A stretch of DNA of 64,000 nt from the NCBI GenBank assembly GCA_038747355.1, contig JBCDJX010000005.1, positions 5,380 through 69,379 on the forward strand, in the 5' to 3' direction. Below are positions 1 through 64,000 of this stretch, one piece after another. The translations under genes were made by a program, and so were the position numbers. Numbering within the stretch: position 1 is the stretch's first letter; the number at the start of each line of letters is the position of its first letter. A model generated the notes under the pieces. The model was not told the origin of the DNA, ran no database searches, and saw only the letters and a list, made by a program, of their open reading frames with translations. Origin of the DNA: Pseudomonadota bacterium. GTDB taxonomy: Bacteria; Pseudomonadota; Gammaproteobacteria; Steroidobacterales; Woeseiaceae.

Positions 1-2
1 AG

Positions 3-1232
3 CTGATGGCCACCCTGGGTGAGGTGTACAACGAACTCGGTGAGTTCGAAGCGGCCGACGCGCTGCTCAGTGACGCGGTCAACGTGCATCGAGGCCTGGC
101 AGACAGCGAACCGCTTGCGCTTGCGCACTCGATCTTCGCGCACAGCAAATACTTCCAGGCGCAAGGCGAGCGACAAACCGCGATCGACATGCAGAACGAA
201 GCCATCGCCCTCATCAGCGTGTTGCCCTCACGCGATGCCGAGGAGTTAAACGCGTCACTGCTGAACGCCCAGGGGATCAATTACAGCACCCTGAACCAGT
301 GGGAGGAATCCGAAGGTAAATACCTCGAGGCGATTCGTGTGCATGAGGTGCTCTACGGCAAGGATCATCTGGAGACATCGGTACCGAGAGCAAACTACGG
401 CCTGATGCTGGCCAAGGTTGCACGATTCGATGAGGCCATCCCGCTGCTGGAGACGACCTACCAGGTCGCGATGGACGAGCTCGGTCCATACCACCCGTGG
501 ATTGCGCCGCGTGCGATCAATCTTGCCAGCGCGTACCGGCGTATCGGGCGCGACGAAGACGCTGAGCGCCTCTATCGCATTGCGCTGGACCAGGATCGAA
601 AGTTGTACGGTGAGAAACACCACAACGTGGCCTCCAGCCTGGTCAGCCTGGCTCGCTTCATTCGCGGCAAAGGCAGGCGCGACGAGAGCATCGAGATGGC
701 TGAGGAGGCCCTTGAGATTGAGAAGGCGAGCCTTGGTGAAGACCATGTCTACACGGCCGAGACCAGCACCGTGCTGGCCAACTGGTATATCACCGCACGC
801 AGACTGGAGGCGGCGGATGCGCTGCTGCAGGTCGCCGAACCGATCCTGGTCGAAAAACTCGGCGACCACCTGTTTACCGGTAACTTGGTCCTGGCCAAGT
901 CCCGGCTCGCGTACCATAGCGGCGATATTCAGGGCCACATCGCGCTGTCGCACCAGGCGATCGGCGTGTACGAACGTGCCTTCGATGGCAAATCCGAACG
1001 GCTGCTGCAGCCGTGGATCTGGATTGGTAACGCGTATAACGAATTGGGCGACACGACCCGGGCCGCGGATGCCTACGGCACCGGTATCGCGTCGGCCAGG
1101 CAGGTCAACCAGGAGGATGCCGGATTGTACGAACGACACGCTGAATTGCTGGAAGCCGACGGACGCCCGGATGAGGCGGCGACGGCGCGTGCGCGCGCCG
1201 CGGAATTACGCGGCGAGTCGTCGCCGGACTGA
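3..1232 (+). CDS. TPR-repeat protein (TPR_12 / kinesin-light-chain-like repeats). The 5' end is cut by the window edge; probably the C-terminal part of a larger, possibly kinase-type, protein
   Basis: The frame is open from base 3 with no upstream stop; TGA at 1230-1232. It contains repeated ~42-aa helical units, e.g. INLASAYRRIGRDEDAERLYRIALDQDRKLYGEKHHNVASSLVSLA and EMAEEALEIEKASLGEDHVYTAETSTVLANWY. Confidence 0.85.
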   Translation: MMATLGEVYNELGEFEAADALLSDAVNVHRGLADSEPLALAHSIFAHSKYFQAQGERQTAIDMQNEAIALISVLPSRDAEELNASLLNAQGINYSTLNQWEESEGKYLEAIRVHEVLYGKDHLETSVPRANYGLMLAKVARFDEAIPLLETTYQVAMDELGPYHPWIAPRAINLASAYRRIGRDEDAERLYRIALDQDRKLYGEKHHNVASSLVSLARFIRGKGRRDESIEMAEEALEIEKASLGEDHVYTAETSTVLANWYITARRLEAADALLQVAEPILVEKLGDHLFTGNLVLAKSRLAYHSGDIQGHIALSHQAIGVYERAFDGKSERLLQPWIWIGNAYNELGDTTRAADAYGTGIASARQVNQEDAGLYERHAELLEADGRPDEAATARARAAELRGESSPD

Positions 1233-1241
1233 GGGCGCTCG

Positions 1242-1796
1242 ATGGCAGGAGAGATCACCCGCCTGCTGGCGGCACACAGGGACGGCGACGGCGCCGCGCT
1301 GGACCAGTTGACCGAGTCGTTGTACCCGGAGCTCAAGCGACTGGCCGCGAGCCGCTCCCGCAACAGCGCTGAAATCGGTGCGACCACGCTGGTGGGCGAG
1401 ACCTTCATACGCCTGCTGTCGGGCGGCGCGCTGACGCCCGAGGATCGCGGCCAGTTTTTTGCACTCGCGGCTACGATCATGCGTCGTATCGTCGTCGATG
1501 AAATTCGCCACGTCCTGGCGAACAAGCGTGCGCATACCGACACGACCTTTACCGACTCTGTGCTTGGCGACGACGCGCACGAAAAGGCCGAGTTCCTGCT
1601 GCAGGTTGACCAGGTGCTGGGCCAGCTTGAGGCGGCCGACGAACGCCTCGCCCGCGTGTTCGAGTGCCGTTACTTTGCCGGGTTAACCACCGAAGAGACC
1701 GCGGAGGCGACCGGTGTCTCCTCGAGAACGGTCGAGCGACTCTGGTCCGAATCGCGCAAACGCGTCGCTTCGATGATCGACGAGAGCCAGTCGTAA
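1242..1796 (+). CDS. ECF-type RNA polymerase sigma factor (Sigma70_ECF / TIGR02999-like, the kinase/TPR-associated type with no adjacent anti-sigma)
   Basis: The ATG lies 10 nt after the TPR gene stop. The N-terminus GEITRLLAAHRDGDGAALDQLTESLYPELKRLAA and the region-4 HTH YFAGLTTEETAEATGVSSRTVERLWSESRKRV are typical of this ECF family. Confidence 0.85.
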   Translation: MAGEITRLLAAHRDGDGAALDQLTESLYPELKRLAASRSRNSAEIGATTLVGETFIRLLSGGALTPEDRGQFFALAATIMRRIVVDEIRHVLANKRAHTDTTFTDSVLGDDAHEKAEFLLQVDQVLGQLEAADERLARVFECRYFAGLTTEETAEATGVSSRTVERLWSESRKRVASMIDESQS

Positions 1797-1875
1797 CTGC
1801 GGGGTAGCGGCGCGCCCGCAATCGACGGAAGGCCCTCGTTGAGCTTTTGCTCGATCGACTCGCGACGTCGCTGGT

Positions 1876-3165
1876 TCAAAACACGTGCTCGATTGACACG
1901 GTGATCCGGTCACGCCCGTCGAACTGGCCAAACACACCCAGGCGAGTGCCGCTGAATCGATTGACGCTGGTTCGGATCGTCGTGCTGTCGCCCAGGCTGT
2001 AGCGCAGCGTCAAGGACGTCATGCGGTCACTGTCCTGCAACGACTGATAGGCCCGCGCTTCGAGCAAAAGCGTGTCGTAGCGGAAGCTCCTGCGCACAGC
2101 GACAGTGGCGAGTCGATCGCGGGCCGGCCGTACGAGGTTGGACGGCGCGTTGCTGATTCGGTCCTCGAGGTACTGCAGGTTGACGAACACCTGGCCGGGC
2201 GCATCGATATCCATACCGACGGCGAGCCTGCGCTGATCCCGTTGCACCGTTTGCAGGCCGCGCGCGTCACGCGTGTTGAAGTGCCGATTCGGTTGCAGGC
2301 TGGCTTCTACCCGCAGGGCGAGCGGTCCCAGCGCGGTTTCAAAGCTGGCGCCTGCAAGCGATCGGCGTTCGTAATAGCGCTCAACAACCGCGTCCGAACC
2401 CAGCTGGCGTAGTCGTCCAAGGGGTTCCGGATCCATGCCGGAATAGGCGAGCAAAGACAGGTCTCCCGCGCCGAGACTGCGTGACAGGCGGATGCCAAAG
2501 CCGGAGTCGGACAGGCCGTGTCCCGGCGAGTCGGTGATGATACGAGGCGACGGCTGCTCGGGGTCGGCGCCGAAGCGAAAGCGGGGTGCCCGGAGTTCGA
2601 ACCAGGCACCCGCGTCGGGGATCACATGGCCGCTGCCGTCGAGGTTGAGCAGCCATTCGCTTCGCCAGCGTCCAACCGTCAGGTCTGCATAGGCGCCCCA
2701 CAGTGCAATGCGTGACTGGTCGAAATCATCGAGGATGAACTCCCGGAACGACTGGGGATGGGTCACGTCGAGGACCTTGATGCCGTCGAGGCGACCCCAG
2801 TTCACCCGCTGTTTGCCAAGCCGCAACAGCAGCGTGTCGCTGCGGTAGGTCAGTGTGAGTTGGCTGAGATCGATGGCTCCCGAGTCGCCCAGCAGCAGGG
2901 GGCGACTGCCCTGCGCAAAGCTGTCCCGATTCATGTCACCGGGTTCCAGCTGGTTGTCCGGATCCAGCCAAAGCCGGGTGTCGACATTCAGCGTCCAGTA
3001 GTCGTTCAGCGGCAGGTCCGCACCCGGTTCCAGCATCAGCACCGTCTGCATGGTGTCGTCGGCATCGGTGCCGTAACCCCAACTGGCGGTCAGCGGTACA
3101 GTCCACGGTGTGGCGCCGGCAGCGCCGCAAGCAAACAACAAACCGATAAACAGCGTTGTGCGCAT
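1876..3165 (-). CDS. Outer-membrane beta-barrel protein of unknown specificity, last gene of the MMPL operon
   Basis: It has the signal peptide MRTTLFIGLLFACGAAGA and an alternating amphipathic strand pattern. The C-terminal ...ITVSIEHVF ends in an aromatic residue, as OM barrels do. Its ATG overlaps the MMPL gene stop by 1 nt (TAATG on the minus strand). Confidence 0.75.
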   Translation of the reverse strand: MRTTLFIGLLFACGAAGATPWTVPLTASWGYGTDADDTMQTVLMLEPGADLPLNDYWTLNVDTRLWLDPDNQLEPGDMNRDSFAQGSRPLLLGDSGAIDLSQLTLTYRSDTLLLRLGKQRVNWGRLDGIKVLDVTHPQSFREFILDDFDQSRIALWGAYADLTVGRWRSEWLLNLDGSGHVIPDAGAWFELRAPRFRFGADPEQPSPRIITDSPGHGLSDSGFGIRLSRSLGAGDLSLLAYSGMDPEPLGRLRQLGSDAVVERYYERRSLAGASFETALGPLALRVEASLQPNRHFNTRDARGLQTVQRDQRRLAVGMDIDAPGQVFVNLQYLEDRISNAPSNLVRPARDRLATVAVRRSFRYDTLLLEARAYQSLQDSDRMTSLTLRYSLGDSTTIRTSVNRFSGTRLGVFGQFDGRDRITVSIEHVF

Positions 3166-6100
3166 TACAATGCCTCCAGTTCGCGCGGTAGTTCGCGAGT
3201 CAGCAGTTTCTGGTCGAAAAGCGACGCCGACAAAGTCGTGCTGAAATCGATATCCCGGTAGCGAAAACGGGTTTCGTGGCCGGTCTGGTGATTGGTCGCA
3301 ATGATGTCGGTGGCGGTGAGGATGCCGTCGATCTCGGCGACGCCAGCCACCGTGATTTGCTTCAGCGGGCGCGACTTGAGGTCCGTAAAACGAATCTCGA
3401 CGGGCATCCAGGTGCCCGCGTCAACCAGGGCTTCGAACGTCGAGTAGCCCAGCTCTTTTGCCAGCGAGGCCTCGATCGGCGTACCGATGATGCGATAGCG
3501 GCCGTTGCACGGTTGCGGGGCTTCCGCGAAGGAAAAGCGGAAATCGTCAACATCAAATTTCAGATCTGACTTGACGTCTTCGTAGCTGAAGTCTGTACCG
3601 AGGAACTGCGCGCCGCGATCGGACGACGGAATGCGGCGCACCTTCTGTGTCGCCGGCAAATACAGCCAGCGCGCATCGCTGCGGGAGCGCTCGGCGTAGT
3701 CGTGGCTCAGGAAGCTCATATTCCTGACCGACTTCGGCGCGAGGTAGGTGATGCGGCTACGGCGCGCCTCCTCGTCTTCCACGCGCAGGACGAGCGCCGT
3801 GCGCTGGCGTTCGCGGCCCCGACGGTTGGTCAGCGTGATGTCGATAACGCGCCGCACGGAGTCGCCGTCGTTTCTGGCCTCTACCTGCCGGGCAACATCC
3901 CGCGCGGTCAGTTCCGCGTGCGACACCGACGGTTCGATGAACACACCGAGCAGCAGAAGCAGGGTTGCCGCAGCGGGTCGAACCGAGCTCTGTTGCAGAC
4001 GATCGCGCAGCGACATCAGGACCGGCACAAAAATGACCGCCGCCGCGTAGCTCGCCAGCGTGGCCACGGCGATCAGCCCGCCAAACCGCTGCAGCGTTGG
4101 CAGGTCGCTGAACAGCAACACCGAGAAACCAACACCGAGCGCTGCCGAGTTGAAGCCGCAGGCGCGGGCGGTGGCGGGCAACGCTCGTCGCGTGGCAACG
4201 AACGTGCTGCTGCCGTGTCGGCGCATCTCGGCCTGCAACTTTTCGACCAGGTGAATTGCGAAGTCGACGCCAACGCCGAGAGCAATGGCTGCAAACATCG
4301 ACGTTGCCGGTTCGAGGTAGATACCCAGTGCACCCATGACCGCGTACAGACACAGCACAGCAAAACTGACCGGCACGACCGAAATGATGCCCAGCCACAG
4401 TGATCGGAAGCACACAGCAGCAGCGACAAGCACAAGCAACAGCGAGAGTCCGACGCCGGCAAAATGAGATGACTTCAGGCTTTCCATCCAGTGATAACCC
4501 ACATTCACGTTGCCGCTCAGTGTCGCGGTGAGCTCGTCACCAAAGGCGCTGTCGACGTAAGCCTGCAGGGCATGCACCGTCTCCCGGCTGTCACTGAAGT
4601 AGGGTGTATCGAGTACGCCGCGAACGAGGGCGTGCTGGTAGTCGTAGTCAATCTCGTCTTCAAGGTCGGACGGATCGCCCGAGGCCTCATACACCAGCAG
4701 ATACTGGGCAATACCGCCGGGCTGTCCCGGCAGGTCGCGGCCGGCCGTTGCGGTGGAAGGATCGATGGCTTCGTGCAGGCGGTCCAGGTAGTCGACGATG
4801 GACACGGTTTTCTGCACGTGCGGCAGTTGGTCGAAGTGCGCCTGCAGCTCAGCGATGCGCTGCATCGCTTCGGGTTCCAACAGTCCCTCGGGATTGCTGG
4901 ATTCGATCATCACGTCGAGGAACGCCGATCCGGCAAATCGCTCGTTGATCAATCCGTCGGCGATGCGGATTGGCTCGTCGGCGGCGAAGTTCTCAACCTG
5001 TGAGCGATCGATGCGCAGTTCGGCGGCGAAATGCGCCGCAAAGCCCACGGCAATGGCCAGTGCAGCAATCACGGTGCCACGGTGCAGGATACCGGTCATG
5101 GCCAGGCGCGTGGTCCAGCCGTACGACAGGTGCTGGTGTCGCGCAAAGGCCGGGCTCGGCGACGGTTTCAGCAAGGCCAGCAGCGCAGGCAGCGTGGTCA
5201 TCGACAGCAGCCAGGCCAGCAAAACCCCGACGGCAGCAAATACGGCGAACCACGTGATTGGCGGCATGATCGACACGGAGGCGATGCCGGTAAATCCGGC
5301 GATCGTCGTGACCGTCGTCAAGGTTATCGGGCGTGCCATGTCGTGCATGGCGACGAGGATGGACTCGTCCACCGCCTTGCCGGCGGCACGGTGTCGATAG
5401 TAGGCGGAAAGAATGTGGATGGAGTCTGCCACGGCGATGGCGACGATGATGACCGGCAACGCGTTGGTGATCGCGTAGTACGGAATCTGCAGCCAGGACA
5501 TCAGGCCCAAAGACCCGGCCGCTGAGCCGGCCACGACCAGCAGGGGACCCGGCACCGAGGAGAGTCGTCGGAATGCCAGGAAAATAAAGCTCAGGACGAC
5601 CAGGAAGACGAGCGGCTGTAATTTTCTTGCGTCGGTGTCGATGTAGCGACTGAGGTAACCGCTAACCGCGGCAGGACCCGCCACATGAATGGCGATGTCG
5701 TCGTCCGAATAGGTGCTGGCGATGTCGCGGATGGCGAGATAGGTATCGTCGGCGCGCTGAATCTGGTCGATCTCCGCGAGGATAATCGCTGCCGACGCAT
5801 CGGCGCTGACCAGCGTGTCGATATGCGGCGGCATCGCCTGCCAGTTCTGTCGCGAGGCGTCAAAGTCGGAAGCGCCCGGCTCGTCGACGTCAAAGTAGGG
5901 TTCGACGTAGACGATGCCGGACGCCCCGAAAATTGCGGATTCGTTCACCAGGCTGGTCACGCCGTCTGTGCGAACGTTCGGCAGGCTGGCGATGCGCTCC
6001 GACAGTTCTGTCATGAGCGTGGCGATGTCGGGGTTGAACACCGACTCACCGTTGCGGCTTTCGATGGCGATGGCCACGGGGTCGTGCAGGTCGAAAATGG

Positions 6101-6287
6101 CCTCGACGCGTTCGTCGGCGACCAGCGCCGGGTGGCCGTTTGGCATGAAGGCCTCGATGGAGGTGTCTTTGACGAGGTGTCCCAGGCCGGCGCCGGCAAT
6201 GGCTATAAGCAGCAGAGAGAAAAACAGGACCTGCCAGGGCCGGGCGATAACGCCACGGAAAAAGCGATCAAGCAGCCGGTCGGTCAT
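3165..6287 (-). CDS. MMPL/RND-superfamily exporter (COG1033-like, 12 TM) fused to a C-terminal LolA-like 'outer membrane lipoprotein-sorting' domain
   Basis: 1040 aa. There are two TM bundles with large periplasmic loops, e.g. ITLTTVTTIAGFTGIAS and GVGVDFAIHLVEK. A hydrophobic segment follows (AAATLLLLLGVFIEPSVSHA). The last ~249 aa (about nt 3168-3914) carry RWLYLPATQKVRRIPSSDRGAQFLGTDFSYEDV, which I recognise as the LolA-like sorting-protein signature. The start overlaps the thioesterase stop (ATGA). Confidence 0.85.
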   Translation of the reverse strand: MTDRLLDRFFRGVIARPWQVLFFSLLLIAIAGAGLGHLVKDTSIEAFMPNGHPALVADERVEAIFDLHDPVAIAIESRNGESVFNPDIATLMTELSERIASLPNVRTDGVTSLVNESAIFGASGIVYVEPYFDVDEPGASDFDASRQNWQAMPPHIDTLVSADASAAIILAEIDQIQRADDTYLAIRDIASTYSDDDIAIHVAGPAAVSGYLSRYIDTDARKLQPLVFLVVLSFIFLAFRRLSSVPGPLLVVAGSAAGSLGLMSWLQIPYYAITNALPVIIVAIAVADSIHILSAYYRHRAAGKAVDESILVAMHDMARPITLTTVTTIAGFTGIASVSIMPPITWFAVFAAVGVLLAWLLSMTTLPALLALLKPSPSPAFARHQHLSYGWTTRLAMTGILHRGTVIAALAIAVGFAAHFAAELRIDRSQVENFAADEPIRIADGLINERFAGSAFLDVMIESSNPEGLLEPEAMQRIAELQAHFDQLPHVQKTVSIVDYLDRLHEAIDPSTATAGRDLPGQPGGIAQYLLVYEASGDPSDLEDEIDYDYQHALVRGVLDTPYFSDSRETVHALQAYVDSAFGDELTATLSGNVNVGYHWMESLKSSHFAGVGLSLLLVLVAAAVCFRSLWLGIISVVPVSFAVLCLYAVMGALGIYLEPATSMFAAIALGVGVDFAIHLVEKLQAEMRRHGSSTFVATRRALPATARACGFNSAALGVGFSVLLFSDLPTLQRFGGLIAVATLASYAAAVIFVPVLMSLRDRLQQSSVRPAAATLLLLLGVFIEPSVSHAELTARDVARQVEARNDGDSVRRVIDITLTNRRGRERQRTALVLRVEDEEARRSRITYLAPKSVRNMSFLSHDYAERSRSDARWLYLPATQKVRRIPSSDRGAQFLGTDFSYEDVKSDLKFDVDDFRFSFAEAPQPCNGRYRIIGTPIEASLAKELGYSTFEALVDAGTWMPVEIRFTDLKSRPLKQITVAGVAEIDGILTATDIIATNHQTGHETRFRYRDIDFSTTLSASLFDQKLLTRELPRELEAL

Positions 6288-6856
6288 AGCGACACCTCGT
6301 TGATCGAGTTAACCGCTGCGCCGGAGCGATGGCCGAAACGGTACATTTCGTTTTCCAGGCGCATCCAGTCATCGACGTAGTCGGGGATGGCCGGGGATGT
6401 CGCTCCGGGAAACGTCGCCTCGGAAACGGTCTTTGTGGACACCCAGATGCCGTCTTTTCGCAGAGCCGCACGGGTGATACCCACGGCGACGCACCGGTCG
6501 CGGTCGTCGATGAAGCTGTGCTCGAGGAAAAACCAGCGCTGGTCCCAGCCGATCAGCCGGGTATTGACCGTGTAACCCTGCAGGATGCGCAGTGAATGCC
6601 GAAAGCGGACGAAGCCACCACCAAGCAGGGGCGCCCAGCGATGTTTGCGGATGGCCATCGCAATGCCGGTTTGCGACATCCATTCGGTACGCGCAACGTC
6701 CATGATCTGCAGGTACCGGCCATTGTTCATATGGCCAAAGGCATCGAGATCGTGCGGCAGGACCCTGAAGCGGCTTTCGACCGAGTCCGAAAAGTGGCGT
6801 CGTTCTGCGAACAGGCTGCCCAGCAGTACGCGGATAAGCCGAAAATAGAGGTTCAT
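6284..6856 (-). CDS. Thioesterase-like (hot-dog fold, 4HBT_2-type) protein
   Basis: The motif RFRVLPHDLDAFGHMNNGRYLQIMDVARTEW is typical of hot-dog acyl-CoA/ACP thioesterases. The stop overlaps the MMPL start, making this the first gene of a three-gene operon. Confidence 0.8.
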   Translation of the reverse strand: MNLYFRLIRVLLGSLFAERRHFSDSVESRFRVLPHDLDAFGHMNNGRYLQIMDVARTEWMSQTGIAMAIRKHRWAPLLGGGFVRFRHSLRILQGYTVNTRLIGWDQRWFFLEHSFIDDRDRCVAVGITRAALRKDGIWVSTKTVSEATFPGATSPAIPDYVDDWMRLENEMYRFGHRSGAAVNSINEVSL

Positions 6857-6982
6857 GCACGGTTCTCCCTGACGTTAATGGCCCTTTTTCAGGGGCCTCA
6901 ACATCAAGATCGGGAGAACGTGCCAAAGTCCGCCAAAAAAAGTGGCGGACCGCGGTTTTTCAGGGGGTCAGCGTCCGCAGGT

Positions 6983-7516
6983 CTACGGAACGACGGTTTG
7001 CAGTGACTTGCGCAGCTCGGCAGACCAGTACGGCGCCAGCTGTTTTGACTTCTCGCTGTGGCTCAAGCCGTCAGGAAAGTTGCGCTTGGCGAGGTCGTAC
7101 AGGTTGAAGCGGATGTGCCGGTCCTGGTCGACGACCAGCACACCGGGGGTGCTCCAGATGTTGTTCAGTTTCGCCACGTTGTCGCCGTTACGCAGCAGCG
7201 TAAAGTCGTAGCCGTTTTTCGCCATGTAGGCCACGGCATCGCCGTTGTCGTCGCGAAAGTGCACGGCCAGCACCCGTACCCGATCACCGTATTCATCCTG
7301 GATTTTCTGCAGCTCTGGCATCAGCGCCTTGCAGTACGGACACCAGGTGGCCCAGAAGAAGACAATCACCGGTTGCTCGGCGGTGGCCTCGTACAGCGAG
7401 AGGACGTCGTTTTCCGTCGTAAATAATTGCCAGTCGGGCGCGGTGCGCGGCTCATCGGCCGCGGCCAGATTAAAGGCCAGCAGGCCAAGCAGCATCAGGG
7501 AAATCAGGCGTTTCAT
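6983..7516 (-). CDS. Periplasmic TlpA/ResA-like thiol:disulfide oxidoreductase (thioredoxin fold)
   Basis: I use the internal ATG at 7516, giving MKRLISLMLLGLLAFNLAAA as a signal peptide. The ORF-track start at 7636 would add 40 non-signal residues and run through the trxA terminator. The active site is WATWCPYCKALMPEL. Confidence 0.85.
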   Translation of the reverse strand: MKRLISLMLLGLLAFNLAAADEPRTAPDWQLFTTENDVLSLYEATAEQPVIVFFWATWCPYCKALMPELQKIQDEYGDRVRVLAVHFRDDNGDAVAYMAKNGYDFTLLRNGDNVAKLNNIWSTPGVLVVDQDRHIRFNLYDLAKRNFPDGLSHSEKSKQLAPYWSAELRKSLQTVVP

Positions 7517-7583
7517 GAAGCTAATGACCTCGTGGCTCGGGGATTTATTACGGACCCCAAAACGGATTTGCGATGCAAGGCTC

Positions 7584-7626
7584 AAAAAGACCGGGCCCGA
7601 CACAGGGAGAGCAAGCGGGCCCGGTC
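7584..7626 (-). terminator. Rho-independent terminator downstream of trxA
   Basis: On the minus strand, GACCGGGCCCG (7626-7616) pairs with CGGGCCCGGTC (7599-7589) around a 16-nt loop and is followed by TTTTT (7588-7584). Confidence 0.7.
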
Positions 7627-7632
7627 CGTGAG

Positions 7633-7968
7633 TCAACCGATATGCCGGTTGATCACGTCCTCGAGTTTCGACTTCGGTTGGGCACCGATCACGGTTTCCT
7701 TGACCTCGGCGTCCTTGACCAGCATCAGCGTGGGCAGGCTGCGGATACCGAAGGCCTGGGCGGCGCGGGGGTTTTCATCGACGTTAACCTTGGCGATTGT
7801 CACCTGGCCGTTCATTTCCCGGGCCAGCTCATCGAGCGTCGGTCCAAGGATGCGGCAGGGGCCGCACCATTCTGCCCAGAAATCCACCAGCACCGGGCGA
7901 TCGGATTCCAGCACAACGCGCTCAATGTCGGCGTCGGAGACGTTGATCGGTTTCAGTTGGGCGCTCAT
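7633..7968 (-). CDS. trxA: Thioredoxin
   Basis: Contains the WCGPC active site (FWAEWCGPCRILGPTLDELA), at about 111 aa from the ATG at 7968, which is preceded by GGAGG. The start overlaps the stop of the upstream AhpD-like gene (ATGA). Confidence 0.92.
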   Translation of the reverse strand: MSAQLKPINVSDADIERVVLESDRPVLVDFWAEWCGPCRILGPTLDELAREMNGQVTIAKVNVDENPRAAQAFGIRSLPTLMLVKDAEVKETVIGAQPKSKLEDVINRHIG

Positions 7969-8540
7969 GCGACCTCCTGACCGGCCGTGTCCGCCGGCGT
8001 CCACGCATTCTTTGAGAACGCCGCATCCACCGGTGTGTCGGCAACGTGGTTGACGTAGTTGCTAATGGTTTTCAGGCTGGCAGCGAGAATCACTTCCAGG
8101 ACGTTCGCCTGTGTGAAGCCTGCTGCGTAGAACTCGGCGACGTCGTCTTCACTGGCCCAGCCACGCTTTTCGGTGATCAGCGTAGCAAAGCGGCGTAGCG
8201 ACTCGAGGCGCTCGTCAGCGATGGGCTGATCGTTACGAATGGCGTCGACGACCTCGCGCGACACCTTCTGCATGTCAGCGATGGTGGTGTGAGCGGCGAG
8301 GCAGTAGTGGCACTCGTTGAATCGACTGACGGCGAGCAGCACAACCTGCTGTTCCGTGGCCGACAGCGATGACGTTTCCAGGATCTTGCCGAGTGTCAGG
8401 TAGCCCTGTAGCGTCGCCGGCGACTCCGCCATCGTGCCGAGCAGGTTTGGCGTGAAACCGTAGGCCTTGTTGACCCCGGCCAGCAGTTCATCAGAGCCAG
8501 CCGGCGCGTTGTCCTTGTTGTAGATAACAAAGTTGTTCAT
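7965..8540 (-). CDS. Carboxymuconolactone decarboxylase (CMD) / AhpD-like alkylhydroperoxidase family protein
   Basis: The motif FNECHYCLAAHTTIA (CxxC-like redox motif of the AhpD/CMD fold) is present. Length and helical character fit the family, and the gene is translationally coupled to trxA. Confidence 0.8.
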   Translation of the reverse strand: MNNFVIYNKDNAPAGSDELLAGVNKAYGFTPNLLGTMAESPATLQGYLTLGKILETSSLSATEQQVVLLAVSRFNECHYCLAAHTTIADMQKVSREVVDAIRNDQPIADERLESLRRFATLITEKRGWASEDDVAEFYAAGFTQANVLEVILAASLKTISNYVNHVADTPVDAAFSKNAWTPADTAGQEVA

Positions 8541-8658
8541 GGAATTCTCCCAAGCGATGTGGATGCGGCGCTGCCGCGAAACGTTGGGAGAATTCTGGGA
8601 CCGATCGACGATACAAACTATGGCCGACCGGTCCCGATTTTAGTATCAATCGTCCAGA

Positions 8659-11121
8659 TCAGTGGCGCTGCGACACCGCGCAATCTGCCTGGCCGGCGCT
8701 TTCGGAAACGCACCAGCGAATCTCCGGATAGGCTTCGTGGTGTGCCATCACGCGGCAGTAACCCTCAATCGTCGCCTTGCCGTGCCAGACTTTGCCGGGC
8801 CGCTCCTCGAGATCGAACAGATTCACATCCTTGATGCCCTTGAAGCCATCGCTGCCGGCGTAGGTCTTGCGGCAGAAATCGTTGAGGTGATTGACCGCGA
8901 GCGTATTGCGAAAATCCGTATCCGCGCGTTCGCGAGAGGAGGATGGCCAGGCCTTACGCTCCAGCGACAGTTCACCAATCCAGATGAACTTCGTGTCCCG
9001 TCGGGGTTTGGCTTGCTCGAGGTTGGCTGAGCCGCCGGCATTATTCGGCAGCGCGACGCCGGAGTCAGTGCCGCTCGCCGCGTCTTGCCGGGTCGTCGTC
9101 GAGCCGACACGCCCGTCGCCGCCGTTGTCGAGGTCACGCATTTGCTCAGCGGTGAGGCCAGCGGTAGTCACGGTGATGTTGATAGCGTTGCCCGCGCCGC
9201 CGCTGCTCGCTGCTGCCGCCGTGGACTCGCCGGACTGGCTCGCCTCGCTGGCGACTTTGCCGGCCGCGGCCACGGTCTGGTCGACGGCCGGTGTCGATAC
9301 AGCGGTCGTCACTGTGGCGCCGGCGGCCAGTGGCTGGCTCGCCGCGATACGCTGCCTTTCGCGCTCGCGCTCCTCAGCCTGGCGTTGTTGGAAGTCGACC
9401 GCTTGCTGCGAGAGCGTCGTGTTGATTGTGCCGTCGTCGTTCCACAACAGGGAGGCGTCGGCGCCGTCGGCGACGGCCTGTGCATTCGCGATCATGCCGC
9501 TGAGGTCAAACGCCTGCACGGCGGGCTGGGTGAAGCTTGCGGTCGCACTGCCCGAGCTCGAGCCACTGCCACTGCCTTTAAAGCCGGCCGCGGCGGCGCT
9601 CAGTCCGGTATAGCCCTGTTCCGCCATGCTGCGGCAGTACGCGCGCGAGTTTGACGTCAGCGAGTTGGTCATCGCCAGGCCGGCGAGGCACTTCGACACT
9701 TCCTCGTTGATGCGCTTCTCGCGGCGTTCGGCGTAGACGTCCATCATGACGTCCCAGGCGCGATCAAAGTCCCGTTCAAGTTTTTGATAACGCGCTTCCT
9801 GGGCCTTCAGGTATTTCTGCTGGCGATCGACTTCCTTGCGCGTGGTTTCAAAGCTGGCAATGCGTTGATCTTCGAAACTCGCCATGCTGAACAGTTCCGG
9901 CAGGCGGGTCTGGGCATGCTCCAGCGCAGCCGCGCGTTTCGGGTAATCGAAGGTCTCCAGGGTATTCAGCACGCAACCGACATGCGCTTCGTACTCGCGG
10001 ACGTTGTATTTTGCGTTGTCCTCGAACCAGCCCGAATGGGATCCCCGTGCCCGCGGGTTCGGCGGGCTGCGCAAGTCGAGCTTGCCGCAGCGTTTACCGA
10101 CAGACGTTCGAAGTGAGCCGGCTTTCAGCTCGGCAACGTAGGCGTTATAGGTGTCGCGCTCTTCCTTGTACATGTCAGCGAGTTGCGCCTTGCGGGCGGC
10201 TTCGGCCTGGCGGGCCTCTTCCGCCAGTCGCTCGGCCTCGAAGTAGTTGGTCGCAGCGGCTACGGCTTCGTCGCCGGCGAAAATCTCGACGCCGGAGTCC
10301 AGCGAGTCGCCCATTGAGTAATCCAGGCTGTTTATCTGCGTGACTGCGACCGGCCATGCGAAGTAGGTGGGTAGCACACCGTTGGCCTCGTAGAACGCTT
10401 TGACATCCAGCGTCGGATACAGTGGCTGTTTTGAGTTTTCCATGAAGCTGCGTACGCAGCTCGCACAGAATTGCCACTCGGAGTAACGCATTTCACCTTC
10501 GGCGACGCCCTGCATGTCGGGTAGTTCGATCCGGAAACTGGTGGTTGCCCGCTTGGCTTTCGGCGCATTGGCGTTGTAGCCGGTGTGCGCGAGCGGTACC
10601 GACAGGTAGCGATCAAAGGTAAAGCCCGCGGTGTGGTCGAAATTCAGAGGTCGCAGTCCGACGCGCATCAGTGCCAGCTCACCCGCCGGTTTGAACTCGT
10701 AAACGATGTCCAGCGCGCGACCCGAGAGTGTTTCTTTCTTGTAGAACTTTTTGGCTCGTTTCTTTCGTTTTTTGTCGGACTTCCAGTAAGTGCTTGCGAG
10801 GTAGGCGTCGTGGTAGAGCTCGTTGTGCACGTCGGCCATCGGTCGAAACAGGGTTGTCCGATCCGGTCTCGAACCGAACGGTTCGTTCAGGTTGATCTGG
10901 TAGAAGCGCTGCACGTAAAAACGCCCGTCGCTCGCGAGCAGTTCCTTTTCGTATTCGAATCGCTCGTCGGGAAACGCTGACGGACGATAGGGCCCGTAGC
11001 CGTACTTCGGGGCCAGCTCGGCCGCGTGGAAGCGGCAGTGGGCGTTTTTGCATTTGGCGTGCGAGTCGGCAGGCCACAGGGTTACCGCGACAAGCGCCGC
11101 AAGCGTCAACAGTCGGAGCAT
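8659..11121 (-). CDS. Large secreted protein of unknown function (about 820 aa) with no recognisable domain
   Basis: The start is placed at the ATG at 11121 (MLRLLTLAALVAVTLWPADSHA, a signal peptide). It has coiled-coil-like stretches, a basic patch KKRKKRAKKFYKK, a long Ala/Ser/Gly/Thr-rich linker and a Cys-containing C-terminal domain. Codon usage matches its neighbours. Confidence 0.75.
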   Translation of the reverse strand: MLRLLTLAALVAVTLWPADSHAKCKNAHCRFHAAELAPKYGYGPYRPSAFPDERFEYEKELLASDGRFYVQRFYQINLNEPFGSRPDRTTLFRPMADVHNELYHDAYLASTYWKSDKKRKKRAKKFYKKETLSGRALDIVYEFKPAGELALMRVGLRPLNFDHTAGFTFDRYLSVPLAHTGYNANAPKAKRATTSFRIELPDMQGVAEGEMRYSEWQFCASCVRSFMENSKQPLYPTLDVKAFYEANGVLPTYFAWPVAVTQINSLDYSMGDSLDSGVEIFAGDEAVAAATNYFEAERLAEEARQAEAARKAQLADMYKEERDTYNAYVAELKAGSLRTSVGKRCGKLDLRSPPNPRARGSHSGWFEDNAKYNVREYEAHVGCVLNTLETFDYPKRAAALEHAQTRLPELFSMASFEDQRIASFETTRKEVDRQQKYLKAQEARYQKLERDFDRAWDVMMDVYAERREKRINEEVSKCLAGLAMTNSLTSNSRAYCRSMAEQGYTGLSAAAAGFKGSGSGSSSGSATASFTQPAVQAFDLSGMIANAQAVADGADASLLWNDDGTINTTLSQQAVDFQQRQAEERERERQRIAASQPLAAGATVTTAVSTPAVDQTVAAAGKVASEASQSGESTAAAASSGGAGNAINITVTTAGLTAEQMRDLDNGGDGRVGSTTTRQDAASGTDSGVALPNNAGGSANLEQAKPRRDTKFIWIGELSLERKAWPSSSRERADTDFRNTLAVNHLNDFCRKTYAGSDGFKGIKDVNLFDLEERPGKVWHGKATIEGYCRVMAHHEAYPEIRWCVSESAGQADCAVSQRH

Positions 11122-11272
11122 TTCTTGTTCTTCCTTGTTTGGTGCCGCGTAGCGACGGTTCCACGCCACGCACCCTAAAGGTCGATCCGGCCAATGTCCG
11201 TGACCAAATGCTCAATTACGCGCGGCGAGGCCCGCCGGCGTTGGCATAGCGGCTACCGAGAAGGTCGAGCTT

Positions 11273-12451
11273 TCAGCTCCTTAGCAGGTCCCTGATCGAC
11301 GCCGCATCGCGGCTGTCCGGGAAGACGTCGGACTCGATGAAACCGCGACTGAGTTGCAGGTGGTCCTCGAGCACCGACTTGAACACACTGCGCAGGTCCG
11401 TTGTCGGGTTGAGGTCGCGGTTTTGGTAAAGCTCGCGATCGGCGAGTCCTGGCCAGTCTGCAATCACGTGTCCGCCGTTGATGGCACCGCCGGCGAGTAT
11501 GGCGGCCGTGCCGGTACCGTGGTCAGTACCGCGTGTACCGTTGACCCGGACCGTGCGTCCGAACTCGGTCACCACAGCAACCGCTGTCTTGTCCCAGGCC
11601 GGCCCGAGTTCGGCTTTCAGCTTGCCGAGACCGGCATCGAGTCCGCCGAGGCGATTGGCGAGCTGGCCTTCCGCGGCCCCCTGGTTGGCGTGAGTGTCCC
11701 AGCCACCGGCTTCGATAACCGCGATACGTGGCCCGTTTTCTGCCGTCAGGAATCGTGCGGCTGATGCCATTGTCGATGCGAATTGCTGGTTCTGACGCAC
11801 GCGCCCGCTCGCCATGTTGCCGGCGATCTCCTGCGAGTCCATAGCCTGCGCGAGCCGCGTGGCAAAAAACGCATCGTCGGCATAGAGGTCCTGCAGGCGG
11901 TCGAGGGTGTTGTCGGAGACATCCGGCAGCCGCGACGGTGCCCAACTGCTCACCGACTGCGAGCCGCGCAGGATCAACGGCATGTTTTGCGACAACGCAA
12001 TCGCGGCCTCTTTGCCGCTTCCGCCCCCCAGCGGGTGGAGTGCCCGGTTGAGCCACCCGTCGCGAACGCCAACAACAGACCGGGTGCCCTTTTCCAGCAG
12101 GTCCTGCCCGTCGAAGTGCGAACGCTCGCGGTAGGGGCTGGCCACAGCGTGGAGGAACGTGGCTTCACCGTTTTCGAACAGGGTGTGGAGGGTGGGCATG
12201 GCCGGGTGCAGGCCGAACAAATCGTCGACCGGGAGCACGCCGCCCGGCCTGCCCGGGCCGGTAAGCGCGAGCTCGCCACGGAGCTTCGCGTAATCGGGGT
12301 CGCCAACCGGCGGCAGTACCGCCAGACCGTCCAGCGCGCCGCGCAGGATGACAACGACGAAGCGCCGGTCGTCGGGTGTCGCAGCAAACACCGGCGCGCA
12401 GCTGATGAGACCGGCGGCGCCGAGTCCTTTCAGGAGTTGTCGTCTGTCCAT
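11273..12451 (-). CDS. DUF1501 family protein (sulfatase/phosphatase-like fold) with Tat signal
   Basis: The start is at the ATG at 12451: MDRRQLLKGLGAAGLISCAPVFA is a twin-arginine-type signal. GTDHG near the C-terminus is characteristic of DUF1501. The gene sits 4 nt after the DUF1800 stop. Confidence 0.85.
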   Translation of the reverse strand: MDRRQLLKGLGAAGLISCAPVFAATPDDRRFVVVILRGALDGLAVLPPVGDPDYAKLRGELALTGPGRPGGVLPVDDLFGLHPAMPTLHTLFENGEATFLHAVASPYRERSHFDGQDLLEKGTRSVVGVRDGWLNRALHPLGGGSGKEAAIALSQNMPLILRGSQSVSSWAPSRLPDVSDNTLDRLQDLYADDAFFATRLAQAMDSQEIAGNMASGRVRQNQQFASTMASAARFLTAENGPRIAVIEAGGWDTHANQGAAEGQLANRLGGLDAGLGKLKAELGPAWDKTAVAVVTEFGRTVRVNGTRGTDHGTGTAAILAGGAINGGHVIADWPGLADRELYQNRDLNPTTDLRSVFKSVLEDHLQLSRGFIESDVFPDSRDAASIRDLLRS

Positions 12452-12455
12452 GGCC

Positions 12456-13829
12456 TTATCTCCGCTGGAATTCCGGGCTGGCGAGCAGCAGTGTTGTGCC
12501 TTGCATGACGCTCTCGGCGCGTTTGATGGACTGTACGGTGCGCGTTGACAGCGAGCTGCCGAGCGCAGCCTGGCCGAGTTCGATCGGGTCGATACGGCTG
12601 CCCGCGTAATTCGCCACCGCGGACGACCATTCGATGCGCTTGTAAAGGGCATCGGGGCCACCCCAGGCGGCGGCGGTGTCGGGCCATCCTTCGGGTGAGC
12701 CCGGTCGGTAGGCCGTCTGGCCCATGGCGTCCAGCGCACCAGCCACGAAGCGCCCATCGCTTGGTACATGATCGAAAGCGCGAAACGCCGAGATGACAAA
12801 GTCGTGTGGCGTCTTGTATTTCGAGGTCTGTTCGCCGAAGGCTTCGTCGGATTCGATCAGCGCGCGATAGACGGGCCGTAGCTCGGTGTCGTTTTCGCGG
12901 TACACGGCCGCCAGTCGTTCGACCAGGCCGGCTGACGGCTCGTCGGCGACAAAATGGCGGACCAGCTTGCGGGCGATGAACGTTGCTGTCGAGGGGTGGC
13001 GCGCGAGGTCATACAGCACAGCCTCGCCCTGCCGAACGCCGCCTTGCGCGTACTTCTTGCCGAGGATGCGCTGGGTTCCCGGCTCGTGGATGTTGTCGCG
13101 AAATTCGAATTTGCCGGGTTCTCCCTCCGCAAATCGGCCTTGCGGGTTGGCGCCACCGATCGACCAGCCGGTGATCACCCGGGCAAACGCCGTGACATCC
13201 TCTTGCGTGTAGCCACCCGCGACGCCGAGCGTGTGCAGCTCCAGGATTTCCCGCGCCAGGTTTTCGTTGAGTCCCAGCGCCTGGTCCGGTCGAAAGCGAC
13301 GCGCGCGTTTACCCAGTTTCGAGTCGGGCCCTATTGAGCGCTGATTGTCGAGGTACAGGATCATGGCCGGGTGCTGCGCGGCGGCCGTTAACAGTTCGGT
13401 GAAGTTGCCGAGGACGTTAGGCCGGATCGCTTCGTTCTCAAACAGGCCGGCAATCGCGGGAATCGGTTGCTTGTCCGCAGAGACCGCGAAGTGGTTGGAC
13501 CAGAAATGCACCAACCGCTCTGTGAACGGCCGCTCCGTCGCCGCCGCATGGCGGTAGCGCGCCGTCACCTGCTCGACGTAATGCCGGCGAATTTTGCGGG
13601 TGTACTGCTGGACGAGATCGTCGTCATCGGCGCGTGCGGCCCGACGCTGCATGCGCAGTTCGTTGACTTCGACGATGACGTCGCTGCTCGCCGGCAGGCC
13701 ACGCGGCGTATCGACATCGGTGAGTTGCTCGACGAGCCAGCCCTCGGCGTCATTACCCATCTGCGCAAGGTCGCCCGGGCGGGCGCCGAGTCCGAATCGG
13801 TTAGCGGCGATGATGGCGTTTTTGGTCAA
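12456..13829 (-). CDS. DUF1800 family protein
   Basis: TTG start at 13829. NRFGLGARPGD, FWSNHFAVS and ELHTLGV are hallmarks of DUF1800 as I recall them, and the family is canonically paired with a downstream DUF1501. Confidence 0.85.
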   Translation of the reverse strand: MTKNAIIAANRFGLGARPGDLAQMGNDAEGWLVEQLTDVDTPRGLPASSDVIVEVNELRMQRRAARADDDDLVQQYTRKIRRHYVEQVTARYRHAAATERPFTERLVHFWSNHFAVSADKQPIPAIAGLFENEAIRPNVLGNFTELLTAAAQHPAMILYLDNQRSIGPDSKLGKRARRFRPDQALGLNENLAREILELHTLGVAGGYTQEDVTAFARVITGWSIGGANPQGRFAEGEPGKFEFRDNIHEPGTQRILGKKYAQGGVRQGEAVLYDLARHPSTATFIARKLVRHFVADEPSAGLVERLAAVYRENDTELRPVYRALIESDEAFGEQTSKYKTPHDFVISAFRAFDHVPSDGRFVAGALDAMGQTAYRPGSPEGWPDTAAAWGGPDALYKRIEWSSAVANYAGSRIDPIELGQAALGSSLSTRTVQSIKRAESVMQGTTLLLASPEFQRR

Positions 13830-13833
13830 GGTT

Positions 13834-13881
13834 CCAATCCCCGTGCGTACTTCCTGAAATAACGCGTCGTTCGGGGATTGG
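13834..13881 (-). promoter_or_regulatory. 10-bp stem hairpin that sequesters the predicted SD of the DUF1800 gene
   Basis: In the minus-strand RNA, CCAATCCCCG (13881-13872), a 28-nt loop and CGGGGATTGG (13843-13834) are followed by AACC and the TTG start. The GGGGA Shine-Dalgarno lies in the 3' arm. Confidence 0.35.
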
Positions 13882-13923
13882 TTGACCGTAGGCCGCGTTT
13901 ATATGACACGCGGCGGTGAGCAA

Positions 13924-14889
13924 TCAGTCGTTGCTTTCGACTCCGGCAAGCGTGGCGTCGAGCATTTCCACCAGCTCATCGCGGGTGTAGCTGTGCGGCC
14001 CCCACTGGTTCAGCTGCACGAGCTCGTTGATTTTCGTGCCGATCGTCCAGCCCTGTTCCTCGGCGTTCGGCACCACCATGTAGCGGCGCAGCGGTTTGTC
14101 GTCGAACAGCGCGTGTACGAAGGCCTCCGACACCTCGTCCGGCTCCTTGTACGAGAGCTCGCGCTCCGCGGTCTGTTGGTAGGCCTGCTGCATTTCGTCG
14201 GTGATCTCGTTGCCCGCCGCGCGTGCCATATCGAACTCGCGGGCCATGCTGCTGCGCCGGATGTTTGACTTGTAGTTGCCGGGCTCAACAACCGCTACCC
14301 AGACACCGTGCGGCTGCATCTCGGCGCCGAGGCTGTCGGTGAACGCCTCGATCCAGTGTTTGCTGCCGGCGTAGGCGCTGAAGCCCGGGAAAGCCGCCAG
14401 TGTGCCGGCGATCGAGCCGGTGGTGATGATGCGGCCCTTGGATTCCATGATCAGCGGGGCAAACGCTCGCGTCACCCGGTACACGCCTTCGACGTTGACG
14501 TCGTATACGAAGGTCTGGTCTTCGATAGCCGTATCCAGGACCTCGCCGCCGCCACCAACGCCGGCGTTGTTGACCAGCCCCCAAAGCCCGGTGCCTTTTT
14601 CGCGCAGCATGTCGACGGCGGCGTCGATTTCGTCCTGTTTGGTGACGTCGAGCTTGACGGCCGTGACGTTTTCGATGGCGTCGAGTGCGTCCAGGTCCTT
14701 TTGTTTACGGGCGCCGGCGTACACGTGGTAGCCGCTGCCGGCCAGCGTCTCGGTCAGGTTGCGACCGATTCCGGTGCTGGCGCCGGTGACCAGGATGGAT
14801 TTTTTCTCACCGTGGTCGTGAGCATGGACCGGGGGCATTGCGAAGATAAGGCAGGCAAGAGCAAGCAGGCAGGTCAGGTAGTGCTTCAT
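13924..14889 (-). CDS. Short-chain dehydrogenase/reductase (SDR) with an N-terminal signal-peptide-like or anchor segment
   Basis: It has the TGASTGIG cofactor-binding motif and YAGSK (YxxxK catalytic motif). The N-terminus is MKHYLTCLLALACLIFAMPPVHA. Confidence 0.88.
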   Translation of the reverse strand: MKHYLTCLLALACLIFAMPPVHAHDHGEKKSILVTGASTGIGRNLTETLAGSGYHVYAGARKQKDLDALDAIENVTAVKLDVTKQDEIDAAVDMLREKGTGLWGLVNNAGVGGGGEVLDTAIEDQTFVYDVNVEGVYRVTRAFAPLIMESKGRIITTGSIAGTLAAFPGFSAYAGSKHWIEAFTDSLGAEMQPHGVWVAVVEPGNYKSNIRRSSMAREFDMARAAGNEITDEMQQAYQQTAERELSYKEPDEVSEAFVHALFDDKPLRRYMVVPNAEEQGWTIGTKINELVQLNQWGPHSYTRDELVEMLDATLAGVESND

Positions 14890-14924
14890 GATTTTCCCCC
14901 GGGTGTGTGTTTGTGCGCCGCTGG

Positions 14925-15308
14925 CTAGTCTTCTTCGATCCCGTCCAGCTGCTTACGTATCTGGCCCAGGCGCATTTGCATATCGTTCTCCAGCGCCTGG
15001 AGTTCCCTGCGAACCGATTTCACGGTGCAGGCCTTTTTCTTCTTGTTGCTCAGCAGGTCTTCCAGCTCAGCGCGAATTTCTTTCAGTACCGGCGATGTGG
15101 CGAGCACCGTGCCGGCGATCTTGTCCGGCTCCTTGGTCTGCTGGATACGCGGAAATTCGAAGCTCTTGCTGGTTGGCAGCAGTGAGCCTTTGTCTCGCTT
15201 ATAGGTGATACGCAGCGTGTCGATGCGATGCATGCTGTTGATGGCATAGGCATCGATCTGGTCGAAATTCTTGATATCCATCTCTGACAGGCGAGGGTAT
15301 TCGCTCAC
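14925..15308 (-). CDS. Conserved hypothetical protein (DUF3461-like; family name tentative)
   Basis: 127-aa ORF with good start context and a C-terminal coiled coil (RRELQALENDMQMRLGQIRKQLDGIEED). Its GC content is visibly lower than that of its neighbours. Confidence 0.7.
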   Translation of the reverse strand: MSEYPRLSEMDIKNFDQIDAYAINSMHRIDTLRITYKRDKGSLLPTSKSFEFPRIQQTKEPDKIAGTVLATSPVLKEIRAELEDLLSNKKKKACTVKSVRRELQALENDMQMRLGQIRKQLDGIEED

Positions 15309-15363
15309 AGCGCTTCTCCGGTTGCTAAGCGTGAAAGACTATACCGCATGCGACTGGGCTTGT

Positions 15364-16440
15364 TTACGGTTGGTTGGCGCCCACCGCTTCGATCACTTCC
15401 ACCGGCTGGCCGGGCGAGAGACGTTCGGCGCCCCGGATGACCACCCGGTCGCCGGCCTCGATTCCGTTGTTCACCCCGACCCAGAGGTCCACCGTGGAAT
15501 TGATGTTGATACTCACCTGTTCAGCCGTGTTGTTGTCCCCCAGCTTGTAGACGAACGAACGACCACTGCGTTGCACCAGGGCGTCCCGCGGAACCGCCAC
15601 TGTGGATATCGGCTGGCTTGCGGGAAGCAGGACCTGCACCGGGGTGCCGACCAGCCAGCCGCTGTCCTCGAGGCCCAGTCGCACCTCAACCATGCGAGAC
15701 ACATCATCACCGACCGGGACGACCGTGCGCACGGCGTGCTCGCGGACTGTGTCGCCGCTGCGCACCGATACCACCAAGCCCGGTGAGATAAACGGCGCCA
15801 GGGCGATCGGTGCCGGCAATGCGACCTCAATACGGTGCGTGTCGACCAGGCGCAGCACGTCTTCGCCGACACTGACGTATTCACCGAGCGACGAAAGACG
15901 CTCGGTGACGTGGCCGGCAAAGGCGGCACGAATGTCGGTGCGCGCGAGGTTGGTTCTCGCTCTTTGTAAGGCCGCCTGCGCGTCATTCAGCGCATGCAGC
16001 GACTGGTCGCGTTGTGCCAGCGCTTCGTCCAGCAGCGTTTGCGAAATACTGTTGTTCTCGGCCAGCTCCTCGCTGCGTTCCAGTTGACGCTGTCGGTACG
16101 CGTAGTCGGATTGCAGTCGTGCAAGGTTTGCCTCAGCGCGCGTCATCTCGATGCGGATCAGTGACGGATCGATACGCGCGATGACATCACCCTGTTCGAC
16201 CGGGTCGCCGACATCCGCCAGCCACGTGAGTGCGCCTTCCACTTCGCTCGCGATGCGCGAGTCATTCAGGCTGACGACCGTGCCGGGCACTTCGACAGTG
16301 GGCGACATCTCTCGTATGACCGCCGTTGCGACTTCGACACGCGCCGGCGGGATGCCGTCCTGCTGTGCAAGACTTTCGGTGCCCGGCATCGCCAGCAGGG
16401 CGACAAGCAGAATCAGCGGTGATCGGGGAATTCTCATCAA
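15364..16440 (-). CDS. Efflux RND transporter periplasmic adaptor subunit (MFP/HlyD_D23 family)
   Basis: It has a signal peptide, a coiled-coil hairpin (ANLARLQSDYAYRQRQLERSEEL...AQAALQRARTNLARTDIRAAFAG) and beta-barrel domains. Its start overlaps the stop of the RND permease (ATGA). Confidence 0.9.
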   Translation of the reverse strand: MMRIPRSPLILLVALLAMPGTESLAQQDGIPPARVEVATAVIREMSPTVEVPGTVVSLNDSRIASEVEGALTWLADVGDPVEQGDVIARIDPSLIRIEMTRAEANLARLQSDYAYRQRQLERSEELAENNSISQTLLDEALAQRDQSLHALNDAQAALQRARTNLARTDIRAAFAGHVTERLSSLGEYVSVGEDVLRLVDTHRIEVALPAPIALAPFISPGLVVSVRSGDTVREHAVRTVVPVGDDVSRMVEVRLGLEDSGWLVGTPVQVLLPASQPISTVAVPRDALVQRSGRSFVYKLGDNNTAEQVSININSTVDLWVGVNNGIEAGDRVVIRGAERLSPGQPVEVIEAVGANQP

Positions 16441-19400
16441 GTGTTCTCTGTGAGCGCCGCGTTCGCTGTGGATACGCTGGCTGGCCGCGATGAAGTGAGC
16501 TGCAACAGGCTGGGCAGCAACAGCAGGGTAAACAGGGTGGAGACGGACATGCCGCCGACAATCGCCGCGGCCATGCCGCGGTAGATTTCGCTGCCGGCAC
16601 CCGGCACCACCAGCAGCGGCAGCATACCGAACAGGCTTGTCAGTGTACTCATGAAAATCGGCCGGAGACGGTATCGCAGCGCCTGCTGCACCGCGGCGCT
16701 GCGATCGAGGCCGCGGGATTCGGCCGTGCGCGTCTGTGCCACGAGCAGGATGGCGTTGTTGACGACCAGGCCGAGCAGGATGATGAAACCGATCATGCCG
16801 AGCAGATCCAGGGGCTGGAAACTGATGGCATTGACCAGCGTGATAGCAAGCACGCCACCCACCGCCGCCAGCGGAATGGAGATGACCACCAGCAGGGCAT
16901 CTTTCAGAGAGCGGAACAGACCAGCCATGATCAGGATCAGCAGGCCAATCGCCATCAGGAAGTTAGCACCCAGCGTGCTGATGGCGCGCTCGAGGTCCTC
17001 AACGCTGCCGGCGTATTCGATGGTGCCGTCGTCGGGCAGCAGGGGGCGGATCTGCGGTTCGAGTTCCGTTTGCAGAGTGGCCAGCAGAGCCTCCAGCGAT
17101 ACGCCCTCCGGCGGATTCACGATGACTGTGTACACGCGCGCTCGGTTGATGCGCTGAATCTGAATCGGTGACGGCTGCACGCTGATGGACGCCAGTTCGC
17201 CCAGCGGCACCAGTCCGCCGAGCGGTGTTGCCACCGGCATCGACGCCATCATTTCCGGCGTTTCGAACCGGGTGGTCTTTAAATAGATGTCGACACGTTC
17301 ACGTCCGGTGAAGTACTCACCCAGCCACGAGCCCTGGCCCATTTGCAGGATCACCTGCATCAGGTCCTCGCGATTCCAGCCCACTTCAGCGAGGCGAGCG
17401 TCGTTCGGTGAGAAGCGCAGTTCGTTGGCTTCCGCAAACGGGTCCGGACGCGGTTGCGCCGACGCGCCGGGCAACAGTTGCGGCACGATCTGCATCGCTT
17501 GGGCCACGGCACCTTTCAAGGCATCGACATCGGTCGATCCAAGGCGCATCTCCACGGCGCTGGAACTCTCGAAGCCGCCGAACAAACTGCGTCGCAGCGT
17601 AAAGCTGAACATGTCGGGAATCCCGGCGACGATGTCGTTCTGGACCGTCGCCTGGAATGCATCAAGGTCCGAGCTGTCGGCCGGGTTGATCGCCAGCCAA
17701 CCGCCGGTGCCGCCGGGGAAGGTCCACAGGAAGTAGTCACGAATTGCCGGTGCCTTGTCGCCGTCGAGATGCGGTTGCAGACGTTCGATCAACACCTGTG
17801 CGATCTCGCTGTCGGCCGTCTCAATATTCGTGCCCGGCGGGAAGAACAGGAACGAGTCGACGGTGTCTCGCTTCACCGGTGGCAGGTAATTGCTCTCTGG
17901 CCACAACGCAATACTGAGCAGGATCGATCCCGCCATCAGGCCACTGATCCAGCCGATACGTTTGGGCTGTGTGTCGGTCAATCCGATGATGCGATCGGCG
18001 AGGTTGTCCCAGCGGCTGTTGTGCGCCACCTCGATGTCCTGCTTGCCCATCCAGTAACGTGATGCCGTCGGCAGGATCGTGATAGCGACGATCAACGACA
18101 CGGTGACACCGATCGCGATGGTCAATGCGAGATCGGCAAACATCTGCCCCTCGACATCACGCAGGAACATGATCGGGATGAAGATGGCCACGGTGGTCAG
18201 GGTTGAGGCCAACAGCGCGCCCCAGACCTGCGAGGTGCCGGTGTCGCTGGCGTCCTCAGCAGACTCACCCCGTTCTCGCAGGCGAACGATGTTCTCGAGC
18301 ACAACAATCGCAGCATCGAGCACCATGCCGGTGGCGAACGCGAGGCCCGCCAGCGAAATCACATTCAGGGAGCGGCCCGCCAGCGACAAGACGACAAAGG
18401 TGGCCAGCAGCGACACCGGAATCGACAAGGCGATGATCATCGTCGCACGCCAGCGGCGCAGAAACAGCCACAGTATCCCGATGGCGAGCAACACGCCGGC
18501 AATCAGGTTGCCGGTCAGCAGGTTGATCGAGCGCGTGATGTAGACCGACGGATCGAAGCTGTATGCCGCCTTCAAACCGCGATCCTTGAAGGTGGTGGCG
18601 TTCAGGTCGTCCATGTGTGCCTTGACGCCCTCGAGTGCTTCGAGCACGTTGGCATCGTTGGATTTCGACATGGCGACCCGCTGCGACGCACGGCCGTTGT
18701 GGTACACGAAACCGGCGCGATCGGGTGGGCCAAAGCGAACGGTGGCAATGTCGCCCAGGCGGATCGGCAGGCCGTTGCGCCATTCGAGGATCAGCCCCTG
18801 CAGGTCGTCCACGTTGTAACGTCCTTCAATCCGCAAGGTGTACGTGCGTCGCCCGACATCCACATTGCCGCTGGAGATGTTTGCCGAGCGACCGATGCGA
18901 TTGGCCGCGCGGGCGATGTCGATGCCGAGGTCAGCCGCGCGATACGGATCGATCACGATCTGCAGCTGGTCATTCGCCGTGCCGCTCGCGTCCCACATCG
19001 CGACCTGAGCCACGCCGTACAGGCCGGCGAGTTCCGGTTCGATGACTTCACGCAGGAATCGCTTGTTGCGGTTCAGGTCCTCGTCGCTGCCCTCGACCTG
19101 CTCGATAAAGTACTCGATCAGCTGGTCGTTGGCGTCGCCCCATTCACCGAGGCTGACGTTCGGACGGGTTGCGTTTCCCGGCAGTGGCCGGAGTTGGTTG
19201 ATGCGGCTGATGATGTCGATCAGCGCGCGCGTCATGTCCGTTTCGAGGGCGAATTCGAGACGAATCCAGGCCAGGTTCGGCATGTTCCACGACGACATCT
19301 CCGTCATGTTCGGCGTGCCCTGCAGGACTTCCTCGATCGGCACCGAGATCTCTGCCTCGATTTCGCGCGGTGATGCGCCCGGCCACGTCGCGCTGACCGT

Positions 19401-19535
19401 GACAACCGGTTTTTCGATCGGCGGCAGTAGCTGCGCCGGGATCCGGAATATGGAAAACAAGCCGAGCGCGACCACCACCGCGGCCACAATAACCACGGCC
19501 GCCGGGTTCGCGAGGCTTGCGCGAGTGAGTTGCAT
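16437..19535 (-). CDS. Efflux RND transporter permease (AcrB/AcrD/AcrF family)
   Basis: 1032 aa with 12 TM segments and two large periplasmic loops. Typical motifs are LAGLAFATGMVLDAAIVVLENI and GFIILLGLVVNNAILLV. Confidence 0.93.
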   Translation of the reverse strand: MQLTRASLANPAAVVIVAAVVVALGLFSIFRIPAQLLPPIEKPVVTVSATWPGASPREIEAEISVPIEEVLQGTPNMTEMSSWNMPNLAWIRLEFALETDMTRALIDIISRINQLRPLPGNATRPNVSLGEWGDANDQLIEYFIEQVEGSDEDLNRNKRFLREVIEPELAGLYGVAQVAMWDASGTANDQLQIVIDPYRAADLGIDIARAANRIGRSANISSGNVDVGRRTYTLRIEGRYNVDDLQGLILEWRNGLPIRLGDIATVRFGPPDRAGFVYHNGRASQRVAMSKSNDANVLEALEGVKAHMDDLNATTFKDRGLKAAYSFDPSVYITRSINLLTGNLIAGVLLAIGILWLFLRRWRATMIIALSIPVSLLATFVVLSLAGRSLNVISLAGLAFATGMVLDAAIVVLENIVRLRERGESAEDASDTGTSQVWGALLASTLTTVAIFIPIMFLRDVEGQMFADLALTIAIGVTVSLIVAITILPTASRYWMGKQDIEVAHNSRWDNLADRIIGLTDTQPKRIGWISGLMAGSILLSIALWPESNYLPPVKRDTVDSFLFFPPGTNIETADSEIAQVLIERLQPHLDGDKAPAIRDYFLWTFPGGTGGWLAINPADSSDLDAFQATVQNDIVAGIPDMFSFTLRRSLFGGFESSSAVEMRLGSTDVDALKGAVAQAMQIVPQLLPGASAQPRPDPFAEANELRFSPNDARLAEVGWNREDLMQVILQMGQGSWLGEYFTGRERVDIYLKTTRFETPEMMASMPVATPLGGLVPLGELASISVQPSPIQIQRINRARVYTVIVNPPEGVSLEALLATLQTELEPQIRPLLPDDGTIEYAGSVEDLERAISTLGANFLMAIGLLILIMAGLFRSLKDALLVVISIPLAAVGGVLAITLVNAISFQPLDLLGMIGFIILLGLVVNNAILLVAQTRTAESRGLDRSAAVQQALRYRLRPIFMSTLTSLFGMLPLLVVPGAGSEIYRGMAAAIVGGMSVSTLFTLLLLPSLLQLTSSRPASVSTANAALTENT

Positions 19536-19704
19536 GGTATCCCCAGGTCGTACAGGGCCCCGCTCCCAATTCAGGGCCTGAAAACTCTACGACCGCTTTT
19601 TGCGGTATAGGTTGCCTATTTTAGTCGGATTTTCGGCGGCTGACTCGCTGCCGTGTATGCAGGGGGCAGGATTCGCCAGCGCCGCGCATCAGCCCGGGGC
19701 TGGT

Positions 19705-20382
19705 TCAGGCGGCTGCACCTGCGAACAGTCGGGTGCCGAGCCCTTCGACCGATTCGAGCACGACATTGGCCGCACCAAAGTACTGGTCCTGGGTAAACAC
19801 GCCCGGTGTCGCGATGGTGTAGATGCCGGCTGCGCGGGCAGCGTCCACGGATGTTTCGCTGTCTTCGATCGCAACGGCGTCGCTGGCTGTGATACCGAGG
19901 CGTGCCAGCGCAGTCAGGTAAACATCGGGCGCGGGCTTTGCGTTGAGGACATCGTCCCGCGTGATGATCGCGGCGAACTGCTCGATCGGAAGCGCGCCCC
20001 GGGCACCGTCGATGATCGCGTCGATGTTCGGGCGGTAGGTCGATGTCACAAAGGCAACCGGGACGTGCCGGGCAAGGGATTCGCCAATGAGCTCGGCGAT
20101 GCCGGGACGCAGCGTCACGCCCTGGCGCATCTCGGCACAGGCCAGTTCGGTCTTGCGGGCGTGGATGGATTCGATCTGCACCTGGCTCAAGCGGCCGCCC
20201 TCAGACGCGCTCAACCATTGCAGGCGCTCTCGACCACCGGCCGCGTGCAGCAGTTTTCGGTAGGTGACGTGATCCCACTGCCATTCAACGCCGGCTTCCG
20301 CCAGAGCCTGGTTGTACGCGCGTCGCTGAATGTCCGACGTCTCTGCGACAACCCCGATAGAGCCAATCAACAGCGCCTTCAT
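19705..20382 (-). CDS. CbbY-like HAD-superfamily protein with a degenerate motif I
   Basis: The start is at the ATG at 20382 (MKALLIGSIGVVAETSDIQRRAYNQALAEAGVEWQWD). HAD motifs II-IV are present (FVTST, AKPAPDVY, AIEDSETSVDAARAAG). The DxDGT nucleophile motif is replaced by GSIGV. Confidence 0.8.
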   Translation of the reverse strand: MKALLIGSIGVVAETSDIQRRAYNQALAEAGVEWQWDHVTYRKLLHAAGGRERLQWLSASEGGRLSQVQIESIHARKTELACAEMRQGVTLRPGIAELIGESLARHVPVAFVTSTYRPNIDAIIDGARGALPIEQFAAIITRDDVLNAKPAPDVYLTALARLGITASDAVAIEDSETSVDAARAAGIYTIATPGVFTQDQYFGAANVVLESVEGLGTRLFAGAAA

Positions 20383-20454
20383 ACTCGTCTTCCTGCCTTT
20401 TGACGATCCCATAATAGGTAGGCGGAGAGCGCGGGGTAATGCCCCGGTACGTCC

Positions 20455-20481
20455 TGTTTCGAATTGATGTATTTCGAAACA
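20455..20481. promoter_or_regulatory. Inverted repeat TGTTTCGAA-N9-TTCGAAACA in the divergent HAD / S9-peptidase promoter region
   Basis: The 9-bp arms are perfect (20455-20463 and 20473-20481), and the repeat lies 50 nt upstream of the S9 peptidase ATG. Confidence 0.3.
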
Positions 20482-20530
20482 CATTGCTTGTCACGTAGAC
20501 TGCCGGCTGCTTATTCGACCGGAGACCTTC

Positions 20531-22558
20531 ATGCGCGTTGTTTTTCTTTGTCTGCTGGCCGCGATGACCGGCATCGCGATCGCCGACGACAGCCACTTCG
20601 CCAATACCGATGTTTTCAACCTCGAGCTCGCTGTCGATCCGCAAATCGCGCCCGATGGCTCGCAGGTGGTCTACGTTCGCCAGTCGATGGACATCATGAG
20701 TGATCGCGCGGTCGCCAATCTCTGGATTGTGGACAGCGACGGCGACAATCATCGACCGCTGCTGTCCGGCCGCGCGAGCTACGGCAGTCCCAGGTGGTCC
20801 CCGGACGGCGATCGACTGGCTTACGTCAGCGGCGACGACAACGGCAAGTCGCAGATCCACCTGCGATGGATGGACACCGGCCAGACGGCGGTACTCAGCA
20901 ACGTGCAGCGCTCGCCGCAGTCGATCAGCTGGTCACCGGATGGCAAACACATTGCGTTCATCATGTTTGTCAAAGACCAGAACACGCCGCTGGCAGCACC
21001 GCCGGCGAAACCCGCGGGCGCGAAGTGGGCGCCCGGCGCAAAAGTCATCGAGACCCTGCCATACCGTTCCGACGGTCGCGGCTACCTCGAAACCGGCTAC
21101 AACCACGTGTTCTTGTTGCCGGCGGACGGTGGTACGCCGAGGCAGCTTACCCGTGGTGACTATAACCACAGCGGCCCCCTGGTGTGGTCGCCGGACAGCG
21201 AGCAACTCGTGTTCTCTGCAAACCGGATCGACGAGGCCGAGTTCGATCCGATCGAATCGGAGCTGTGGGCTCTCGATGTTGCCAGTGGCGAGATGGCGCA
21301 GCTGACTGATCGAGACGGGCCGGACCGCGCACCGGCGATGTCCGCAGACGGCAAGTCGATCGCTTACCTCGGCTTCGACGATATGTCGATGAGCTGGGAG
21401 CAAAACGACGTCTACGTCCTCGACCGCGAAACCGGCGCGACACGCAAACTCACCGGCGATTTTGACCGCAGCATCAGCGCTGTGCGCTGGGCCGGCTCGT
21501 CGTCACGCCTGCTCGTGCAGTACGAGGACCGCGGCCGCACGCACATTGGCACCCTCGGCATGAATGGGCGGATCGAATCCTTGACGGCAGACGTGGGAGG
21601 TCTCTCTATTGGTCGGCCGTACAACAGCGGTATGTTCTCGGTCGCCGACAACGGCAGCTTCGCGTACACGGAAGGTGCAGCAGACCGGCCGGCGGACGTC
21701 ACCGTTGGCAAGCGCAACCGTGAGCTCGTCAGGCTGACCGACCTGAACAGCGATCTGTTCGATCACAAAACACTCGGTCGCGTTGAAGCGATCAGCTGGC
21801 CGTCAGCGAGCGGCGATTACGAGATTCCTGGATGGTTGGTGACGCCACCGGATTTTGATCCTGAGAAGAAGTACCCGCTGATCCTCGAAATCCACGGCGG
21901 ACCGCACACGGCCTACGGCCCGCATTTTTCGGCGGAGGTCCAGTTGTTCGCCGCGGCTGGCTATGTCGTGCTGTACGCAAATCCGCGTGGCTCAACGAGC
22001 TACGGACGGGAATTTGCGCTGGAGATTCATCACAACTACCCGTCCGAGGACTACGACGACCTGATGGCCGGTATCGACGCGGTACTCGAGCTCGGCTACG
22101 TCGACGAGGACGCACTGTATGTGACCGGCGGTTCCGGTGGTGGCGTGTTGACGGCCTGGATTGTCGGCAAGACCGATCGCTTCCGCGCGGCTGTGGTCGC
22201 CAAGCCGGTGGTCAACTGGGCCAGTTTTGCCCTGACAGCGGATGCCGCCCACTTTTTCACACGATACTGGTTCCCCGCCATGCCGTGGGACGACCCGATG
22301 GGATACTGGGATCGCTCGCCGCTGTCGCTGGTGGGAAATGTGACAACGCCGACCGCGTTACTCACCGGGGAAGAGGATTTTCGCACGCCCATGCCGGAGT
22401 CGGAGCAGTACTACCAGGCGCTGAAGCTTCGCAAGGTCGACACCGCGCTGATCCGCATTCCGGAGGCATCACACGGGATCGCCCGCCGGCCGTCACAGCT
22501 GATTGCCAAAGTCGACAATATCCTGGCGTGGTTCGCGCGCTACCCGGCACCCGAATAA
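20531..22558 (+). CDS. S9 family serine peptidase (prolyl oligopeptidase / acylaminoacyl-peptidase type) with N-terminal beta-propeller
   Basis: It has the signal peptide MRVVFLCLLAAMTGIAIA. WD40-like propeller repeats are present (SPRWSPDGDRLAY, SISWSPDGKHIAF, PLVWSPDSEQLVF). The catalytic elbow is VTGGSGGG, and the C-terminus contains EASHGI. Confidence 0.9.
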   Translation: MRVVFLCLLAAMTGIAIADDSHFANTDVFNLELAVDPQIAPDGSQVVYVRQSMDIMSDRAVANLWIVDSDGDNHRPLLSGRASYGSPRWSPDGDRLAYVSGDDNGKSQIHLRWMDTGQTAVLSNVQRSPQSISWSPDGKHIAFIMFVKDQNTPLAAPPAKPAGAKWAPGAKVIETLPYRSDGRGYLETGYNHVFLLPADGGTPRQLTRGDYNHSGPLVWSPDSEQLVFSANRIDEAEFDPIESELWALDVASGEMAQLTDRDGPDRAPAMSADGKSIAYLGFDDMSMSWEQNDVYVLDRETGATRKLTGDFDRSISAVRWAGSSSRLLVQYEDRGRTHIGTLGMNGRIESLTADVGGLSIGRPYNSGMFSVADNGSFAYTEGAADRPADVTVGKRNRELVRLTDLNSDLFDHKTLGRVEAISWPSASGDYEIPGWLVTPPDFDPEKKYPLILEIHGGPHTAYGPHFSAEVQLFAAAGYVVLYANPRGSTSYGREFALEIHHNYPSEDYDDLMAGIDAVLELGYVDEDALYVTGGSGGGVLTAWIVGKTDRFRAAVVAKPVVNWASFALTADAAHFFTRYWFPAMPWDDPMGYWDRSPLSLVGNVTTPTALLTGEEDFRTPMPESEQYYQALKLRKVDTALIRIPEASHGIARRPSQLIAKVDNILAWFARYPAPE

Positions 22559-22564
22559 TGCACC

Positions 22565-24316
22565 CTAGTTAAAGCGAACGAGTCGTCCCGGCCGGGCTGC
22601 GGTCACCGTATCCCGGTCGATGACCGTCTCGCCGCGCACCAGGGTATTCAGGAAGCCTCGCGCGCCCTGCATCAGGCGCTGGCCACCGGCCGGCAGGTCC
22701 TGTGTCATCGACGGCGCTTCGAGCGCCAGCGACGCGTAATCGATGACGTTGATGTCGGCGCGCTGGCCGACCTGGATACGACCGCGGTTGGTGAGGCCGA
22801 GATAGTCGGCCGGGTCGGCCGTGAGCATCTGCACGGCGCGGGCAATATCGATACGACCGCGATCACGGTCGCGCGTCCAATGGGCCAAAAAGTAGGCCGG
22901 AAAACTCGCGTCGCAGATGGTGCCGACATGCGCACCACCGTCGGATAAGCCCAGCATCGCGTTTGGGTGCACGAGCATTTCATGCACGTCGTCATAATTG
23001 AAATTGATGTAGTTGTAGATCGGGAAGTAGATGAGCTGTCGGCCGTCCAGTTCGAGACACACGTCATACAGCTTGTCCATGATCGGCACACCGTCGCGCT
23101 TCGCTTCGGCACCGAGTGACTGCTCCGCGCTCTGCTCGTAGTCCGGTTCGGCGCCGAGACGGAACAGTCTGAACGCGACGTTTTCGATATCGCCGATGAT
23201 TCGGTCAACGATCGGCGGCACGGAAGAGCTGGGGCCCGAGAGCTGCATCGGTGGGTCGGCAAGGCAGCGCGATTTGAAGGCTGGATCGCGCATGATCGCG
23301 ACGCGCTCGTGCAGCGGTTTGTCGCGAATCGCGAGATACGCCGGTTGTGCCAGTACCGGATGAAACGTGCACTGCAGTCCGTTGAACACGCCAATAGCGC
23401 GGGGCGCGACCTGCACACGAAAATCGACGCCGTCGGCGTTCAGGCGCTCGGTTTCCTTTAGGATCTTTCGCCACTGATTCGGTGCGAGGTCACGCTGCAT
23501 CAGCGACATCGAGCAGGGCCGGCCACCGCCGGCACGCGCGAAGGTCTCCATCGCACGAAACTCGTTGTCGAAATGATCGCCCTCACGTTCCAGGTTGAAG
23601 TCGCTGACCGCCTGCAGCACACCGCGTCGTCGACCCTTGAGTGCCGACGCGATGCCCGCGAGTTCATCCAGCGACGCTTCGCTGGACGGGGTCCAGTCGC
23701 CGTCTGAGGTTCGGTGCACATCGGAGCGCCCGGTTGAAAAGCCGGCGGCGCCGGCGTCCATCGCTGCGGCGACCAGGTCGCGCATCTGTTCAATATCGTC
23801 AGGGGTGGCCAGCTCGTCGCAGCCCGCACGCTCTCGCATCACGTACATGCGCAACGGGTCGTGCACAGCCATGACGCCGAAGTCGATGGTGTGCGGCAGA
23901 CGATCGATGGCGTCCATGTATTCCGGGAACGACTCCCAACCCCAGCTGATGCCCTCGTGCAGCGCAGTGCCCGGGATGTCTTCCACGCCTTCCATCAGGC
24001 GGACCAGGGCATCCTCGTCGCCGCGGTGCACCGGGGCAAAGCCGACACCGCAGTTGCCGAGGATCGCGGTTGTGACGCCAAAGTTCACCGATGGGCGAAG
24101 CTCCTCGTCCCAGCTCACCTGGCCGTCATAGTGCGTGTGCAGGTCGATGAATCCGGGCGTCACGGTGGCACCGTAGGCGTCGATGGTCCGCGTGCCGCTG
24201 AGGCCGCTGCCTATCTCGGCGATGAGCCCATCGCGGATGCCGATGTCGCCGCTTTGAGCGTCGCCACCCGAACCGTCAAATATCGTCCCGCCTTTGATGA
24301 CTGTGTCGAAAGCCAT
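22565..24316 (-). CDS. N-acyl-D-amino-acid deacylase (D-aminoacylase) family amidohydrolase
   Basis: The N-terminus FDTVIKGGTIFDGSGGD...GFIDLHTHYD carries the metal-binding HxH of the amidohydrolase fold. Length and the C-terminal beta-domain fit the family. Confidence 0.85.
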   Translation of the reverse strand: MAFDTVIKGGTIFDGSGGDAQSGDIGIRDGLIAEIGSGLSGTRTIDAYGATVTPGFIDLHTHYDGQVSWDEELRPSVNFGVTTAILGNCGVGFAPVHRGDEDALVRLMEGVEDIPGTALHEGISWGWESFPEYMDAIDRLPHTIDFGVMAVHDPLRMYVMRERAGCDELATPDDIEQMRDLVAAAMDAGAAGFSTGRSDVHRTSDGDWTPSSEASLDELAGIASALKGRRRGVLQAVSDFNLEREGDHFDNEFRAMETFARAGGGRPCSMSLMQRDLAPNQWRKILKETERLNADGVDFRVQVAPRAIGVFNGLQCTFHPVLAQPAYLAIRDKPLHERVAIMRDPAFKSRCLADPPMQLSGPSSSVPPIVDRIIGDIENVAFRLFRLGAEPDYEQSAEQSLGAEAKRDGVPIMDKLYDVCLELDGRQLIYFPIYNYINFNYDDVHEMLVHPNAMLGLSDGGAHVGTICDASFPAYFLAHWTRDRDRGRIDIARAVQMLTADPADYLGLTNRGRIQVGQRADINVIDYASLALEAPSMTQDLPAGGQRLMQGARGFLNTLVRGETVIDRDTVTAARPGRLVRFN

Positions 24317-24320
24317 TAAC

Positions 24321-25229
24321 TCACCCCCTGCGATCCAGCGTCCGCAATAGTACGACGATTGAGGCGCCCGCGATCAGGTGCCAGAGCCCCCAGGTCGCGG
24401 CGATTGCGGCTGCTCCGCCAAGTCCCTTCAATTGTCCGATCAGGATAACGATCGCGAGCCCCGAATTCTGGATACCAACTTCAATGGTCAGAGAACGACG
24501 AGTCGGTGGATCGGCTCGCACGGCCAGTGCGGTTGCGAATCCCAGCAGGAAGGCCGACGCGTTGTGCAAGATAGCGATGCCGAACAACAGCGTGATAGCG
24601 GGTAACAGGATCGGGACAAATTGAAACGCGCCGTAAATGATGACGCCGACCAGGACCAGCGTGCCCACCGGCGCCGTCAGGCGCTTCAGCCGTGACGCAA
24701 CATCCGGGGCGCGCGCCGCGAGAACCATGCCGGCGGCCAATGGTAGGCCGAGCAGGATCATCGTTTGCGTCAGAAACGCGACCGGACTGACATCGATCGT
24801 TTGCAGAAGCTCGGCGGTCGGCCCGTAAAGATTGGACCAGAACAGGATCGACACGGGCGTCATGAAGGCGGCGAGTACGCTGGAGGTTGCTGTCAGTGAG
24901 ACCGAATAGGCGACGTTGCCGCGCGCCAGGTAGGCCAGCAGATTGGACGTTGTGCCGCCGGGGCAGCAGGCGACCACGATCATGCCCAGCGCGATCGATG
25001 GTACTGGCGACAACAGGTGTAACAGCCCGAGGGTCAGGAGCGGCAGGCCGAGAATCTGGGCGAACACGCCGCCGAAGTACACCCGCGGTTCGGTCCTGAC
25101 GATGCGGAAATCGCTGGCCCGCAGCCCCAGCGAGATGCTGAACATGATGACCATCAGCGAGATGGCCAGCGCAATCTGGCCGATTGGATCGAGCTGTATC
25201 TGTAGCGCGTCGAGCGCCGCGGTATCCAT
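24321..25229 (-). CDS. Bile acid:sodium symporter (BASS/SBF) family transporter
   Basis: The signature CCPGGTTSNLLAYLARGNVAYSVSLT is present, with about 9-10 TM segments. The gene sits 4 nt upstream of the D-aminoacylase gene in the same operon. Confidence 0.88.
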   Translation of the reverse strand: MDTAALDALQIQLDPIGQIALAISLMVIMFSISLGLRASDFRIVRTEPRVYFGGVFAQILGLPLLTLGLLHLLSPVPSIALGMIVVACCPGGTTSNLLAYLARGNVAYSVSLTATSSVLAAFMTPVSILFWSNLYGPTAELLQTIDVSPVAFLTQTMILLGLPLAAGMVLAARAPDVASRLKRLTAPVGTLVLVGVIIYGAFQFVPILLPAITLLFGIAILHNASAFLLGFATALAVRADPPTRRSLTIEVGIQNSGLAIVILIGQLKGLGGAAAIAATWGLWHLIAGASIVVLLRTLDRRG

Positions 25230-25295
25230 GGTGTGCTGCAGCCATCCTGGCGGGGTCTGCCAACAGCTTAGTCTGCCTGGTACACAGATGACAGC

Positions 25296-25326
25296 AAACG
25301 AAAAAGGCCCCGCGGTACGGGGCCTT
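25296..25326 (-). terminator. Rho-independent terminator after the CHRD gene
   Basis: On the minus strand, AAGGCCCCG, loop TACCG and CGGGGCCTT (25326-25304) are followed by TTTCGTTTG, giving a TTTTTCGTTT run when the last two T's of the 3' stem arm are counted. Confidence 0.7.
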
Positions 25327-25346
25327 GGTCCAGGTCTTGCAATTGC

Positions 25347-25922
25347 TCAGTCGTCGTCGCGATCCAATCGTGCCGGTGTCGTGCGCTGGAGTGGCTCAAC
25401 CTGGCCACGCAATTCGCCCGCCGGAAACGCAAATGTGTGCAGGTTCCAGTAGATCTGACCGTCGTCGATTGCCTGCGCGAGCTCATGCAGGTTACGTATC
25501 GACCGACCGATCGCACCTGCGCAGGCGTCAGCACCGGGGAATTGCGAATTGAACAGCTTGCCCGTGATCGTGTTGGCATCCAGTGTAATCGTCTCGCTGT
25601 TGTCATTGGCGGCACCCACCAGATCAACAGCGCCAATCGCGATCGGGCCGTTGGCGCCGGCCACGTTGCAATGCAGGTGCAGGCGAGAGACATCACCTTC
25701 GAGGTTCGAGAAGGTGACTCGAATCGTCGCGCGGGTGAAACGACGATTGATGCTGATAATGGCGAGCGCTTTGCCGGCGGACACGACCGCTTCAGTCTGA
25801 ACTTCCTGGTCCGCCGTCAGGACCGTTTTGGATTCATAGCGGAAACGTTGCTTGTCGGCTTCAGCCGTCGCGGCAATGGTCAGTGCGAGTACGCTCAGGG
25901 TAGTAACTACCAGGGTTTTCAT
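25347..25922 (-). CDS. Secreted CHRD-domain protein
   Basis: It has the signal peptide MKTLVVTTLSVLALTIAATAEA. The CHRD hallmarks are LHLHCNVAGANGPIAI and YWNLHTFAFPAGELRGQV. Confidence 0.85.
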   Translation of the reverse strand: MKTLVVTTLSVLALTIAATAEADKQRFRYESKTVLTADQEVQTEAVVSAGKALAIISINRRFTRATIRVTFSNLEGDVSRLHLHCNVAGANGPIAIGAVDLVGAANDNSETITLDANTITGKLFNSQFPGADACAGAIGRSIRNLHELAQAIDDGQIYWNLHTFAFPAGELRGQVEPLQRTTPARLDRDDD

Positions 25923-25979
25923 TGTTAGATCTCCAGGGTGATGTGTCAGTGATGCGCGTCAGCGATGCGGTACGCATTG

Positions 25980-26010
25980 CGTTAACACCGCTTATTCGGA
26001 TCAAGGTTCA
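25980..26010 (-). promoter_or_regulatory. Putative ECF-sigma-dependent promoter of the CHRD gene
   Basis: The minus strand reads TGAACC-TTGATCCGAATAAGCGG-TGTTAACG, ending 57 nt upstream of the ATG at 25922. The same -35 element, spacing and -10 element occur at 27830-27860 and 27916-27946. Confidence 0.55.
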
Positions 26011-26041
26011 ACGCCAGCGGACAATTCGCGGAAAAAAGCAC

Positions 26042-26070
26042 AAAAAAACCGGGCCACGGGTGTGGCCCGG
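26042..26070 (-). terminator. Rho-independent terminator after the repeat-lipoprotein gene
   Basis: On the minus strand, CCGGGCCAC, loop ACCC and GTGGCCCGG (26070-26049) are followed by TTTTTTT (26048-26042). Confidence 0.8.
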
Positions 26071-26087
26071 CCTTCCCTTACGCCCGG

Positions 26088-27776
26088 TTAATAGCCGCTG
26101 CCCTGAGACGCTTGCTGCGTTTCCGTCGGGCTGACGGTAAACCAGGTGCCGTAAACGCCGTTGACGTCGTCCGGACTCTGGTCGCCGGAAAAGAAGTACA
26201 GCGGGTCGCCCTGGTAGGTCCACTGGCGAGAGCCATCTTCGCGGTCGATGATGCCGAAGTCGCCGCTCGCCCTGTCCGCGTCGTTCGCGTACAGCGGCGG
26301 CCAGGTCACCGCGCAACCGCCGTTGCAGTCTGAATCGCCAGCACCGTCGCCGTCTGCGTCGTTGCGATCGTCATCAAAGCGATACAGCGTGAAGCCCGTT
26401 TTCAGTGACACGGTATCTGCACGTTCGCCGTTGCCGTCGATATCGGCGATAGACCCGCGCGCTTCGAAGATGTCGCCTTCATTGGCGTCGGCAATCACCT
26501 GGACCGGCGTCCGGCGTGCGAGGTGCCAGACCGTTCCGACCTGGTCGCCGTTCACGTCGCCTGCAGCGATGTCGCTGGCGAAGAAGTACATGGGCTCCCC
26601 GTCGATCGCCCACTGTCGTGCGCCGTCGTCGCGGTCGATGAGTGTGTAACGACCGAATTCCGTGGCGCCGGCATCGGCAAACAGTGGCGGCCAGGTCTGC
26701 GCACAACCGCCGTTGCAGTCCGAATCACCAACGCCGTCACCGTTCGCATCGTTAACGTCATTGTCGAACACGTACAGCGAGAAGCCTTCGAGTTCAGCGC
26801 GCTCGAAAGTCGGCGCGCCGTTTGCGTCCAGACCACGTACCGAAGTGGCGGCAACCACGATCGGGCCGAGCGCTGAGTCACCGATCTCGAACGGCGCAGG
26901 ACGCGCGACGTACCAGACGTTACCGGCGCCTTCGCCGTCGGTATCCCCAGGTGCCTGGTCCGGTGCAAAGAAATACAGCGGCAGACCGTTCAGCGCCCAC
27001 TGCCGCGTGCCATCGTCACGAGTGACGATCGTGAACGGGCCACCCTCGGTCGCGCCTGCGTCTGCAAACAGCGGCGGCCAGGTTTCTGCACAGCCGGCAT
27101 TGCAGTCGGAATCGCCCGCGCCATCGCCGTCGGCGTCGTTGCGATCGTTCTCGAAGGTGTACAGCGTGAAGCCTTCCCGGTCGTCGCGCGTGTCGACGAT
27201 GCCGCCGCTGCCGTCCAGTCCGCGAACCGAACCGCGACCAACAAACACCGTGCCTGTTGCGCTGGCGTCTACGTCGCCGCGCATCCAGGGGTCGGGACGT
27301 GCGACATACCAGACGCCGCCGACGCCCTCGCCGTTGATCTCGCCGGCGTTTGCGTCGCCGGCAAAGGTATACAGTGGCAGGCCCTTGAAAGCCCACTGCC
27401 GCGACGTGCCGTCGTCACGCGCGATAATGGAGAACGCACCGGTCGCTTCGGAGCTGTCGTCAGCCAGCAGCGGTGGCCAGTTGTCGGCGCAGCCGGCGTT
27501 GCAATCCGAATCGCCAGCCCCGTCGCCGTCGGTGTCGTTACGATCGTCTTCAAAGGTGTACAGCGTGAAGCCGTCCGCTTCCTTGGCGAAGACCTCTCCG
27601 ATGTCTGTCACGCTGGTCGCGCCCGGGGCCGCAGCCTGCGCAGCGTTCACCGCCGCGGGTGGCTCAGGGGTTTGCAGGGGTTCCAGCGGCGCGGGGTCGT
27701 CCGCGCTTGAGCTGCAGCCAACCAGTACGGCCAGGGCCGACGCGGCAAGCAGGTTCTTCAGTGTTGTGGTGTTCAT
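26088..27776 (-). CDS. Lipoprotein with four tandem COG4315 / 'Lipoprotein_15'-type repeats, each carrying an acidic Ca-binding-like insert
   Basis: The start is at the ATG at 27776: MNTTTLKNLLAASALAVLVGC contains the lipobox LVGC. The unit F(T/S)LY.F.(D/N)D.ND.(D/N)GDG.GDSDCN.GCA..WPPL....G.(F/Y).(I/L)I.R.DG.RQW...G.P(L/M)Y.F occurs four times. Confidence 0.88.
   Translation of the reverse strand: MNTTTLKNLLAASALAVLVGCSSSADDPAPLEPLQTPEPPAAVNAAQAAAPGATSVTDIGEVFAKEADGFTLYTFEDDRNDTDGDGAGDSDCNAGCADNWPPLLADDSSEATGAFSIIARDDGTSRQWAFKGLPLYTFAGDANAGEINGEGVGGVWYVARPDPWMRGDVDASATGTVFVGRGSVRGLDGSGGIVDTRDDREGFTLYTFENDRNDADGDGAGDSDCNAGCAETWPPLFADAGATEGGPFTIVTRDDGTRQWALNGLPLYFFAPDQAPGDTDGEGAGNVWYVARPAPFEIGDSALGPIVVAATSVRGLDANGAPTFERAELEGFSLYVFDNDVNDANGDGVGDSDCNGGCAQTWPPLFADAGATEFGRYTLIDRDDGARQWAIDGEPMYFFASDIAAGDVNGDQVGTVWHLARRTPVQVIADANEGDIFEARGSIADIDGNGERADTVSLKTGFTLYRFDDDRNDADGDGAGDSDCNGGCAVTWPPLYANDADRASGDFGIIDREDGSRQWTYQGDPLYFFSGDQSPDDVNGVYGTWFTVSPTETQQASQGSGY
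26130..27608 (-). repeat. Four in-frame tandem coding repeats, period about 385-400 nt (about 130 aa)
   Basis: Conserved cores recur on the plus strand near 26296, 26695, 27080 and 27480, e.g. ...ccgccgttgcagtc(t/c)gaatc(g/a)cc... ...tacagcg(t/a)gaagcc. Confidence 0.85.
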
Positions 27777-27829
27777 GTTTAGCGTCCTGTTGGAGTGATC
27801 GGGCGGCACCGCGAGGTGCCAGTTCAGCT

Positions 27830-27860
27830 CGTTAACCCCTGAGAAGCGCGCAAAGGTTCA
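27830..27860 (-). promoter_or_regulatory. Putative ECF-sigma-dependent promoter of the repeat-lipoprotein gene
   Basis: The minus strand reads TGAACC-TTTGCGCGCTTCTCAGG-GGTTAACG, ending 53 nt upstream of the ATG at 27776. It faces away from the sigma-gene promoter, which lies 56 nt away. Confidence 0.55.
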
Positions 27861-27915
27861 ATCAGGCAGCGACAGTTACACTCGGATACGACTGGCGACT
27901 TTTTTCGCAATCGTT

Positions 27916-27946
27916 TGAACCTTTTGCGTCGCTTGTGGTGTGAACG
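27916..27946 (+). promoter_or_regulatory. Putative autoregulated ECF promoter of the sigma / anti-sigma / S8 operon
   Basis: The plus strand reads TGAACC-TTTTGCGTCGCTTGTGG-TGTGAACG. The -10-like element overlaps the GTG at 27940, so the ATG at 27973 (SD GGAAG 5 nt upstream) is the more likely start. Confidence 0.55.
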
Positions 27947-27972
27947 CAGTAACAGGTAACGTGGAAGCAACC

Positions 27973-28563
27973 ATGGCGGCCCGAACGCTTATCCGCTCAG
28001 CCACCAGCTACGGCATGACCAGGACATCGACCGACGATGATGATCGCGCGCTGATCGGCCGCATCGCCTCACAGCGCGATGCGGGCGCCTTCGAGCGCCT
28101 CTACGACAGCTACCGGCGTCGCCTCGGCCCGTTCATGTTTCGCTTTGTGCGCGACACGGCGGCAAACGAGGAAGCCTTCAACGACATCATGCTGACCGTG
28201 TGGCGTAAGGCCTCGAGCTACAACGGCCGCTCCCGGGTGTCGACGTGGATTTTCGGAATTGCCTACCGTCAGTGCCTGAAAACCCTGCGCCAGCTGAATC
28301 GTGAGCCGGGCGGTGACGACAGCGTGGAAGTCGCTGTCGATGAGACGCGGTCGCTCGAACGGCAGGACCTGGTTGAGCGAGCGCTGGAGGGCTTGTCGGT
28401 GGAGCACCGACTGGTTATCGAGCTGTCGTACTTCGCCGGTCACAGTTATCAGGAAATCGCGGCCATCGCAGACTGCCCGGAGAACACGGTCAAGACCCGC
28501 GTGTTCCACGCGCGCAAACGCCTGAAGGCGATAATGAATGAACTGGGTGAGCAACCCTCGTAG
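27973..28563 (+). CDS. ECF-type RNA polymerase sigma factor
   Basis: Region 2 reads AFERLYDSYRRRLGPFMFRFVRDTAANEEAFNDIMLTVWRKASSY. The region-4 HTH is LSYFAGHSYQEIAAIADCPENTVKTRVFHARKRLK. The start is uncertain: GTG 27940, ATG 27973 or ATG 28015. Confidence 0.9.
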   Translation: MAARTLIRSATSYGMTRTSTDDDDRALIGRIASQRDAGAFERLYDSYRRRLGPFMFRFVRDTAANEEAFNDIMLTVWRKASSYNGRSRVSTWIFGIAYRQCLKTLRQLNREPGGDDSVEVAVDETRSLERQDLVERALEGLSVEHRLVIELSYFAGHSYQEIAAIADCPENTVKTRVFHARKRLKAIMNELGEQPS

Positions 28564-28583
28564 CTCACCGGGAGACGTGAACG

Positions 28584-29222
28584 ATGAACAAGGTGACTGA
28601 GCTGGCAACGCGCGAAGAGATCGATGACGATCTGCGCATCGTCGACTACGTGGCAGGCAAATTGTCCGGCGCAGAGCGTGCGGATTTTGAGCACCGCCTT
28701 GATTCGGATGCCATGCTCCGCGCGGCGGTCGACGAGGAGCGCGAACTGCGCGCCTTATTGACGACGCCCAGCGACGGCGACGTGCCTTCCTCTGCCGGGT
28801 TTGAACAACTGCGCGAGGAGGTTGAGATGGATGCGACGCGGAGGTTCTGGCGCAGTCCGGCACTGGCGGCCGGTGTTGCCGCGATGGCTCTGATCGCTTT
28901 GTTCACGCTGCAGCAGCCCGACGATGTTGCGCTTCCAATCACGCCAGAGGAGACGCCGCCGCCGTCGTTTACCGCGTTGTCGGAATCGCCGACGCCGCCG
29001 TCCGACCAGAATCGGGTCACGATTGTATTCGCTCCCGGTGTCACGACAGCGGAGCGGGCGGTCATCGCGTCACAGCTCGGCTTTGAACTGGTCGGCGGAC
29101 CGAACGCAGCCGGTGCCTGGACCGCTGTCACCACGCCGGGTGTTAACCGCGATGATCTGTCTCGCTGGCTTGCCGATCCACGCATCGACCTCGCCGAGCC
29201 GCAACGTTACGAGACTCCCTGA
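28584..29222 (+). CDS. Single-pass anti-sigma factor (zinc-less ASD) with a periplasmic I9-propeptide-like domain
   Basis: It immediately follows the sigma gene and has a GGAGA SD. The N-terminal anti-sigma domain reads LRIVDYVAGKLSGAERADFEHRLDSDAMLRAAVDEERELRALL, and the TM segment is ALAAGVAAMALIALFTL. After a Pro-rich linker comes RVTIVFAPGVTTAERAVIASQLGFELVGGPNAAGAWTAVTTPGVNRDDLSRWLADPRIDLAEPQ. Confidence 0.8.
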   Translation: MNKVTELATREEIDDDLRIVDYVAGKLSGAERADFEHRLDSDAMLRAAVDEERELRALLTTPSDGDVPSSAGFEQLREEVEMDATRRFWRSPALAAGVAAMALIALFTLQQPDDVALPITPEETPPPSFTALSESPTPPSDQNRVTIVFAPGVTTAERAVIASQLGFELVGGPNAAGAWTAVTTPGVNRDDLSRWLADPRIDLAEPQRYETP

Positions 29223-30436
29223 TGCGACTGTTATTGATTCTGTTGCTGGTCGCTGCCGCGATGCCCGAATCGGCCTGTGCCGACGAGTCGGCGGTCGGCG
29301 AATGGGTCATTGTGATGACAGACTCGCGGCCGGAGCGCCGGCGAGGCTGGTCCAGTGGCGTTGGCTACACCGGGACCTACAGTTATGCCGATGATCCTGA
29401 GCTGAAACGGCTGGCAAGACGACTTGCGCGAGATTTTCCGGTCACGGTGACGCGGCAGTGGCCGATCCGCTCGCTGTCGGTTCACTGCGTTGTCGTTCGA
29501 ATCGATCGCGATGCTGAGGCCACGCTTGCGGCGTTGCGCAGCGACAAGCGGGTCGAATGGGTGCAGCCGCTCAATGAGTTCCAGGGCTTGTCTCAGCAAC
29601 AGGACCCGTACCGGCACCTGCAGGCGTCGCTGGACACGCTGAACGTGGCGCCCCTGCACAACGAGTTTTCCGGACAGGGCATTCGAATTGTGATGGTGGA
29701 CTCCGGCGTGGAAGCGGACCATCCGGACATACAGCATGCGCTCGCTGACGTGATCGACTTTGTCGGGCAGCCGGCGGGCGGCGAGCGCCACGGCACCGGC
29801 GTCGCCGGCGTCATGGTGGCTCACGGTGCTAACGGCCAGGGCATCAGCGGTGTTGCTCCCGGTGCCGAGCTCTACGCGTACCGCGGTTGCTGGGAAGCGG
29901 ATGATGGCATCACACGTTGTAACAGTCTCACCTTGTCGCTGGCGCTGGATCACGCCATCGACAAACAGCCGCACGTGGTGAACCTGAGCCTGACCGGTCC
30001 AAGCGACCCCTTACTGGACCGTCTTGTTGCGCGTTTGCTGGAACAAGGCGCCGTTGTTGTGACGGCGCACGACAAACAGCGAGGGGAGCAACGATTCCCG
30101 TCACCGGCGGAAGGTGTTTTGGTCGTTCATGACGGATCCAGGGTGACGACGGATGCGCTGGGCGGTTTCTATGCGCCCGGACAGGCCGTGCTCACGGCCC
30201 AGCCGGGCCACGCCTACGATTTTATGGCGGGTTCGTCGCTGGCTGCCGCACACGTATCGGGTGTTTTGGCCTTGCTGCTGGAAGCACATCCATCGCGCGC
30301 AAGGTCCGATTCCGGCGCGGCGTTGCTCGCCAGTCTTCGTTCATCACCCGGAGGTTGGAGTATCGACGCCTGCCTGGCGTTGCATTTTCTCGACAGTCGC
30401 GTTCACTGCGACGCGGTCAACGCAGTCGGTAACTGA
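29222..30436 (+). CDS. Secreted S8 family (subtilisin-like) serine protease with N-terminal I9-like propeptide
   Basis: Its ATG overlaps the anti-sigma stop (TGATG), and it has the signal peptide MRLLLILLLVAAAMPESACA. The catalytic motifs are VMVDSGV (Asp), HGTGVAGVMVA (His), VVNLSLTG (Asn) and AGSSLAAAHVSGVLALL (Ser). Confidence 0.9.
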   Translation: MRLLLILLLVAAAMPESACADESAVGEWVIVMTDSRPERRRGWSSGVGYTGTYSYADDPELKRLARRLARDFPVTVTRQWPIRSLSVHCVVVRIDRDAEATLAALRSDKRVEWVQPLNEFQGLSQQQDPYRHLQASLDTLNVAPLHNEFSGQGIRIVMVDSGVEADHPDIQHALADVIDFVGQPAGGERHGTGVAGVMVAHGANGQGISGVAPGAELYAYRGCWEADDGITRCNSLTLSLALDHAIDKQPHVVNLSLTGPSDPLLDRLVARLLEQGAVVVTAHDKQRGEQRFPSPAEGVLVVHDGSRVTTDALGGFYAPGQAVLTAQPGHAYDFMAGSSLAAAHVSGVLALLLEAHPSRARSDSGAALLASLRSSPGGWSIDACLALHFLDSRVHCDAVNAVGN

Positions 30437-31112
30437 CGCGCAGCGCTACGGCGTCTTTGTCGACCGCGAAGATGCGCGTTGAGTCGTCGTCCACCGTGTT
30501 CCAGGTCAGCGACAGGTCATAACGACCTACGCTCAATCCGCCGCCCACTTCAAACCAGCCGATCATCTCATCGATCTCGCCGCCCACTCGACCGATCCCG
30601 GCCGAGGCGAGCAGATAGCCGCGGTCACTCACCGGCGGGCGGAAGGTCACGCCCGAATTCACCGCCGAAGCGCGGCCATAGTAGTCGGGTGCATAAGCCA
30701 GCATCAGGCCCAGCGACCGACTGACATGCCAGTCCGCACGAAATTCGTAATAGCTCCAGTCACTGACATCAATAAACTCGGCGCGCGACACGGACAGCTC
30801 CAGCGCCCTGTCCTCGCCGAGGGATCGGAAGTAGCCGAGGTGAGCATTCAGGTTGCGAGTCAACGAAAACCCCGCCGGCTGGCCGTCGGCATAGTAGCCG
30901 CCACCGCCGACGAACCAGCCTGAGGCAAAGTCATAGCCGCCACTCACACCAAACGCGGCATGACCATTGCTGATATTGGCGCCGCGATGTACGACTTCGG
31001 AAAACGCATGCAGCTCCAGCGATTCCCCTGCACGGGCAGTCGCTGCGAGAAACAGCAAGCTCAGCGCGGCGGCTCGCACTAGAAGTAGTCTGGCTCGTTG
31101 CCGGCAATCCAC
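30417..31112 (-). CDS. Outer-membrane beta-barrel protein (TIGR02001-like 'proteobacterial OM protein'; family tentative)
   Basis: It has the signal peptide ...LLLVRAAALSLLFLAATARA and Gly/Tyr-rich strands (GVSGGYDFASGWFVGGGGYYADG). The start is either ATG 31112 or GTG 31079; the latter overlaps the upstream gene stop by 1 nt. The 3' end overlaps the convergent S8 gene by 20 nt. Confidence 0.7.
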   Translation of the reverse strand: MDCRQRARLLLVRAAALSLLFLAATARAGESLELHAFSEVVHRGANISNGHAAFGVSGGYDFASGWFVGGGGYYADGQPAGFSLTRNLNAHLGYFRSLGEDRALELSVSRAEFIDVSDWSYYEFRADWHVSRSLGLMLAYAPDYYGRASAVNSGVTFRPPVSDRGYLLASAGIGRVGGEIDEMIGWFEVGGGLSVGRYDLSLTWNTVDDDSTRIFAVDKDAVALRVSYRLR

Positions 31113-31648
31113 TTGATATTGCAGCCGATGCTCGGCTTCTGATCCGGCGTCGGCGCATGGCCTGCCAACACGGCATCCAGTGCTGCTCGTACATCGCTGC
31201 CGTTCACCGGCAGGCCATTCGACGGGCGACTGTCATCGAGCTGTCCGCGGTAGGCGAGTTTCAATCGGTCGTCGAACACGTAGAAGTCGGGTGTGCACGC
31301 CGCTTTGTACGCCTTCGCAACGGACTGGTCTTCGTCAACGAGGTACGGAAAGGAGTACCCCAGGCGCAGCGCCTCCTCACGCATAAGGTCCGGTGCGTCG
31401 GCCGGGTAGTTAACGATGTCATTGCTGCTGACAGCAAAGATTGCAACGCCCTTCGGGGCGTAGTCTGTTCCGATCCTGGCGAGCTCTTCGCCGACGTGCT
31501 TCACGAACGGGCAGTGGTTACAGATAAACATCACCAGCGTCGCCGGCGCGCCCGCAGCCAGCTGGTAAATGTTGCCGTCCGGGTCGGGCAGCGAGAACGG
31601 GGGCGCGGGCGTACCCAGCGGAAGCATTTCGGATTCTACGGCGGCCAT
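31079..31648 (-). CDS. Thioredoxin-fold protein (peroxiredoxin-like, PRX_like1 type)
   Basis: The motifs LVMFICNHCPFVKH and PFSLPDPDGNIY, and the length, fit the AhpC/TSA-like 'thioredoxin family protein' group. Confidence 0.82.
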   Translation of the reverse strand: MAAVESEMLPLGTPAPPFSLPDPDGNIYQLAAGAPATLVMFICNHCPFVKHVGEELARIGTDYAPKGVAIFAVSSNDIVNYPADAPDLMREEALRLGYSFPYLVDEDQSVAKAYKAACTPDFYVFDDRLKLAYRGQLDDSRPSNGLPVNGSDVRAALDAVLAGHAPTPDQKPSIGCNIKWIAGNEPDYF

Positions 31649-31865
31649 GGCATCTCTTTCCGGTTGAGAGCGGCAAGAATAGCGCAGGTTTGAACGTCAT
31701 TTTTGACGGATCTGGCCCTTGCCAGAAGGCGTTTCGTGCATCGCAGCACATGGCCGCACCCGCGCGCACTCACGAAAACCGCGCGACACGTTGACCGTGG
31801 GTCCTTTGCCCCTGCAAGCCGCGTGGTCTGTCGGATACGGGCTGCCGAAACCATTTGCACCGGTC

Positions 31866-31900
31866 GTTAATTTTTGGTAACTTTTGTTAACACTTGATAA
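31866..31900 (+). promoter_or_regulatory. AT-rich island with four G-N-TAA pentamers phased exactly 10 bp apart; probable promoter/operator of the RHH-pspA operon
   Basis: GTTAA occurs at 31866, GGTAA at 31876, GTTAA at 31886 and GATAA at 31896, each preceded by a T-run. A possible sigma-70 promoter is TTGGTA (31874-79), N16, GATAAG (31896-901). The island is strikingly AT-rich in a GC-rich genome. Confidence 0.45.
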
Positions 31901-31924
31901 GCAAATGACAACAAACGTGATCAA

Positions 31925-32437
31925 ATGCCTAACAGAACCAAGCAGATCGGTGTTCGCCTCACCGACCAGGAAGCGGAATTTCTCGCAACACTGAAGGTGG
32001 AGAATGCCGTGACGCCCAGCGACAAGCTGCGCGCCATCATTGACGAGGCCCGTCAGCGACACCGGGGCACCGAAGACTACGCGGGCTCTTTGAAGCTGGT
32101 GCAGGACCTTGTCGCGCCGTCAGCACGCATCGTGCGACAGAGCGAGAACGAACAGCGCATGCATTCGGAGCTGGTGACGCGGCTCGAGGAGTGGGCGCCG
32201 GAGTGCATGGCGTATCTGCTGGCGTCAAACGGCAGAAATACCGCGCTGGACAAAAAACAGCTGGTCGAGATCGAAGCGGCCATCGTGCAACGGGTCATCG
32301 TCTTGATGACTTCGGTGTTGCAGTTGGCCGTAACTCGCACAGCCCCGTTGTACGACGGGCGTGCGCTCGACAAGTCGATCGAGCCGGTGCTGGAACTGGC
32401 CCGCGTCATCGACACCGTGCGCAAACAGAATAACTAG
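31925..32437 (+). CDS. Hypothetical protein with N-terminal ribbon-helix-helix-like motif, first gene of the pspA operon
   Basis: KQIGVRLTDQEAEFLATLKVENAVTPSDKLRAIIDEARQ fits the RHH strand-helix-helix pattern. A helical domain of about 120 aa with no motif I recognise follows. The stop lies 13 nt before the pspA ATG. Confidence 0.7.
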   Translation: MPNRTKQIGVRLTDQEAEFLATLKVENAVTPSDKLRAIIDEARQRHRGTEDYAGSLKLVQDLVAPSARIVRQSENEQRMHSELVTRLEEWAPECMAYLLASNGRNTALDKKQLVEIEAAIVQRVIVLMTSVLQLAVTRTAPLYDGRALDKSIEPVLELARVIDTVRKQNN

Positions 32438-32450
32438 GAGGAGGAGAACA

Positions 32451-33119
32451 ATGGCAGAAACAATGGCAAGACGAGTTAGTCGGCTGATCAGTGGCGGGTT
32501 CAACGCCGTGGTCGATGCCGTCGAGGGCGCCAGCCCGGAGACCGTTATGGAGGAGGCTATCCGTGAGGTCGATAGCGCTATCGACGAAGTGCGCGCTGAG
32601 CTGGGCGAAGTGATCGCCGGTACGCATCACGCGAGCAAGCGGCTGGCGGACGAAACCAACAAGCACACCGAACTTGGCAAGAAAGTGGAGCTCGCTGTGA
32701 CGGAAGGTCGAGACGACCTGGCGGAATCGGCGATCGCTCACCAGATGGACATCGAGGCAAAGATCCCGGTGCTGGAAGCCGCGATTGAGGACGGCAAGGC
32801 GAATGAGGCCGAGCTGGAAAAATACATCGCCGCGCTGAAGGCCCGCCGTCGTGAGATGGAAGAGGAGCTTGTGACCTTCCGTTCAGCCAAGTCGGAATCT
32901 CCGGCGATGAGTAACGGCGCAACTGGCGGATCGTCGGTTGACGGCAAGGTTGACAAGGCGACCGATGCATTCGACCGTGTTATGAACCGCGCGACCGGTG
33001 TGCCCGGCATGTCGACGCCGGAAGACCGCAAGAGCGCTAAAGACCTGGCGGAGCTGGATGAGCTGGCAAGAAAGTCGGCGATTGCAGAGCGCCTCGCCAA
33101 ACTCAAAGGTGACAGCTAA
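32451..33119 (+). CDS. pspA: PspA/IM30 (ESCRT-III-like) family protein
   Basis: The ATG at 32451 is preceded by AGGAGGAGGAG. The N-terminal amphipathic helix ARRVSRLISGGFNAVVDAVEGASPE is followed by long coiled coils typical of PspA/Vipp1. The upstream part of the ORF-track entry (32361) overlaps the preceding gene. Confidence 0.88.
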   Translation: MAETMARRVSRLISGGFNAVVDAVEGASPETVMEEAIREVDSAIDEVRAELGEVIAGTHHASKRLADETNKHTELGKKVELAVTEGRDDLAESAIAHQMDIEAKIPVLEAAIEDGKANEAELEKYIAALKARRREMEEELVTFRSAKSESPAMSNGATGGSSVDGKVDKATDAFDRVMNRATGVPGMSTPEDRKSAKDLAELDELARKSAIAERLAKLKGDS

Positions 33120-33121
33120 CG

Positions 33122-33781
33122 ATGATTGATCTCCTGACATCAGGCAACAACGCACCGTTCACGGTTGCACTACTCGTCATGTTCGCGATTGCGATTGCCG
33201 AGGGTGCGGCCCTGGTGCTGGGTGCCGGCTTGTCGGAAACGCTGGATGCGATGCTACCGGACATGGATGTCGATTTCGGCATTGAAGGTACCGGAGGCTC
33301 GGTCTTCACCAAGCTGCTTGGGTGGCTGCATGTCGGCAAGGTGCCGATCCTGATGATCCTGATCGTGTTCCTGACGGCATTTGGCCTGATCGGCCTTGTC
33401 ATGCAGTCCATGGTCAAGGGCGTCACCGGCTTTTACCTGCCGGCCTGGTTCGCCTCGGCGCCCGCCCTGTTCCTGTCGCTGCCCGTGGTTCGGGTTGGAG
33501 CAGGGGCGCTGTCGATGATCATGCCAAGCGATGAGACTGAAGCCGTGTCATCGAACACCTTTATCGGTCGTACCGCGGTCATCACGCTGGGAGAGGCGAA
33601 AGCCGGGTCTCCGGCCGAGGCCAAGGTCGTCGATGAGCACGGTTACTCACACTACATCATGGTTGAGCCTGATTCGGCAGATGTGAGTTTTTCGCAGGGC
33701 AGCAGCGTGCTGTTAACAGAAAACCTGGGCGCCGTTTTCCGCGGCATTGTCAGCGACAGCCCGGGACTGAGGGAGGAATAA
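33122..33781 (+). CDS. yqiJ: YqiJ-family inner-membrane protein (NfeD-like C-terminal OB domain)
   Basis: Its architecture and motifs parallel E. coli YqiJ as I recall it. The N-terminal TM is FTVALLVMFAIAIAEGAALVLG, and the middle TMs are GKVPILMILIVFLTAFGLIGLV. The C-terminal soluble domain is FIGRTAVITLGEAKAGSPAEAKVVDEHGYSHYIMVEP. It lies directly upstream of a flotillin gene. Confidence 0.8.
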   Translation: MIDLLTSGNNAPFTVALLVMFAIAIAEGAALVLGAGLSETLDAMLPDMDVDFGIEGTGGSVFTKLLGWLHVGKVPILMILIVFLTAFGLIGLVMQSMVKGVTGFYLPAWFASAPALFLSLPVVRVGAGALSMIMPSDETEAVSSNTFIGRTAVITLGEAKAGSPAEAKVVDEHGYSHYIMVEPDSADVSFSQGSSVLLTENLGAVFRGIVSDSPGLREE

Positions 33782-35524
33782 ATGAACAGAGATAGTCTTT
33801 TGGGAGGAGCAGGCATGGACATAATGCAAATCGGTGTCATCACCATTGTTGTCCTGGTTGCGATGATCGCGCTCGGGCTGATTTTGTCACGCCTGTACCA
33901 CCGCGCCTCGAAGGAAGTGTCGTTCGTCAGGACGGGTTTCCGCGGGCAGACGGTCATTATCAATGGCGGCGCCATGGTGCTGCCGGTGCTGCACGAGATC
34001 ATTCCGGTCAACATGAACACCCTGCGGCTGGAGGTGAAGCGTTCCAACGAACAGGCCCTGATTACCCGCGACCGCATGCGTGTCGACGTAACGGCCGAGT
34101 TCTACGTGCGTGCCAAGCCGACCGAGGAGGCGATCGCCGCCGCTGCGCAGACGCTGGGTCTGAAGACCATGCATCCGGAGCAGCTGAAGCAACTGGTCGA
34201 GGGTAAGTTCGTTGACGCCCTGCGTGCGGTTGCCGCCGAGATGGCGATGGAAGAGCTGCACGAGAAGCGTGTCGACTTCGTACAGAAAGTGCAGCAAGTG
34301 GTGTCTGAAGACCTGCTCAAGAACGGTCTCGAGCTTGAGTCCGTGTCATTGACCGGTCTTGACCAGACGGGCTTTGAGCACTTCAATCCGCAAAACGCGT
34401 TCGACGCCGAGGGTCTGACGAAGCTGACCGAAGCCATCGAGTCACGTCGCAAGAAGCGCAACGATATCGAGCAGGATACCGCGGTCCAGATCCAGACCAA
34501 GAACCTGGAAGCGGAGCGGGAAAAACTCGAGATCGGCCGGGAAGAAGAGTACGCAAGGCTCGCCCAGCAGCGCGAAATCGAGATTCGCAGGGCGTCGCAG
34601 GCCGCGGCCATTGCCGCCGAGCAGGCAGAGAAGCTGCGCGAGTCCGAGGAAGCCAAGATCACCTCGCAGCGCGAGGTGGACATGGCCAGCATTCTTGCTG
34701 AGCGTTCCGTTGAGGAAGAGCGCATCGAAAAAGAGCGCTTGCTGAAGGAGCGTGAGGTCGAAAAGGCCAAGTCGGTTGAACTCGCCGAGCAGGAACGTGC
34801 GATTGCGGTTGCCGAGAAATCCAAGGAAGAGTCAATCGCCCAGGCTGAAGCTGACAAGGCACGTGCGCTTGCCGTTAAGGAAGAGGAGCTGGTTCGCACG
34901 GTACGCCAGGTTGAAACGGCAGAACGTGAGAAGCAGGTAGAGCTGGTACAGGCTCGCCAGGCGGCTGAGAAGGATGCGATCTCGATTACGGTCGCAGCCG
35001 ATGCCGAGAAGCAGGCTGCCGAGGACAAGGCCGTCGCCGTGCAGACGCTGGCGGAAGCCGAGGCCTCGAAAGATCGTATCGAAGCCAAGGGTGCATCGGA
35101 TGCCGAAATGCTGCGTGCGGCCGCTGCGGCGAAGACCTACGAGGTCAACGCAGAGGGCGAGCGCGCGCTCAACGAGGCGGCCAACCTGCTGTCGGAGGAG
35201 ATCATCAATATGAAGATCCGCCTCGAGATGCTCGAGAAACTGCCGGCAATCATCGCTGAGAGTGCGAAGCCGATGCAGCAGATCGACGACATCAAGATCA
35301 TCCAGGTCGATGGTCTGAACGGCGCACCGGTCGGATCCAACGGCGAAGCCGTCGCCCATCAGGGCAGCATGGCAGACCAGCTGGTTTCGAGCGCGCTGAA
35401 GTACCGGGCACAGGCACCGCTGGTTGATTCAATACTCGACGAGATCGGTATGGACGGCAGCGACCTCAACGGCCTGACGGCCGGGCTGACCGGAAACGGC
35501 GCTGCCAAGCCCAAGTCCGAGTAA
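33782..35524 (+). CDS. yqiK: Flotillin-like SPFH/Band-7 protein (YqiK type)
   Basis: The junction reads TAAATG with a GGGAGGA SD. An N-terminal TM segment is followed by the SPFH core (FVRTGFRGQTVIINGGAMVLPVLHEIIPVNMNTLRLEV). A very long Glu/Ala/Lys-rich coiled coil and a flotillin C-terminal region complete the protein. Confidence 0.9.
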   Translation: MNRDSLLGGAGMDIMQIGVITIVVLVAMIALGLILSRLYHRASKEVSFVRTGFRGQTVIINGGAMVLPVLHEIIPVNMNTLRLEVKRSNEQALITRDRMRVDVTAEFYVRAKPTEEAIAAAAQTLGLKTMHPEQLKQLVEGKFVDALRAVAAEMAMEELHEKRVDFVQKVQQVVSEDLLKNGLELESVSLTGLDQTGFEHFNPQNAFDAEGLTKLTEAIESRRKKRNDIEQDTAVQIQTKNLEAEREKLEIGREEEYARLAQQREIEIRRASQAAAIAAEQAEKLRESEEAKITSQREVDMASILAERSVEEERIEKERLLKEREVEKAKSVELAEQERAIAVAEKSKEESIAQAEADKARALAVKEEELVRTVRQVETAEREKQVELVQARQAAEKDAISITVAADAEKQAAEDKAVAVQTLAEAEASKDRIEAKGASDAEMLRAAAAAKTYEVNAEGERALNEAANLLSEEIINMKIRLEMLEKLPAIIAESAKPMQQIDDIKIIQVDGLNGAPVGSNGEAVAHQGSMADQLVSSALKYRAQAPLVDSILDEIGMDGSDLNGLTAGLTGNGAAKPKSE

Positions 35525-35546
35525 ACGCAGACAGGTCTGCTCGACA

Positions 35547-35579
35547 AACCCTTCCCGGGCAACCGGGAAGGGTTTTTTA
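35547..35579 (+). terminator. Rho-independent terminator of the pspA-yqiJK operon
   Basis: AACCCTTCCCGG, loop GCAA and CCGGGAAGGGTT are followed by TTTTT. Confidence 0.85.
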
Positions 35580-35643
35580 ATTCCCGTTGTAATGTTCGGT
35601 GCAGCCAGCCTGTCTGTTGTGGGGAGATTCGGGAGACTGCACG

Positions 35644-36027
35644 ATGAAAACCACATTACTGGCACTGTTACTTGCGACGTCCGCGCTCGCCGACACACCC
35701 GCTGACGGCAGCCGCGATGGAGAGATCCATCGCCATGCCGATGGCTTCCTGGCCTGGGATGCCGTTGGAGAGCGTTGGTTGTCGCCGCGCGAATTCTGGG
35801 TTGCGTTTGCTGCCCGAGAACGAGGCAGAAACTGGGGTGAGGGCGATCGCTTCCCACCGTTTCGCGACGTCAATGAGCACGACACTTTCCTCGTCAAGAC
35901 GGCCGAGGGCGAGTGTCTGATGTACTTCTTTCATCGCCGCTGGCGACGTGCCAACGACGTGTGGCGCTGGCACCCGGCGTTCAATGAATTCGACGGCTGC
36001 CCAAGCGTCTTCGAGCAGCTCAGATAA
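35644..36027 (+). CDS. Small secreted Trp/Arg-rich hypothetical protein
   Basis: The ATG at 35644 gives MKTTLLALLLATSALA (a signal peptide). The mature part of about 110 aa has no recognisable domain. Confidence 0.6.
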   Translation: MKTTLLALLLATSALADTPADGSRDGEIHRHADGFLAWDAVGERWLSPREFWVAFAARERGRNWGEGDRFPPFRDVNEHDTFLVKTAEGECLMYFFHRRWRRANDVWRWHPAFNEFDGCPSVFEQLR

Positions 36028-36032
36028 ATGCG

Positions 36033-37034
36033 CTAGGCGGCCAGCCGAGTTCCGTCGTCGGCGACAAGACTGACCAGCACCCGGCGAGATCCTTCGAACG
36101 GACGCCTGCCGTGCATCACCAGGAAGTTGTCGACCAGCGCGACGTCGCCCGGTTGCCAGGCCAGGTCAAAAATGTACTCGTCACCCAATTCGATCGCGCG
36201 CTGCATGCCCGCGACGTCGATAGCTGAGCCATCGCCGTAACTGATCACGCTGCTCGGATCTTTTTCGGCATCCTTCCAGCCGCGAAATGCGGCGATCAGT
36301 TGGTTGAAAAACACTTTGCGTCCATCGGTGAGTTCACGAACGGCAGGCAACGCTGGCGTCGTCGCGCGAAGTGAGCCGTCCTCCAGCCACGTGTAGCTGT
36401 AGCCAAGGCTGTCCAATCGCGCTTCGGCCGCCTCGCGGGAATCCACGCTGAGCGTGCTTTTCCAGCTTCGGCCCTGGCCGGATTCCGGGTCGTCATCGGC
36501 CGGCATCGTATTCGAGTATTTCACGCCCAGTCGCTCAAGGTCGTCAACGAAGGTCGGCGCGTCACGGCGCAGGTGCTCGAGGACAACGTCGGATCGACAC
36601 AGCGGCGTCTGGCCGTCTTTTTCCGCCGCGATTTCACAGCAAAAAAACAGTCGTGAAGGAAACAGCGGCGTTTGCGCCATTTCATGATGCAGGAAAATGG
36701 ACACTTCCGGCGGCGCTTCGTTGGCGGTAAAAACGAGATCGGTCTTGTTGATACGCACCGCGTTCGAGAGCGACTCCTCGTAGGTAAAGCTGTCGAGGCC
36801 GAACGCCCGGATGAAAGTATCGAAATCTTCGGCCCCATCAATCGGGAATCCGCGGAATAAAATCGCCCCGTGTTTGCTGAGCTCGTCGACCAGCTGCGCC
36901 GAGTTTTCACGTGCCCAGGCCGACGCATCGTCCAGGGAAGCGCCTTGCGTGTCGAGCGCATAAACGTAGGGAAAGACTTCCTCGTAGTGTTGCTGGCCTT
37001 CAACGGCCGGGTTTTTTGTCACAAGCGCCGACAT
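36033..37034 (-). CDS. TauD/TfdA-family Fe(II)/2-oxoglutarate-dependent dioxygenase
   Basis: The start is at the ATG at 37034 (MSALVTKNP...). GAILFRGFPIDGAEDFDTFIRAFG and the FLHHEMAQ metal-binding region resemble the TauD/SyrP-like group. Confidence 0.8.
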   Translation of the reverse strand: MSALVTKNPAVEGQQHYEEVFPYVYALDTQGASLDDASAWARENSAQLVDELSKHGAILFRGFPIDGAEDFDTFIRAFGLDSFTYEESLSNAVRINKTDLVFTANEAPPEVSIFLHHEMAQTPLFPSRLFFCCEIAAEKDGQTPLCRSDVVLEHLRRDAPTFVDDLERLGVKYSNTMPADDDPESGQGRSWKSTLSVDSREAAEARLDSLGYSYTWLEDGSLRATTPALPAVRELTDGRKVFFNQLIAAFRGWKDAEKDPSSVISYGDGSAIDVAGMQRAIELGDEYIFDLAWQPGDVALVDNFLVMHGRRPFEGSRRVLVSLVADDGTRLAA

Positions 37035-37053
37035 GTCGGTGCCTCCTGCCTGT

Positions 37054-38028
37054 TTAGTCGTAAATGGGATAAAAGGTGCCGAACGCCTGTTCAGCGAAAA
37101 CGCCCGGGTCATTAAAACGACGGTTCTGGTTCAGGCCCGATATCGCCGTCATTTCGTCATCGCTCAAAACGAAGTCAAAGATGTCGAGATTTTCCGCGAG
37201 CCGTTCTTTCCTGGTGGTCTTCGGGATGATCGACGTGCCGCGCTGCACACCCCAACGGAGTACAACCTGCGCAGGCGTTTTGCCGGTGCGTTCGGCGGCG
37301 GCTTTGACACAATCGGCGGTTAGCACGGTGTCCTGATTGCTCGCCATGTCGAGCTCGACGTAGGACAGCGCGCCCAGCGGAGAAAACGCGGTCACCGCGA
37401 TGTTGTAATAGCCGGCCAGGCGAATCAGTTTTTGCTGGGTCAGGAAGGGGTGACTTTCGACCTGCAGCATTGCAGGTTTGACGGTCGCATACGCCATCAG
37501 ATCGTTCAGCAGGCCGGAGTTGTAGTTGCAGACACCAATCTCACGTACGAGCTCGGCGTTCACCAGCTGTTCCATGGCACCCCAGGTTTGCGACAGTGGC
37601 ACTTTGTCCAGATGCATGTGCGGCTGGTCTTCGTTCGGGTCAAACAACCATTCGGGCGGGTAGCGTTCCTCAATCGGGACGTACTTGAGCGCGATCGGAA
37701 AATGGATCAGATAGAGGTCCAGGTAGTCCAGACCAAGGTCTTTCAGGCTCTTTTCGCAGGCCTCCTTGACGTGCTCGGGACGGTGGAAGGTGTTCCAGAG
37801 CTTGGACGTGATCCAGAGTTCGCCGCGAGTACAGAGGCCGTCCGCAATTGCCTTGGCGATACCTTCGCCTGCTTCGACTTCGTTGCCGTAATCACACGCC
37901 GAATCAATATGCCGATAGCCGACTTCGATAGCCTCGTAGACCGAGCGCGCTGTGTCCTCGGGTGCAATCTTCCAGATCCCGAGACCGACGGCCGGCATCG
38001 TGCCGTCGCCCACCTTGATTGTTGTCAT
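37054..38028 (-). CDS. Aldo/keto reductase (xylose-reductase-like AKR)
   Basis: The motifs are MPAVGLGIWK, IDSACDYGNE (Asp and Tyr), ITSKLWN (Lys) and LYLIHFP (His). Confidence 0.92.
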   Translation of the reverse strand: MTTIKVGDGTMPAVGLGIWKIAPEDTARSVYEAIEVGYRHIDSACDYGNEVEAGEGIAKAIADGLCTRGELWITSKLWNTFHRPEHVKEACEKSLKDLGLDYLDLYLIHFPIALKYVPIEERYPPEWLFDPNEDQPHMHLDKVPLSQTWGAMEQLVNAELVREIGVCNYNSGLLNDLMAYATVKPAMLQVESHPFLTQQKLIRLAGYYNIAVTAFSPLGALSYVELDMASNQDTVLTADCVKAAAERTGKTPAQVVLRWGVQRGTSIIPKTTRKERLAENLDIFDFVLSDDEMTAISGLNQNRRFNDPGVFAEQAFGTFYPIYD

Positions 38029-38045
38029 TGCCTGAATTCTCCGGG

Positions 38046-39269
38046 TTACTTGTTGAGCAGGCCGTCAAGGCCATGCTCGGATACCAATGTCTCGATGTCG
38101 GTTGGCACACCGCTGGCGGCAGAGTTCTGTGCGGCGGCAGCGATCACGATGGACCACAGTCCTTCGAGCGGCGTTGCGGCGTCGGCAGCTCGCCCGGCCA
38201 GCTGGTCAGCGAATGCCACATGTTCGAACCAGGTCGCGCCATGGTGGCCGCTCTGGTCAACGGCGCGCGTGTAGCCCAGTTCGGTGCGTCGACTGGCGCC
38301 CATTTCGCCGAGTTCCACAGCCACTTCGCTGCGAGCGACATCGTCGCGCTGGAAGTCGAAACTCTCGGTCGCGGTGAGTCGGCCGAGTTCACCGCAGACG
38401 GTCAGCTCTTCGCGAAACTGAGGGCAGAACATGTTCAGCGTGAAGCTGGCACGCACGTTGTTGTCGTAGTCGATAATTACAAAGGCGTGGTCATGAATGT
38501 CCGATTCCACGTCCTGGTATTCGAAATCCGTGAAGTTCACTGCTTGTCCGGACGAGGCATACACACGCGTCGGTCGCCCCTGTGCCAGCAAGGTCAGCAG
38601 GTCAAAGTAGTGACAGCATTTTTCCACCAGTGTGCCACCACTCTTGGCGTTGAACTTGTTCCATTGGCCAACCTTGTCGAGAAACGGCGGTCGGTATTCG
38701 GCCATCGACAGCATATGCACTCGGCCAAGGCTGTTGCGCTCCAGCGCTTCGTGACGCGCCTCGACGTACGGCGCCTTGTACCGGTATTGCAGCCCGACCT
38801 GGATGAAGCTCGGATACGTCGCGGCGATCTCGCAGATGCGTTTCGCGTCCGCCAGCGTGGTGGCCATCGGCTTTTCGAGGAAGATGGGTTTGCCGCTCTT
38901 GGCAGCGACCTCAAGTACGTCGATGTGCGTGTAGTTCGGCGTGCAGATCATCAGCGCATCGACCGCGTCGTCATTGCACGCGGCGTCAAGGCTGTCGTAG
39001 TGCTGCAGCGTGTCCGCCGAGTGTCGCGCAAATTCTTCGCTGGCGACCGCCATACTTTCACGCTGCGTGTCGAAAATGCCGTTAACAGCGACACGACCGA
39101 GCATGGCGGCGACACGCATGTGCTCGATGCCGATCGTGCCCGTGCCGATCACGTTGACCCGGTGCGTGGGCGCTCGTTTGGAATACAGGTAATGGTCGCC
39201 TGGCTGGATGTGCCGTTGGCCTGATGATTCCTCGAAAAAGCGAAGACGCGGTTTTGCTATGTCAGTCAT
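38046..39269 (-). CDS. Gfo/Idh/MocA family NAD(P)-dependent oxidoreductase
   Basis: It has the Rossmann motif RVNVIGTGTIGIEHM and the conserved EKP motif (IFLEKPMATT). The 401-aa ORF on the opposite strand has no motifs and is rejected. Confidence 0.9.
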   Translation of the reverse strand: MTDIAKPRLRFFEESSGQRHIQPGDHYLYSKRAPTHRVNVIGTGTIGIEHMRVAAMLGRVAVNGIFDTQRESMAVASEEFARHSADTLQHYDSLDAACNDDAVDALMICTPNYTHIDVLEVAAKSGKPIFLEKPMATTLADAKRICEIAATYPSFIQVGLQYRYKAPYVEARHEALERNSLGRVHMLSMAEYRPPFLDKVGQWNKFNAKSGGTLVEKCCHYFDLLTLLAQGRPTRVYASSGQAVNFTDFEYQDVESDIHDHAFVIIDYDNNVRASFTLNMFCPQFREELTVCGELGRLTATESFDFQRDDVARSEVAVELGEMGASRRTELGYTRAVDQSGHHGATWFEHVAFADQLAGRAADAATPLEGLWSIVIAAAAQNSAASGVPTDIETLVSEHGLDGLLNK

Positions 39270-39315
39270 GGGTTTGCGTCCCTAGTTCGGTCGAGTCTAG
39301 CCGCCGTTCCGGAAA

Positions 39316-39333
39316 AATACAAACGTTTGTATT
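39316..39333. promoter_or_regulatory. Perfect 18-bp palindrome AATACAAACGTTTGTATT, a candidate LacI-family operator
   Basis: It has a central CG and perfect 9-bp arms. It lies 46 nt upstream of the GFO gene start and 60 nt upstream of the lacI-type gene ATG. A second copy with one mismatch is at 42864-42881. Confidence 0.75.
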
Positions 39334-39393
39334 CTTGCCGGTGGCGGGAGCTGCTAAGCTGTTGTGTGCACGATGAGCCCGGGAAACCCGCCG

Positions 39394-40452
39394 ATGAAAA
39401 AGTCCGGCAGTAAAGCGCGCCGTACGACAATCAAGGACATCGCCAAAGCGGCTGGCGTCGATCCGTCGACGGTCACGCGGGCGCTGCAGGGCAGCGAGCG
39501 TGTGAAACCGGCGACGCGCGAAAAAATCGCGGGGCTCGCTGCCGATATGGGTTATGTCCCGAACATGGCCGCACGGACGCTGGTCAAATCTCGCAGTGAC
39601 CTGATCGGCGTGGTTATCCCGGACATGACTAATCCGTTTTTTCGGGATTTGGGCCAGGGCATTGAGGATGAAGCCGCGAAACACGATCTTCGCGTGATTT
39701 TCAACGATACCCGTGGCGTCGAGTCTGCGGAGCGGGATGCCGTCAATCTGCTGCTCGAGCTCAAGATCGATGGTCTGATTGTTCCCATGGCGAGGAGCCC
39801 GCAGGATTACTACGACTCGCTGGCGCGGTCGCTTGGCGATGCCGTACCTATCGTGCACGTCAACCGCGAAGAAGCGCCGCACCAGGTGTCCTGCGACCGG
39901 GTTGGCGGTTCCATACAGGTCATGCAGCACCTGATCGGACTGGGTCATCGCCGAATCGGATTCGTGCGCGGTCCGACCGGTCCCGGAGCGGACCCGAAAA
40001 TGGTCGCCTACCGACGAGCGCTTGACCAGGCTGGTATTGACTACGATCCCGAACTGATTTTCAGCTTCGACGGCACGCTTGCAAGCTCGGGAGCGATCGT
40101 CGAACAGCTGCTCGCCCTGGAGCAATTGCCAACCGCGGTGTTTGCACACAACGACGTCAATGCGATAGCGATGATTCATGAAATGCGCGACCGGGATATC
40201 ACAGTGCCTGGCGATATTTCGATCGCTGGTCACGATGACATTCGCCTGGCTGCCTATGTTGATCCGCCGCTGACGACGGTCGGCTGGCCGATGTACGAAC
40301 TCGGGCAGCAAAGTGTCCGTTATCTGTATAGCCTGGGACATGGCGCAACCCCCGAGGAGCCGAAGATGTCGGCGCCGGAACTGGTGGTCAGGGAGTCGAC
40401 GGGCAGCCCGAAGGCTGCCCGCCTGGCACAGACTAGTAGTAGTTCAGCCTGA
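39394..40452 (+). CDS. LacI family transcriptional regulator
   Basis: The HTH reads TIKDIAKAAGVDPSTVTRALQG and is followed by a periplasmic-binding-protein-like sugar-binding core. The start is ATG 39394 or, less likely, GTG 39364. Confidence 0.92.
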   Translation: MKKSGSKARRTTIKDIAKAAGVDPSTVTRALQGSERVKPATREKIAGLAADMGYVPNMAARTLVKSRSDLIGVVIPDMTNPFFRDLGQGIEDEAAKHDLRVIFNDTRGVESAERDAVNLLLELKIDGLIVPMARSPQDYYDSLARSLGDAVPIVHVNREEAPHQVSCDRVGGSIQVMQHLIGLGHRRIGFVRGPTGPGADPKMVAYRRALDQAGIDYDPELIFSFDGTLASSGAIVEQLLALEQLPTAVFAHNDVNAIAMIHEMRDRDITVPGDISIAGHDDIRLAAYVDPPLTTVGWPMYELGQQSVRYLYSLGHGATPEEPKMSAPELVVRESTGSPKAARLAQTSSSSA

Positions 40453-42736
40453 AGTTGACGCCGAAGTAACGCTCGGCATCGCGGGGGATCTGGTAACGGA
40501 AACCGTCACCGGAGAAGGTCGTCGCAAACGACTCGTCCGTCAGGTTCTTGCCGATCAGCGTGACACCCAGCTTGTCATCCTCGCTCCACCAGCCGATGGA
40601 CGCATTCAGGATGCTGTAGTCCGGCAGGAGGAACGGTACTTCGTCTTCCTGGCCGATGTTGCCGGAGAGCTTCTCGTCGGTGAACACGTAGCTGCCGTTG
40701 ATCTGGATGCGGCTGCCATTGTCCAGCGGGATGTTGTAGTCCGCCGCCGTGGAAATCTTCGTGTCCGGTGAGAACGGCAGATCAGCACCCGTTACTGACT
40801 TCGCATCCGAGAACGCAAAACCACCCGTCAGGCTGAGGTTGTCATTGACCTGCCAGAGGTAGTCAAACTCGAAGCCTTCCGTGTCGACATCGCCACCGTT
40901 GGTGAAGCCGGTGATGGTCGTGCCGTCAGAGTCGTCGAAGTCGTTCGCCTGGAAGTCTTCGATTTCCGCCGAGTAGACCGCGAAGTTGAACAGGCCGAAA
41001 TCGGTCGTGATTTTCACACCCAGCTCGATCGAGTCGGAGGTCTCGGCGTTAATCGGGTTCGTGTCGGCGTCACTCATGTTGTAGAACACGTTGAAGGCCG
41101 GACCCTTGTAACCCATCGCGTACGTCAGGTAGGTGTTGATCGAATCGGTCGCTGCCCACTGCAGGCCAATTTTGCCGGAAACGTCCGTGTCGTCGGTGCT
41201 GCCGGAAAAGTTGGTGTCGAGGGTGCGCGGGCGGACGCCGACGCCACGACGACCGAACTCATCGAGGTTTACACGATTGTGGCTGTAGGACACATCGTCC
41301 GAGGTGTAGCGCAAGCCGCCGAGCAGGGTCAGCGTGTCAGACACCGCGTAGGAACCCTGGCCGAACACCGCGAAGTTCTTGAACTCGGTGTCCATGAAGC
41401 CGGTTGCCGCAACGATGTCGTTGGCGTTACAGGTAATGCCGTTCGCCGCTATGAACGCATCGATGCCGGCCTGGTCCGGAGCGGGCTGGCCCAGCGTGTT
41501 CTCGATGTGATCCGCGATGGCTTCGTTCAGCTGGCCGTTGTTGTTCTGGCAGCTCGCGTCACGCGTGAAGTTTCGCTGCGACTCGATGTTCCAGTAGAAG
41601 AAACCGGCCTGCCATTCGAAAGCCTCACCCGTGTTCGAAGCGATGCGCAACTCCTGCGACAGCTGGCGCCACTCCTGCGGGCCAACGTCGTGCAGCTGGA
41701 ACGGAACACCAAACACCGGCAGCGTCGAATCGCCGGCGATCGACGTGAAGTCACCTTCGCGGAACTCGGTGTTGTCCCAGGTCCGCTGTGCGGTAATCGA
41801 TGTCAGGGTGTAGTCGCCCAGATCCGCTTCGATCTGGATGGACATGGCGGTCGTCGCGTCCAGCGTCCGGGTTTCGAAGTCGTGGTCGATCAGACGCTGG
41901 TCAAGATCAAGGCCGGTGCCATTGGGCACCGCTTCCGAGGCCGGGTTGCGACCGCTCGGACGCGCTTCCAGGTCCGCGCAGCAGTCATTACTGGCATCGT
42001 AGTCTTCGAAAATCAGCAGGGCGGATATCGAATCCGAGACGTCGTAGTCGAACATCGCGCGGATGCCCTGTTTGTCGTAGCCGTTGACCGTTTCGTTGTT
42101 GAAGACGTTGCGAATATAGCCGTCAAACTCCGAATTCAGCACGGTGACGCTGGCACGCAGGTCGTCGGTCAGTGGTCCGGAAATGCGGGCACGCAGCTGA
42201 TACTCCGCATCCTCATAAAACGTACCGCTGAGATAGCCTTCCAGTTCGTCGGACGGCCGCCGTGTGGTGATGTTGACGACACCGGCAGACGCGTTCTTGC
42301 CGAACAGTGTGCCCTGAGGTCCGCGCAGAACTTCAACGCGTTCCAGGTCGTAGAGGTCACCGAAGGCCTGTCCCGAGCGACCGAGCACAACGCCGTCGAC
42401 GACCGTCGACACGGACGGCTCCGCAGCAACCGAGAACGATACCGTGCCGATACCGCGCACGGTCAGGGCACTGTTTCTCGTCGTGTTACCCGTGCGGAAG
42501 TTCACCGCCGGTATCAGCGCCTGAAGTTCTTCCAAGTTGCTGGTGAATGACGACTCAATGGTGTCGCTGGTCAAAACGGAGACCGCCAGGGGAACCTCAC
42601 TCAGGTTCTCCTCACGCTTCTGCGCCGTGACGACGACTTCCTCGATGATGGATTGGCCGAACGCCGATCCGGGTAAAGCGATTGTTGCAACGCAGATGGC
42701 AAGGCCTGCCAGCGTTGCTGCCTTCAAGTCACGCAT
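40433..42736 (-). CDS. TonB-dependent outer-membrane receptor
   Basis: The ATG at 42736 gives MRDLKAATLAGLAICVATIALPGSAFG (a signal peptide). The plug domain reads EEVVVTAQKREENLSEVPLAVSVLT...ALTVRGIG...VEVLRGPQGTLFGKNA. The large barrel ends in FRLNYY. Confidence 0.93.
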   Translation of the reverse strand: MRDLKAATLAGLAICVATIALPGSAFGQSIIEEVVVTAQKREENLSEVPLAVSVLTSDTIESSFTSNLEELQALIPAVNFRTGNTTRNSALTVRGIGTVSFSVAAEPSVSTVVDGVVLGRSGQAFGDLYDLERVEVLRGPQGTLFGKNASAGVVNITTRRPSDELEGYLSGTFYEDAEYQLRARISGPLTDDLRASVTVLNSEFDGYIRNVFNNETVNGYDKQGIRAMFDYDVSDSISALLIFEDYDASNDCCADLEARPSGRNPASEAVPNGTGLDLDQRLIDHDFETRTLDATTAMSIQIEADLGDYTLTSITAQRTWDNTEFREGDFTSIAGDSTLPVFGVPFQLHDVGPQEWRQLSQELRIASNTGEAFEWQAGFFYWNIESQRNFTRDASCQNNNGQLNEAIADHIENTLGQPAPDQAGIDAFIAANGITCNANDIVAATGFMDTEFKNFAVFGQGSYAVSDTLTLLGGLRYTSDDVSYSHNRVNLDEFGRRGVGVRPRTLDTNFSGSTDDTDVSGKIGLQWAATDSINTYLTYAMGYKGPAFNVFYNMSDADTNPINAETSDSIELGVKITTDFGLFNFAVYSAEIEDFQANDFDDSDGTTITGFTNGGDVDTEGFEFDYLWQVNDNLSLTGGFAFSDAKSVTGADLPFSPDTKISTAADYNIPLDNGSRIQINGSYVFTDEKLSGNIGQEDEVPFLLPDYSILNASIGWWSEDDKLGVTLIGKNLTDESFATTFSGDGFRYQIPRDAERYFGVNFRLNYY

Positions 42737-42863
42737 CTTATCCCCCCTTGTCAAAAATGCTTGTGACGGGGCGGCCGTACTTGTGGCTCGTCAATGACAG
42801 AGTCGACCAAAACCGCCCCCTAGCTACTTTGGTCCGCTCCCGTTTTACGCTTCAGGCGTGAAA

Positions 42864-42881
42864 AATGCAAACGTTTGTATT
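42864..42881. promoter_or_regulatory. Second copy of the LacI-type operator (AATGCAAACGTTTGTATT)
   Basis: It matches the 39316-39333 palindrome at 17 of 18 positions. It lies 127 nt upstream of the TonB-receptor ATG and 50 nt downstream of the symporter stop. Confidence 0.7.
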
Positions 42882-42931
42882 TTCGAATTGGCTATATGGC
42901 TTTTGGACCGACGAAGGCCCGCATTCGGGCC

Positions 42932-44635
42932 TCAGGCCGCGGCAGGCTTCGTTTTCAGGCGCAGCGCCCAGAAGCCGGCGTTGGCCGCAGCGAGTACCAG
43001 CACCAGGATCCAGAAGAGCTGCGACAGGCCACCAACGAGACCGACCGGCGAAAACAGCAGGTACAGGAAGATCACGCAGGACAGCAGCGTGAATGCGACC
43101 GGGTAGGCGAAGCGCCAGGGCGTCAGGTCGACGAGTTTCTGGTCGACGTATTCCCACGGTGTTTCCCTCGGCTGCAGCACACCCGCGGCCAGCATGATGC
43201 CGACCTCGATCACGAACAGGACCGCGTACAGGTGCAGGAAGTGCATCGTGATGACGTCGTCAAACACGAATTTTGCGAGCCCGTAGGCAATGACGTGGAA
43301 GATGATGACGATCTTCGCACCCAGCGCCGGCACGCGAGTGGTGAACAGGCCGACCAGCACGATGACGACCACCGGAATGTTGTAGAAACCCGTGAAGATT
43401 CGAATGACCTGCCACAGCCCTTCGGGTGCAAACTGCAACAGCGGGGCAACCATGAACGAAAACAGCGCGATCGCGATACTCGCGTACTTGGCGACCGTGA
43501 CCAGTTCACCATCGCCCATTACCCGTTTACGCATGGGCTGATAGACGTCCAGGCAGAACATCGTTGCCGCTGAGTTCAGCAGTGAGTTGAACGATGAGAA
43601 CACGGCGCCGAGCAAAACAGCGAGGAAGAAACCGCTCAGGTACGCCGGGAGGTAGTCACTGATCAGGCGCGGGTAGGCCTGGTCAATCGATGCCAGCCCG
43701 GGGCCGTACAGGTGGAACGCGATGATGCCCGGAATCATCATCATGAACGGCACCATGATCTTGAAAAAGCCGGAATACAGAACACCCTTCTGACCTTCCG
43801 CGAGGTTCTGCGCAGCGAGTGTGCGCTGGATGACGTACTGATTGGTGCACCAGTAGAACAGGTTGGCAAACACCATACCGGTGAAAATCGTGCCGAACGG
43901 CGTCGGGTCCTGTGGGCCGCCGATCGCGTTCAGTTTTTCGGTGTGGGTCGACAGAATGGTATCGAGACCCGCGCCGACCGAGCCATCGCCAAGCGCCGCT
44001 AATCCCAGAACCGGAACCAGGACGCCGATGATCAGCAAACCGACGCCGTTCAGCGTGTCGGAGACGGCAACGGCTTTTAGCCCGCCAAAGATGGCATAGA
44101 CTGCACCGACGCTGCCGATCGCGACGATCGTGATCACGAGGCCCATTTCGTAGCTGACGTTCAATAGCGACGGGACGTCGAACAGCAACAGCACGGCGAT
44201 CGAGCCGGAGTAGAGCACCGAGGGAATGGTGACCAGGCCGTAGCCCACCATGAACAGGATGACCGACATCCGCCGCACGTTGTCGTCGAAGCGATTGTTC
44301 AGGAACTCGGGCAGCGTGGTGAAGGCACCGGCCAGGTATTTCGGAAGAAAGATCAGCGCCATGCAGATGGTCGCGAAGGCCGCCGTGACCTCCCAGGCCA
44401 TCGAGCTCAAATTGAAGCCGTAGGCTGAGCCGTTGAGTCCGATCAGTTGCTCGGCGGAGAGATTGGTCAGCAGCATCGAGCCGGCGATGAAGATGCCGGT
44501 GAGACCACGCCCGGCCAGAAAGTAGCCGTCCTTCGTAGAGACTTCGCCCTTGGTCTTCTGGTACGACACAAACGCCACGATCCCCATGAAAAACACGCAG
44601 GACGCAAGCGTCATGAACAGGTTTTCGGCACCCAT
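42932..44635 (-). CDS. Sodium:solute symporter (SSS/SLC5, SGLT-like)
   Basis: It has about 14 TM segments and the N-terminal signature DGYFLAGRGLTGIFIAGSMLLTNLSAEQLIGLNG. Confidence 0.9.
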   Translation of the reverse strand: MGAENLFMTLASCVFFMGIVAFVSYQKTKGEVSTKDGYFLAGRGLTGIFIAGSMLLTNLSAEQLIGLNGSAYGFNLSSMAWEVTAAFATICMALIFLPKYLAGAFTTLPEFLNNRFDDNVRRMSVILFMVGYGLVTIPSVLYSGSIAVLLLFDVPSLLNVSYEMGLVITIVAIGSVGAVYAIFGGLKAVAVSDTLNGVGLLIIGVLVPVLGLAALGDGSVGAGLDTILSTHTEKLNAIGGPQDPTPFGTIFTGMVFANLFYWCTNQYVIQRTLAAQNLAEGQKGVLYSGFFKIMVPFMMMIPGIIAFHLYGPGLASIDQAYPRLISDYLPAYLSGFFLAVLLGAVFSSFNSLLNSAATMFCLDVYQPMRKRVMGDGELVTVAKYASIAIALFSFMVAPLLQFAPEGLWQVIRIFTGFYNIPVVVIVLVGLFTTRVPALGAKIVIIFHVIAYGLAKFVFDDVITMHFLHLYAVLFVIEVGIMLAAGVLQPRETPWEYVDQKLVDLTPWRFAYPVAFTLLSCVIFLYLLFSPVGLVGGLSQLFWILVLVLAAANAGFWALRLKTKPAAA

Positions 44636-44748
44636 ACTCCCCCCAGAGGATAGCCGGGCGGGTTGCTTGTTTTAGGTCGTGCCCGGCGTGGTCTTATTTA
44701 CGCTACGCGATGCCGGTGACGTTTGGCAATGCTCGGATTCGCGCCAAT

Positions 44749-45423
44749 TCAGACCGACGGGAGCTCGAAGGAACCCACGCGTGATTCGGCTTTCCGGTAG
44801 GCGTCTCGGCCGCGAATCCGTACCAGGAAGTCAGCGATTTTCGGGAACTTACCGTCAACATCGGCGCGTTTCGCCGCAGCTTCAAGACAGTAGCTCATCT
44901 GGATGTCGGCCGCTGAAAAGCGGTCGCCGGCAAACCAGGGCCGCGAATCCAGCGTCTGATTAATAAAGTCGAGATGCCGCTGGATGTTGTCGTCGAGGAA
45001 GTTGCCACGCACCTTTTGCGCGATGCCCTTGGCAACCGGTCGGATGAAGAACGGCAACGGTGCCGTCTCGATGCGATGCATGACCAGCGCCATCAGCATC
45101 AGAGGCATCACCGAGCCTTCCGCGTAATGCAGCCAGAAGGTGAACTCGCGAGCCTCCGATGTCCCGGCGTCCGGTCGCAGCGAATGACCAGTGAACTTGT
45201 CGAGCAGGTATTCGATGATGGCGCCCGACTCGGCGACCGTCACATCTCCGTCGCTAACAATCGGCGACTTGCCCAGTGGATGCACCGCCTTTAACTCGGG
45301 CGGCGCAAGGATCGTGACCGGGTCTCGCTGGTAGACCTTGACCTCGTAGTCGGCGCCCAGCTCTTCAAGCAGCCAGGCGATGCGTTGCGAACGTGAGTTC
45401 TCAAGATGATGGAGAGTAATCAT
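44749..45423 (-). CDS. Glutathione S-transferase family protein
   Basis: The N-terminal thioredoxin-like domain reads MITLHHLENSRSQRIAWLLEELGADYEV and includes PLGKSPIV. A helical C-terminal domain follows. Confidence 0.88.
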   Translation of the reverse strand: MITLHHLENSRSQRIAWLLEELGADYEVKVYQRDPVTILAPPELKAVHPLGKSPIVSDGDVTVAESGAIIEYLLDKFTGHSLRPDAGTSEAREFTFWLHYAEGSVMPLMLMALVMHRIETAPLPFFIRPVAKGIAQKVRGNFLDDNIQRHLDFINQTLDSRPWFAGDRFSAADIQMSYCLEAAAKRADVDGKFPKIADFLVRIRGRDAYRKAESRVGSFELPSV

Positions 45424-45476
45424 GCGCGCAGCATAGCACTCGCGCTGGCCGGCCTCGCAATGGCCAGCAAGGATGG

Positions 45477-45941
45477 CTAGTTCGGGACGATAAACATGGT
45501 TGGCACTTCGGCGTAGAGCGTTGCACCTTGCGCGCGGACGGCCACTCGAATGATCGACTCCGGGTTTTCCGGCATCGGGAACCGCGTAGACCAGCGAGTT
45601 CCTGATGCGTTCATGTTCGCCATTGGCGTCGGGGCGATCTGAATGCTGCCTTCAACCAGCGCCATGGCGGCACCCTGCAGTTCGACGGAGGAAGACAAAG
45701 TCATCTCAACAAACCCGGTGTCGGAAACCTCTGGCAACAGGGCCACCTCGACGTCTGCGTTTTCAAGGTCACAGCGGCCGCTGTCGTATCGGCAGTTGCT
45801 GCGCGCCAGTAAGGTGTAGCTACCACCGGCCTCAACGGCCTGGGGTTTTTCCGCAACAATCTGGTCGACACCAAACCAGGCGATGACTGCAAGGACGGGT
45901 GCCACGAGCAGGGCGACGATGACGTGTTTGTCTTTGAACAT
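45477..45941 (-). CDS. Membrane-anchored hypothetical protein
   Basis: The ATG at 45941 gives MFKDKHVIVALLVAPVLAVIAWFGV (an N-terminal TM anchor). The remaining ~125 aa look beta-rich and have no recognisable domain. Confidence 0.6.
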   Translation of the reverse strand: MFKDKHVIVALLVAPVLAVIAWFGVDQIVAEKPQAVEAGGSYTLLARSNCRYDSGRCDLENADVEVALLPEVSDTGFVEMTLSSSVELQGAAMALVEGSIQIAPTPMANMNASGTRWSTRFPMPENPESIIRVAVRAQGATLYAEVPTMFIVPN

Positions 45942-45956
45942 GTGCGTGATTATGAC

Positions 45957-45985
45957 CCAAAAGAAGAGGGGGCGTTGCCGCCCCC
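45957..45985 (-). terminator. Rho-independent terminator after the symporter operon
   Basis: On the minus strand, AGGGGGCG, loop GCAA and CGCCCCCT are followed by CTTCTTTTGGG. Confidence 0.65.
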
Positions 45986-46014
45986 TGCAGTGCTGGTGTC
46001 GCTGGCTTGTAAGC

Positions 46015-47745
46015 CTAGTGGCCTGTAGCCCCTCCGGCACCAACCGGCACTCGAATGTGGTCAACGAGATCGAGAATCTCCTGTGGCGGTGCAGCCGTCA
46101 GGCGTGCGACGACCAAGGCCACCCCGAAATTCACCATAGCGCCAACCGCGCCAAAGGCATTCGGTTCAATGCCCAGGAACCAGTTCTCCGGCATGCCGCC
46201 GAGGAAGGACGTACCCGGGATGAACATGATGCCTTTGTGCTGGAACACGTAGAACAGCGTGACACCGATACCGGCGATCATGCCGGCGATTGCGCCTTCC
46301 TTGTTCATGCGCTTGTAGAAGATGCCCATCATGAGCGCCGGGAAGATCGACGACGCAGCCAGGCCAAAGGCGAGCGCCACGGTTCCGGCGGCGAAATCCG
46401 GCGGGTTGAACCCCAGGTAGCCGGCGAGGGCGATCGCACCCGCCATCGCGACACGACTCGCCAACAGCTCCTGTTTTTCCGTGATGTCCGGGCGAAAAAC
46501 ACCCTTTAACAGGTCGTGCGATATGGCCGACGAGATGGCGAGCAACAAACCGGCCGCTGTCGACAGCGCCGCAGCGAGGCCGCCGGCGGCGACGAGTGCA
46601 ATCACCCAGTTCGGCAGCTGCGCGATCTCCGGGTTTGCCAGCACCATGATGTCACGGTCGACCTTGGTCATCTCATTGGTCGCGGCATCCGAGGTGTACT
46701 GGATACGTCCGTCGCCGTTCTTGTCTTCGAAGGCGAGCAGGCCGGTGGCTTCCCAGTTGCGGATCCAGTCCGGACGTTCGTCGTAGAGCATGTACTCACC
46801 CGGCGTCGGTTCGATCGTCTCGATCAGGTTCAGGCGCGCCATGGCCGCGACCGACGGAGCTGTTGTGTACAGGATAGCGATGAACACCAGCGCCCAGCCT
46901 GCAGAGCTGCGAGCATCCTTAACCTTCGGCACCGTAAAGAAGCGAATGATGACGTGCGGCAGCCCCGCCGTGCCGATCATCAGCGACAACGTGTACATGA
47001 ACATGTTGGTGAGACTGAGCCTCACATTGGTCGTGTATTCGAGGAAGCCCAGGTCTCTCAATACCTGGTCGAGCCGGTCGAGCAGAAACACATCCGTGCC
47101 GACCATGGTCGAGCCAAGGCCGATCTGCGGCAGCGGATTGCCGGTCAGGCTCAGCGAGATGAAAACGGCGGGGATGGTGTAGGCAAGAATCAAAACACAG
47201 TACTGCGCGATCTGCGTGTAGGTGATGCCCTTCATGCCGCCCATGACGGCGTAAAAGAACACGATACCCATGCCGATCGACAGGCCGATGTCGTAGTCCA
47301 CCTCGAGGAAGCGGGAAAACGCGACGCCGATGCCTTTCATCTGGCCGATGACGTAGGTGACCGACGCGATGATCAGGCAGACAACGGCAACGATGCGCGC
47401 TGCCTTTGAGTAGTAACGATCCCCAATGAATTCAGGCACCGTAAACTTGCCGAATTTACGCAGGTAAGGCGCCAGTAGCATTGCCAGCAGGACATAACCG
47501 CCGGTCCAGCCCATCAGGAAAACCGAACCGCCGTAGCCCATGAAGGCGATGAGACCGGCCATCGAGATAAACGACGCGGCCGACATCCAGTCGGCTGCCG
47601 TGGCCATACCGTTGGCGACCGGGTGAACCCCGCCGCCGGCCACGTAGAATTCCTTTGTGGATCCCGCGCGCGCCCAGATCGCGATGCCGATATAGATCGC
47701 AAAGGTGAAGCCGACGACAAGATAAGTCAGTGTTTGCAGAGTCAT
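46015..47745 (-). CDS. Sodium:solute symporter large subunit (ActP-related, VC_2705-type, paired with DUF4212)
   Basis: FYVAGGGVHPVANGMATAADWMSAASFISMAG is the acetate-permease-like SSS signature. It has about 13-14 TM segments and sits directly downstream of a DUF4212 gene. Confidence 0.9.
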   Translation of the reverse strand: MTLQTLTYLVVGFTFAIYIGIAIWARAGSTKEFYVAGGGVHPVANGMATAADWMSAASFISMAGLIAFMGYGGSVFLMGWTGGYVLLAMLLAPYLRKFGKFTVPEFIGDRYYSKAARIVAVVCLIIASVTYVIGQMKGIGVAFSRFLEVDYDIGLSIGMGIVFFYAVMGGMKGITYTQIAQYCVLILAYTIPAVFISLSLTGNPLPQIGLGSTMVGTDVFLLDRLDQVLRDLGFLEYTTNVRLSLTNMFMYTLSLMIGTAGLPHVIIRFFTVPKVKDARSSAGWALVFIAILYTTAPSVAAMARLNLIETIEPTPGEYMLYDERPDWIRNWEATGLLAFEDKNGDGRIQYTSDAATNEMTKVDRDIMVLANPEIAQLPNWVIALVAAGGLAAALSTAAGLLLAISSAISHDLLKGVFRPDITEKQELLASRVAMAGAIALAGYLGFNPPDFAAGTVALAFGLAASSIFPALMMGIFYKRMNKEGAIAGMIAGIGVTLFYVFQHKGIMFIPGTSFLGGMPENWFLGIEPNAFGAVGAMVNFGVALVVARLTAAPPQEILDLVDHIRVPVGAGGATGH

Positions 47746-47754
47746 GGTCGGCTC

Positions 47755-48009
47755 CTACTCGTCTTCTTCCACGCCGTGATCGCGATCGAGTTTCCCCATG
47801 CGGTTGGCGTAGAAGAAGATCAGGGCAACGAAGACGTAGATCGATCCCTGCTGCGCGAACCAGAATCCCAGCTTGTAGCCGCCGAGCTGGATGTTGTTCA
47901 ACGGCTCTACGAGCACGATGCCGAACAGGTAGGAAACGACAAACCAGATCGCGAGGCACAACGCCACGAGTCTCAGGTTGGATTTCCAGTAGCTGTTGTT
48001 ATCAGACAT
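47755..48009 (-). CDS. DUF4212 protein (small subunit of the sodium/substrate symporter)
   Basis: 84 aa with two TM segments. NLRLVALCLAIWFVVSYLFG...GYKLGFWFAQQGSIYVFVALIFFYA is the typical DUF4212 pattern. Confidence 0.88.
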   Translation of the reverse strand: MSDNNSYWKSNLRLVALCLAIWFVVSYLFGIVLVEPLNNIQLGGYKLGFWFAQQGSIYVFVALIFFYANRMGKLDRDHGVEEDE

Positions 48010-48136
48010 GACTCCCCCCCTTTTTTCGGGTGCTTTGCTGATTAAGCAGGATCGAATCTAGCATTGGTGGACGGTGGCGGGCATTCGACATTAGTCGGTA
48101 GTAGACTGACCACAGCCGATACGGGGGGATGGACCG

Positions 48137-51100
48137 TTGATCGACTGGTGGGTACTGCTGAGTCTGTCACTCGGCTACCTGATGCTGCTGTTCGCGATTG
48201 CCTACTGGGGCGACAAACTCGTGGACGGGCGTATTTCGAGTTTCAGCCGCTCGCTGATCTACAGCCTGTCGCTGGCCGTCTATTGCACGTCATGGACGTT
48301 TTTCGGCGCTGTTGGCAGTGCTGCGCAAAGTGGCTGGGGTTACCTACCCATCTACCTCGGCCCGATCCTGGTGTTCCTGTTCGGTTGGCCGCTGATTCGT
48401 CGCATGGTCGCGATCAGCAAACGCCAGAACCTGACATCCATCGCTGACTTCATCGGCGCACGCTACGGAAAGTCACAGGGCCTCGCCGCCATGGTGACGG
48501 TTATGGCGACGCTGGGTTCGGTGCCGTACATCGCGCTTCAGCTCAAGGCGATCGTGGACAGTTTCGATGTGATCTCGAACTACACGGTCAGCGGTGCGGC
48601 CGGCAACGACACAGCCCTGATTGTGGCCGTTGTGCTTGCCCTGTTCGCGATTCTATTCGGGACCCGAAAGATCGATGTCACCGAGCATCACCAGGGCATG
48701 ATGATCGCCATTGCCTTCGAGTCCCTGGTCAAGCTGCTGGCGTTTGTCGCGATCGGCTTATTCGCGTGGTTCCTGCTGGGTCGGGCCGGTGGGCCGGCGC
48801 CGGGCACGGCGTCGCCGTTCAGTTTGTCGTCGCTGCCCAACACCTTCATGACGCAGCTGGTACTCGCCAGTGCGGCGATTATCTGCCTGCCTCGGCAGTT
48901 TCACGTCGCGATCGTTGAGGCTCACCGTGATGCGCGTATCGACGCCACGCGCTGGGCGTTTCCACTCTATCTGCTGGTATTCAGCGTGCTGGTCATTCCG
49001 ATTACGCTGGCCGGTCTGACCCTGCTGCCCGAGGGCGCATTCCGCGGTGACACTTTCGTGCTCGCCTTACCCATGCAGCAGGGTACCGACTGGCTGACCG
49101 TGCTTGCATTCATCGGCGGGTTCTCAGCTGCGACCGGCATGGTCATCGTAGCCTGTGTCGCTCTGGCGACGATGGTCAGCAACGAACTGGTCATGCCCGC
49201 CGTGTTGCGGCTGCGTCACCAGCTCGATGCCGAGCGGACCGATTACTCACGCTTGCTGCTGAACACGCGTCGCCTGTCTATCGCCGGCATTGCGCTGCTG
49301 GCCTACCTTTACTACCGGGTTAGCGATGAATCGGCTGCGCTGGCGAGTATCGGCCTGCTGTCCTTCGCCGCGGCAGCGCAGTTCATGCCGCTGATTGCAT
49401 TGGGAATGTACTCCGAACGGGTGACGCGCACCGGCGCCGTCAGCGGTCTCGCGGTGGGTTTCCTGCTGTGGGCGTACACCCTGTTTTTGCCGACGCTGGC
49501 CCGGTCGGGTGCGGTGAGTGACAGCTTTATTGAGCATGGCCTGTTCGGCCTGCCGTGGCTGCGACCGGAGGCCCTGTTGTTCGCCGACGGTCTCGACCCG
49601 CTGACACACGGCGTCGTGTGGTCACTAAGCCTGAACACGCTGGTGTTCCTGCTGGTCTCCGCACGTTCGAAACCGTCGATGATCGAGACCGTGCAGGCCC
49701 GCGTCTTTACGGGGCCGCTGGTGAACGCGAACAATCAGGGCGTCGGCAGCAACGATTCGCAGCTCAGCAACCGTGACCTGCGCGAACTGGCGGACCAGTT
49801 TCTCGGTAATGCGCACGCCGGCCGTTCGTTTGATGAGTTCGCCGAGCGAGAGGGGCTGGATTTGTCACCGTCGCTCGCGGCGGACCGACGCCTGCTGCAG
49901 TTCACCGAGCGCCTGCTTGCCGGCGCCATTGGTGCCGCGTCGGCGCGAATCGTCATTACGACCGCACTGCGAAAAACAGGCGTCGAGGTCGCTGACGTCG
50001 TTGTCTTGCTCGACGAAACGTCGCAGGCCGTGCGTTTCAATCGCCAGCTTACTGAGGCAACCCTCGAGAACATCACCCAGGGCGTCGCCGTCGTCGACTC
50101 AGCCCAGCGACTCATTGGCTGGAACAGTCGCTACATCGAGCTCATGGGCTATCCCGGCGATATGGTCTCGGTCGGCACACCGGTCGCAAACCTGATTCGT
50201 TTCAACGCCGAGCGCGGCCGCTTCGGCGATGCGGATGTCGACAAGGTCATCGCCAAGCGACTTCGCTATATGCGCGAGGGGTCGGCTTACAAGGTGCAAA
50301 GCAACCGTTTCGATAACAAGGTCGTCGAGATACGGGGCCAAGCTATGCCGGACGGTGGCTACGTCACGACCTACACAGATATCACCGAATTCAAGGCGGC
50401 CGAGGATGCGCTGGTCGACGCAAAATCCACGTTGGAACAACGCGTGGCCGATCGCACGATGGATCTTGAGCGCGCAATGGCGGCACTGGAAGTTGCCAAG
50501 GGTGAAGCCGAGGACGCCAACCTGTCGAAAACGCGATTCCTCGCCGCTGCCGCACACGATCTGCTGCAGCCACTGAACGCTGCAAAACTGTTCGCTGCGT
50601 TGCTTAGCGAACACCGGGGCGAGATGTCCAGTGAACAGTCCGAACTCGTCGAGCGTGTTGAGAACGGGCTGGTCGGTGTCGAAGACCTGCTGAGCGCCCT
50701 GCTGGATATCTCAAGGCTGGATACTGCGGCCCCCGAGCCGAAGCTGGAAGTGTTTCGGCTCGACAGCCTGTTTCGTGCACTTGAGGCGCAGTTCGCGCCG
50801 GCGTTTCACACGCAGGGGCTGACATTGCGATTTGCCAAGACCCGGCTTGCCGTCTACTCCGACCAGGCACTACTGCGTCGTATTCTGCAAAACTTCATCA
50901 GTAATGCCCGCCGTTACACCACCGAGGGCGGCGTGCTGGTTGGCTGTCGGCGCCGCGGTGGCGCCGTCGTTGTCCAGGTTTACGACACCGGCGTCGGTAT
51001 CGCAGCCAGCGATCAGCGCGCGGTGTTTGAGGAGTTTCATCGTCTTTCCGAGGGTGCTCGTCAAACCAAGCGCGGTCTCGGCCTCGGTCTGGCTATCGTC

Positions 51101-51649
51101 GAACGCATCGCCCGGCTACTCGATCACAAGATCGGGCTGAAGTCCGAGGTCGGTGAGGGCAGCCGTTTTGAAATTACCGTACCCCGCGCGCGAGGCGTCC
51201 CCTCGAGCGTCACCAATCCGGAACCAGTGCGACTGGGTAATACGGTATCCATCGATGGCCAGCTCGTGCTGTGCATCGACAATGAGCCGGATATTCTCGA
51301 CGGCATGCAGGGACTGATTGAAAAGTGGGGCGGACGTTCGCTCGGCGTGTCTTCCACCGACGAAGCGCTGGCGGTTATGCGGGCACAGCAGTCAGAGCAC
51401 GGCGAACTGCCTGCGCTGCTGCTGGTTGACTACCACTTGAACGACGGGGATACCGGGCTTGTGGCCATCGCCGCGCTGCGAGAGGAGGCCGGCTCGGACC
51501 TGCCGGCGGCAATCCTGACAGCCGATCGCACCGATCAGGTCGCTGATCGGGTCCGCGAAGCCGGCGTCGACCTGCTTCACAAACCGGTGAAGCCCGCCGC
51601 CTTGCGTGCGCTAATTAACCGCACGCTCAGTCGCCGAAGCGCTGCCTGA
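48137..51649 (+). CDS. crbS: Hybrid sensor histidine kinase with N-terminal SLC5/SSS transporter-like domain (CrbS type)
   Basis: TTG start. A transporter-like multi-TM domain of about 480 aa is followed by a PAS domain (LENITQGVAVVDSAQRLIGWNSRYIELMGYP). Next come the H-box SKTRFLAAAAHDLLQPLN, the HATPase domain (GLGLGLAIVERIARLL) and a C-terminal receiver (LLLVDYHLNDGDTG). A LuxR-type response regulator gene lies next to it. Confidence 0.85.
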   Translation: MIDWWVLLSLSLGYLMLLFAIAYWGDKLVDGRISSFSRSLIYSLSLAVYCTSWTFFGAVGSAAQSGWGYLPIYLGPILVFLFGWPLIRRMVAISKRQNLTSIADFIGARYGKSQGLAAMVTVMATLGSVPYIALQLKAIVDSFDVISNYTVSGAAGNDTALIVAVVLALFAILFGTRKIDVTEHHQGMMIAIAFESLVKLLAFVAIGLFAWFLLGRAGGPAPGTASPFSLSSLPNTFMTQLVLASAAIICLPRQFHVAIVEAHRDARIDATRWAFPLYLLVFSVLVIPITLAGLTLLPEGAFRGDTFVLALPMQQGTDWLTVLAFIGGFSAATGMVIVACVALATMVSNELVMPAVLRLRHQLDAERTDYSRLLLNTRRLSIAGIALLAYLYYRVSDESAALASIGLLSFAAAAQFMPLIALGMYSERVTRTGAVSGLAVGFLLWAYTLFLPTLARSGAVSDSFIEHGLFGLPWLRPEALLFADGLDPLTHGVVWSLSLNTLVFLLVSARSKPSMIETVQARVFTGPLVNANNQGVGSNDSQLSNRDLRELADQFLGNAHAGRSFDEFAEREGLDLSPSLAADRRLLQFTERLLAGAIGAASARIVITTALRKTGVEVADVVVLLDETSQAVRFNRQLTEATLENITQGVAVVDSAQRLIGWNSRYIELMGYPGDMVSVGTPVANLIRFNAERGRFGDADVDKVIAKRLRYMREGSAYKVQSNRFDNKVVEIRGQAMPDGGYVTTYTDITEFKAAEDALVDAKSTLEQRVADRTMDLERAMAALEVAKGEAEDANLSKTRFLAAAAHDLLQPLNAAKLFAALLSEHRGEMSSEQSELVERVENGLVGVEDLLSALLDISRLDTAAPEPKLEVFRLDSLFRALEAQFAPAFHTQGLTLRFAKTRLAVYSDQALLRRILQNFISNARRYTTEGGVLVGCRRRGGAVVVQVYDTGVGIAASDQRAVFEEFHRLSEGARQTKRGLGLGLAIVERIARLLDHKIGLKSEVGEGSRFEITVPRARGVPSSVTNPEPVRLGNTVSIDGQLVLCIDNEPDILDGMQGLIEKWGGRSLGVSSTDEALAVMRAQQSEHGELPALLLVDYHLNDGDTGLVAIAALREEAGSDLPAAILTADRTDQVADRVREAGVDLLHKPVKPAALRALINRTLSRRSAA

Positions 51650-52342
51650 TTCGTCACCGGACAAGCCGGGTTCCGACAGCTGTAACTGCTGAACTGCGAG
51701 TATTGCCTGCGTTCTGTTGTTGACATTCATTTTGCGGAAGATGGCCGTAAGGTGCGCCTTGATGGTGGCTTCCGATACACCGAGTTCATAGGCAATTTGT
51801 TTGTTGAGCAGGCCGTCACCGAGCATCATCAACACGCGGAATTGATGCGGGGTCAGCGTACTGAGTGCCGCCGCCGCATGTTCCTCGGCGCTGTCCATGC
51901 TGTCGTCGGACAGGTCGATTTCGCTCGGCACCCAGACCTCGCCGTCCATCACCGCGCGAATGCCTTCTTCGATGACACCGATACCCGAGGATTTCGGAAT
52001 GAAGCCGCTCGCGCCATGTCGAATCGCTCGACGGATAACGCCAGGGTCGTCGAGTGCCGATACAACCACCGTGGGCAGCGAGGCGTGATTGTTGCGCAGC
52101 CAGGCGAGGGCGGAAAAGCCGCTAACGCCGGGCATATTCAGGTCGAGCAGCAGCAAGTCGGCGTCTGCGTTTTCGGCCACGGCGCCTTGCAGCGTACTGA
52201 GGCTCTCCGCTTCGACAATCGACACGTTTTCCACGCAATTGCGAATGGCGGCCGTTAGTGCCTCGCGAAACAGCGGGTGGTCATCGGCAACAATCAGTGT
52301 GGCTGTATCGGTCAAACTGTGTATCCCCGCAAACCTCGTCAC
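51611..52342 (-). CDS. crbR: LuxR/FixJ-family response regulator (CrbR type)
   Basis: The receiver domain reads LIVADDHPLFREAL...LLLLDLNMPGVSG, and the C-terminal LuxR HTH is LTPHQFRVLMMLGDGLLNKQIAYELGVSEATIKAHLTAIFRKMNV. The start is GTG 52342 or TTG 52315. The 3' end overlaps crbS by 39 nt (convergent). Confidence 0.88.
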   Translation of the reverse strand: MTRFAGIHSLTDTATLIVADDHPLFREALTAAIRNCVENVSIVEAESLSTLQGAVAENADADLLLLDLNMPGVSGFSALAWLRNNHASLPTVVVSALDDPGVIRRAIRHGASGFIPKSSGIGVIEEGIRAVMDGEVWVPSEIDLSDDSMDSAEEHAAAALSTLTPHQFRVLMMLGDGLLNKQIAYELGVSEATIKAHLTAIFRKMNVNNRTQAILAVQQLQLSEPGLSGDESGSASATERAVN

Positions 52343-52587
52343 GACAGCCTATGCCTCGCGAATGCAGCGATCCTCGCTTGGCGCCAGTTGGGATTTAAGT
52401 GTGACATATACGTAGTTGACCTGAGTCGTAGCGTTGATTCAGGCCCATTGTGTAAGCCGCCGCGGTCGAGGGCATTAGACTTTGGTCTAGAAACCTCCCG
52501 TATTCGACTAACGGCTAATGGTCCAGCTGATAGCCATCATGAACCATGACCTCAACGTTCCACAGATTGACTCGAACGGGGGAAACG

Positions 52588-53871
52588 ATGAGGGTTTCGA
52601 CGAAACGACTGGCACTCGCCGCCGCGATAGCGGCATCACTCGCGGGAGGTGCCGCGCATGCCCAGGATGCTGACGTGGCGGCACTTGAGGCGCGCGTCGC
52701 GCAACTGGAAAAGATGCTGCAGGAAGTCTTGACGGCCAGCAGCACGACCGTGGAGGCGACCGCGCCGCCCGCCGCCGAGAAGCCAAAAGGCCAGCCCACC
52801 AGCACCTACAAGTTTGGTGGCTATCTGAAATTCGACGGTATGTTCAGTGACTACAGTGGCGGTGATCTCGCACCCAGCAGCGCCGGTACGCAATTCTATA
52901 TACCCGGCACGATTCCGGTTGGCGGCTCACCCAGCGAAGGTCCCGACGCCGATTTTCAGGCGCAGGAGTCACGCATCTACTTCAAGAGTGATCACGACCT
53001 TGGCAATGGCGACAAGGTCAGTACGCATCTCGAATTTGACTTCTTCCTGAGCCCGGGCGGCAACGAGCGCATCAGCAACAGTTGGGCGCCGCGCACACGG
53101 CATGCCTTTGTGAAGTACAACAACTGGCTGTTCGGGCAGACCTGGACGACCTTCCAGGATGTCGGCGCGCTGCCGGAGAACCTCGATTTCGTCGGGCCCG
53201 CCGAGTCCACGGTTTTCGGTCGCCAGGCGATGGTGCGCTATACCACCGGCAACTGGGAATTCGCGGTTGAAAACCCCGAGACCACGGTCACGCCGTTTGG
53301 TGGTGGTGGCCGAATCGTCACTGACGACGGCACCATGCCCGATCTCGTTGCACGCTATACCCACACGTTTGATAACGGCTATATCAAGGCGGCAACGCTG
53401 GTTCGACAGCTGAACTACAAAACCGCCGGGGTCGACACCGACGAGATGAGTTATGGACTGAGCCTGTCCGGCAAGATCATGTTCGGCGTTGACGACTTTC
53501 GCTGGATGGCAACCACCGGCAGCGGCCTCGGTCGCTACCTTGGCCTGAACACGGCGAATGGCGGTGTGCTCGACGCAAACAACGCGCTTCAGGCCATCGA
53601 CAGCTGGGCGGCTTTCGCGTCCTATCGTCACTTCTGGACCGACGACTGGCGATCGAGTTTCACGGTTGGCTACCTCAGCGTTGACAACGACACGAGCCTG
53701 ACCGGCACGGGCGTGACTGAGGAGGTGAACAGCTTCCACATCAACCTGTTGTATTCACCGCTTCCAAAAATGACTGTGGGTGGTGAGTTGCTGTTTGCGG
53801 ATCGCACGATCGAATCCGGTGCGTCAGGGGACATGACGCGACTGATTCTTTCCGCGAAATACGTTTTCTGA
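52588..53871 (+). CDS. DcaP-like outer-membrane porin (N-terminal coiled coil plus beta-barrel)
   Basis: The ATG at 52588 follows GGGGGAAA, and the signal peptide is MRVSTKRLALAAAIAASLAGGAAHA. The coiled coil VAALEARVAQLEKMLQEV is followed by a barrel ending in LSAKYVF. Confidence 0.8.
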   Translation: MRVSTKRLALAAAIAASLAGGAAHAQDADVAALEARVAQLEKMLQEVLTASSTTVEATAPPAAEKPKGQPTSTYKFGGYLKFDGMFSDYSGGDLAPSSAGTQFYIPGTIPVGGSPSEGPDADFQAQESRIYFKSDHDLGNGDKVSTHLEFDFFLSPGGNERISNSWAPRTRHAFVKYNNWLFGQTWTTFQDVGALPENLDFVGPAESTVFGRQAMVRYTTGNWEFAVENPETTVTPFGGGGRIVTDDGTMPDLVARYTHTFDNGYIKAATLVRQLNYKTAGVDTDEMSYGLSLSGKIMFGVDDFRWMATTGSGLGRYLGLNTANGGVLDANNALQAIDSWAAFASYRHFWTDDWRSSFTVGYLSVDNDTSLTGTGVTEEVNSFHINLLYSPLPKMTVGGELLFADRTIESGASGDMTRLILSAKYVF

Positions 53872-53897
53872 GCGAGTCCCCCCGCACTCGCCGCATC

Positions 53898-53935
53898 ACC
53901 GGCGGTGCCGACGAGGTGCCGCCGGTTTTTATGTT
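53898..53935 (+). terminator. Rho-independent terminator after the porin gene
   Basis: ACCGGCGG (53898-53905) pairs with CCGCCGGT (53919-53926) and is followed by TTTTATGTTTT. Confidence 0.65.
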
Positions 53936-53961
53936 TTCACGGTCAGTGCCAGAATGACGCC

Positions 53962-55800
53962 ATGAAAGAGCTGCCGGAGATCACGGAGTACCTTGCGGGC
54001 CTGCCGGGCTTCGACCAGCTTGCACCCAATGAGCTCGCCGCCTGCGCTCGTGGCATCGAAATCGCCTACTACCGAAAAGGGCAGGACGTGCTGACCGTCG
54101 GTAGCGACAATCAACACCTGCACATCATCCGCAGTGGCGCCATCGAACTCCGTGACGAAGAGGAGCGAATGATGACGCAGTTGGCCGAGGGTGATTGCTT
54201 CGGCTTTTCATCGCTGATGAACCGGGCACCCGCTCGCAATCATTCCGTCGCCATGGAAGACACCCTCGTCTATCACCTGAAGGCCGAAGCATTCGCGCGG
54301 TCGCGCCGCGCGAGCGCTGCATTCGATGACTGGTTTATTCGCGCACTGACAGATCGACTGACACTGCGCGCGCCGGTCGAGACATTCCGTGGCGTCTCGG
54401 GTGAGACCGTACGTTCGCTGGTCAAACGCGAGCCTGTCTGCATGGTTTCGACAGCCAGCATCCGCGAAACCGCGCAACGCATGGTCGATGAGCGAGTATC
54501 GGCGATGCTGATCAAGGCTGGCGAAGAGCTGATGGGTATCGTCACTGATCGCGACATACGCAAGCGTGTCGTGGCGGCCGGGCTGTCCAGCGAGCGACCG
54601 GTAACCGAGATCATGTCGGCATCGCCCATCACGCTCGACGCTGATGCGCACGCGTATGAGGCCGCCATGGTCATGATGCAGAACAACATCCATCACCTGC
54701 CTGTCGTCGACGAATCCGGTCTGCTCGGCATGGTGTCTCGCAGCGACTTTATGCGACTCGAAACCGAGCACCCGCTCTATCTCGTCAGCGATATCGGCAA
54801 ACAGACGACCGCCGCAGGTGTGGTCTCCGCCTGCAGTCGCCTGCCGGCGCTGGTCATCGGACAGATCGAATCGGACGCTGACGGAGAGCACCTCGGCAAG
54901 TTCATCACGATGATCACCGATGCTGTGACACGCCAGCTACTGATGATCGCTGAGAGCGAACTGGGGCCGGCTCCATGCACATACGCATGGGTGGCGCTGG
55001 GTTCCCAGGGGCGATTCGAGCAGTCAGCGAAGAGCGATCAGGACAACGCGCTGTTGCTTTCCGATGACGCCACCGCGGAGGACGACGACTATTTCAAAGC
55101 GATGGCGAAAATCGTCAACGACGGCCTGGATGCCTGCGGCTACGTGTATTGCCCCGGCGACGTGATGGCGTCCAATCCGTCGTGGCGCAAATCCCTCAAC
55201 CACTGGAAGCAGGTCTTCCATCGCTGGATCACGGTACCCGAAGAGAAGGCCCTGATGCACGCCAACATCTTTTTCGATCTGCGCTGTGTACACGGTGACG
55301 CATCGCTCGTGGATGAGCTCAAAACCAGTGTGCGCGACGACGCGAAAAGCAATGAAATTTTCCTCGCGCTCATGGCCAAGAACGCGATGAACTTTCAGCC
55401 GCCGCTGGGCTTCTTTCGCCAGTTCGTCCTGGAGCGATCCGGCGACCACAAAAACACGCTGGACCTGAAGCTTCACGGGATCATGCCCATTGTGGAGATC
55501 GCTCGTATACGCTCACTGGCGGCGGGTGAGTTGCGCATCAACACACGCAATCGCCTGCGCGCCGCGGCGAAGGCCGGCGAACTCACTGACGCTGATGCCG
55601 CCAATCTCATCGATGCGCTGAATTTCATCGAAAAACTGCGTATTGAGCACCAGTGCCGACAACTGCAGTCCGGGCAGAGCCCCGACAATCACCTGGCGCC
55701 GGACGAGTTGTCGCCGTTGGTGCGACAAAACCTGAAATCTGCGTTCGCGCAGGTTCGCGTTAGCCAGTCGGCGCTGTTGAATCGCTTCCACCTGGCGTGA
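53962..55800 (+). CDS. cNMP-binding / tandem-CBS / DUF294 putative nucleotidyltransferase
   Basis: The ATG is at 53962 (MKELPEI...). The cyclic-nucleotide-binding fold reads ELRDEEERMMTQLAEGDCFGFSSLM. Two CBS motifs are present (LMGIVTDRDIRKRV and LLGMVSRSDFMRLE). The NTase core is WVALGSQGRFEQSAKSDQDNALLL, followed by a DUF294_C-like helical end. Confidence 0.88.
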   Translation: MKELPEITEYLAGLPGFDQLAPNELAACARGIEIAYYRKGQDVLTVGSDNQHLHIIRSGAIELRDEEERMMTQLAEGDCFGFSSLMNRAPARNHSVAMEDTLVYHLKAEAFARSRRASAAFDDWFIRALTDRLTLRAPVETFRGVSGETVRSLVKREPVCMVSTASIRETAQRMVDERVSAMLIKAGEELMGIVTDRDIRKRVVAAGLSSERPVTEIMSASPITLDADAHAYEAAMVMMQNNIHHLPVVDESGLLGMVSRSDFMRLETEHPLYLVSDIGKQTTAAGVVSACSRLPALVIGQIESDADGEHLGKFITMITDAVTRQLLMIAESELGPAPCTYAWVALGSQGRFEQSAKSDQDNALLLSDDATAEDDDYFKAMAKIVNDGLDACGYVYCPGDVMASNPSWRKSLNHWKQVFHRWITVPEEKALMHANIFFDLRCVHGDASLVDELKTSVRDDAKSNEIFLALMAKNAMNFQPPLGFFRQFVLERSGDHKNTLDLKLHGIMPIVEIARIRSLAAGELRINTRNRLRAAAKAGELTDADAANLIDALNFIEKLRIEHQCRQLQSGQSPDNHLAPDELSPLVRQNLKSAFAQVRVSQSALLNRFHLA

Positions 55801-56456
55801 TCGGCCTCAGGCTCAAACGCTGGAGGTACCGGCGGCGGGGAGCCCCCTCACCGATGGACGCGTTACTTAACGCGGACGTTCCGGGTCGCGCGGCGACAAT
55901 CGATGGCGTCGAGTTCGTCGTGCTCGACATCGAAACAACAGGGCTGGAGGCTGCAACAGCGGATGTGTTGAGCGTTGGCTGGGTCATCGTGCGCCACGGG
56001 CGCGTCGATCTCGACAGTGCGGAGAGCCACTTTGTAAAACCCGACGGTGAGGTTGGTGTCAGCGCGACAGTGCACGGGCTGACCGACACGGTTGTTGCCA
56101 CCGGCATGCCGATAGCGACGGTGATAGACAAGATCATCGTGGCGCTCACATCGCGCGTGCTGGTGGTCCACCACGCTGGTCTCGACAAGGCGCTGCTGGA
56201 CCGTTTGTGCAGCGACAAGTTTGGCTGTCCGCTGCCTGTTCCCGTTGTGGATACGCTGGCCCTGGAAAGCCGTCGTCGAGCGCGGCAGCATCATCTCGAG
56301 GAAACGTCACAGCTGACCCTGTCGGCGCTGCGTGAGCACTACGGACTGCCGCGGTACGCGGCGCATGACAGCCTCGTCGATGCCATAGCGACGGCCGAGC
56401 TGCTGCTGGCCATGCGGACACGTCATTCGCTTCGATCGTTGGCGGAGCTGATGTAG
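55797..56456 (+). CDS. DEDD-family 3'-5' exonuclease (DNA polymerase III epsilon-like)
   Basis: ExoI is FVVLDIETTGL, ExoII is VVHHAGLDKALL and ExoIII is HDSLVDAIATAELL. The start is either GTG 55797, overlapping the DUF294 stop (GTGA), or ATG 55854. Confidence 0.85.
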   Translation: MIGLRLKRWRYRRRGAPSPMDALLNADVPGRAATIDGVEFVVLDIETTGLEAATADVLSVGWVIVRHGRVDLDSAESHFVKPDGEVGVSATVHGLTDTVVATGMPIATVIDKIIVALTSRVLVVHHAGLDKALLDRLCSDKFGCPLPVPVVDTLALESRRRARQHHLEETSQLTLSALREHYGLPRYAAHDSLVDAIATAELLLAMRTRHSLRSLAELM

Positions 56457-56459
56457 ATA

Positions 56460-56963
56460 TCAGTCCGGCTCTTTTTCCTTCTCCTTTTCTTTCTTTTTGC
56501 GTTCCTTTTCCTTCTTCTTCGCCCGCTTTTTCTCGCGCTTCTCCTTGCGCTTCTCCGCCTCGGCGGCCCGTCGCACCTGGTCCTCTTCGCTTGCGATGCC
56601 CATGGCTTCCTGTGGGCTCATGACCTGCTGAATGGAGGCGACACGACAGGACGGCATATCGATGTTTCTGTAGTAGTACGCCACCTTGGGCCGACTGTTG
56701 GAGCAGACGCGCATCGATCGGGTATCGAAGCTGATGTTGTAACCGTCGCTGATATTCGAGCAGCGACCGTCGAACGACACGAGGTACTGGTCATTGGCGG
56801 AACGCACGTACATCGAGTAGTCCGTGATCGCCTGGAAGTACATCCGGCTGTAGTTCTTGATCGCTATGCAGTCGTTGCGTTTGCGGTTGTCTTCCTCCAG
56901 GTCATCCTGGCTCGCGGATGTACCACCGACCAGAAGGAGTGCTGCCAGGATCAGGTAACGCAT
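56460..56963 (-). CDS. Secreted hypothetical protein (DUF6491-like core, tentative) with an extremely Lys/Glu-rich C-terminal tail
   Basis: It has the signal peptide MRYLILAALLLVGGTSA and a Cys-containing core (CIAIKNY...FDGRCSNI...MRVCSN...MPSCRV). The tail is EKRKEKREKKRAKKKEKERKKKEKEKEKEPD. GC content is lower than in its neighbours. Confidence 0.7.
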   Translation of the reverse strand: MRYLILAALLLVGGTSASQDDLEEDNRKRNDCIAIKNYSRMYFQAITDYSMYVRSANDQYLVSFDGRCSNISDGYNISFDTRSMRVCSNSRPKVAYYYRNIDMPSCRVASIQQVMSPQEAMGIASEEDQVRRAAEAEKRKEKREKKRAKKKEKERKKKEKEKEKEPD

Positions 56964-56985
56964 TCAGTTCTCCCTTCGACTCAAT

Positions 56986-58662
56986 TTACTCGATGCGCTC
57001 GGCGCGCTGCACAATGGCGCCCTGGTGGAGCGTCAGCGCGCTGACCCTTCCGCTATCGTCGCGTTCAAAGTGCAACTCAGCGTCGACGACCTTATAGAAG
57101 AACACGTCGTCGCCCTTGTAGTAGATCGGAAACGCCTGTTGCCCTGTCAGTTGCGCTGTCAGCCCGTCGCCACCCTCGCGGATGCTGAATTTCACCGCGA
57201 CATTCATCGCGAAATCGCCGACGTAGTCAGACAATGTGTCCTTTGCGATGTCCACTTCCGCTCGTTCATTGCTGGTCGCTTCATCGGCGACCCGAGCACC
57301 TGGATTGACCACGCCAGCCTGCACCAGTTCCACGCCGCTGACGACACCGTCCTCACGCAGGAAGTGCAAACTGGCGTCGGCGATGTTCAGGCTATACCAG
57401 TCGTTTCCGCCGTCGTACAGGCGCGCGGCGGCCTGTCCGGACACCTGTCCCACCAGGTAGCCACTGCGCTCGAACACACCAATGCCAACACCGGGTGCGA
57501 TTTCATACTGGCCCATTACACTCTCGTCGATCTCCGGGGCAGGTCGACCTTGCTTGGTGCTGCCGAGCATGGTCAGTCCTTTCTCGGTGGGGCCATCACC
57601 GCCGGCAACCAGGATGGCTACCGCCTGATTGGTGTCGGGGCGAAAACCGAAAAAGGTCAGGTAGCCGCCGGTGCCGCCGTTGTGCCAATAGATCGGCTGA
57701 TCATCAGCCCACGTCATGTGCCAGACGCGAGTCACGTCGAAGTCAGGGCCCGCCTGGGCAATGGAGTCGCGGACCGCCTCGATGTCATGCTTCAACGGCG
57801 ACTCCGCCTGCCCGAGCATCACCTGCGCGAGGCGGACGAAATCTGAGGTTGATCCCCAGAGCGCGCCGGCGGCTGCGATGGGTTCCGGGAGCAGCCAGGC
57901 CGGTACGACGCTGCCACTGCGATAGCCATCGGCGAGGTTGTCGCTGCGCTCAAAGCCCGTCTCCTCAAGACCAAGTGGTGCCACGACCTGCGCGATAACT
58001 TCCTCCGTGTAGCTGCTGCCTTCGAGCTGCCCCAGACGATAGCCCAGCAGGCCCATGCCGAGATTGGAGTAGCCGTATTCCGCAACCAGGACCTGTTTGT
58101 TTCTCGCCTGCGCGATCTCGGCGTTCAGCTGCTCGGCGGTGTAGTCCTTGTAAGGGTCCTGCGGGTCCGTCGGGGCAAAGTTGGACGGCATGCGTGCGAG
58201 TCCGCTGGTGTGGGTCGCGAGCTGCTCCATCGTGACCTTGCCCAGATCGGCATTGGCGAAGGTGAAATCCTCGCCCATCAGATCGCCGAGCGCGGTGTCG
58301 TAGCCCAACTTTCCGTCAGCGACCATTTCGGCCAGCAGCATATTGGTGAACACCTTGGTGATCGAGCCGATCTGGTACTGGGTGTTTTCATTCGGCGCGG
58401 CGCCGTCCGGCGATATCGCGCCGCCGCTGTAGTAGCTGACGCTGTCGCCATCGAGCAGCATGGCGCTGATCGCGAGGCTGTCGCCGTCATTCACGGCCTT
58501 ATCGATCCAGTCCTGCAGCTCGCTGTCGGCGGCCGACGACCCGGGCTGAGCGTCGGACATCGGCGCCGAGGAGTCGCCGGCCGGCTGGCAACCAGCCAGC
58601 AGAAGGACCAGTCCCGCCAGCAATAGCAGGGCGTAAAACGTGGCACGTACTGATTTATTCAT
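56986..58662 (-). CDS. Serine hydrolase of the beta-lactamase (class C / esterase) family, lipoprotein, with extra C-terminal domain
   Basis: The lipobox is LLLAGC. It carries SxxK (GSITKVFT) and YSN (YGYSNLGMG) motifs. A C-terminal beta-rich domain of about 150 aa follows. Confidence 0.88.
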   Translation of the reverse strand: MNKSVRATFYALLLLAGLVLLLAGCQPAGDSSAPMSDAQPGSSAADSELQDWIDKAVNDGDSLAISAMLLDGDSVSYYSGGAISPDGAAPNENTQYQIGSITKVFTNMLLAEMVADGKLGYDTALGDLMGEDFTFANADLGKVTMEQLATHTSGLARMPSNFAPTDPQDPYKDYTAEQLNAEIAQARNKQVLVAEYGYSNLGMGLLGYRLGQLEGSSYTEEVIAQVVAPLGLEETGFERSDNLADGYRSGSVVPAWLLPEPIAAAGALWGSTSDFVRLAQVMLGQAESPLKHDIEAVRDSIAQAGPDFDVTRVWHMTWADDQPIYWHNGGTGGYLTFFGFRPDTNQAVAILVAGGDGPTEKGLTMLGSTKQGRPAPEIDESVMGQYEIAPGVGIGVFERSGYLVGQVSGQAAARLYDGGNDWYSLNIADASLHFLREDGVVSGVELVQAGVVNPGARVADEATSNERAEVDIAKDTLSDYVGDFAMNVAVKFSIREGGDGLTAQLTGQQAFPIYYKGDDVFFYKVVDAELHFERDDSGRVSALTLHQGAIVQRAERIE

Positions 58663-58724
58663 CGTGGTATCCCCATCCGGACATCGGTGTCCGCCTACCC
58701 CTATCTACGTATTAGCGTGTTGTT

Positions 58725-59699
58725 TTATTCCTCGTTGCGCGGTGACGACTCACGAAGAAAGTCCTGTAGCGCAAGCACGGTTTCAGCGGGTGCTTCCTCG
58801 TGCGGCACGTGGCCCAGGTGGCCCCACGCCACCAGCGTCGCGTTGTCGATATCCGTAACGAAATGAGCGGCACTTGAAAACGGGATCAATCGGTCCTTTT
58901 TACCCCACAGCACGAGTGTGGGTTGCCCGATCTCCGGGATGCGCTCGGAGAGTGCCGTCGAGTTGAATTGTTGCATTCGCTTGCCCAGTGCCTGCCGATT
59001 GCCGGCGCGAGTCGACAGATCGTAGTAGCGATCGATCAGTTCGTCCGTGACCAGCGATGGATCGCCAAACACATTCTCCACACTGCTGCGCACGATGAAA
59101 CGCGGTAACACGTTGTTCATCAGATCGCGCAGGACGGGCGTCCCGGCGATTCGGAAGCCAATCGGCACCGACGTCGACTGTAGCGGATAGCCGCTGGAAT
59201 CGACGAGAACCAGGCGCTCCACGCGTTCCGGGTGCATAACGGCGGTTGCCCAGGCGATGTGGCCACCCAGCGAATTTCCGACAAGCACAACCCGTTCGGC
59301 CATCACTGCATCGAGGCTGGCGATAACGAAGTCGACATACGCTTCGATCGAATAGTCGTCGTCCGGGTGTGGGCCTGTCAGGCCGAACCCCGGCAGGTCA
59401 AAACGAACCACTCGGTAGTCCTGGCGCAGAGCCTCCGCCCAGCCATCCCAGGTATGAAGTGAACTCGCGGTCCCGTGCAGAAGCGCGACGGTGACGCCGG
59501 CATCGACAGGGCCCTCATCGCGCAGGTGAACATCCATTCCCTCCACTCGAAGGAAACGGGAGGGCGCTTCGGCCCATTTGTCGGTGAGATCGCCGACCGC
59601 CCTGTCGGGTTGCCAGTGAATCGCGGCGAAAACGCCCAGGCCGACAACGGCGATCAAGGCGGCTGCCGCGACCGATTTAATCATGCGTGCTAGAAACAC
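58725..59699 (-). CDS. Alpha/beta-fold hydrolase with N-terminal membrane anchor
   Basis: It has HGTASS (an HG oxyanion motif), the nucleophile elbow LVGNSLGGHIA and a C-terminal GHVPHEE. The start is uncertain: 59699 or 59684. Confidence 0.88.
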   Translation of the reverse strand: MFLARMIKSVAAAALIAVVGLGVFAAIHWQPDRAVGDLTDKWAEAPSRFLRVEGMDVHLRDEGPVDAGVTVALLHGTASSLHTWDGWAEALRQDYRVVRFDLPGFGLTGPHPDDDYSIEAYVDFVIASLDAVMAERVVLVGNSLGGHIAWATAVMHPERVERLVLVDSSGYPLQSTSVPIGFRIAGTPVLRDLMNNVLPRFIVRSSVENVFGDPSLVTDELIDRYYDLSTRAGNRQALGKRMQQFNSTALSERIPEIGQPTLVLWGKKDRLIPFSSAAHFVTDIDNATLVAWGHLGHVPHEEAPAETVLALQDFLRESSPRNEE

Positions 59700-59903
59700 A
59701 GGCTTTCGGTTCTTATTGGATTATTCGCATCGACCGCGTCAAAAATAACACACGCGGATCGGCGACGGGTCGCGCTACGGCGTCTGCAAACCGATGTTTA
59801 TCCCGGCAAACGCGGATTGCTCTTGGGTAGACGGATGAAATGACCCCGACGGCGCGACCTGATGGTCTCGCCAGGATTTCGTGTGGAATCGCGGGAGCGC
59901 GAA

Positions 59904-59979
59904 TGGTGGCCAGGGGCGGAATCGAACCACCGACACGCGGATTTTCAATCCGCTGCTCTACCAACTGAGCTACCTGGCC
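59904..59979 (-). tRNA. tRNA-Phe (anticodon GAA)
   Basis: The reverse complement is GGCCAGGTAGCTCAGTTGGTAGAGCAGCGGATTGAAAATCCGCGTGTCGGTGGTTCGATTCCGCCCCTGGCCACCA. The 7-bp acceptor stem is GGCCAGG/CCTGGCC and the D arm is GCTC/GAGC. The anticodon stem GCGGA/TCCGC carries the loop TTGAAAA. The T arm ends in TTCGATT, and CCA is encoded. Confidence 0.95.
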
Positions 59980-60056
59980 ATCGCGAAGAGCGGCGTATTA
60001 CACAGCCGAGGCGAACCTGAGTCAAGCCCGACCGTTGGATCGAGAAGTCGGGCGCT

Positions 60057-60401
60057 TCATTTGTCCCGATTCGTGCGCGATGTCGGTTGGTCGGCATCGT
60101 CCATGTGATAGGCGTCCCAGACGTAAGCCGGGCCTTTCATGATGTAGACGACGACACAGCCGATTGCGACGGTCAGTACGGCGGTCAGGAAGGTGAGTTC
60201 GGCTGCGATCGCGAAAATGTCGACAGTTCTGATGTGCTTCGCCGCATCGACACCCGGTTGAACAGGAAGAATCCGGACGAGGATGACGAGCGCCAGCGGC
60301 AGGAGTGAGCCCAGCAGTGTGATCACGGGCAAGCGCCTCAATAGCCGGGTCTCAAGGCCCGGTGGCGAGCGACGCTCGTGGAGTTTTCTGAAAGGGGACA
60401 T
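60057..60401 (-). CDS. Small membrane protein of unknown function (2 TM)
   Basis: The ATG at 60401 gives MSPFRKLHERRSPPG. Two hydrophobic helices follow (LPVITLLGSLLPLALVILV and IFAIAAELTFLTAVLTVAIGCVVVYI). Confidence 0.55.
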   Translation of the reverse strand: MSPFRKLHERRSPPGLETRLLRRLPVITLLGSLLPLALVILVRILPVQPGVDAAKHIRTVDIFAIAAELTFLTAVLTVAIGCVVVYIMKGPAYVWDAYHMDDADQPTSRTNRDK

Positions 60402-60537
60402 ACCGCGCTCGAGGGTGCGACTACAGTCAGTCCAGTATGCACTCGACACCGATGCCGCAGGTCCGTTCTGCAGCGAGTGTGACAAAAACATACATTTACT
60501 GGCTCAGGGCAGCTGGCACGACGATGCGGTTCGTCTT

Positions 60538-61281
60538 TCAGGTCTCGTCGAGCACGGCCATGGCGGCACCGATGATGCCTGCGTTGTTCAGAAATCTTGC
60601 GATATGAATCGGCGTCTGAACGGTCAGCTGCTGCTCATAGCGGTCGAACTTCTTGCTGGCACCGCCACCGAGTATGTAGTGGTCAGGCGTCATGACACGT
60701 GTGGTCTTGCGCAGAAAGTAATCCAGCCGCGTTCCCCATTCGTCCCATGACAGCTCCTCGGCTTTTCGTGCTCGGTCACTGGCGTAGTTTTCTATGGACT
60801 CGCCGTCTTTGCCCGGCATATGGCCGATTTCCAGGTTCGGGACGAGGCGACCGTCATGAAACAGGCCGCTGCCGATGCCCGTGCCGATCGTGACGGTGAT
60901 CACCAGGCCCTGCAGATCAACGCCGGCGCCAAGTCGCATCTCCGCCACCGCCGCTGCGTCGGCGTCGTTTAACACCGTGAAGGGGAGCCCGGTTGCATCA
61001 CTGAAGGTCTTGTCGACCCGCTCGCCGAGCCAGGCGTCATCGATGTTGGCCGCGGTGCGGCTGCGGCCATCAACGATCGCCGCCGGGAAGCAGCAGCCGA
61101 CCGGTCCGTCGTAATTGAACTCGCCAAGCAGTTCGTTAACGGCGGATGCCATATTGGCCGGCGTGGACTCTGCGGGTGTTGGAATTCGCTGGCGATCACC
61201 GACCAGTTCGCCGCTGCCGGTATCCACCAGAGCCGCCTTGATGCCCGAGCCGCCAATGTCGATGCCAAGAACCTGAGTCAT
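60538..61281 (-). CDS. ppgK: ROK-family polyphosphate/ATP glucokinase
   Basis: The ATG at 61281 gives MTQVLGIDIGGSGIKAALVD (the N-terminal phosphate-1 motif typical of PpgK). Also present are VTIGTGIGSGLF and a C-terminal YILGGGASKKF. Confidence 0.82.
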   Translation of the reverse strand: MTQVLGIDIGGSGIKAALVDTGSGELVGDRQRIPTPAESTPANMASAVNELLGEFNYDGPVGCCFPAAIVDGRSRTAANIDDAWLGERVDKTFSDATGLPFTVLNDADAAAVAEMRLGAGVDLQGLVITVTIGTGIGSGLFHDGRLVPNLEIGHMPGKDGESIENYASDRARKAEELSWDEWGTRLDYFLRKTTRVMTPDHYILGGGASKKFDRYEQQLTVQTPIHIARFLNNAGIIGAAMAVLDET

Positions 61282-61502
61282 GCCTGCCCCCCGCGAGCGC
61301 TTCAGATGCGCCGCATAGTAACGCATCCATGCCTGGGACTGGACCGGCGTGCCACGCCGTTTTCTCGTGGCCCTTGGTATCCCGGTTGTTATTGAGTGTC
61401 GTTGCCGGCGGTCGGAAATTTGTTACGCATTTTTCGGCGTTTCCTGTTCGCTTGTCATTCCTGCGTCGCTACACTGTCGCCTCAGCGATCCGCAGGTACC
61501 CC

Positions 61503-62324
61503 ATGGAACTGGTTGTTTTCGATCTCGATGGCACGTTGCTCAATCGCGACGCGCAAATCTCGGGCAGTACACGCGACACACTTGCGGCGTTGGCTGATCG
61601 AGGCATTGCCTACACCGTGGCAACCGGCCGCTCGCTGCATGCGTCTCGACGGCTGCTCGAGGGTCACGGCTTTTCACTGCCCCACGTGTTCAAGAACGGG
61701 GTGATTATCTGGGATCCACTCACCGGTAGCACGACCAACGAGAATTTCCTGACAACGGCTGAAATCGAACACGTGCTCACGGCGATTCTGGCGCAAAACA
61801 TCACGCCCTTTGTGGCCACTGTCGAACCCGGTCAACGACACGCGATTTACCACTCACCGACCACGAAAGAGGTGGAGTTGAATCTGATCAACGCCTTCGT
61901 GCTCAGCGAAGCAGACGCGGTCGCGCCGCTGGCGGAATTGCCGGCGGATGCCGACATCAGCAACATCAGCGCGATCGGCCCTCACGACGTAGTCCGACGC
62001 ATTGCCCTGCTTATTGAATCCGAGCCGCATCTCGTCGCGTATTCCGGCGATGCCTGGGAAGGCAACAACTGGGCGTGGATCGACATCCACCATACCGAGG
62101 CCAGCAAGGGCGGCGCGATTCGCTCGCTGAAGAGCCAGCTCGGCGTTAGTCGTGTTGTGTGTTTCGGTGACGGTGCAAACGATCTGAGCATGTTTGCCGA
62201 GGCCGACGAAGCGTATGCGCCGGCAAATGCGGAAGCGGATGTGCGAGCCGCGGCGACCGCGGTTATCGGCCATCACGACGAAGACGGTGTCGCACGCTTT
62301 CTTCGCGAGCGTTTCTCGCTTTAG
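61503..62324 (+). CDS. Cof-type HAD-IIB family hydrolase
   Basis: The ATG is at 61503. Motif I is VVFDLDGTLLN, followed by VATGRS and motif IV FGDGANDLSMF. Confidence 0.88.
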   Translation: MELVVFDLDGTLLNRDAQISGSTRDTLAALADRGIAYTVATGRSLHASRRLLEGHGFSLPHVFKNGVIIWDPLTGSTTNENFLTTAEIEHVLTAILAQNITPFVATVEPGQRHAIYHSPTTKEVELNLINAFVLSEADAVAPLAELPADADISNISAIGPHDVVRRIALLIESEPHLVAYSGDAWEGNNWAWIDIHHTEASKGGAIRSLKSQLGVSRVVCFGDGANDLSMFAEADEAYAPANAEADVRAAATAVIGHHDEDGVARFLRERFSL

Positions 62325-62356
62325 TCAGTCGCCGCGTCCCGGCGTCGTGCCACAGA

Positions 62357-63076
62357 CTAGCGCGGCTTCGTACCGCGGAAGCCCATGTGGATCGCCTGCA
62401 GCATGTCCGCCCAGACGGTCCAGCGGATGCGCCGAATAACCGACCGACGTATTTGTCGTTTTGCGTTGGCGTGTGCCCAGGTATCCAGCTTCTTCAGTTC
62501 GACCGCTTTGGCCGTGGCCTGTGTCACCAGGTCCTCGGGTTCAACCAGTTCGTCGAAGAAGCCCGCCTTCAGTGCAGCCTCGGTGTCAAACGACTCGCCC
62601 AGCGTCACTGCGCGCTGATACGCCGCCGGCAGGAGTCGGTGCTTCAGCATGGTCGCCGCCGTTCTTGGCATGGGCAAGCCGATCGCCACTTCATTTGCAG
62701 CCACCTGGTAGTCGCCGCGAGTTCCGATCACGTGATCGGCCGCCAGCATCAAGAAGACACCCATCGCCATGCAGTGGCCGTTGCAGGCGACGATGACCGG
62801 TCGGGGATGCGCCAGCACGCGGCCGGTCATGGCGTAGCCGGTTTTCAGCATGCGCAATGCCGCCGGGCCGCCGCGCTTCATAACCTTGAGATCGAAGCCC
62901 GCGGAAAACACATCGTCACGCCCGGTCAGGACCACGACAGCCTTGTCTGCTTCTGCGCGATCCAGGGCGTCGTTGATGCCTTTGAGAACGTCGGGCGACA
63001 AGGCATTGCGCTTTCCGTCGTCAATGCGGATTCGGGCAATGCCGTCGGCGAAGGAATAATGAACCGCATCAGTCAT
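62357..63076 (-). CDS. Enoyl-CoA hydratase/isomerase (crotonase) family protein
   Basis: VVVLTGRDDVFSAGFDLKVM is the oxyanion-hole motif, ACNGHCMAMGVFLMLAADH is present, and the length is about 239 aa. Confidence 0.88.
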   Translation of the reverse strand: MTDAVHYSFADGIARIRIDDGKRNALSPDVLKGINDALDRAEADKAVVVLTGRDDVFSAGFDLKVMKRGGPAALRMLKTGYAMTGRVLAHPRPVIVACNGHCMAMGVFLMLAADHVIGTRGDYQVAANEVAIGLPMPRTAATMLKHRLLPAAYQRAVTLGESFDTEAALKAGFFDELVEPEDLVTQATAKAVELKKLDTWAHANAKRQIRRSVIRRIRWTVWADMLQAIHMGFRGTKPR

Positions 63077-63119
63077 GCCGCGATTCTAGCGGGCAGTTGC
63101 CGGGTCGGCGACACTCGCG

Positions 63120-63755
63120 TCAGACGATACCTCGATCGAGCATCGAGGCGTAGGTCATTCCTGACGGGGTCATGCGGTACTCGACCGGCGTACCCCTCGC
63201 CGTGGAGCTGACGTCGAGCAGGCGATGCTCGCGCAGGTTTTCCAGCGCCCGCTGGATGCGGTCCGGCTTCATGTTGTGCACGTCTGCGAGTGATCGCGGT
63301 GTCAGGACGGCGTCTGTACCGAGCGCATAGGCCGAGGTCAGTACCGACAGCTCCACCTTGTTGAATTCCACAGAGCCCGTCTCCAGCGCTTTGCCGCCGC
63401 GTTTCGGCAGCCAGCGCCGCAGCCACAGCGTAACCGAGGTCCGCAGTCCGGCCACGCCCTGCGACGCTCGGTGTTCGAGACCGAACAGGTGACCCTCGAT
63501 GTCACGAGCGATGTTGCGTGCCAGGCGGCCGATCAGGGACAGCACGACGAGAACCAGGAACCAGCTAATCAGCGACAGCACGAAGACCATGGTGACGGGT
63601 TCCTCGCCATAGCGCAGGCCCAGCCAGTCGGCGTTGTCGGGGAAATACTCGAGCAGCAGGAACACGACGAGTCGGCCAGGTGCCGAAAATGCGTCATACA
63701 GTGTTACGAAAAAGCCGCCCACGTTAGCCACACCGTGATTTACCATCCACCTCAA
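63120..63755 (-). CDS. Membrane protein with C-terminal winged-helix (MarR-like) domain
   Basis: There are two or three N-terminal TM helices (GGFFVTLYDAF..LVVFLLLEYF and MVFVLSLISWFLVLVVLSLIG). A wHTH-like region follows: LSVLTSAYALGTDAVLTPRSLADVHNMKPDRIQRALENLREHRLLDV. Confidence 0.65.
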   Translation of the reverse strand: MRWMVNHGVANVGGFFVTLYDAFSAPGRLVVFLLLEYFPDNADWLGLRYGEEPVTMVFVLSLISWFLVLVVLSLIGRLARNIARDIEGHLFGLEHRASQGVAGLRTSVTLWLRRWLPKRGGKALETGSVEFNKVELSVLTSAYALGTDAVLTPRSLADVHNMKPDRIQRALENLREHRLLDVSSTARGTPVEYRMTPSGMTYASMLDRGIV

Positions 63756-63880
63756 ATCCTAGGGCGAATCGTGCCCCGACAGAAACCGCGCAGTTCACAG
63801 TTCTGCGTCCGGGGACGATCCACCAGGCGCGGTTTCTTACCTCGAATCAACGCCATGCTTATCAACGACGGAGCACACGC

Positions 63881-64000
63881 ATGAAAGCTGTTTGGAATGG
63901 ACATACCATTGCCGAATCGGACGACACGGTTGTCGTCGAGAACAACCACTACTTCCCGGTCGAGTCCGTCGACCCGGCGGTGTTGAAGGCCAGCGACACC
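63881..64000 (+). CDS. DUF427 family protein, 3' end beyond the window
   Basis: ATG at 63881. MKAVWNGHTIAESDDTVVVENNHYFPVESV matches the N-terminus typical of DUF427 proteins as I recall it. The frame is open to the window end. Confidence 0.7.
   Translation, partial: MKAVWNGHTIAESDDTVVVENNHYFPVESVDPAVLKASDT

Follow-up and report, generated by a model that had tools for sequence, protein, structure and literature searches.

The 64,000-nt stretch of DNA analysed here (the window) carries an operon of three minus-strand open reading frames, 6856..6284 (190 aa), 6287..3165 (1040 aa) and 3165..1876 (429 aa). In that order they encode a hot-dog thioesterase, an MMPL/HAE3-type RND pump fused to a LolA_like domain, and a DUF1302-family barrel. 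The thioesterase stop and the pump start overlap as ATGA (6287-6284), the pump stop and the barrel start as TAATG (3167-3163), and Shine-Dalgarno-like GAGG/GGAGG sequences precede both overlap starts. Such start/stop overlaps are ordinary in operons. The same ATGA/TAATG overlaps are found again in a 91%-identical relative, and the gene pair is conserved far above chance. An initial annotation of the window had described these three overlapping genes and their junctions correctly, and Pfam confirms its domain assignments, with matches to 4HBT_2, MMPL, LolA_like (PF17131) and DUF1302. The locus comprises the following features:

3..1232, plus strand: C-terminal TPR part of an 824-aa Ser/Thr kinase-TPR protein (TPR_12, E 5e-40)
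1242..1796, plus strand: ECF43-like sigma factor, convergent with the operon (PF07638, E 4e-34)
1876..3165, minus strand: DUF1302-family outer-membrane beta-barrel, 429 aa (PF06980, 30.3 bits, cut-off 23.2)
3168..3914, minus strand: LolA_like / TP_0789-like (PF17131) periplasmic carrier domain, residues 792-1040 of the pump protein (E 1.3e-38)
3915..4007, minus strand: internal signal-peptide-like linker, residues 761-791 (homologue pattern, split-orthologue alignment, AF2)
4008..6287, minus strand: RND/MMPL (HAE3-like) transporter core, residues 1-760 (Pfam, NCBIfam, hydropathy, AF2, Foldseek)
6284..6856, minus strand: hot-dog fold acyl thioesterase (4HBT_2), 190 aa (PF13279, E 5.9e-24)
6907..6935, minus strand: ECF-type promoter motif TGGCGGAC-N16-CGATCT, 50 nt upstream of the thioesterase ATG (motif conservation)
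6928..6950, no strand assigned: GC-rich, terminator-like hairpin (GTCCGCCA-loop-TGGCGGAC) overlapping the -35 element (terminator scan, sequence)

One polypeptide, the product of the middle gene, unites an RND/MMPL lipid transporter of the proton-motive-force type with an internal Sec-type signal peptide and a LolA-like PF17131 carrier domain. The pump matches MMPL (E 4.5e-33) and a sterol-sensing domain in Pfam. Its core has 12 TM helices and two large periplasmic loops by hydropathy, an AF2 pLDDT of about 85, and invariant Asp/His columns in TM4 (D288, H291) and TM10 (D675, H679). Foldseek retrieves MmpL3/4/5, HpnN and NPC1 at E 1e-26 to 1e-20, with NPC1L1 also among the structural matches. 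The C-terminal 249 aa are LolA-like, as first proposed: PF17131 spans residues 843-1031, PDB matches include 9tp6 (E 1.7e-25), 3bk5 (E 2.8e-25) and 4z48 (E 7e-13), and AF2 models a confident beta-rich domain. The barrel has a signal peptide (MRTTLFIGLLFACGAAGA, followed by T at the site), a C-terminus ending in EHVF, DUF1302 relatives at E 1e-19 and a confident AF2 model (pLDDT 92.3, pTM 0.87) that resembles AlgE and OccAB1 in Foldseek (TM 0.52-0.59).

The initial annotation regarded the fusion as unusual, the two genes being usually separate. It is instead shared by a large conserved family of 416 protein clusters, almost all of which have both domains and a length of about 1050 aa, spread across Gammaproteobacteria and Alphaproteobacteria and already noticed as TOL_3187/3188 (PMC6304351). 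Relatives are encoded at no fewer than 481 genome loci. The 91%-identical relative, also 1040 aa, sits in the same operon on 24 contigs or more, which come from several sources, and a second fused copy lies in a paralogous operon on contig C8 of the same genome. In split orthologues the pump gene is followed by one for a LolA_like protein of 267-281 aa that bears a signal peptide at its N-terminus, and the barrel gene comes third; the split pump and LolA_like genes often share a reading frame and lie 6-30 nt apart. The operon module is patchy, occurring in 6 of 81 genomes of the order and duplicated in the window genome, and many host taxa are marine hydrocarbon or lipid degraders. An assembly or frameshift artefact joining two genes, a concern raised at the outset, could draw on the same-frame split versions and on one frameshift case (locus L047). 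With independent fused sequences of the same length numbering in the hundreds, a 91%-identical relative from several sources and a fused paralogue within the same genome, the probability of such an artefact is negligible, and the fusion is real.

The linker consists of a basic part (RDRLQQSSVRP), a hydrophobic part (AAATLLLLLGVFI) and EPSVSHA, with a predicted signal peptidase I site between A791 and E792; the segment first singled out, AAATLLLLLGVFIEPSVSHA followed by ELTARD, corresponds to residues 772-797. Three Lys/Arg lie within 14 residues after TM12, and the n-region of the linker is basic. The C-terminus of the pump is cytoplasmic; the signal-like segment therefore exports the carrier domain to the periplasm, where the initial annotation had placed it and where the separately encoded orthologues with signal peptides also go. 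Across 171 fused homologues the same basic, hydrophobic, small-x-small pattern is found, and the linker aligns with the N-terminal signal peptides of split orthologues. Because the LolA_like protein of these orthologues is a separate product that brings its own signal peptide, the fused linker is a retained signal peptide, and the "fossil signal peptide" of the initial annotation has a real counterpart at the homologous position. In the 171 homologues small residues occupy position -3 in 69% and -2 in 16%. A (-3,-1) site is present in 95%, against 79% in a composition-matched shuffle (a modest excess), and lies 13-19 aa ahead of the conserved mature motif, as in the split forms.

The linker was originally taken for a 13th TM helix; a stable helix of this kind is not supported. 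Left uncleaved, it would act as a membrane-spanning signal anchor, tethering the carrier by the periplasmic domains of the pump as a fixed lid or hand-off station. Consistent with a tether, the hydrophobic core of the homologues (median 16 residues) is close to the 18 of true TM helices, the cleavage motif exceeds composition-matched expectation only modestly, gene fusion is most sensible where physical linkage is retained, and Foldy predicted a DUF1329-BNR-RND complex (PMC10866462). The window protein, however, has a core of just 13 residues followed by E-P-S-V-S-H-A, and AF2 renders residues 764-793 as low-confidence coil (pLDDT < 50) with no helix packed against the TM bundle; with the S-H-A site, this makes cleavage at least as likely as tethering. 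Split orthologues, moreover, make a free soluble carrier, small residues at -3 but not -2 are the positional pattern of cleaved signal peptides, and the dimensions of the periplasm would put the outer-membrane barrel beyond the reach of a short tether. Signal peptidase I probably, if by no means certainly, cuts after S-H-A (A791), the predicted site, and a permanent tether is a credible but somewhat improbable arrangement. Cleavage at A791 would free one soluble carrier per pump, at the pump's own site. Bradyrhizobium FbcH cytochrome b-c1 likewise joins a polytopic membrane protein and a periplasm-facing partner in one polypeptide that is split at an internal signal peptide. FbcH is a respiratory complex with cleavage shown, whereas the window protein is a transporter with cleavage predicted only.

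Pump, carrier and barrel form the conserved core of the locus; in 75 of 80 loci the barrel gene directly follows the pump gene. The thioesterase has the catalytic-Asp motif HDLDAFGHMNNGRY, with 2fuj and 1njk (YbaW) as its nearest PDB sequences. It had been counted as part of the complete system, but lies immediately upstream of the pump in only 31 of the 80 loci and is a clade-specific accessory; missing from the other 49, it has no essential role in the transport mechanism. The C8 paralogous operon also has a thioesterase (65% identity), while in other clades a MarR regulator replaces it and an alpha/beta-hydrolase is sometimes present. In this clade, the probable task of the translationally coupled thioesterase is to provide or edit the acyl cargo within the cytoplasm.

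Of 28 thioesterase-upstream regions, 22 carry the promoter motif, GGCGG[GAT]-N15/16-CG[ATC][TC]CT, at 34-72 nt ahead of the start codon; the spacer measures 16 nt in 20 of them. In the same genome the motif also lies ahead of the C8 paralogous operon and of two Ser/Thr kinase genes. The overlapping hairpin is the terminator-like end of the upstream thioredoxin-like gene. The sigma factor has GATT where a DAED motif is expected (for ECF43 hallmarks, see PMC8999054 and PMC13147305) and is a convergent neighbour in 15 loci and at the C8 paralogue. Its partner is the kinase-TPR protein, whose full gene (C5:4137-6611) starts beyond the window and whose orthologue at locus L084 combines Pkinase and TPR. 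The sigma factor is probably the regulator of the operon, a link drawn solely from co-location and motif conservation; under Ser/Thr kinase control, it would probably turn the operon on upon an envelope signal.

The fused operon is a compact variant of AmeABCD of Castellaniella defragrans and the DUF1302/DUF1329/BNR (COG4447)/COG1033-RND clusters of Shewanella, Kangiella and Pseudomonas. The fusion joins components of an envelope transport system that is known, though uncharacterised. These clusters likewise combine an HAE3/MMPL-type RND transporter, a LolA-superfamily periplasmic protein and a DUF1302 barrel, and the proposed role of all of them is to carry hydrophobic compounds through the envelope (PMC6394551; 10.1101/072470; 10.1101/2020.07.04.188060; PMC10866462; PMC13499233). 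The four genes of the split relatives cofit (10.1101/072470), and AlphaFold-Multimer predicts DUF1302-DUF1329 and DUF1329-BNR-RND complexes (PMC13499233; PMC10866462). In the window operon, by contrast, the carrier is a short PF17131 domain (about 250 aa) fused via a retained signal peptide rather than DUF1329 (about 450 aa), the barrel is 429 aa rather than about 600 aa, the pump precedes the barrel, the unit also includes a thioesterase and an ECF43-type promoter, and no BNR/Ycf48 partner was found anywhere in the genome. TOL_3187/TOL_3188 of Thalassolituus oleivorans MIL-1 is described as the same MMPL and LolA-like fusion with a barrel gene directly downstream (PMC6304351); a Thalassolituus genome locus (L057) holds a 36%-identical pair. 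TOL_3187/TOL_3188 belongs to a distant clade, with a MarR regulator upstream, an alpha/beta-hydrolase downstream and no thioesterase.

It is fairly likely that the locus encodes a compact envelope transport system for hydrophobic, probably fatty-acyl-derived cargo, expressed from an ECF43-type promoter. Of the complete cytoplasm-to-outer-membrane export route first proposed, the co-encoded inner-membrane pump, periplasmic carrier and outer-membrane barrel stand; the cargo and the outward direction are what we infer. The same machinery might run inward, the barrel admitting long-chain alkanes or fatty esters and the LolA-like carrier ferrying them to the RND protein for inner-membrane insertion, in the way that NPC1 receives sterol from NPC2. 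The pump's structural matches include NPC1 and NPC1L1, the hosts are often marine degraders of hydrocarbons or lipids, and an alpha/beta-hydrolase lies downstream at some loci. Physiological data on relatives, moreover, come from growth on hydrophobic nutrients: on n-C28 alkane TOL_3187 is up 42-fold, and this is the sole substrate on which TOL_3188 is detected (PMC6304351), and P. putida needs its split DUF1302/DUF1329/BNR/RND genes for growth on Tween 20 and butyl stearate (10.1101/2020.07.04.188060). These growth data would suit uptake as well as export. Yet every characterised bacterial RND transporter moves substrates outward, a pump-coupled cytoplasmic thioesterase suits cargo supply better than uptake, deletion of AmeABCD lowers monoterpene tolerance and dye efflux and raises Nile Red accumulation, indicating efflux (PMC6394551), and in Bacteroidetes it is iron limitation rather than hydrophobic nutrients that induces the split forms (PMC10434189). 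Uptake is judged unlikely.

Sorting of lipoproteins or outer-membrane proteins, as the database name "outer membrane lipoprotein-sorting protein" implies, is far less probable still. The C-terminal domain does belong to the LolA/LolB structural superfamily, and Gregson et al. proposed that TOL_3187 carries the porin TOL_3188 (PMC6304351). However, PF17131 is a family separate from LolA, the pump's closest structural relatives are the lipid carriers MmpL3/4/5, HpnN and NPC1, and a patchy, accessory and duplicated module is unlike a housekeeping pathway. In true Lol transport the driving force comes from the LolCDE ABC transporter and not from an RND pump; barrel proteins reach the periplasm via Sec, and their assembly is the work of BAM. 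A porin transporter is an unlikely role for TOL_3187.

More distant systems share some of these parts. In Bacteroidetes split operons (P. gingivalis PG1175-81, Prevotella intermedia), the MMPL transporter gene precedes one for a PF17131-type protein and others for hypothetical proteins, but the genes are separate, iron-limitation induced and accompanied by ABC ATPases and a TetR regulator (PMC10434189); contig C12 of the window genome holds a similar split arrangement with ABC transporter genes. Aryl-polyene ApeK/ApeL/ApeM/ApeN also combine a hot-dog thioesterase, a LolA-like carrier and an RND exporter and place an acyl-derived lipid in the outer membrane (PMC8253772). The Ape genes, however, are unfused, sit inside a polyketide-type biosynthetic cluster and have a LolB-like lipoprotein (DUF3261) rather than a barrel as outer-membrane partner, whereas no biosynthetic genes flank the window operon. 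TP_0789 / MacB-type systems (Borrelia BBJ23-29) pair a PF17131 or LolA-like carrier with an inner-membrane transporter and an outer-membrane barrel, but are unfused and powered by an ABC transporter with FtsX-type permeases instead of an RND pump (PMC13078400). TP_0789 is Pfam's current name for PF17131, and contig C31 of the window genome carries an ABC-type version of such a system.

Many Proteobacteria, Pseudomonas among them, and Bacteroidetes have DUF1302/LolA-like/RND systems, which show strong phenotypes on hydrophobic substrates and have as yet no established mechanism. The window locus is a compact, fused, thioesterase-bearing variant of this known kind. ORF calls bear out the three minus-strand genes of the initial annotation:

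6856..6284, minus strand: thioesterase ORF, 190 aa
6287..3165, minus strand: fused pump-carrier ORF, 1040 aa
3165..1876, minus strand: barrel ORF, 429 aa

The overlaps described between these genes are present as well, the junctions reading ctATGAcc (6287-6284) and TAATG (3167-3163), and a Shine-Dalgarno-like GAGG or GGAGG lies 5' of each start at the two junctions.

The fusion of pump and carrier is real. A frameshift or assembly artefact, the former named in the initial annotation as a possible undoing of its reading, is ruled out by four lines of evidence that agree, and its probability is negligible. A search with the C-terminal 261 residues, confined to proteins of 572-1820 aa, found 416 clusters, and nearly all of the best 120 are proteins of ~1050 aa with both MMPL and PF17131 domains. 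In a scan of one genome per species, at least 481 loci encode a relative. The best 80 of these come from Gammaproteobacteria (Woeseiaceae, Marinobacter, Marinomonas, Halieaceae, Cellvibrionales, Hahella, Kangiella, Microbulbifer, Thalassolituus and Endozoicomonas), Alphaproteobacteria (Henriciella, Marinicaulis, Pelagibius and Kordiimonadales) and Bacteroidota. At least 24 contigs from several sources encode a protein that is 91% identical and likewise 1040 aa long, and its operon has the identical 190/1040/429-aa make-up and the same overlaps. Lastly, a second complete operon in the same genome (contig C8:17623-25253) encodes a thioesterase, a 1056-aa fused pump-carrier and a 434-aa barrel, which share 65% (thioesterase), 56% (pump), 43% (carrier) and 46% (barrel) identity with their window counterparts. 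In one Woeseiaceae MAG (locus L047:5944-9130), a frameshift breaks the fused gene into ORFs of 713 aa and 389 aa, probably through assembly error or pseudogenization. Public annotation calls RND fusions of 1040-1090 aa 'outer membrane lipoprotein-sorting protein', a name taken from the C-terminal quarter only; for a 1040-aa RND fusion this label is misleading and hides the transporter.

The first gene encodes a predicted hot-dog thioesterase, matching 4HBT_2 (PF13279; E 6e-24, 85.3 bits against a cut-off of 25.5) and carrying the D-x-D-xx-G-H-M-N-N catalytic Asp motif at residues 46-54. The pump, residues 1-760 of the fused protein, belongs to the RND superfamily and is of the MMPL/HAE3 type (TC 2.A.6). 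The second gene scores 115 bits on Pfam MMPL (cut-off 20.5) and 74 on the sterol-sensing domain (cut-off 22.3), and hydropathy gives 12 TM helices and two large periplasmic loops, one between TM1 and TM2 and one between TM7 and TM8. HAE3 (TIGR00921) is the best NCBIfam model for the pump but remains sub-threshold (197.7 bits against a cut-off of 351.9), so the profile describes it as HAE3-like rather than as an HAE3 member. In the AF2 model, the pump consists of two TM bundles and two alpha/beta periplasmic domains, a predicted fold that matches those of lipid-carrying RND proteins (Foldseek E 1e-26 to 1e-20 for MmpL3/4/5, HpnN and NPC1). D288 and H291 in TM4 and D675 and H679 in TM10, all invariant in 29 homologues, are putative proton-relay residues of the RND superfamily.

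The third gene encodes a DUF1302 outer-membrane beta-barrel. Its match to the family (PF06980) is 30.3 bits against a cut-off of 23.2 and spans profile positions 160-380 only; its orthologues match at E 1e-19, those from Thalassolituus (L057) and from a Bacteroidota locus (L066) scoring 71 and 68 bits. The protein begins with a signal peptide (MRTTLFIGLLFACGAAGA/T, the slash marking the cleavage site here and below) and ends in EHVF, with a terminal Phe, and AF2 predicts ~20 strands (pLDDT 92.3, pTM 0.87). A fold search found no close solved relative; its best matches by TM-score were AlgE and OccAB1 (0.52-0.59), a likeness also given for DUF1302 in a 2026 study (PMC13499233). A PDB sequence search with the barrel returned only weak, spurious matches to TAL effectors.

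The carrier domain, residues 792-1040, is a LolA_like PF17131 domain (residues 843-1031; E 1.3e-38, 132.9 bits against a cut-off of 30). Its closest PDB matches, 9tp6 (E 1.7e-25) and 3bk5 (E 2.8e-25), are solved PF17131 structures, with 4z48 more distant. DUF1329 (PF07044) matches within the PF17131 domains of the genome are weak and partial (26.6-28.8 bits): the two are separate families of one fold superfamily.

The linker between pump and carrier (residues 761-791) was first read as a fossil signal peptide acting as a 13th TM helix that places the carrier in the periplasm. The helix finds no support in the AF2 model of the 1040-aa protein, in which pump and carrier are confident (mean pLDDT 80.9) and residues 764-793 form a low-confidence coil, with no 13th helix packed on the bundle. 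The periplasmic placement stands as a well-supported prediction, drawn from a signal-like segment after a cytoplasmic TM12 tail and from the signal peptides of split orthologues. After TM12 comes a basic tail (3 Lys/Arg in 14 residues), which fits the cytoplasmic C-terminus expected of an RND protein, then a 13-residue hydrophobic core and E-P-S-V-S-H-A/E. Six loci are genuinely split (three Bacteroidota, three Gammaproteobacteria), with a pump of ~780 aa followed by a separate LolA_like gene of 266-275 aa and the barrel, and their LolA_like proteins start with a typical signal peptide, such as MKSILLVLAVVFAVNSSSIFA/QQ. Pump and carrier genes share a reading frame and lie 6-30 nt apart in five of the six, so that a single lost stop codon would give the fused form and turn the signal peptide internal.

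The linker varies greatly in sequence among 171 non-identical fused homologues, but its pattern is maintained: ~2.8 Lys/Arg precede a core of median length 16 residues, after which a (-3,-1) site follows in 95-99%. The same site occurs in 18% after TM7 and in 79% of a composition-matched shuffle, and because of the latter its presence alone is weak evidence; TM1 was unusable as a control, since a conserved Ala/Gly-rich motif follows it (97% 'sites'). The positional pattern and register are more telling. At the linker sites, -3 is a small residue in 69% of cases and -2 in only 16%, and 13-19 residues separate the site from the conserved R-x-E-G motif of the mature domain, matching the register of the split proteins (15-21). 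Cleavage of the linker by signal peptidase I is plausible, and slightly on the probable side.

Conservation of the neighbourhood separates a core from its accessories. The three-gene synteny on which the initial annotation made its reading depend holds for pump-carrier and barrel, the latter immediately 3' of the pump in 75 of the best 80 loci (the remaining five have no barrel match, and most end at or just beyond the pump). It fails for the thioesterase, which lies immediately 5' of the pump in 31 of the 80, all of the clade nearest the window. Pump, carrier and barrel thus make up the core, to which one clade has added the thioesterase; it is tightly coupled wherever it occurs and is retained in both paralogous operons here. 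A more distant clade, which includes Thalassolituus and Bacteroidota, has a MarR regulator at position -1 (29 loci) and an alpha/beta-hydrolase at position +2 (~10 loci). Directly 5' of the window operon, at 6983-8540 on the minus strand, lie genes for a TlpA/AhpC-like thioredoxin-fold protein with a signal-anchor, a thioredoxin and an AhpD/CMD-like protein. A hairpin at 6928-6950 sets this redox trio, periplasmic and cytoplasmic, apart from the operon, and the 91%-identical relative has the trio conserved.

Upstream of the thioesterase, 22 of 28 regions contain a conserved ECF-type promoter motif, GGCGG[GAT]-N15/16-CG[ATC][TC]CT, 34-72 nt before the start codon, with a spacer of exactly 16 nt in 20 of the 22. 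Copies in this genome and the adjacent sigma factor gene are as follows:

6935-6907, minus strand: window copy of the promoter motif, TGGCGGAC-N16-CGATCT, 50 nt before the thioesterase ATG
C8:22723-22751, minus strand: promoter motif, TGGCGG(G/A)-N16-CG(A/T)TCT
C8:22865-22893, plus strand: promoter motif, same form
C80:16046-16074, minus strand: promoter motif, same form
1242-1796, plus strand: ECF sigma factor gene convergent to the barrel gene, with IGATTLVGE for the canonical DAEDLVQE

The hairpin at 6928-6950 overlaps the -35 element of this conserved promoter; a reading of it as a plain terminator marking the operon start was rejected. Across the genome there are six occurrences of the strict motif, where 2.3 are expected. 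Two of the six precede the two paralogous operons and two precede Ser/Thr kinase genes, the one on contig C80 with an ECF sigma gene directly after it; the hits on contigs C43 and C86 look like chance. This distribution suggests a small kinase/ECF43 regulon. Unlike its counterparts on C8 and C80, the window's own kinase-sigma unit has no copy of the motif upstream, even in a relaxed search.

An ECF sigma gene convergent to the barrel, with a kinase-TPR gene alongside, is also found at the C8 copy (where the kinase gene is divergent) and at 15 other loci; the protein adjoining the window's sigma factor has 824 aa with Pkinase and TPR domains. ECF43 factors have lost DAED in sigma-2.2, carry Thr at the phospho-position and neighbour a Ser/Thr kinase (PMC8999054, PMC13147305). 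With GATT for DAED and a neighbouring kinase, the window's sigma factor would be a kinase-activated member of this group, and its co-location with the operon points to it as the factor driving the operon promoter. How the operon is switched on is hinted at by its conserved promoter and by the kinase and sigma factor encoded next to it. A fatty-acid-hydroxylase-family gene (PF04116) precedes the kinase-TPR and sigma genes (contig C5:3201-7175; window 3-1796, plus strand), and L084, the 91%-identical relative, has this trio beside its operon too. The hydroxylase may be part of the same lipid-related response.

Split relatives give the locus its functional context. AmeABCD of Castellaniella defragrans and clusters of DUF1302, DUF1329, BNR and RND genes show phenotypes on monoterpenes, Tween 20 and butyl stearate, and a trans-envelope transport system is what such clusters have been proposed to encode (PMC6394551; 10.1101/072470; 10.1101/2020.07.04.188060; PMC10866462). 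The AmeABCD type has four components, whereas the window system lacks the BNR/Ycf48-like (COG4447) partner. BNR/Ycf48 (PF14870) has no match above cut-off in the operon or the whole genome, and for DUF1329 the genome gives just the weak, partial matches noted above, with no clear DUF1329 protein. In Thalassolituus oleivorans, where the fused architecture was noted earlier, TOL_3187 is up 42-fold on n-C28, and detection of TOL_3188, the 'porin' encoded downstream, was confined to n-C28 (PMC6304351); judged by the paper's description and a congeneric genome, TOL_3187 has the same architecture. Iron limitation strongly induces split MMPL and PF17131 operons in oral Bacteroidetes (PMC10434189), and aryl-polyene clusters bring together a thioesterase, a LolA-like protein and an RND exporter (PMC8253772).

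Characterised bacterial RND pumps are exporters. Together with the AmeABCD efflux data and the coupling of the thioesterase to the pump, this favours outward transport, in which an acyl-derived hydrophobic cargo would pass from pump to carrier to barrel; we consider this reading fairly probable. A serious rival, though improbable, is that the system takes up hydrophobic nutrients by analogy with the NPC2 to NPC1 hand-over of sterols, a possibility that gains from relatives being induced or required on hydrophobic substrates. Sorting of lipoproteins or porins, the function implied by the database name, is very unlikely. The natural fusion is Rosetta-stone evidence of joint function of pump and carrier, a partnership earlier supported by cofitness data and AlphaFold-Multimer predictions. 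A more elaborate version is tentative: the fused protein might be a polyprotein cut by signal peptidase I at its retained internal signal peptide, so that each pump would come with one soluble lipid carrier, released at the site of that pump, with the module as effector of a kinase-phosphorylated ECF43 sigma factor. If so, the module would serve inducible export of envelope lipids as a response, and its fused and split forms would have repeatedly interconverted and crossed phyla. The compact form, two proteins with no BNR partner, has culturable hosts (such as Marinobacter, Lentisalinibacter and Thalassolituus) and offers simpler biochemistry.

The genome holds further PF17131 systems. At C12:39785-45846, a split RND pump, a PF17131 protein and a barrel are followed by ABC transporter genes, and at C31:12493-17573 a PF17131 protein accompanies two FtsX-type permeases and a barrel-like protein in a layout much like the TP_0789/MacB type. 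Within the order, the fused gene is patchy (6 of 81 genomes, with standalone PF17131 genes in 12 more). The pump-core tree has two points, with local supports of 0.87 and 0.99, at which split forms nest within fused clades, and Bacteroidota sequences cluster with gammaproteobacterial ones; this nesting and mixed-phylum grouping point to interconversion of fused and split forms, and suggest transfer between phyla and fission or repeated fusion. The split loci L066, L067 and L076 (Bacteroidota: Flavobacteriaceae and Cyclobacteriaceae) group with L029 and L034 (Gammaproteobacteria) inside an otherwise fused proteobacterial clade.

Follow-up and report, generated by a model that had tools for sequence, protein, structure and literature searches.

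The window, a 64-kb stretch of DNA, derives from the incomplete genome of an uncultured organism. The features discussed here lie between positions 25347 and 31112:

25347..25922, minus strand: secreted CHRD-domain protein of 191 aa (PF07452, 66.1 bits, cut-off 24.1), the second predicted target
25980..26010, minus strand: predicted ECF-type promoter of the CHRD gene, TGAACC-N17-TGTTAACG, ending 57 nt short of the ATG, shortly after the lipoprotein terminator
26042..26077, minus strand: intrinsic-terminator-like hairpin (16 pairs) followed by the T-run TTTTTTT, between the lipoprotein and CHRD genes, conserved in locus L001
26088..27776, minus strand: lipoprotein (PF03640, 234.8 bits, cut-off 24.4), the first predicted target
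27830..27860, minus strand: predicted ECF-type promoter of the divergent lipoprotein gene, TGAACC-N17-GGTTAACG, 53 nt before the ATG
27916..27946, plus strand: predicted autoregulatory ECF-type promoter of the sigma/anti-sigma/S8 operon, TGAACC-N17-TGTGAACG, 26 nt before the ATG
27973..28563, plus strand: ECF (group 4) sigma factor of 196 aa (Sigma70_r2, Sigma70_r4_2 and ECF Pfam models)
28584..29222, plus strand: single-pass anti-sigma factor of 212 aa, with an N-terminal helical anti-sigma domain, a transmembrane helix and a C-terminal periplasmic domain
29010..29201, plus strand: periplasmic subtilase-prodomain-like domain (I9 / fervidolysin N-pro type), residues 143-206 of the anti-sigma factor, beta-alpha-beta-beta-alpha-beta
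29222..30436, plus strand: secreted S8 subtilase of 404 aa (PF00082, 85.9 bits), with a signal peptide and its own N-terminal prodomain
30417..31112, minus strand: associated Gcw_chp-type secreted protein of 231 aa, convergent with the S8 gene

The original prediction had placed a CHRD protein, a repeat lipoprotein and a sigma/anti-sigma/subtilase operon here, and matches to Pfam and NCBIfam models agree with these assignments. The lipoprotein has the lipobox LVGC (residues 18-21), a repeat of about 130 aa present four times, each copy with two Yx[FWY]xxD motifs (eight in total), and four Asp-rich DxDGDGxGDSDCxxGC loops; because its score against NF040526 (SCO0930_lipo), 266.7 bits, falls just below the cut-off of 275, it is not a member of that equivalog. 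The terminator-like hairpin stands between the lipoprotein gene and the CHRD promoter, so the CHRD gene would need a promoter of its own, and the two genes are predicted to be separate transcription units. The Gcw_chp-type protein, read by eye, is a probable outer-membrane beta-barrel. Its relatives, identified by tblastn, adjoin the S8 gene in loci L001-L020, L028, L060, L074 and L083, and in Duganella loci the relative is on the same strand, after the S8 gene; relatives match PF09694 (99.7 and 51.7 bits), a model to which the window copy has no match.

The sigma factor scores 42.4 bits with PF04542, 53.5 bits with PF08281, 27.8 bits with PF07638 and 84.1 bits with TIGR02937 (cut-off 42.9), and consists of sigma2 and sigma4 only, with neither sigma3 nor sigma1, in about 200 aa, as is characteristic of ECF group 4. 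Its preferred start is the ATG at 27973, which gives an N-terminus that aligns with those of orthologues; an alternative GTG at 27940 falls within the -10 block. No named NCBIfam ECF subgroup accommodates it, the best being PRK12515 (125.8 bits against a cut-off of 236), with all equivalogs below their cut-offs, and the closest solved ECF structures, 2q1z (E 3e-16), SigK (4nqw) and sigmaE (1or7), are distant.

The motif originally proposed to link these genes, TGAACCTT-N15-KGTKAACG, occurs three times in the 64 kb. A search for the exact pattern TGAACCTTNNNNNNNNNNNNNNNKGTKAACG returned 25980-26010 (minus), 27830-27860 (minus) and 27916-27946 (plus) as the complete set of matches in the window, with 0 matches in 100 dinucleotide-preserving shuffles, and raising the tolerance to three or fewer mismatches added a single, unrelated site at 14315. 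All three sites are intergenic and correctly oriented, with a start codon 26-57 nt downstream of the motif end (57 nt for the CHRD gene, 53 nt for the lipoprotein gene, 26 nt for the sigma gene). An independent matrix, built solely from the sigma-gene promoters of nine other lineages, ranked the same sites as the top three in the window: 38.8 bits for the sigma site, 22.0 for the CHRD site and 18.7 for the lipoprotein site. In 200 shuffles, the maximum per 64 kb had a mean of 9.4 bits, a 95th percentile of 14.6 and a highest value of 19.4; the CHRD site exceeds all 200 null maxima, and the lipoprotein site exceeds the 95th percentile but lies just under the highest. No further copy, inside genes or elsewhere in the 64 kb, scores above the 4.8 bits of the runner-up, and the Gcw_chp-type gene has no copy upstream of it in the window. 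The three copies stand at the positions and on the strands first given for them, and within this 64 kb the motif is not as frequent inside genes as in promoters.

Among 23 orthologous sites, T1, G2, A3, A4, C5, G23 and A29 are invariant, and C6, T8, T9, T26 and C30 are nearly so; both blocks carry 1.5-2.0 bits per position and the spacer 0.1-0.7, with its length fixed. By this measure the consensus written for the three sites in the original prediction was too narrow; it also omitted a GG at motif positions 22-23 that is common to all three. The working core of the motif would be a -35 element TGAACC(tTT) with, at a distance of 17 nt, a -10 block G-nn-T-nn-AC (here kGTkAAC). In agreement with the original prediction, the motif also precedes the sigma, lipoprotein and CHRD genes of orthologous loci (L001, L004-L008, L011-L017): the lipoprotein promoter has orthologous sites in L001, L004, L005, L006, L007, L011, L012, L013 and L015, the lipoprotein and sigma genes being divergently arranged in L001-L007 and L011-L016, and the CHRD promoter has an orthologous site in L001 (TGAACCTG-N15-GGCGTTCAC). 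Because the closest of these loci are only moderately diverged, part of this conservation could be inherited rather than selected, but data from the deep family speak against that source. A TGAACC -35 element with a -10 block about 17 nt later precedes the sigma gene in most of 80 relatives examined, in keeping with the idea that the sigma factor's own promoter defines the motif; the family, across most of which the motif precedes the sigma gene, has its hosts among Gammaproteobacteria, Betaproteobacteria (Oxalobacteraceae) and Acidobacteriota. The AAC-containing -35 element of the motif, its conserved -10 element, its fixed spacing of 17 nt (within the 16-18 nt of the type) and its location 5' of its own sigma gene are those of an autoregulated ECF-type promoter.

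The position of CHRD genes near family members varies (L013, L014, L017, L020, L025, L029, L042, L062, L067), and CHRD genes at such other positions in L013, L014 and L017 carry the motif. In four loci (L013, L017, L020 and L025), the -10 block of a CHRD gene elsewhere in the locus matches that of the local sigma promoter: the blocks of the sigma gene and its target are TATTCACG and TATTCACC (CHRD) in L013, CTCCTACC and CTCCTACG (a CHRD-fusion gene) in L025, and CTCGTACG and CTCTTAGG in L020. An unbiased count compared 318 other TGAACC sites in 59 loci with the -10 region of the sigma gene of the same locus: 22 of the 318 had three or fewer mismatches in ten positions, against 5.9 expected from unrelated sigma promoters, and 12 had two or fewer, against 1.6 expected. 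That the -10 block of CHRD genes at other positions tracks the local sigma promoter supports the proposal that targets follow the sigma factor, and every part of the original prediction that was open to testing in silico came out as expected.

The sigma, anti-sigma and S8 genes form a conserved unit, with an S8 gene downstream of sigma at 76 of the best 80 loci. At least 545 relatives of the sigma factor are found in species-representative genomes, and the anti-sigma family comprises 2118 clusters at 50% identity; the module belongs to a large family and is not private to this locus. Its description as self-contained in the original prediction goes further than 64 kb of an incomplete genome can support. 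The defining partners of the family are the S8 protease, the prodomain-like domain of the anti-sigma factor and the Gcw_chp-type protein, none of which was recognised as such in the original prediction. Cultured bacteria that possess the module include Duganella sp. Root336D2, Pseudoduganella ginsengisoli KCTC 42409 and Ideonella azotifigens JCM 15503. Plastocyanin/azurin-type proteins and additional CHRD proteins are among the targets of other lineages, a weak lead that the inducing signal is possibly copper or redox stress in the envelope.

The anti-sigma gene begins 21 nt past the stop codon of sigma. In the AlphaFold2 (AF2) model its product has helices at residues 10-23, 29-41 and 43-60 (pLDDT above 88) and another, at 95-109, that is read as the transmembrane segment; Foldseek matched the model to RslA (3hug_B, probability 0.97, 30% identity), and NF052375 matched the sequence with E 6.3e-8 (32.9 bits, below the cut-off of 100). 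It lacks an HxxxCxxC zinc motif, and its N-terminal helical sigma-binding domain, single transmembrane helix and gene position directly 3' of sigma are those of a class I anti-sigma factor. The periplasmic domain, modelled alone by AF2 (pLDDT 86, pTM 0.72), matched nothing but subtilisin and convertase prodomains at Foldseek ranks 1-10 (probability 1.00, TM 0.65-0.71, rmsd 2.2-3.7 A), the best match being 3cnq_P with a modest E of 7e-4. No Pfam model matched the domain of the window's own protein at E <= 10, and BLASTP detected no direct similarity between it and the S8 protein; 13 of 25 aligned anti-sigma relatives match PF22148, the fervidolysin prodomain (best E 6.6e-8), the family profile matches the prodomain of 8c4z_A (E 0.004), and hhalign aligned the domain profile with the prodomain of the partner S8 protease itself (93.7%, E 1.8e-7). 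From its predicted fold, its PF22148 relatives and this profile match, the periplasmic domain is identified as a putative subtilase prodomain.

The S8 gene, whose start overlaps the anti-sigma stop codon, encodes an intact Asp-His-Ser triad, aligned with D32, H64 and S221 of subtilisin BPN' and conserved among relatives (Asp 76/76, His 76/76, Ser 75/76), from which the product is predicted to be an active protease. The column aligned with the oxyanion-hole residue N155 of BPN' contains Asn in 1/76, in a loop of uncertain alignment, and the column before it, under G154, contains Asp in 53/76 and Asn in 5/76; either column may correspond to N155. Since the protease keeps a prodomain of its own, the copy in the anti-sigma factor is not needed for its folding, which counts against the protease step proposed below.

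The best explanation of the locus as a whole (probability about 0.8) is that the ECF sigma factor encoded at 27973-28563 recognises all three elements as promoters, with the S8 protease and the anti-sigma factor as its proposed switch. The promoter and regulon interpretation is supported by the comparative evidence. The element before the sigma gene would drive the sigma/anti-sigma/S8 operon, resulting in positive autoregulation, and the other two would drive single-gene units encoding the four-repeat PF03640 lipoprotein and the secreted CHRD protein, with transcription predicted to start a few nucleotides downstream of each element; a paralogous ECF sigma factor encoded elsewhere in the genome may cross-read the sites. 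At rest, the single-pass anti-sigma factor would hold the sigma factor at the inner membrane. Its periplasmic domain, as a copy of a subtilase prodomain, would naturally bind the co-encoded S8 protease tightly and serve as its substrate, so that the mature protease might engage and degrade it (the site-1 event), followed by intramembrane proteolysis and release of the sigma factor. From comparative sequence analysis, we infer that this sigma factor reads the sites, that the S8 protease acts on the anti-sigma factor by binding or degrading the prodomain-like domain, and that the direction of its action is towards sigma release. If degradation of a prodomain decoy is the trigger, then the cell would in effect measure the activation state of a periplasmic protease.

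It is unlikely, though worth serious consideration, that the elements are genuine ECF promoters and the S8 protein is not the activating protease, the prodomain-like domain being instead a membrane-tethered inhibitor or docking site that keeps the protease inactive or localised, or one at which bound protease shields the anti-sigma factor from another site-1 protease, as RseB shields RseA. Subtilase prodomains inhibit their cognate enzymes by tight binding, and such a role would fit with the presence of the inhibitor POIA1 and of prodomain-enzyme complexes among the Foldseek matches, with an S8 protease already equipped with its own prodomain, and with the end of the anti-sigma factors of the near subfamily, 3 residues past an invariant Tyr209 that itself follows AEP, which resembles the product-like C-terminus of a prodomain. 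However, prodomains are normally degraded by the enzymes that they inhibit, so inhibition and cleavage are not mutually exclusive, and the locus has no second conserved candidate for a site-1 protease. That the S8 and Gcw_chp-type proteins are mere co-transcribed outputs of the regulon, and the prodomain-like fold a generic one with no functional link to the protease, is improbable: the ferredoxin-like fold is widespread, with RRM, HMA and ACT domains further down the Foldseek lists, and the Foldseek E-values are modest, but the ten top-ranked structures are without exception subtilase or convertase prodomains, the fervidolysin model recognises 13 of the 25 aligned relatives (down to E 6.6e-8), the profile-profile match is to the partner's own prodomain (93.7%), and the anti-sigma/S8 gene pair has been kept together across phyla. 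There is very little chance that the element is the site of another DNA-binding protein, a dispersed intergenic repeat or the promoter of a different, unlinked ECF sigma factor, as might be imagined from the partial self-complementarity of TGAACC and GGTTAAC, the palindrome GTTAAC and the inverted repeat of divergent -35 boxes 34 bp apart in Duganella-type loci, since the spacing of divergent copies is variable (55 bp here, about 26 bp in L013, 34 bp in Duganella), which a single dimer site would not allow. In addition, each copy keeps its two blocks 17 nt apart and is always oriented toward a gene, the -10 block changes together with the promoter of the local sigma gene, and the 64 kb holds no other copy.

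ECF sigma factors count among the main routes of bacterial envelope sensing and, to our knowledge, neither trigger nor regulon is known for most of their phylogenetic groups. The proposed switch at this locus accompanies a clean three-promoter regulon with comparative support, which places bacterial CHRD proteins and PF03640/COG4315 lipoproteins, families of unknown function, in a regulatory context for the first time. An anti-sigma sensor that copies the prodomain of its partner subtilase is a concrete, testable activation mechanism, with experiments made feasible by the presence of the module in cultured bacteria; if true, it would add S8 as a new family of site-1 proteases in regulated anti-sigma proteolysis, and the protease-prodomain decoy as a new sensing principle. 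Tentatively, and at somewhat less than even odds, there may exist a widespread class of ECF modules in which the anti-sigma sensor is a detached subtilase prodomain, the co-encoded S8 protease its cognate partner, and decoy degradation the means of release, with CHRD, PF03640 and cupredoxin proteins as outputs.

Known modules include sigmaE-RseA of E. coli with DegS and RseP, sigmaW-RsiW of B. subtilis with PrsW, and sigmaV-RsiV with signal peptidase. Canonical ECF modules with a single-pass anti-sigma factor are activated by regulated proteolysis (PMC4183432, PMC8999054). The module described here resembles them in its sigma factor with sigma2 and sigma4, its co-transcribed membrane anti-sigma factor with an N-terminal sigma-binding domain, its autoregulated promoter with an AAC-containing -35 element and fixed spacing, and its small regulon of envelope proteins. 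It differs in that the conserved partner protease is an S8 subtilase, whereas known site-1 proteases are of the S1 (DegS), PrsW, S41 (Prc/CtpA) and signal peptidase types, and in that its sensor takes the form of a protease prodomain. The ECF54 group is mainly actinobacterial, its gene neighbourhood includes carboxypeptidase, subtilase and CHAT proteins (PMC8999054, section 3.3), and it was described without an anti-sigma factor, the protease being proposed to act on the sigma factor itself (PMC8999054). Both share a subtilase gene conserved beside the ECF sigma gene and a proposal of proteolytic control, but here an anti-sigma gene lies between the sigma and S8 genes and the hosts are Proteobacteria and Acidobacteriota. 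Membership in ECF54 was rejected on account of the anti-sigma factor and the hosts (Gammaproteobacteria, Betaproteobacteria, Acidobacteriota).

Comparators for the sensor domain are the prosegment of subtilisin BPN'/E, the PC1/3 prodomain, the Tk-subtilisin propeptide, POIA1 and the fervidolysin prodomain PF22148. Its beta-alpha-beta-beta-alpha-beta fold (3cnq_P and 1spb_P superpose with TM 0.65-0.69 and rmsd 2.6 A) and its C-terminal motif ...L(R)xDPrVxxaEP... are shared with subtilase prodomains, and 13/25 relatives match PF22148; unlike them it is not fused to a protease but ends a transmembrane anti-sigma factor on the extracytoplasmic side, and the gene is a separate one just upstream of that of the prodomain-bearing protease. 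In the clostridial Csp germination subtilases (CspB, CspA, CspC), a retained prodomain is part of the signalling device. The resemblance to the module proposed here is in the use of a subtilase-prodomain interaction for signalling rather than bulk proteolysis, but the output of Csp is activation of a cortex hydrolase instead of sigma release, there is no anti-sigma factor in the Csp system, and the similarity of the S8 protein to the CspBA and CspC NCBIfam models is negligible (E 3.5e-4 or weaker, far below cut-offs). We know of no documented route of ECF sigma activation in which a protease attacks a prodomain decoy. The three-promoter regulon is in itself of an ordinary kind; the pairing of sensor and protease looks like a new variation, and the prodomain copy in the anti-sigma sensor suggests an undescribed way of switching an ECF sigma factor on.

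The ECF-type promoter element TGAACCTT-N15-KGTKAACG, a 31-nt motif in which a TGAACC -35 box is followed after 17 nt by a -10 block, has exactly three matches in the 64-kb window and none in 100 dinucleotide-preserving shuffles, which confirms the observation from which the original prediction started; when three mismatches are tolerated, the window yields only one additional site, which is unrelated. The gene identities proposed at the same time are also correct, and the locus is laid out as follows.

Motif copies and genes of the sigma factor locus
25347-25922, minus strand: CHRD protein gene
25980-26010, minus strand: motif of the CHRD gene, intergenic, start codon 57 nt downstream
26077-26042, minus strand: strong terminator-like hairpin, past the lipoprotein stop codon and ahead of the CHRD promoter
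26088-27776, minus strand: lipoprotein gene; the protein carries a lipobox and four repeats, each about 130 aa long and made up of PF03640 units
27830-27860, minus strand: motif of the lipoprotein gene, intergenic, start codon 53 nt downstream
27916-27946, plus strand: motif of the sigma factor gene, intergenic, start codon 26 nt downstream
27973-28563, plus strand: ECF sigma factor gene
28584-29222, plus strand: single-pass anti-sigma factor gene
29222-30436, plus strand: S8 subtilase gene

Because the terminator-like hairpin precedes the CHRD promoter, the CHRD gene needs a promoter of its own. Comparison was made with loci of relatives from two sources: only eight close relatives of the anti-sigma factor were found in a collection of 5.8 billion proteins, and their contigs supplied loci L001-L010, while species-representative genomes, scanned with a sigma alignment, contain at least 545 relatives, the 80 best of which make up loci L011-L090. 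L011 is the complete Woeseiaceae chromosome OZ271838.1. The nearest named relatives are Woeseiaceae metagenome-assembled genomes (69-72% identity), so an uncultured marine gammaproteobacterium close to these is the probable source of the window. The lipoprotein gene is divergent from the sigma/anti-sigma/S8 operon in every near relative, and both divergent promoters are present there, so that the conservation at orthologous loci by which the motif was to be judged is borne out. The -35 box of these near relatives is either invariant or changed at one base and the -10 block is retained, with a spacer of 17 nt (18 in one case) that varies freely in sequence. Across 23 orthologous sites T1, G2, A3, A4, C5, G23 and A29 are invariant and C6, T8, T9, T26 and C30 nearly so, and spacer positions hold 0.1-0.7 bits; such an arrangement, in which a free spacer of fixed length separates two conserved blocks, is what would be expected for a promoter. 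A position weight matrix trained solely on promoters of the sigma gene from nine other lineages, with the window left out, ranks the three window sites first (38.8, 22.0 and 18.7 bits, with the fourth-best at 4.8, over 128 kb counting both strands), compared with 200 Markov shuffles whose maximum averages 9.4 (95th percentile 14.6, highest 19.4).

In most of the 80 relatives examined, the sigma gene is closely preceded by a TGAACC box with a -10 block about 17 nt further on. Such relatives include Thermoanaerobaculia (Acidobacteriota), Duganella and Pseudoduganella (Betaproteobacteria), Arenicella and Wenzhouxiangellaceae, and the -10 block differs by clade (TGTGAAC in the window, TATTCAC in Duganella, GACATAC in Thermoanaerobaculia, CTCCTAC in locus L025). 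Several target genes carry the version of their own locus: the CHRD gene of L013/L014 and L017, located at another place, after a Gcw_chp gene, has TGAACC-N17-TATTCAC, matching the local sigma promoters; in L025 a CHRD-fusion gene, at a distance of about 4 kb, carries CTCCTACG, the local sigma promoter being CTCCTACC; and the target and sigma promoters of L020 are CTCTTAGG and CTCGTACG, respectively. The motif also precedes a CHRD-fusion gene directly upstream of the sigma gene in L029 and L042. An earlier permutation test of -10 covariation was partly circular, since some distant sites had been chosen by their similarity to the local sigma promoter, and was replaced by an unbiased count of 318 further TGAACC sites in 59 loci: 22 of these are within three mismatches out of ten of the -10 region of their own sigma promoter, versus 5.9 expected from unrelated sigma promoters, and 12 are within two mismatches, versus 1.6 expected. 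A lax search of the relatives (TGAAC[CTG], spacers of 16-18 nt, up to two mismatches out of seven) gave 52 hits against about 40 expected with shuffled -10 blocks, a total that is uninformative as a count and served only as a source of leads. A back-to-back divergent copy of the motif, as in the window, is present in approximately 25 distant loci.

The motif is tied to the adjacent sigma factor by autoregulation throughout the family together with targets that match the local version of the -10 block, and from these sequence patterns the three window sites are predicted, with a probability of about 0.8, to be promoters read by that sigma factor, one of them autoregulatory and two belonging to targets. 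The interpretation first offered, in which the sigma factor autoregulates and the CHRD and lipoprotein genes are its targets, is thus supported in silico by matrix, conservation and covariation. The regulon is of an ordinary kind, an autoregulated ECF sigma factor with two local targets, but an unusually clean example with good comparative support.

Other features of the noncoding DNA were noted. The 55 bp between the divergent -35 boxes (27861-27915) contain a stretch, ACAGTTACAcTCGGaTACGA, that is conserved in near relatives but not in L006, L008 or L012, as well as a run of six or seven T flanked by GCGA/TCGC; this region could be a shared UP-like element or the binding site of a second regulator. 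The 5' leader of the lipoprotein mRNA (27774-27829, minus strand) contains a short GC-rich hairpin, GGCACC-TCGC-GGTGCC, approximately 10 nt downstream of the -10 block. A hairpin occupies that position in seven of eight lineages, with a different sequence in each; RNAalifold gave no consensus structure because the leaders do not align, and individually the hairpins are not significant (single-sequence z between -0.9 and -2.0 in most cases and +0.6 in one). At the Rfam gathering threshold the window has a single match, a tRNA gene (59907-59979, minus strand). A scan for sigma-70 promoters returned a single match (25949-25921, minus strand), ruled out as the CHRD promoter by its overlap with the CHRD start codon.

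The divergent motif copies of distant loci point at genes of secreted proteins. Targets elsewhere include plastocyanin/azurin-type copper proteins (L068, and a borderline case in L081), a triple-CHRD protein (L067), and small lipoproteins (L035 at 2276, L086 at 6718 and L074 at 6480, all on the minus strand) without a Pfam hit, whose conserved F-x-P-x-C-x4-C-H ... RMP ... WI..GA pattern resembles, by eye, planctomycete cytochrome-c-type domains. Motif-preceded genes in L025 (10445-11626, minus strand) and L029 (5701-6921, plus strand) encode secreted proteins of about 400 aa with a C-terminal CHRD domain and an N-terminal domain of about 250 aa that has no Pfam hit and by eye looks spondin_N-like. 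No solved structure is related by sequence to either the lipoprotein or the CHRD protein of the window. Each lipoprotein repeat contains an Asp-rich loop, DxNDxDGDGxGDSDCNxGC (residues 79-96, 212-229, 341-358 and 471-488), followed by WPPL; the loop resembles, by eye, the calcium-binding loops of thrombospondin type 3 repeats, and is absent from the Pfam description of PF03640 as far as checked.

Beyond the S8 gene lie further genes.

Genes downstream of the S8 gene
30417-31112, minus strand: secreted Gcw_chp-type protein of 231 aa, convergent with the S8 gene and overlapping its 3' end by 20 nt
31079-31648, minus strand: AhpC/TSA-redoxin gene, directly upstream of and overlapping the Gcw_chp-like gene
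32361-35524, plus strand: PspA/IM30 - YqiJ - flotillin/SPFH cluster of membrane-stress type, a few kb downstream of the module

The Gcw_chp-type gene is the fourth member of the conserved core: it adjoins the S8 gene in most near relatives, and in Duganella loci it follows directly in the same orientation. Its relatives match Pfam Gcw_chp (PF09694, 99.7 and 51.7 bits), a family whose function is unknown; in the window, the protein draws no Pfam hit, its gene lacks an upstream ECF motif, and by eye it looks like an outer-membrane beta-barrel. The gene probably forms one operon with the AhpC/TSA-redoxin gene, an arrangement kept in L001, where the PspA/IM30 cluster, which has no ECF motif upstream, is also syntenic. 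Copper or redox stress is a weak and speculative lead as to the inducer, drawn from the recurrence of CHRD and cupredoxin targets and from the adjoining AhpC/redoxin gene.

What goes beyond the original prediction is a protease partnership, the pairing of a prodomain-bearing anti-sigma factor with an S8 subtilase. An S8 gene follows the sigma gene and an ORF of 200-250 aa in 76 of the best 80 loci, and the catalytic residues are retained (Asp and His in 76/76 members, Ser in 75/76). At 50% identity and E <= 1e-3 the anti-sigma family is sizeable, with 2118 clusters, mostly full length. Its N-terminal helical sigma-binding domain matches RslA (3hug_B, Foldseek probability 0.97), a modelled helix at residues 95-109 is read as a putative transmembrane segment, and the periplasmic domain at the C-terminus, about 65 residues in beta-alpha-beta-beta-alpha-beta topology, is conserved across the whole family. 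The full-length model was of low confidence (pLDDT 67, weak Foldseek E-values), and prediction was therefore repeated with the periplasmic domain alone, giving an AlphaFold model with pLDDT 86 and pTM 0.72. In a Foldseek search of the PDB, the ten top-ranked matches of this model are subtilisin BPN'/E prosegments and PC1/3 prodomains (best 3cnq_P, E 7e-4, probability 1.00, TM 0.65-0.69, rmsd 2.6 A), followed by the Tk-subtilisin propeptide and the I9 inhibitor POIA1. Of 25 anti-sigma relatives, 13 match the fervidolysin N-terminal prodomain family PF22148 (down to E 6.6e-8). Among PDB sequences, the family profile best matches 8c4z_A, a secreted serine proteinase, in its prodomain (E 0.004, on ...LarLRxDPRVayxE); against a profile of the partner S8 proteins' own N-terminal prodomains it gave 93.7% probability (E 1.8e-7, 55 columns). 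By these four independent tests (fold, Pfam and two profile comparisons), the anti-sigma sensor domain is identified as homologous to the prodomain that the adjacent protease itself carries. The relationship emerged only with family profiles and predicted structure: the window domain alone has no Pfam match, and BLASTP between the S8 protein and the anti-sigma C-terminal domain returned E 2.6.

In the S8 proteins (residues ~275-285 of the window copy), the column aligned to the oxyanion-hole Asn155 of subtilisin has Asn in only 1/76 members, and the preceding column, in the context ...vvA-x-D..., has Asp in 53/76 and Asn in 5/76, the alignment of this loop being uncertain; prohormone convertase 2 likewise has Asp at this position. 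Near-subfamily anti-sigma factors end 3-5 residues past an invariant Tyr (AEP-x-x-Y209), a feature not conserved in distant family members, and the prodomain of the S8 partner shows, at the fourth residue past the corresponding QP, a Phe that is almost invariant. The Tyr and the Phe may occupy equivalent P1 positions, for cleavage or for binding in the manner of a product.

In the proposed mechanism, the anti-sigma factor would hold the sigma factor at the membrane until its prodomain-like domain is bound by the mature subtilase, much as a subtilase binds its own prodomain after cleavage, and then degraded. Such degradation, a site-1 event, would open the anti-sigma factor to intramembrane proteolysis, and the freed sigma factor would transcribe the lipoprotein and CHRD genes as well as its own operon. 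The S8 protein keeps its own prodomain, so the copy in the anti-sigma factor is not a folding chaperone. The main rival, possible but rather doubtful, reads the same prodomain-like domain as a tethered inhibitor or a docking site, the protease not being the activator. That the S8 protease is only an output of the regulon is improbable. Activation by the subtilase, the preferred mechanism, is made directly testable by the pairing of prodomain-bearing anti-sigma factor and protease, and the module is carried by cultured bacteria such as Duganella sp. Root336D2 (L040), Pseudoduganella ginsengisoli KCTC 42409 (L063) and Ideonella azotifigens JCM 15503 (L085).

The sigma factor reaches no curated NCBIfam equivalog cut-off (best PRK12515, 125.8 bits versus 236) and is only distantly related to solved ECF structures. 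ECF54 has a subtilase in its genomic context, and is described as having no anti-sigma factor and being mainly Actinobacterial (PMC8999054); it was rejected as the home group of a module that has an anti-sigma factor and another taxonomy. The main text of the ECF classification 2.0 paper does not mention subtilases; with its more than 500 members, the present group may well carry a number there already. Searches of the open-access literature, which are weak evidence, found no paper joining ECF sigma factors to CHRD or PF03640; similar searches, equally weak as evidence, found none on an anti-sigma factor with a protease prodomain or on relevant S8 or site-1 protease work. The module has the defining features of an ECF system, namely an ECF sigma factor, a class I anti-sigma factor and a predicted ECF promoter, and as proposed it would work like the classical proteolytic cascades of ECF sigma and anti-sigma factors (sigmaE-RseA-DegS, sigmaW-RsiW-PrsW and sigmaV-RsiV).

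Follow-up and report, generated by a model that had tools for sequence, protein, structure and literature searches.

Which protease triggers an ECF sigma factor, and what does the periplasmic domain of its anti-sigma factor sense? For most ECF groups, neither the trigger protease nor the role of the sensor domain is known. The locus at positions 27973-30436 of the window (the whole 64-kb stretch of DNA that was analysed) offers candidates for both within one operon, in which genes for an ECF sigma factor, an anti-sigma factor and an S8 subtilase follow each other and the last two are joined by TGATG. A first-pass annotation of the DNA had likened the end of the anti-sigma factor to a subtilase propeptide and had suggested a switch operated by the neighbouring protease. 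The reading that we favour, at slightly less than even confidence, is that S8-dependent proteolysis would gate the release of the sigma factor by way of a docking domain on the anti-sigma factor.

The locus and its gene products

The operon is composed of the following features:

27973..28563, + strand: ECF (group 4) sigma factor (Pfam Sigma70_r2 and Sigma70_r4_2, TIGR02937)
28584..29222, + strand: single-pass class-I anti-sigma factor, 212 aa (ORF list, NF052375, AF2, Foldseek)
29220..29224, + strand: TGATG stop/start overlap of the anti-sigma and S8 genes (sequence)
29222..30436, + strand: secreted subtilisin-type S8 protease, 404 aa (ORF list, PF00082)

The stop codon TGA (29220-29222) and the start codon ATG (29222-29224) have one base in common, and hence the TGATG overlap reported in the first-pass annotation is present in the sequence. 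Both peptide strings that had been quoted there occur verbatim in the ORF translations, RVTIVFAPGV...DLAEPQ as residues 144-207 of the anti-sigma factor and ...DAEATLAALRSDKRVEWVQPLNEF as residues 97-120 of the S8 protein.

The sigma factor matches Sigma70_r2 (6.5e-11) and Sigma70_r4_2 (2e-14), both over the gathering score, and TIGR02937 (sigma70-ECF) with 83.9 bits at a cut-off of 42.9. It contains only the sigma-2 and sigma-4 regions, as is characteristic of ECF (group 4) factors, and an NCBIfam search with it returned no specific equivalog at cut-off. Its start is probably ATG 27973 instead of the GTG 27940 of the ORF list, because a conserved promoter -10 element overlaps 27940; orthologues have been called at 195-205 aa. 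Two predicted promoters and a divergent gene lie on the upstream side:

26088..27809, - strand: divergent secreted 8-repeat Lipoprotein_15 (PF03640) protein (PF03640 5e-71, 8 repeats)
27832..27859, - strand: predicted ECF-type promoter toward the divergent Lipoprotein_15 gene (TGAACCTTT as -35, GTTAA as -10)
27916/27917-27944, + strand: predicted ECF-type promoter of the sigma/anti-sigma/S8 operon (TGAACCTTT-N13-GTGTGAA)

The pattern GAACCTTT-N11-16-GTNAA has two matches in the 64 kb, compared with 0.01 (at most 0.12) expected. In 14 of 15 related loci, a TGAACC(N)TTT...(C/T)GT element precedes the sigma gene, and the inverted motif on the Lipoprotein_15 side recurs in loci L001, L007, L012, L014, L015 and L016. 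The -35 contains AAC and the -10 is of the CGT/GT type, both of which are hallmarks of autoregulatory ECF promoters. Paired ECF-type promoters thus appear, from their motifs, to serve the operon and the divergent lipoprotein gene; the operon would be autoregulated, its promoter being used by its own sigma factor, and the Lipoprotein_15 gene, which keeps its position in 11 of the 17 loci collected earlier, is a likely regulon member in the window clade.

The S8 protein is predicted to consist of a signal peptide (aa 1-20), its own prodomain (aa ~26-120, ending in LNEF) and a catalytic domain (aa ~130-404), with the following active-site codons:

29699-29701 (D160), 29789-29791 (H190), 29981-29983 (N254) and 30236-30238 (S339), + strand: catalytic codons of the S8 gene (sequence)

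It matches PF00082 (3.9e-24, 85.9 bits, gathering 21.8), its nearest PDB sequences are subtilisin BPN'/E (BPN' 2.5e-20), and the Asp-His-Ser order together with the oxyanion Asn and the PF00082 match are those of MEROPS S8A. Among 120 homologues, D160 and H190 are kept in all, and S339 and N254 in 119; C223 and C233 are likewise invariant, C384 is found in 112 and C396 in 103, and position 120 is aromatic without exception. The S8 protein is therefore, as judged from its sequence, an intact, disulfide-bearing, secreted protease. The propeptide of its own that had been ascribed to it is present as the prodomain, although PF22148 matches it only below threshold, in 9 of 14 sequences.

Within the anti-sigma gene, three further features were mapped:

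28848..28910, + strand: transmembrane segment, aa ~89-109, N-in/C-out (hydrophobic stretch after RRFWR)
28968..28982, + strand: juxtamembrane motif [YF]xTL[ST], here FTALS, aa 129-133 (family alignment)
29010..29201, + strand: periplasmic subtilase-prodomain-like domain, aa 143-206 (AF2, Foldseek, PF22148, hhalign)

The N-terminus of the anti-sigma factor is modelled by AF2 as a four-helix domain (pLDDT about 90), Foldseek matches the protein to RslA (3hug_B, probability 0.97), and the NCBIfam antisigma model NF052375 aligns with aa 20-112 at 6.3e-8, which is under its cut-off. An N-terminal helical domain and a gene adjoining that of the sigma factor are the marks of a class I anti-sigma factor. 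The architecture described in the first-pass annotation was borne out in each part: the protein has zero Cys and is hence zinc-less, a single hydrophobic stretch at aa ~89-109 accounts for the one transmembrane segment (Arg residues lie N-terminal of it, and AF2 places a helix at aa 95-109), and a Pro-rich linker occupies aa 110-142. The zf-HC2 model is matched by 91 of 121 relatives. Because the HxxxCxxC zinc motif is kept in 89 of these 121 and the window protein contains no Cys, the window clade is best described, by its sequences, as a zinc-less derivative of a ZAS family. The motif [YF]xTL[ST] lies about 20 residues outside the membrane in a part of the linker that is predicted to be disordered (AF2, pLDDT <50). 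It is highly conserved across the 121 representatives, with the aromatic residue in 120, T in 114, L in 111 and S/T in 107, which makes it a candidate for a site of cleavage or docking.

Relationship of the periplasmic domain to subtilase prodomains

For aa 143-204, a beta-alpha-beta-beta-alpha-beta succession is predicted, the pattern that had been read from the sequence at the outset, and AF2 agrees with it. A domain-only model of the ~65 C-terminal residues reached a pLDDT of 86 and a pTM of 0.71, the alignments behind the AF2 models being shallow (8 and 14 sequences); after the domain, the short tail QRYETP closes the protein. The structure comparison with subtilisin propeptides that had been called for gave a uniform answer, since ranks 1-11 of the Foldseek search against the PDB are taken without exception by subtilase prodomains and I9 inhibitors, on which the model can be superposed with TM values of about 0.55-0.70. 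The best match is 3cnq_P (E 1.2e-3, TM 0.65/0.68, rmsd 2.3 A, 67 columns), followed by 1spb_P, 1scj_B, 9fie_B and 1itp, and the best matches comprise the prosegments of subtilisin BPN'/E, the PC1/3 prodomain and POIA1, the founder of the I9 inhibitors. It should be noted that none of the Foldseek matches of the domain lies at E<=1e-3, that the best E is marginal and that folds of this class are common; the other ferredoxin-like folds come further down the list, and their TM values are mostly lower as well (about 0.3-0.56). RRM, S6, HMA and BLUF domains are also among the matches.

The frequency of the fold bears on an explanation without any direct interplay, in which the S8 protease is merely a regulated output, the domain responds to some other ligand or protein, and the likeness to prodomains reflects distant ancestry without a kept function. 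The beta-alpha-beta-beta-alpha-beta arrangement is indeed very common, as is apparent from the RRM, S6, HMA and BLUF entries in the match lists, the S8 protein has a complete prodomain of its own, and the algU-mucABCD operon, in which the protease MucD is encoded and is not bound by the anti-sigma factor, sets a precedent. However, prodomains fill all 11 top Foldseek ranks, the profile likeness (see below) singles out subtilase prodomains and the cognate propeptide, and the genes are adjacent in more than 90 % of cases with an overlap kept across thousands. We regard this explanation as unlikely.

At the level of sequence profiles, the relationship is to a different Pfam family from the one that had been expected. 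The Inhibitor_I9 (PF05922) HMM search that had been proposed was negative for the window protein (E<=1), for 14 domain sequences (E<=10) and for 121 relatives (E<=0.01). The description of the domain as I9-like thus holds for fold and superfamily, as judged by Foldseek, and fails for Pfam family membership. PF22148 (Fervidolysin_NPro-like), in contrast, is matched by 49 of the 121 relatives at E<=0.01 and exceeds its gathering score in 2 of 5 relatives that were scanned singly (P0151 with 23.4 bits, P0235 with 45.7 bits); the domain of the window protein itself has no Pfam match, PF22148 included. When the domain was compared by hhalign with the propeptide of the S8 protein, profiles of 121 and 120 sequences aligned at 92.6 % probability (P 4.5e-7) with a score of 37.8, none of 100 column shuffles scoring above 15.7, and profiles of 14 sequences aligned at 50 % probability (P 1.6e-4; shuffles <=20.8). 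The lack of any profile match, which had been named as a ground for rejecting the idea, was thus not observed, and the profile comparisons indicate that the anti-sigma domain is homologous to the prodomain of the adjacent S8 protease. Searches of PDB sequences with the domain and S8-propeptide profiles gave nothing significant. The sole suggestive match in them, 8c4z_A (E 0.4), is the propeptide of a protease.

Two features set the domain apart from its presumed relatives. An insert of 20 residues that is conserved in the cognate S8 propeptide is missing from it, and it forms the C-terminus of a separate protein and is not N-terminal to, and cleaved from, a catalytic domain of its own. The tail after its last strand is poorly conserved in the broad family, which weakens the case for strict product-like binding at the active site. 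One relative, P0235, is a tandem two-domain variant. Six short stand-alone domain proteins (P0129-P0134) were considered as free inhibitors and dismissed, at least two of them (P0130 and P0131) lying in split, probably frameshifted anti-sigma genes of the same module.

Once cleaved off, prodomains inhibit their own subtilases tightly, and the domain could accordingly be a tethered inhibitor or chaperone that keeps the S8 protease inactive, or helps it to fold, at the inner membrane, while the sigma factor is released by another event and the fusion serves co-expression and localization. Like a cleaved propeptide, the protein ends a few residues past its last strand, and the tandem variant would fit this role as well. 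It is nevertheless a quite improbable account, because folding and latency are already covered by the prodomain of the S8 protein and the constant fusion to an anti-sigma domain is left unexplained, in a family in which zf-HC2 is matched by 91 of 121 relatives and a sigma gene lies upstream in 59 of 63 loci.

Conservation of the gene triad

The anti-sigma family comprises about 3,500 clusters at 50 % identity and spans marine Gammaproteobacteria, methanotrophs, Lysobacteraceae and many soil metagenomes. The survey of co-occurrence that had been advised was carried out on 57 loci seeded only on the cytoplasmic motif of the anti-sigma factor. An S8 gene is located directly downstream in 52 of these, a 53rd contains a frameshifted S8 gene, and four have no adjacent S8 gene; on the other side, the sigma gene precedes the anti-sigma gene in the 59 of 63 loci mentioned above. 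The triad is syntenic in all 11 genome loci and in 5 distant S8-seeded loci, and among 55 metagenome loci the genes overlap by four bases in 26 and by one base in 6, with zero spacing in another 3. Loss of synteny in other genomes had been named as a further ground for rejection; instead, the gene order and the stop/start overlap both persist far outside the window clade. In view of the 11 top Foldseek ranks, the hhalign score of 37.8 against a shuffle maximum of 15.7 and the synteny in 52 of 57 loci, the resemblance of the domain to subtilase prodomains is more than chance.

The remaining neighbours are of narrower distribution. One of them is found on the downstream side:

30417..31112, - strand: convergent Gcw_chp/TorF-like putative outer-membrane beta-barrel protein (orthologues carry PF09694)

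TIGR02001 reaches only 0.061 on the window protein. The gene, an accessory specific to the clade, is present in most related genome loci and absent from the broad-family loci searched; restriction to the clade applies to Lipoprotein_15, CHRD and Gcw_chp alike. A fourth conserved partner was sought across the broad family and none was found, the genes 3' of S8 being heterogeneous. The triad is therefore the core unit, and it may, with a confidence that stops a little short of the midpoint, be a self-contained signalling module as the favoured explanation has it.

The same observations are compatible with protective titration, a form of negative feedback in which the mimic would be metastable by itself and stabilized through binding to the mature S8 protease. 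When free S8 is scarce, or taken up by substrates or inhibitors, the unbound domain would unfold and be removed by general periplasmic proteases, and the sigma factor would be released to produce more S8 and anti-sigma factor, so that the system would be a homeostat for S8 activity. This alternative shares the Foldseek, PF22148, hhalign and synteny evidence with the favoured model, equimolar output via the stop/start overlap and the lack of another conserved partner would suit a self-regulating loop, and isolated subtilisin prodomains are largely unfolded until bound to the enzyme. Yet the isolated domain is modelled confidently by AF2, though this says little on stability, and the conserved linker motif is easier to explain as a specific site of cleavage or docking. 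We consider titration rather improbable.

A model for S8-dependent release of the sigma factor

In the favoured model of gating by proteolysis, the sigma factor would be held at the inner membrane by the class-I anti-sigma factor. The S8 protease would first remove its own propeptide, and the prodomain mimic of the anti-sigma factor would then dock on the mature enzyme, as a cleaved propeptide does on subtilisin, with its sheet packed on two surface helices of S8 and its C-terminal tail directed toward the active-site cleft. The docked domain would be both a temporary inhibitor and a slow substrate, in the manner of a propeptide. The site-1 event could be the degradation of the domain or a cut in [YF]xTL[ST], and either would shorten the periplasmic part to a stub on which a site-2 intramembrane protease could act, so that the sigma factor would be freed to transcribe its own operon and, in the window clade, the Lipoprotein_15 gene. 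It should be noted that an operon-encoded protease that destroys its own anti-sigma factor constitutes positive feedback, so that an extra brake is needed.

A more specific version, which is possible although we lean against it, is that the prodomain copy serves as an exosite that recruits the co-encoded subtilisin as site-1 protease, making the system a bacterial counterpart of the eukaryotic S1P/S2P pathway, and that the copy plausibly stems from a duplication by which the adjacent propeptide-coding segment was added to the gene upstream. If the model is true, a subtilase would join the short list of bacterial site-1 proteases, the prodomain fold would act as a signalling receptor instead of a folding cap, and a compact, orthogonal, protease-controlled transcription switch would become available to synthetic biology. 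In any case, a concrete and cheaply testable mechanism is offered for a family of about 3,500 clusters.

Comparison with known systems

Literature searches returned no paper that connects a pair of ECF sigma and anti-sigma factors with an S8 protease or with a prodomain-like sensor. The ECF reclassification (PMC7826278) mentions no subtilase in its main text, although S8 may be listed elsewhere as a conserved neighbour of some ECF group. This suggests that, as far as the searchable literature goes, a prodomain-mimic switch operated via a dedicated protease has not yet been described. Its components nevertheless have parallels. The domain has the same fold as the subtilisin BPN'/E propeptide and the I9 inhibitors (1SPB, 3CNQ, 1SCJ, and POIA1 1ITP; TM 0.65-0.68, rmsd 2.2-2.4 A) and a last strand with a similar ending, D-x-R-V/I-x-h-h-E/Q-P, and then a short tail, and its relatives match the N-terminal prodomain of fervidolysin (PF22148). 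Unlike subtilisin propeptides, it is located at the C-terminus of a membrane-anchored regulator and not before a catalytic domain, and PF05922 is silent.

The sigmaE-RseA-DegS/RseP system of E. coli is similar in that a class-I anti-sigma factor with a single membrane pass sequesters the ECF sigma factor, a folded periplasmic domain is presumably removed before site-2 cleavage, and a serine protease is the candidate for site-1. However, the candidate here is an S8 subtilase and not an S1 protease of the HtrA family, it is encoded in the operon and translationally coupled, and the sensor domain mimics a prodomain, whereas that of RseA is shielded by RseB. The AlgU-MucA-MucB-MucC-MucD system of Pseudomonas likewise has a gene for a periplasmic serine protease inside an ECF operon, but MucD is of the HtrA type and clears inducing signals, and MucA carries no MucD-like domain.

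A direct encounter of an anti-sigma factor with an enzyme is known from RsiV-sigmaV, where the anti-sigma factor is the direct receptor for lysozyme (PMC4183432). In both cases an extracytoplasmic anti-sigma domain would bind a hydrolase and thereby control proteolytic activation; RsiV, however, recognizes an enzyme of foreign origin and is cut by signal peptidase, whereas here the ligand would be the presumed cognate, co-encoded protease. If the favoured model is true, a further analogue would be the action of the eukaryotic S1P/SKI-1 and S2P on SREBP/ATF6, in which a first, luminal cut by a subtilase licenses intramembrane cleavage and a transcription factor is freed, with the difference that there is no evidence of common descent and that here the substrate would carry a prodomain mimic, enzyme and substrate being co-encoded.

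Gene organization and promoters

The first-pass annotation had described an anti-sigma gene overlapping an S8 subtilase gene at a TGATG, and this layout is borne out by the ORF list and the sequence:

28584-29222, plus strand: anti-sigma ORF, 212 aa
29220-29224, plus strand: TGATG junction of the two genes
29222-30436, plus strand: S8 ORF, 404 aa

An ECF sigma factor gene lies directly upstream of the anti-sigma gene in the ORF list, and its product matches Sigma70_r2 and Sigma70_r4_2 (Pfam) as well as TIGR02937 (NCBIfam; 83.9 bits, cut-off 42.9). Its start is most likely ATG 27973 rather than the mechanical ORF start GTG 27940, because the latter falls within the conserved -10 element of the gene's own promoter and because the resulting protein of 196 aa fits the length of the orthologues (195-205 aa). 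ATG 27973 is preceded by GGAAG. An ECF-type promoter (TGAACCTTT, a spacer of 13-14 nt, then GT(T/G)AA) occurs twice, in inverted orientation, between the sigma operon and a divergent Lipoprotein_15 gene, two matches in the window compared with 0.01 expected, and the plus-strand copy is kept in 14 of 15 loci. The genes surrounding the module are:

25347-25922, minus strand: CHRD-domain protein
26088-27809, minus strand: Lipoprotein_15, a secreted protein with eight PF03640 repeats and a DSDCNxGC motif in each
30417-31112, minus strand: putative outer-membrane Gcw_chp/TorF-like beta-barrel, convergent on the S8 gene
31079-31648, minus strand: AhpC/TSA-family redoxin
32361-33119: PspA/IM30
33122-33781: YqiJ
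33782-35524: flotillin/Band_7

Within the Woeseiaceae-like clade, the module is accompanied by the Lipoprotein_15 gene, which has the same ECF-type motif on its own strand, and by the CHRD-domain gene. The 3' ends of the S8 and Gcw_chp/TorF-like genes overlap by 20 nt; within the window's clade the latter gene is conserved, and it recurs at some distant loci (L003, L005, L018, L019) but was not detected among the broad-family loci. The downstream cluster (31079-35524) is a gene set of the membrane-stress type. In a Methylococcaceae locus (L005), too, a Band_7/NfeD pair adjoins the module, perhaps by coincidence.

Distribution and synteny

A word-indexed search yielded only eight close anti-sigma relatives, and an exhaustive profile search with the C-terminal domain retrieved 3,497 clusters (50 % identity) at E<=1e-3 and 742 at E<=1e-10, nearly all of them proteins of 190-260 aa that carry it C-terminally. 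The names given to them in public databases reveal little ("zf-HC2 domain-containing protein", "anti-sigma factor RsiW" or hypothetical). The anti-sigma alignment led to 11 genome loci, each of which had the triad, together with a convergent Gcw_chp-like gene in 10, a divergent Lipoprotein_15 gene in 10 and a nearby CHRD gene in about half. Loci seeded from S8 homologues (39-64 % identity), among them Woeseiaceae-like, Methylococcaceae and Lysobacteraceae genomes, all had the order sigma factor, protein of ~200-270 aa, S8.

A metagenome scan seeded on the cytoplasmic motif LLPW[YAH][VA]NGT is unbiased by the C-terminal domain or the protease. The co-occurrence of the three genes held here too: S8 was directly downstream in 52 of the 57 loci whose sequence continued for 500 bp or more on that side (a 53rd had a frameshifted S8), and the sigma gene was upstream in 59 of 63. 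The anti-sigma and S8 genes overlapped by four bases in 26 of 55 loci and by one base in six, abutted with zero spacing in three, and were mostly within 7 nt in the remainder. The genes past S8 are heterogeneous among the broad-family loci, and therefore the triad is the conserved unit. Two ORFs take the place of an intact anti-sigma gene in L018 (4682-5303) and L019 (4606-5252), and the second of them comprises the prodomain-like part alone. The probable cause is an assembly indel; genuine pseudogenisation or a split gene may also account for this.

A prodomain-like domain on the anti-sigma factor

The anti-sigma factor lacks cysteines, and the single hydrophobic segment (aa ~89-109) and the Pro-rich linker previously noted for it are both seen in the sequence. 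The N-terminus has only a weak, sub-threshold match to NF052375 (6.3e-8, NCBIfam), and zf-HC2 is matched by 91 of 121 family representatives (Pfam). The full-length AF2 model (8 sequences) has a beta-alpha-beta-beta-alpha-beta topology at aa 143-204 (pLDDT 73-84), which recurs in the domain-only model (14 sequences; pLDDT 86, pTM 0.71). In a Foldseek search of the PDB, ranks 1-11 were all subtilase prodomains or I9 inhibitors, including the subtilisin BPN' prosegment (3cnq_P: E 1.2e-3, TM 0.65/0.68, rmsd 2.3 A over 67 columns; also 1spb_P), the subtilisin E propeptide (1scj_B) and pro-subtilisin E (3whi), the PC1/3 prodomain (9fie, 9fic, 9fid) and POIA1 (1itp). Generic ferredoxin-like folds (RRM, ribosomal S6, BLUF) ranked lower, with mostly lower TM scores (about 0.3-0.56). 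The structure alone is suggestive and not conclusive, because the E-values are marginal and no match reaches E<=1e-3.

The Inhibitor_I9 HMM matched neither the window protein nor its relatives, including the 121 representatives, and was thus negative at every level searched. The fervidolysin N-terminal prodomain family (PF22148, Pfam) was matched by 49 of the 121 at E<=0.01, the only recurrent family apart from zf-HC2. Matches above the PF22148 gathering threshold were obtained for P0151, at 23.4 bits, and for P0235 (L101 2265-3056), at 45.7 bits; the latter has the domain twice in tandem, and the S8 encoded after it is larger, at 569 aa. In the window protein, this domain is matched by no curated profile. 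Beyond the final strand, the tail shows no family-wide conservation.

In 9 of 14 orthologues, the S8 N-terminal region (aa ~26-120) has a sub-threshold match to PF22148. When the profile of the anti-sigma domain was compared with that of this cognate propeptide, the probability was 50 % with 14-sequence profiles (P 1.6e-4) and 92.6 % with 121 and 120 sequences (P 4.5e-7, score 37.8, 53 columns), and the match spanned helix 1 to strand 4 with DPRIDLAEPQRY aligned to DKRVEWVQPLNE; column-shuffled controls reached at most 20.8 (200 shuffles) and 15.7 (100 shuffles), and reversed profiles scored 11-14. We conclude that the domain truly belongs to the subtilase prodomain superfamily, if as a divergent member, and that it is homologous to the prodomain of the protease encoded next to it. 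The proposed I9-like character is retained for fold and superfamily, but membership in Pfam Inhibitor_I9 is not. The S8 propeptide carries a highly conserved insert of 20-25 residues between strand 1 and helix 1 (RPxRRRGWSSGVGYxGxYxY, aa 34-59, window 29321-29398), missing in the anti-sigma domain and in classical subtilisin propeptides.

The protease and a possible mechanism

S8 matches PF00082 (3.9e-24, Pfam). D160 and H190 are kept in each of 120 homologues, and S339 and N254 (oxyanion) in 119; among the cysteines, C223 and C233 never vary, and C384 and C396 are kept in 112 and 103, respectively. S8 is predicted to be an active, exported, self-processing subtilase because of these conserved residues, its signal peptide (lipoprotein-type in some clades) and its closeness to true subtilisins, the nearest solved relatives by sequence (about 1e-20). 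The propeptide-ending residue F120 is aromatic in 120/120 homologues, and the P1 preference is probably aromatic. Outside the prodomain-like domain, conservation in the periplasmic part of the anti-sigma factor is highest in the linear motif [YF]xTL[ST] (FTALS, aa 129-133, in the window protein; aromatic 120/121, T 114/121, L 111/121), ~20 residues outside the membrane in a linker that is disordered in AF2. Such features are expected of a site where a protease cuts or docks, which makes the motif a candidate.

Site-2 cleavage and the release of sigma usually require that the folded periplasmic part be removed first. With the parts of the module, their homology, linkage and promoters established, the best-supported model, which we hold tentatively, is S8-gated sigma release: the prodomain mimic would dock on mature S8 as the cleaved propeptide would, and the folded periplasmic part would then be lost, either because the domain is degraded in an S8-dependent manner or because the linker is cut at its conserved motif, allowing site-2 cleavage and sigma release. 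Docking might instead protect the anti-sigma factor in a titration loop, which we regard as improbable. We regard it as equally improbable that S8 would be a mere output, with no direct interplay with the anti-sigma factor, and a domain acting purely as a tethered inhibitor is less probable still. Whether deletion or inactivation of S8 should raise or lower sigma activity, or leave it as it is, depends on the model. S8-gated release would constitute positive feedback and would need a brake.

Comparison with known systems

The first-pass annotation was aware of no ECF group with an S8 protease and an I9-like anti-sigma domain, and a full-text literature search likewise returned no description of such a system. 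Subtilases are unmentioned in the main text of the ECF reclassification, and some ECF group may already have been listed simply as having S8 among its neighbours. As a putative proteolytically controlled ECF system, the module resembles sigmaE/RseA/DegS/RseP, but its candidate site-1 enzyme belongs to the S8 class and is co-encoded and translationally coupled, and its sensor domain would mimic the enzyme's own prodomain. Single aspects are shared with the S1P/S2P-SREBP pathway (where a subtilase makes the site-1 cut), with algU-mucABCD (a protease gene within the operon) and with RsiV (an anti-sigma factor binding an enzyme; PMC4183432).
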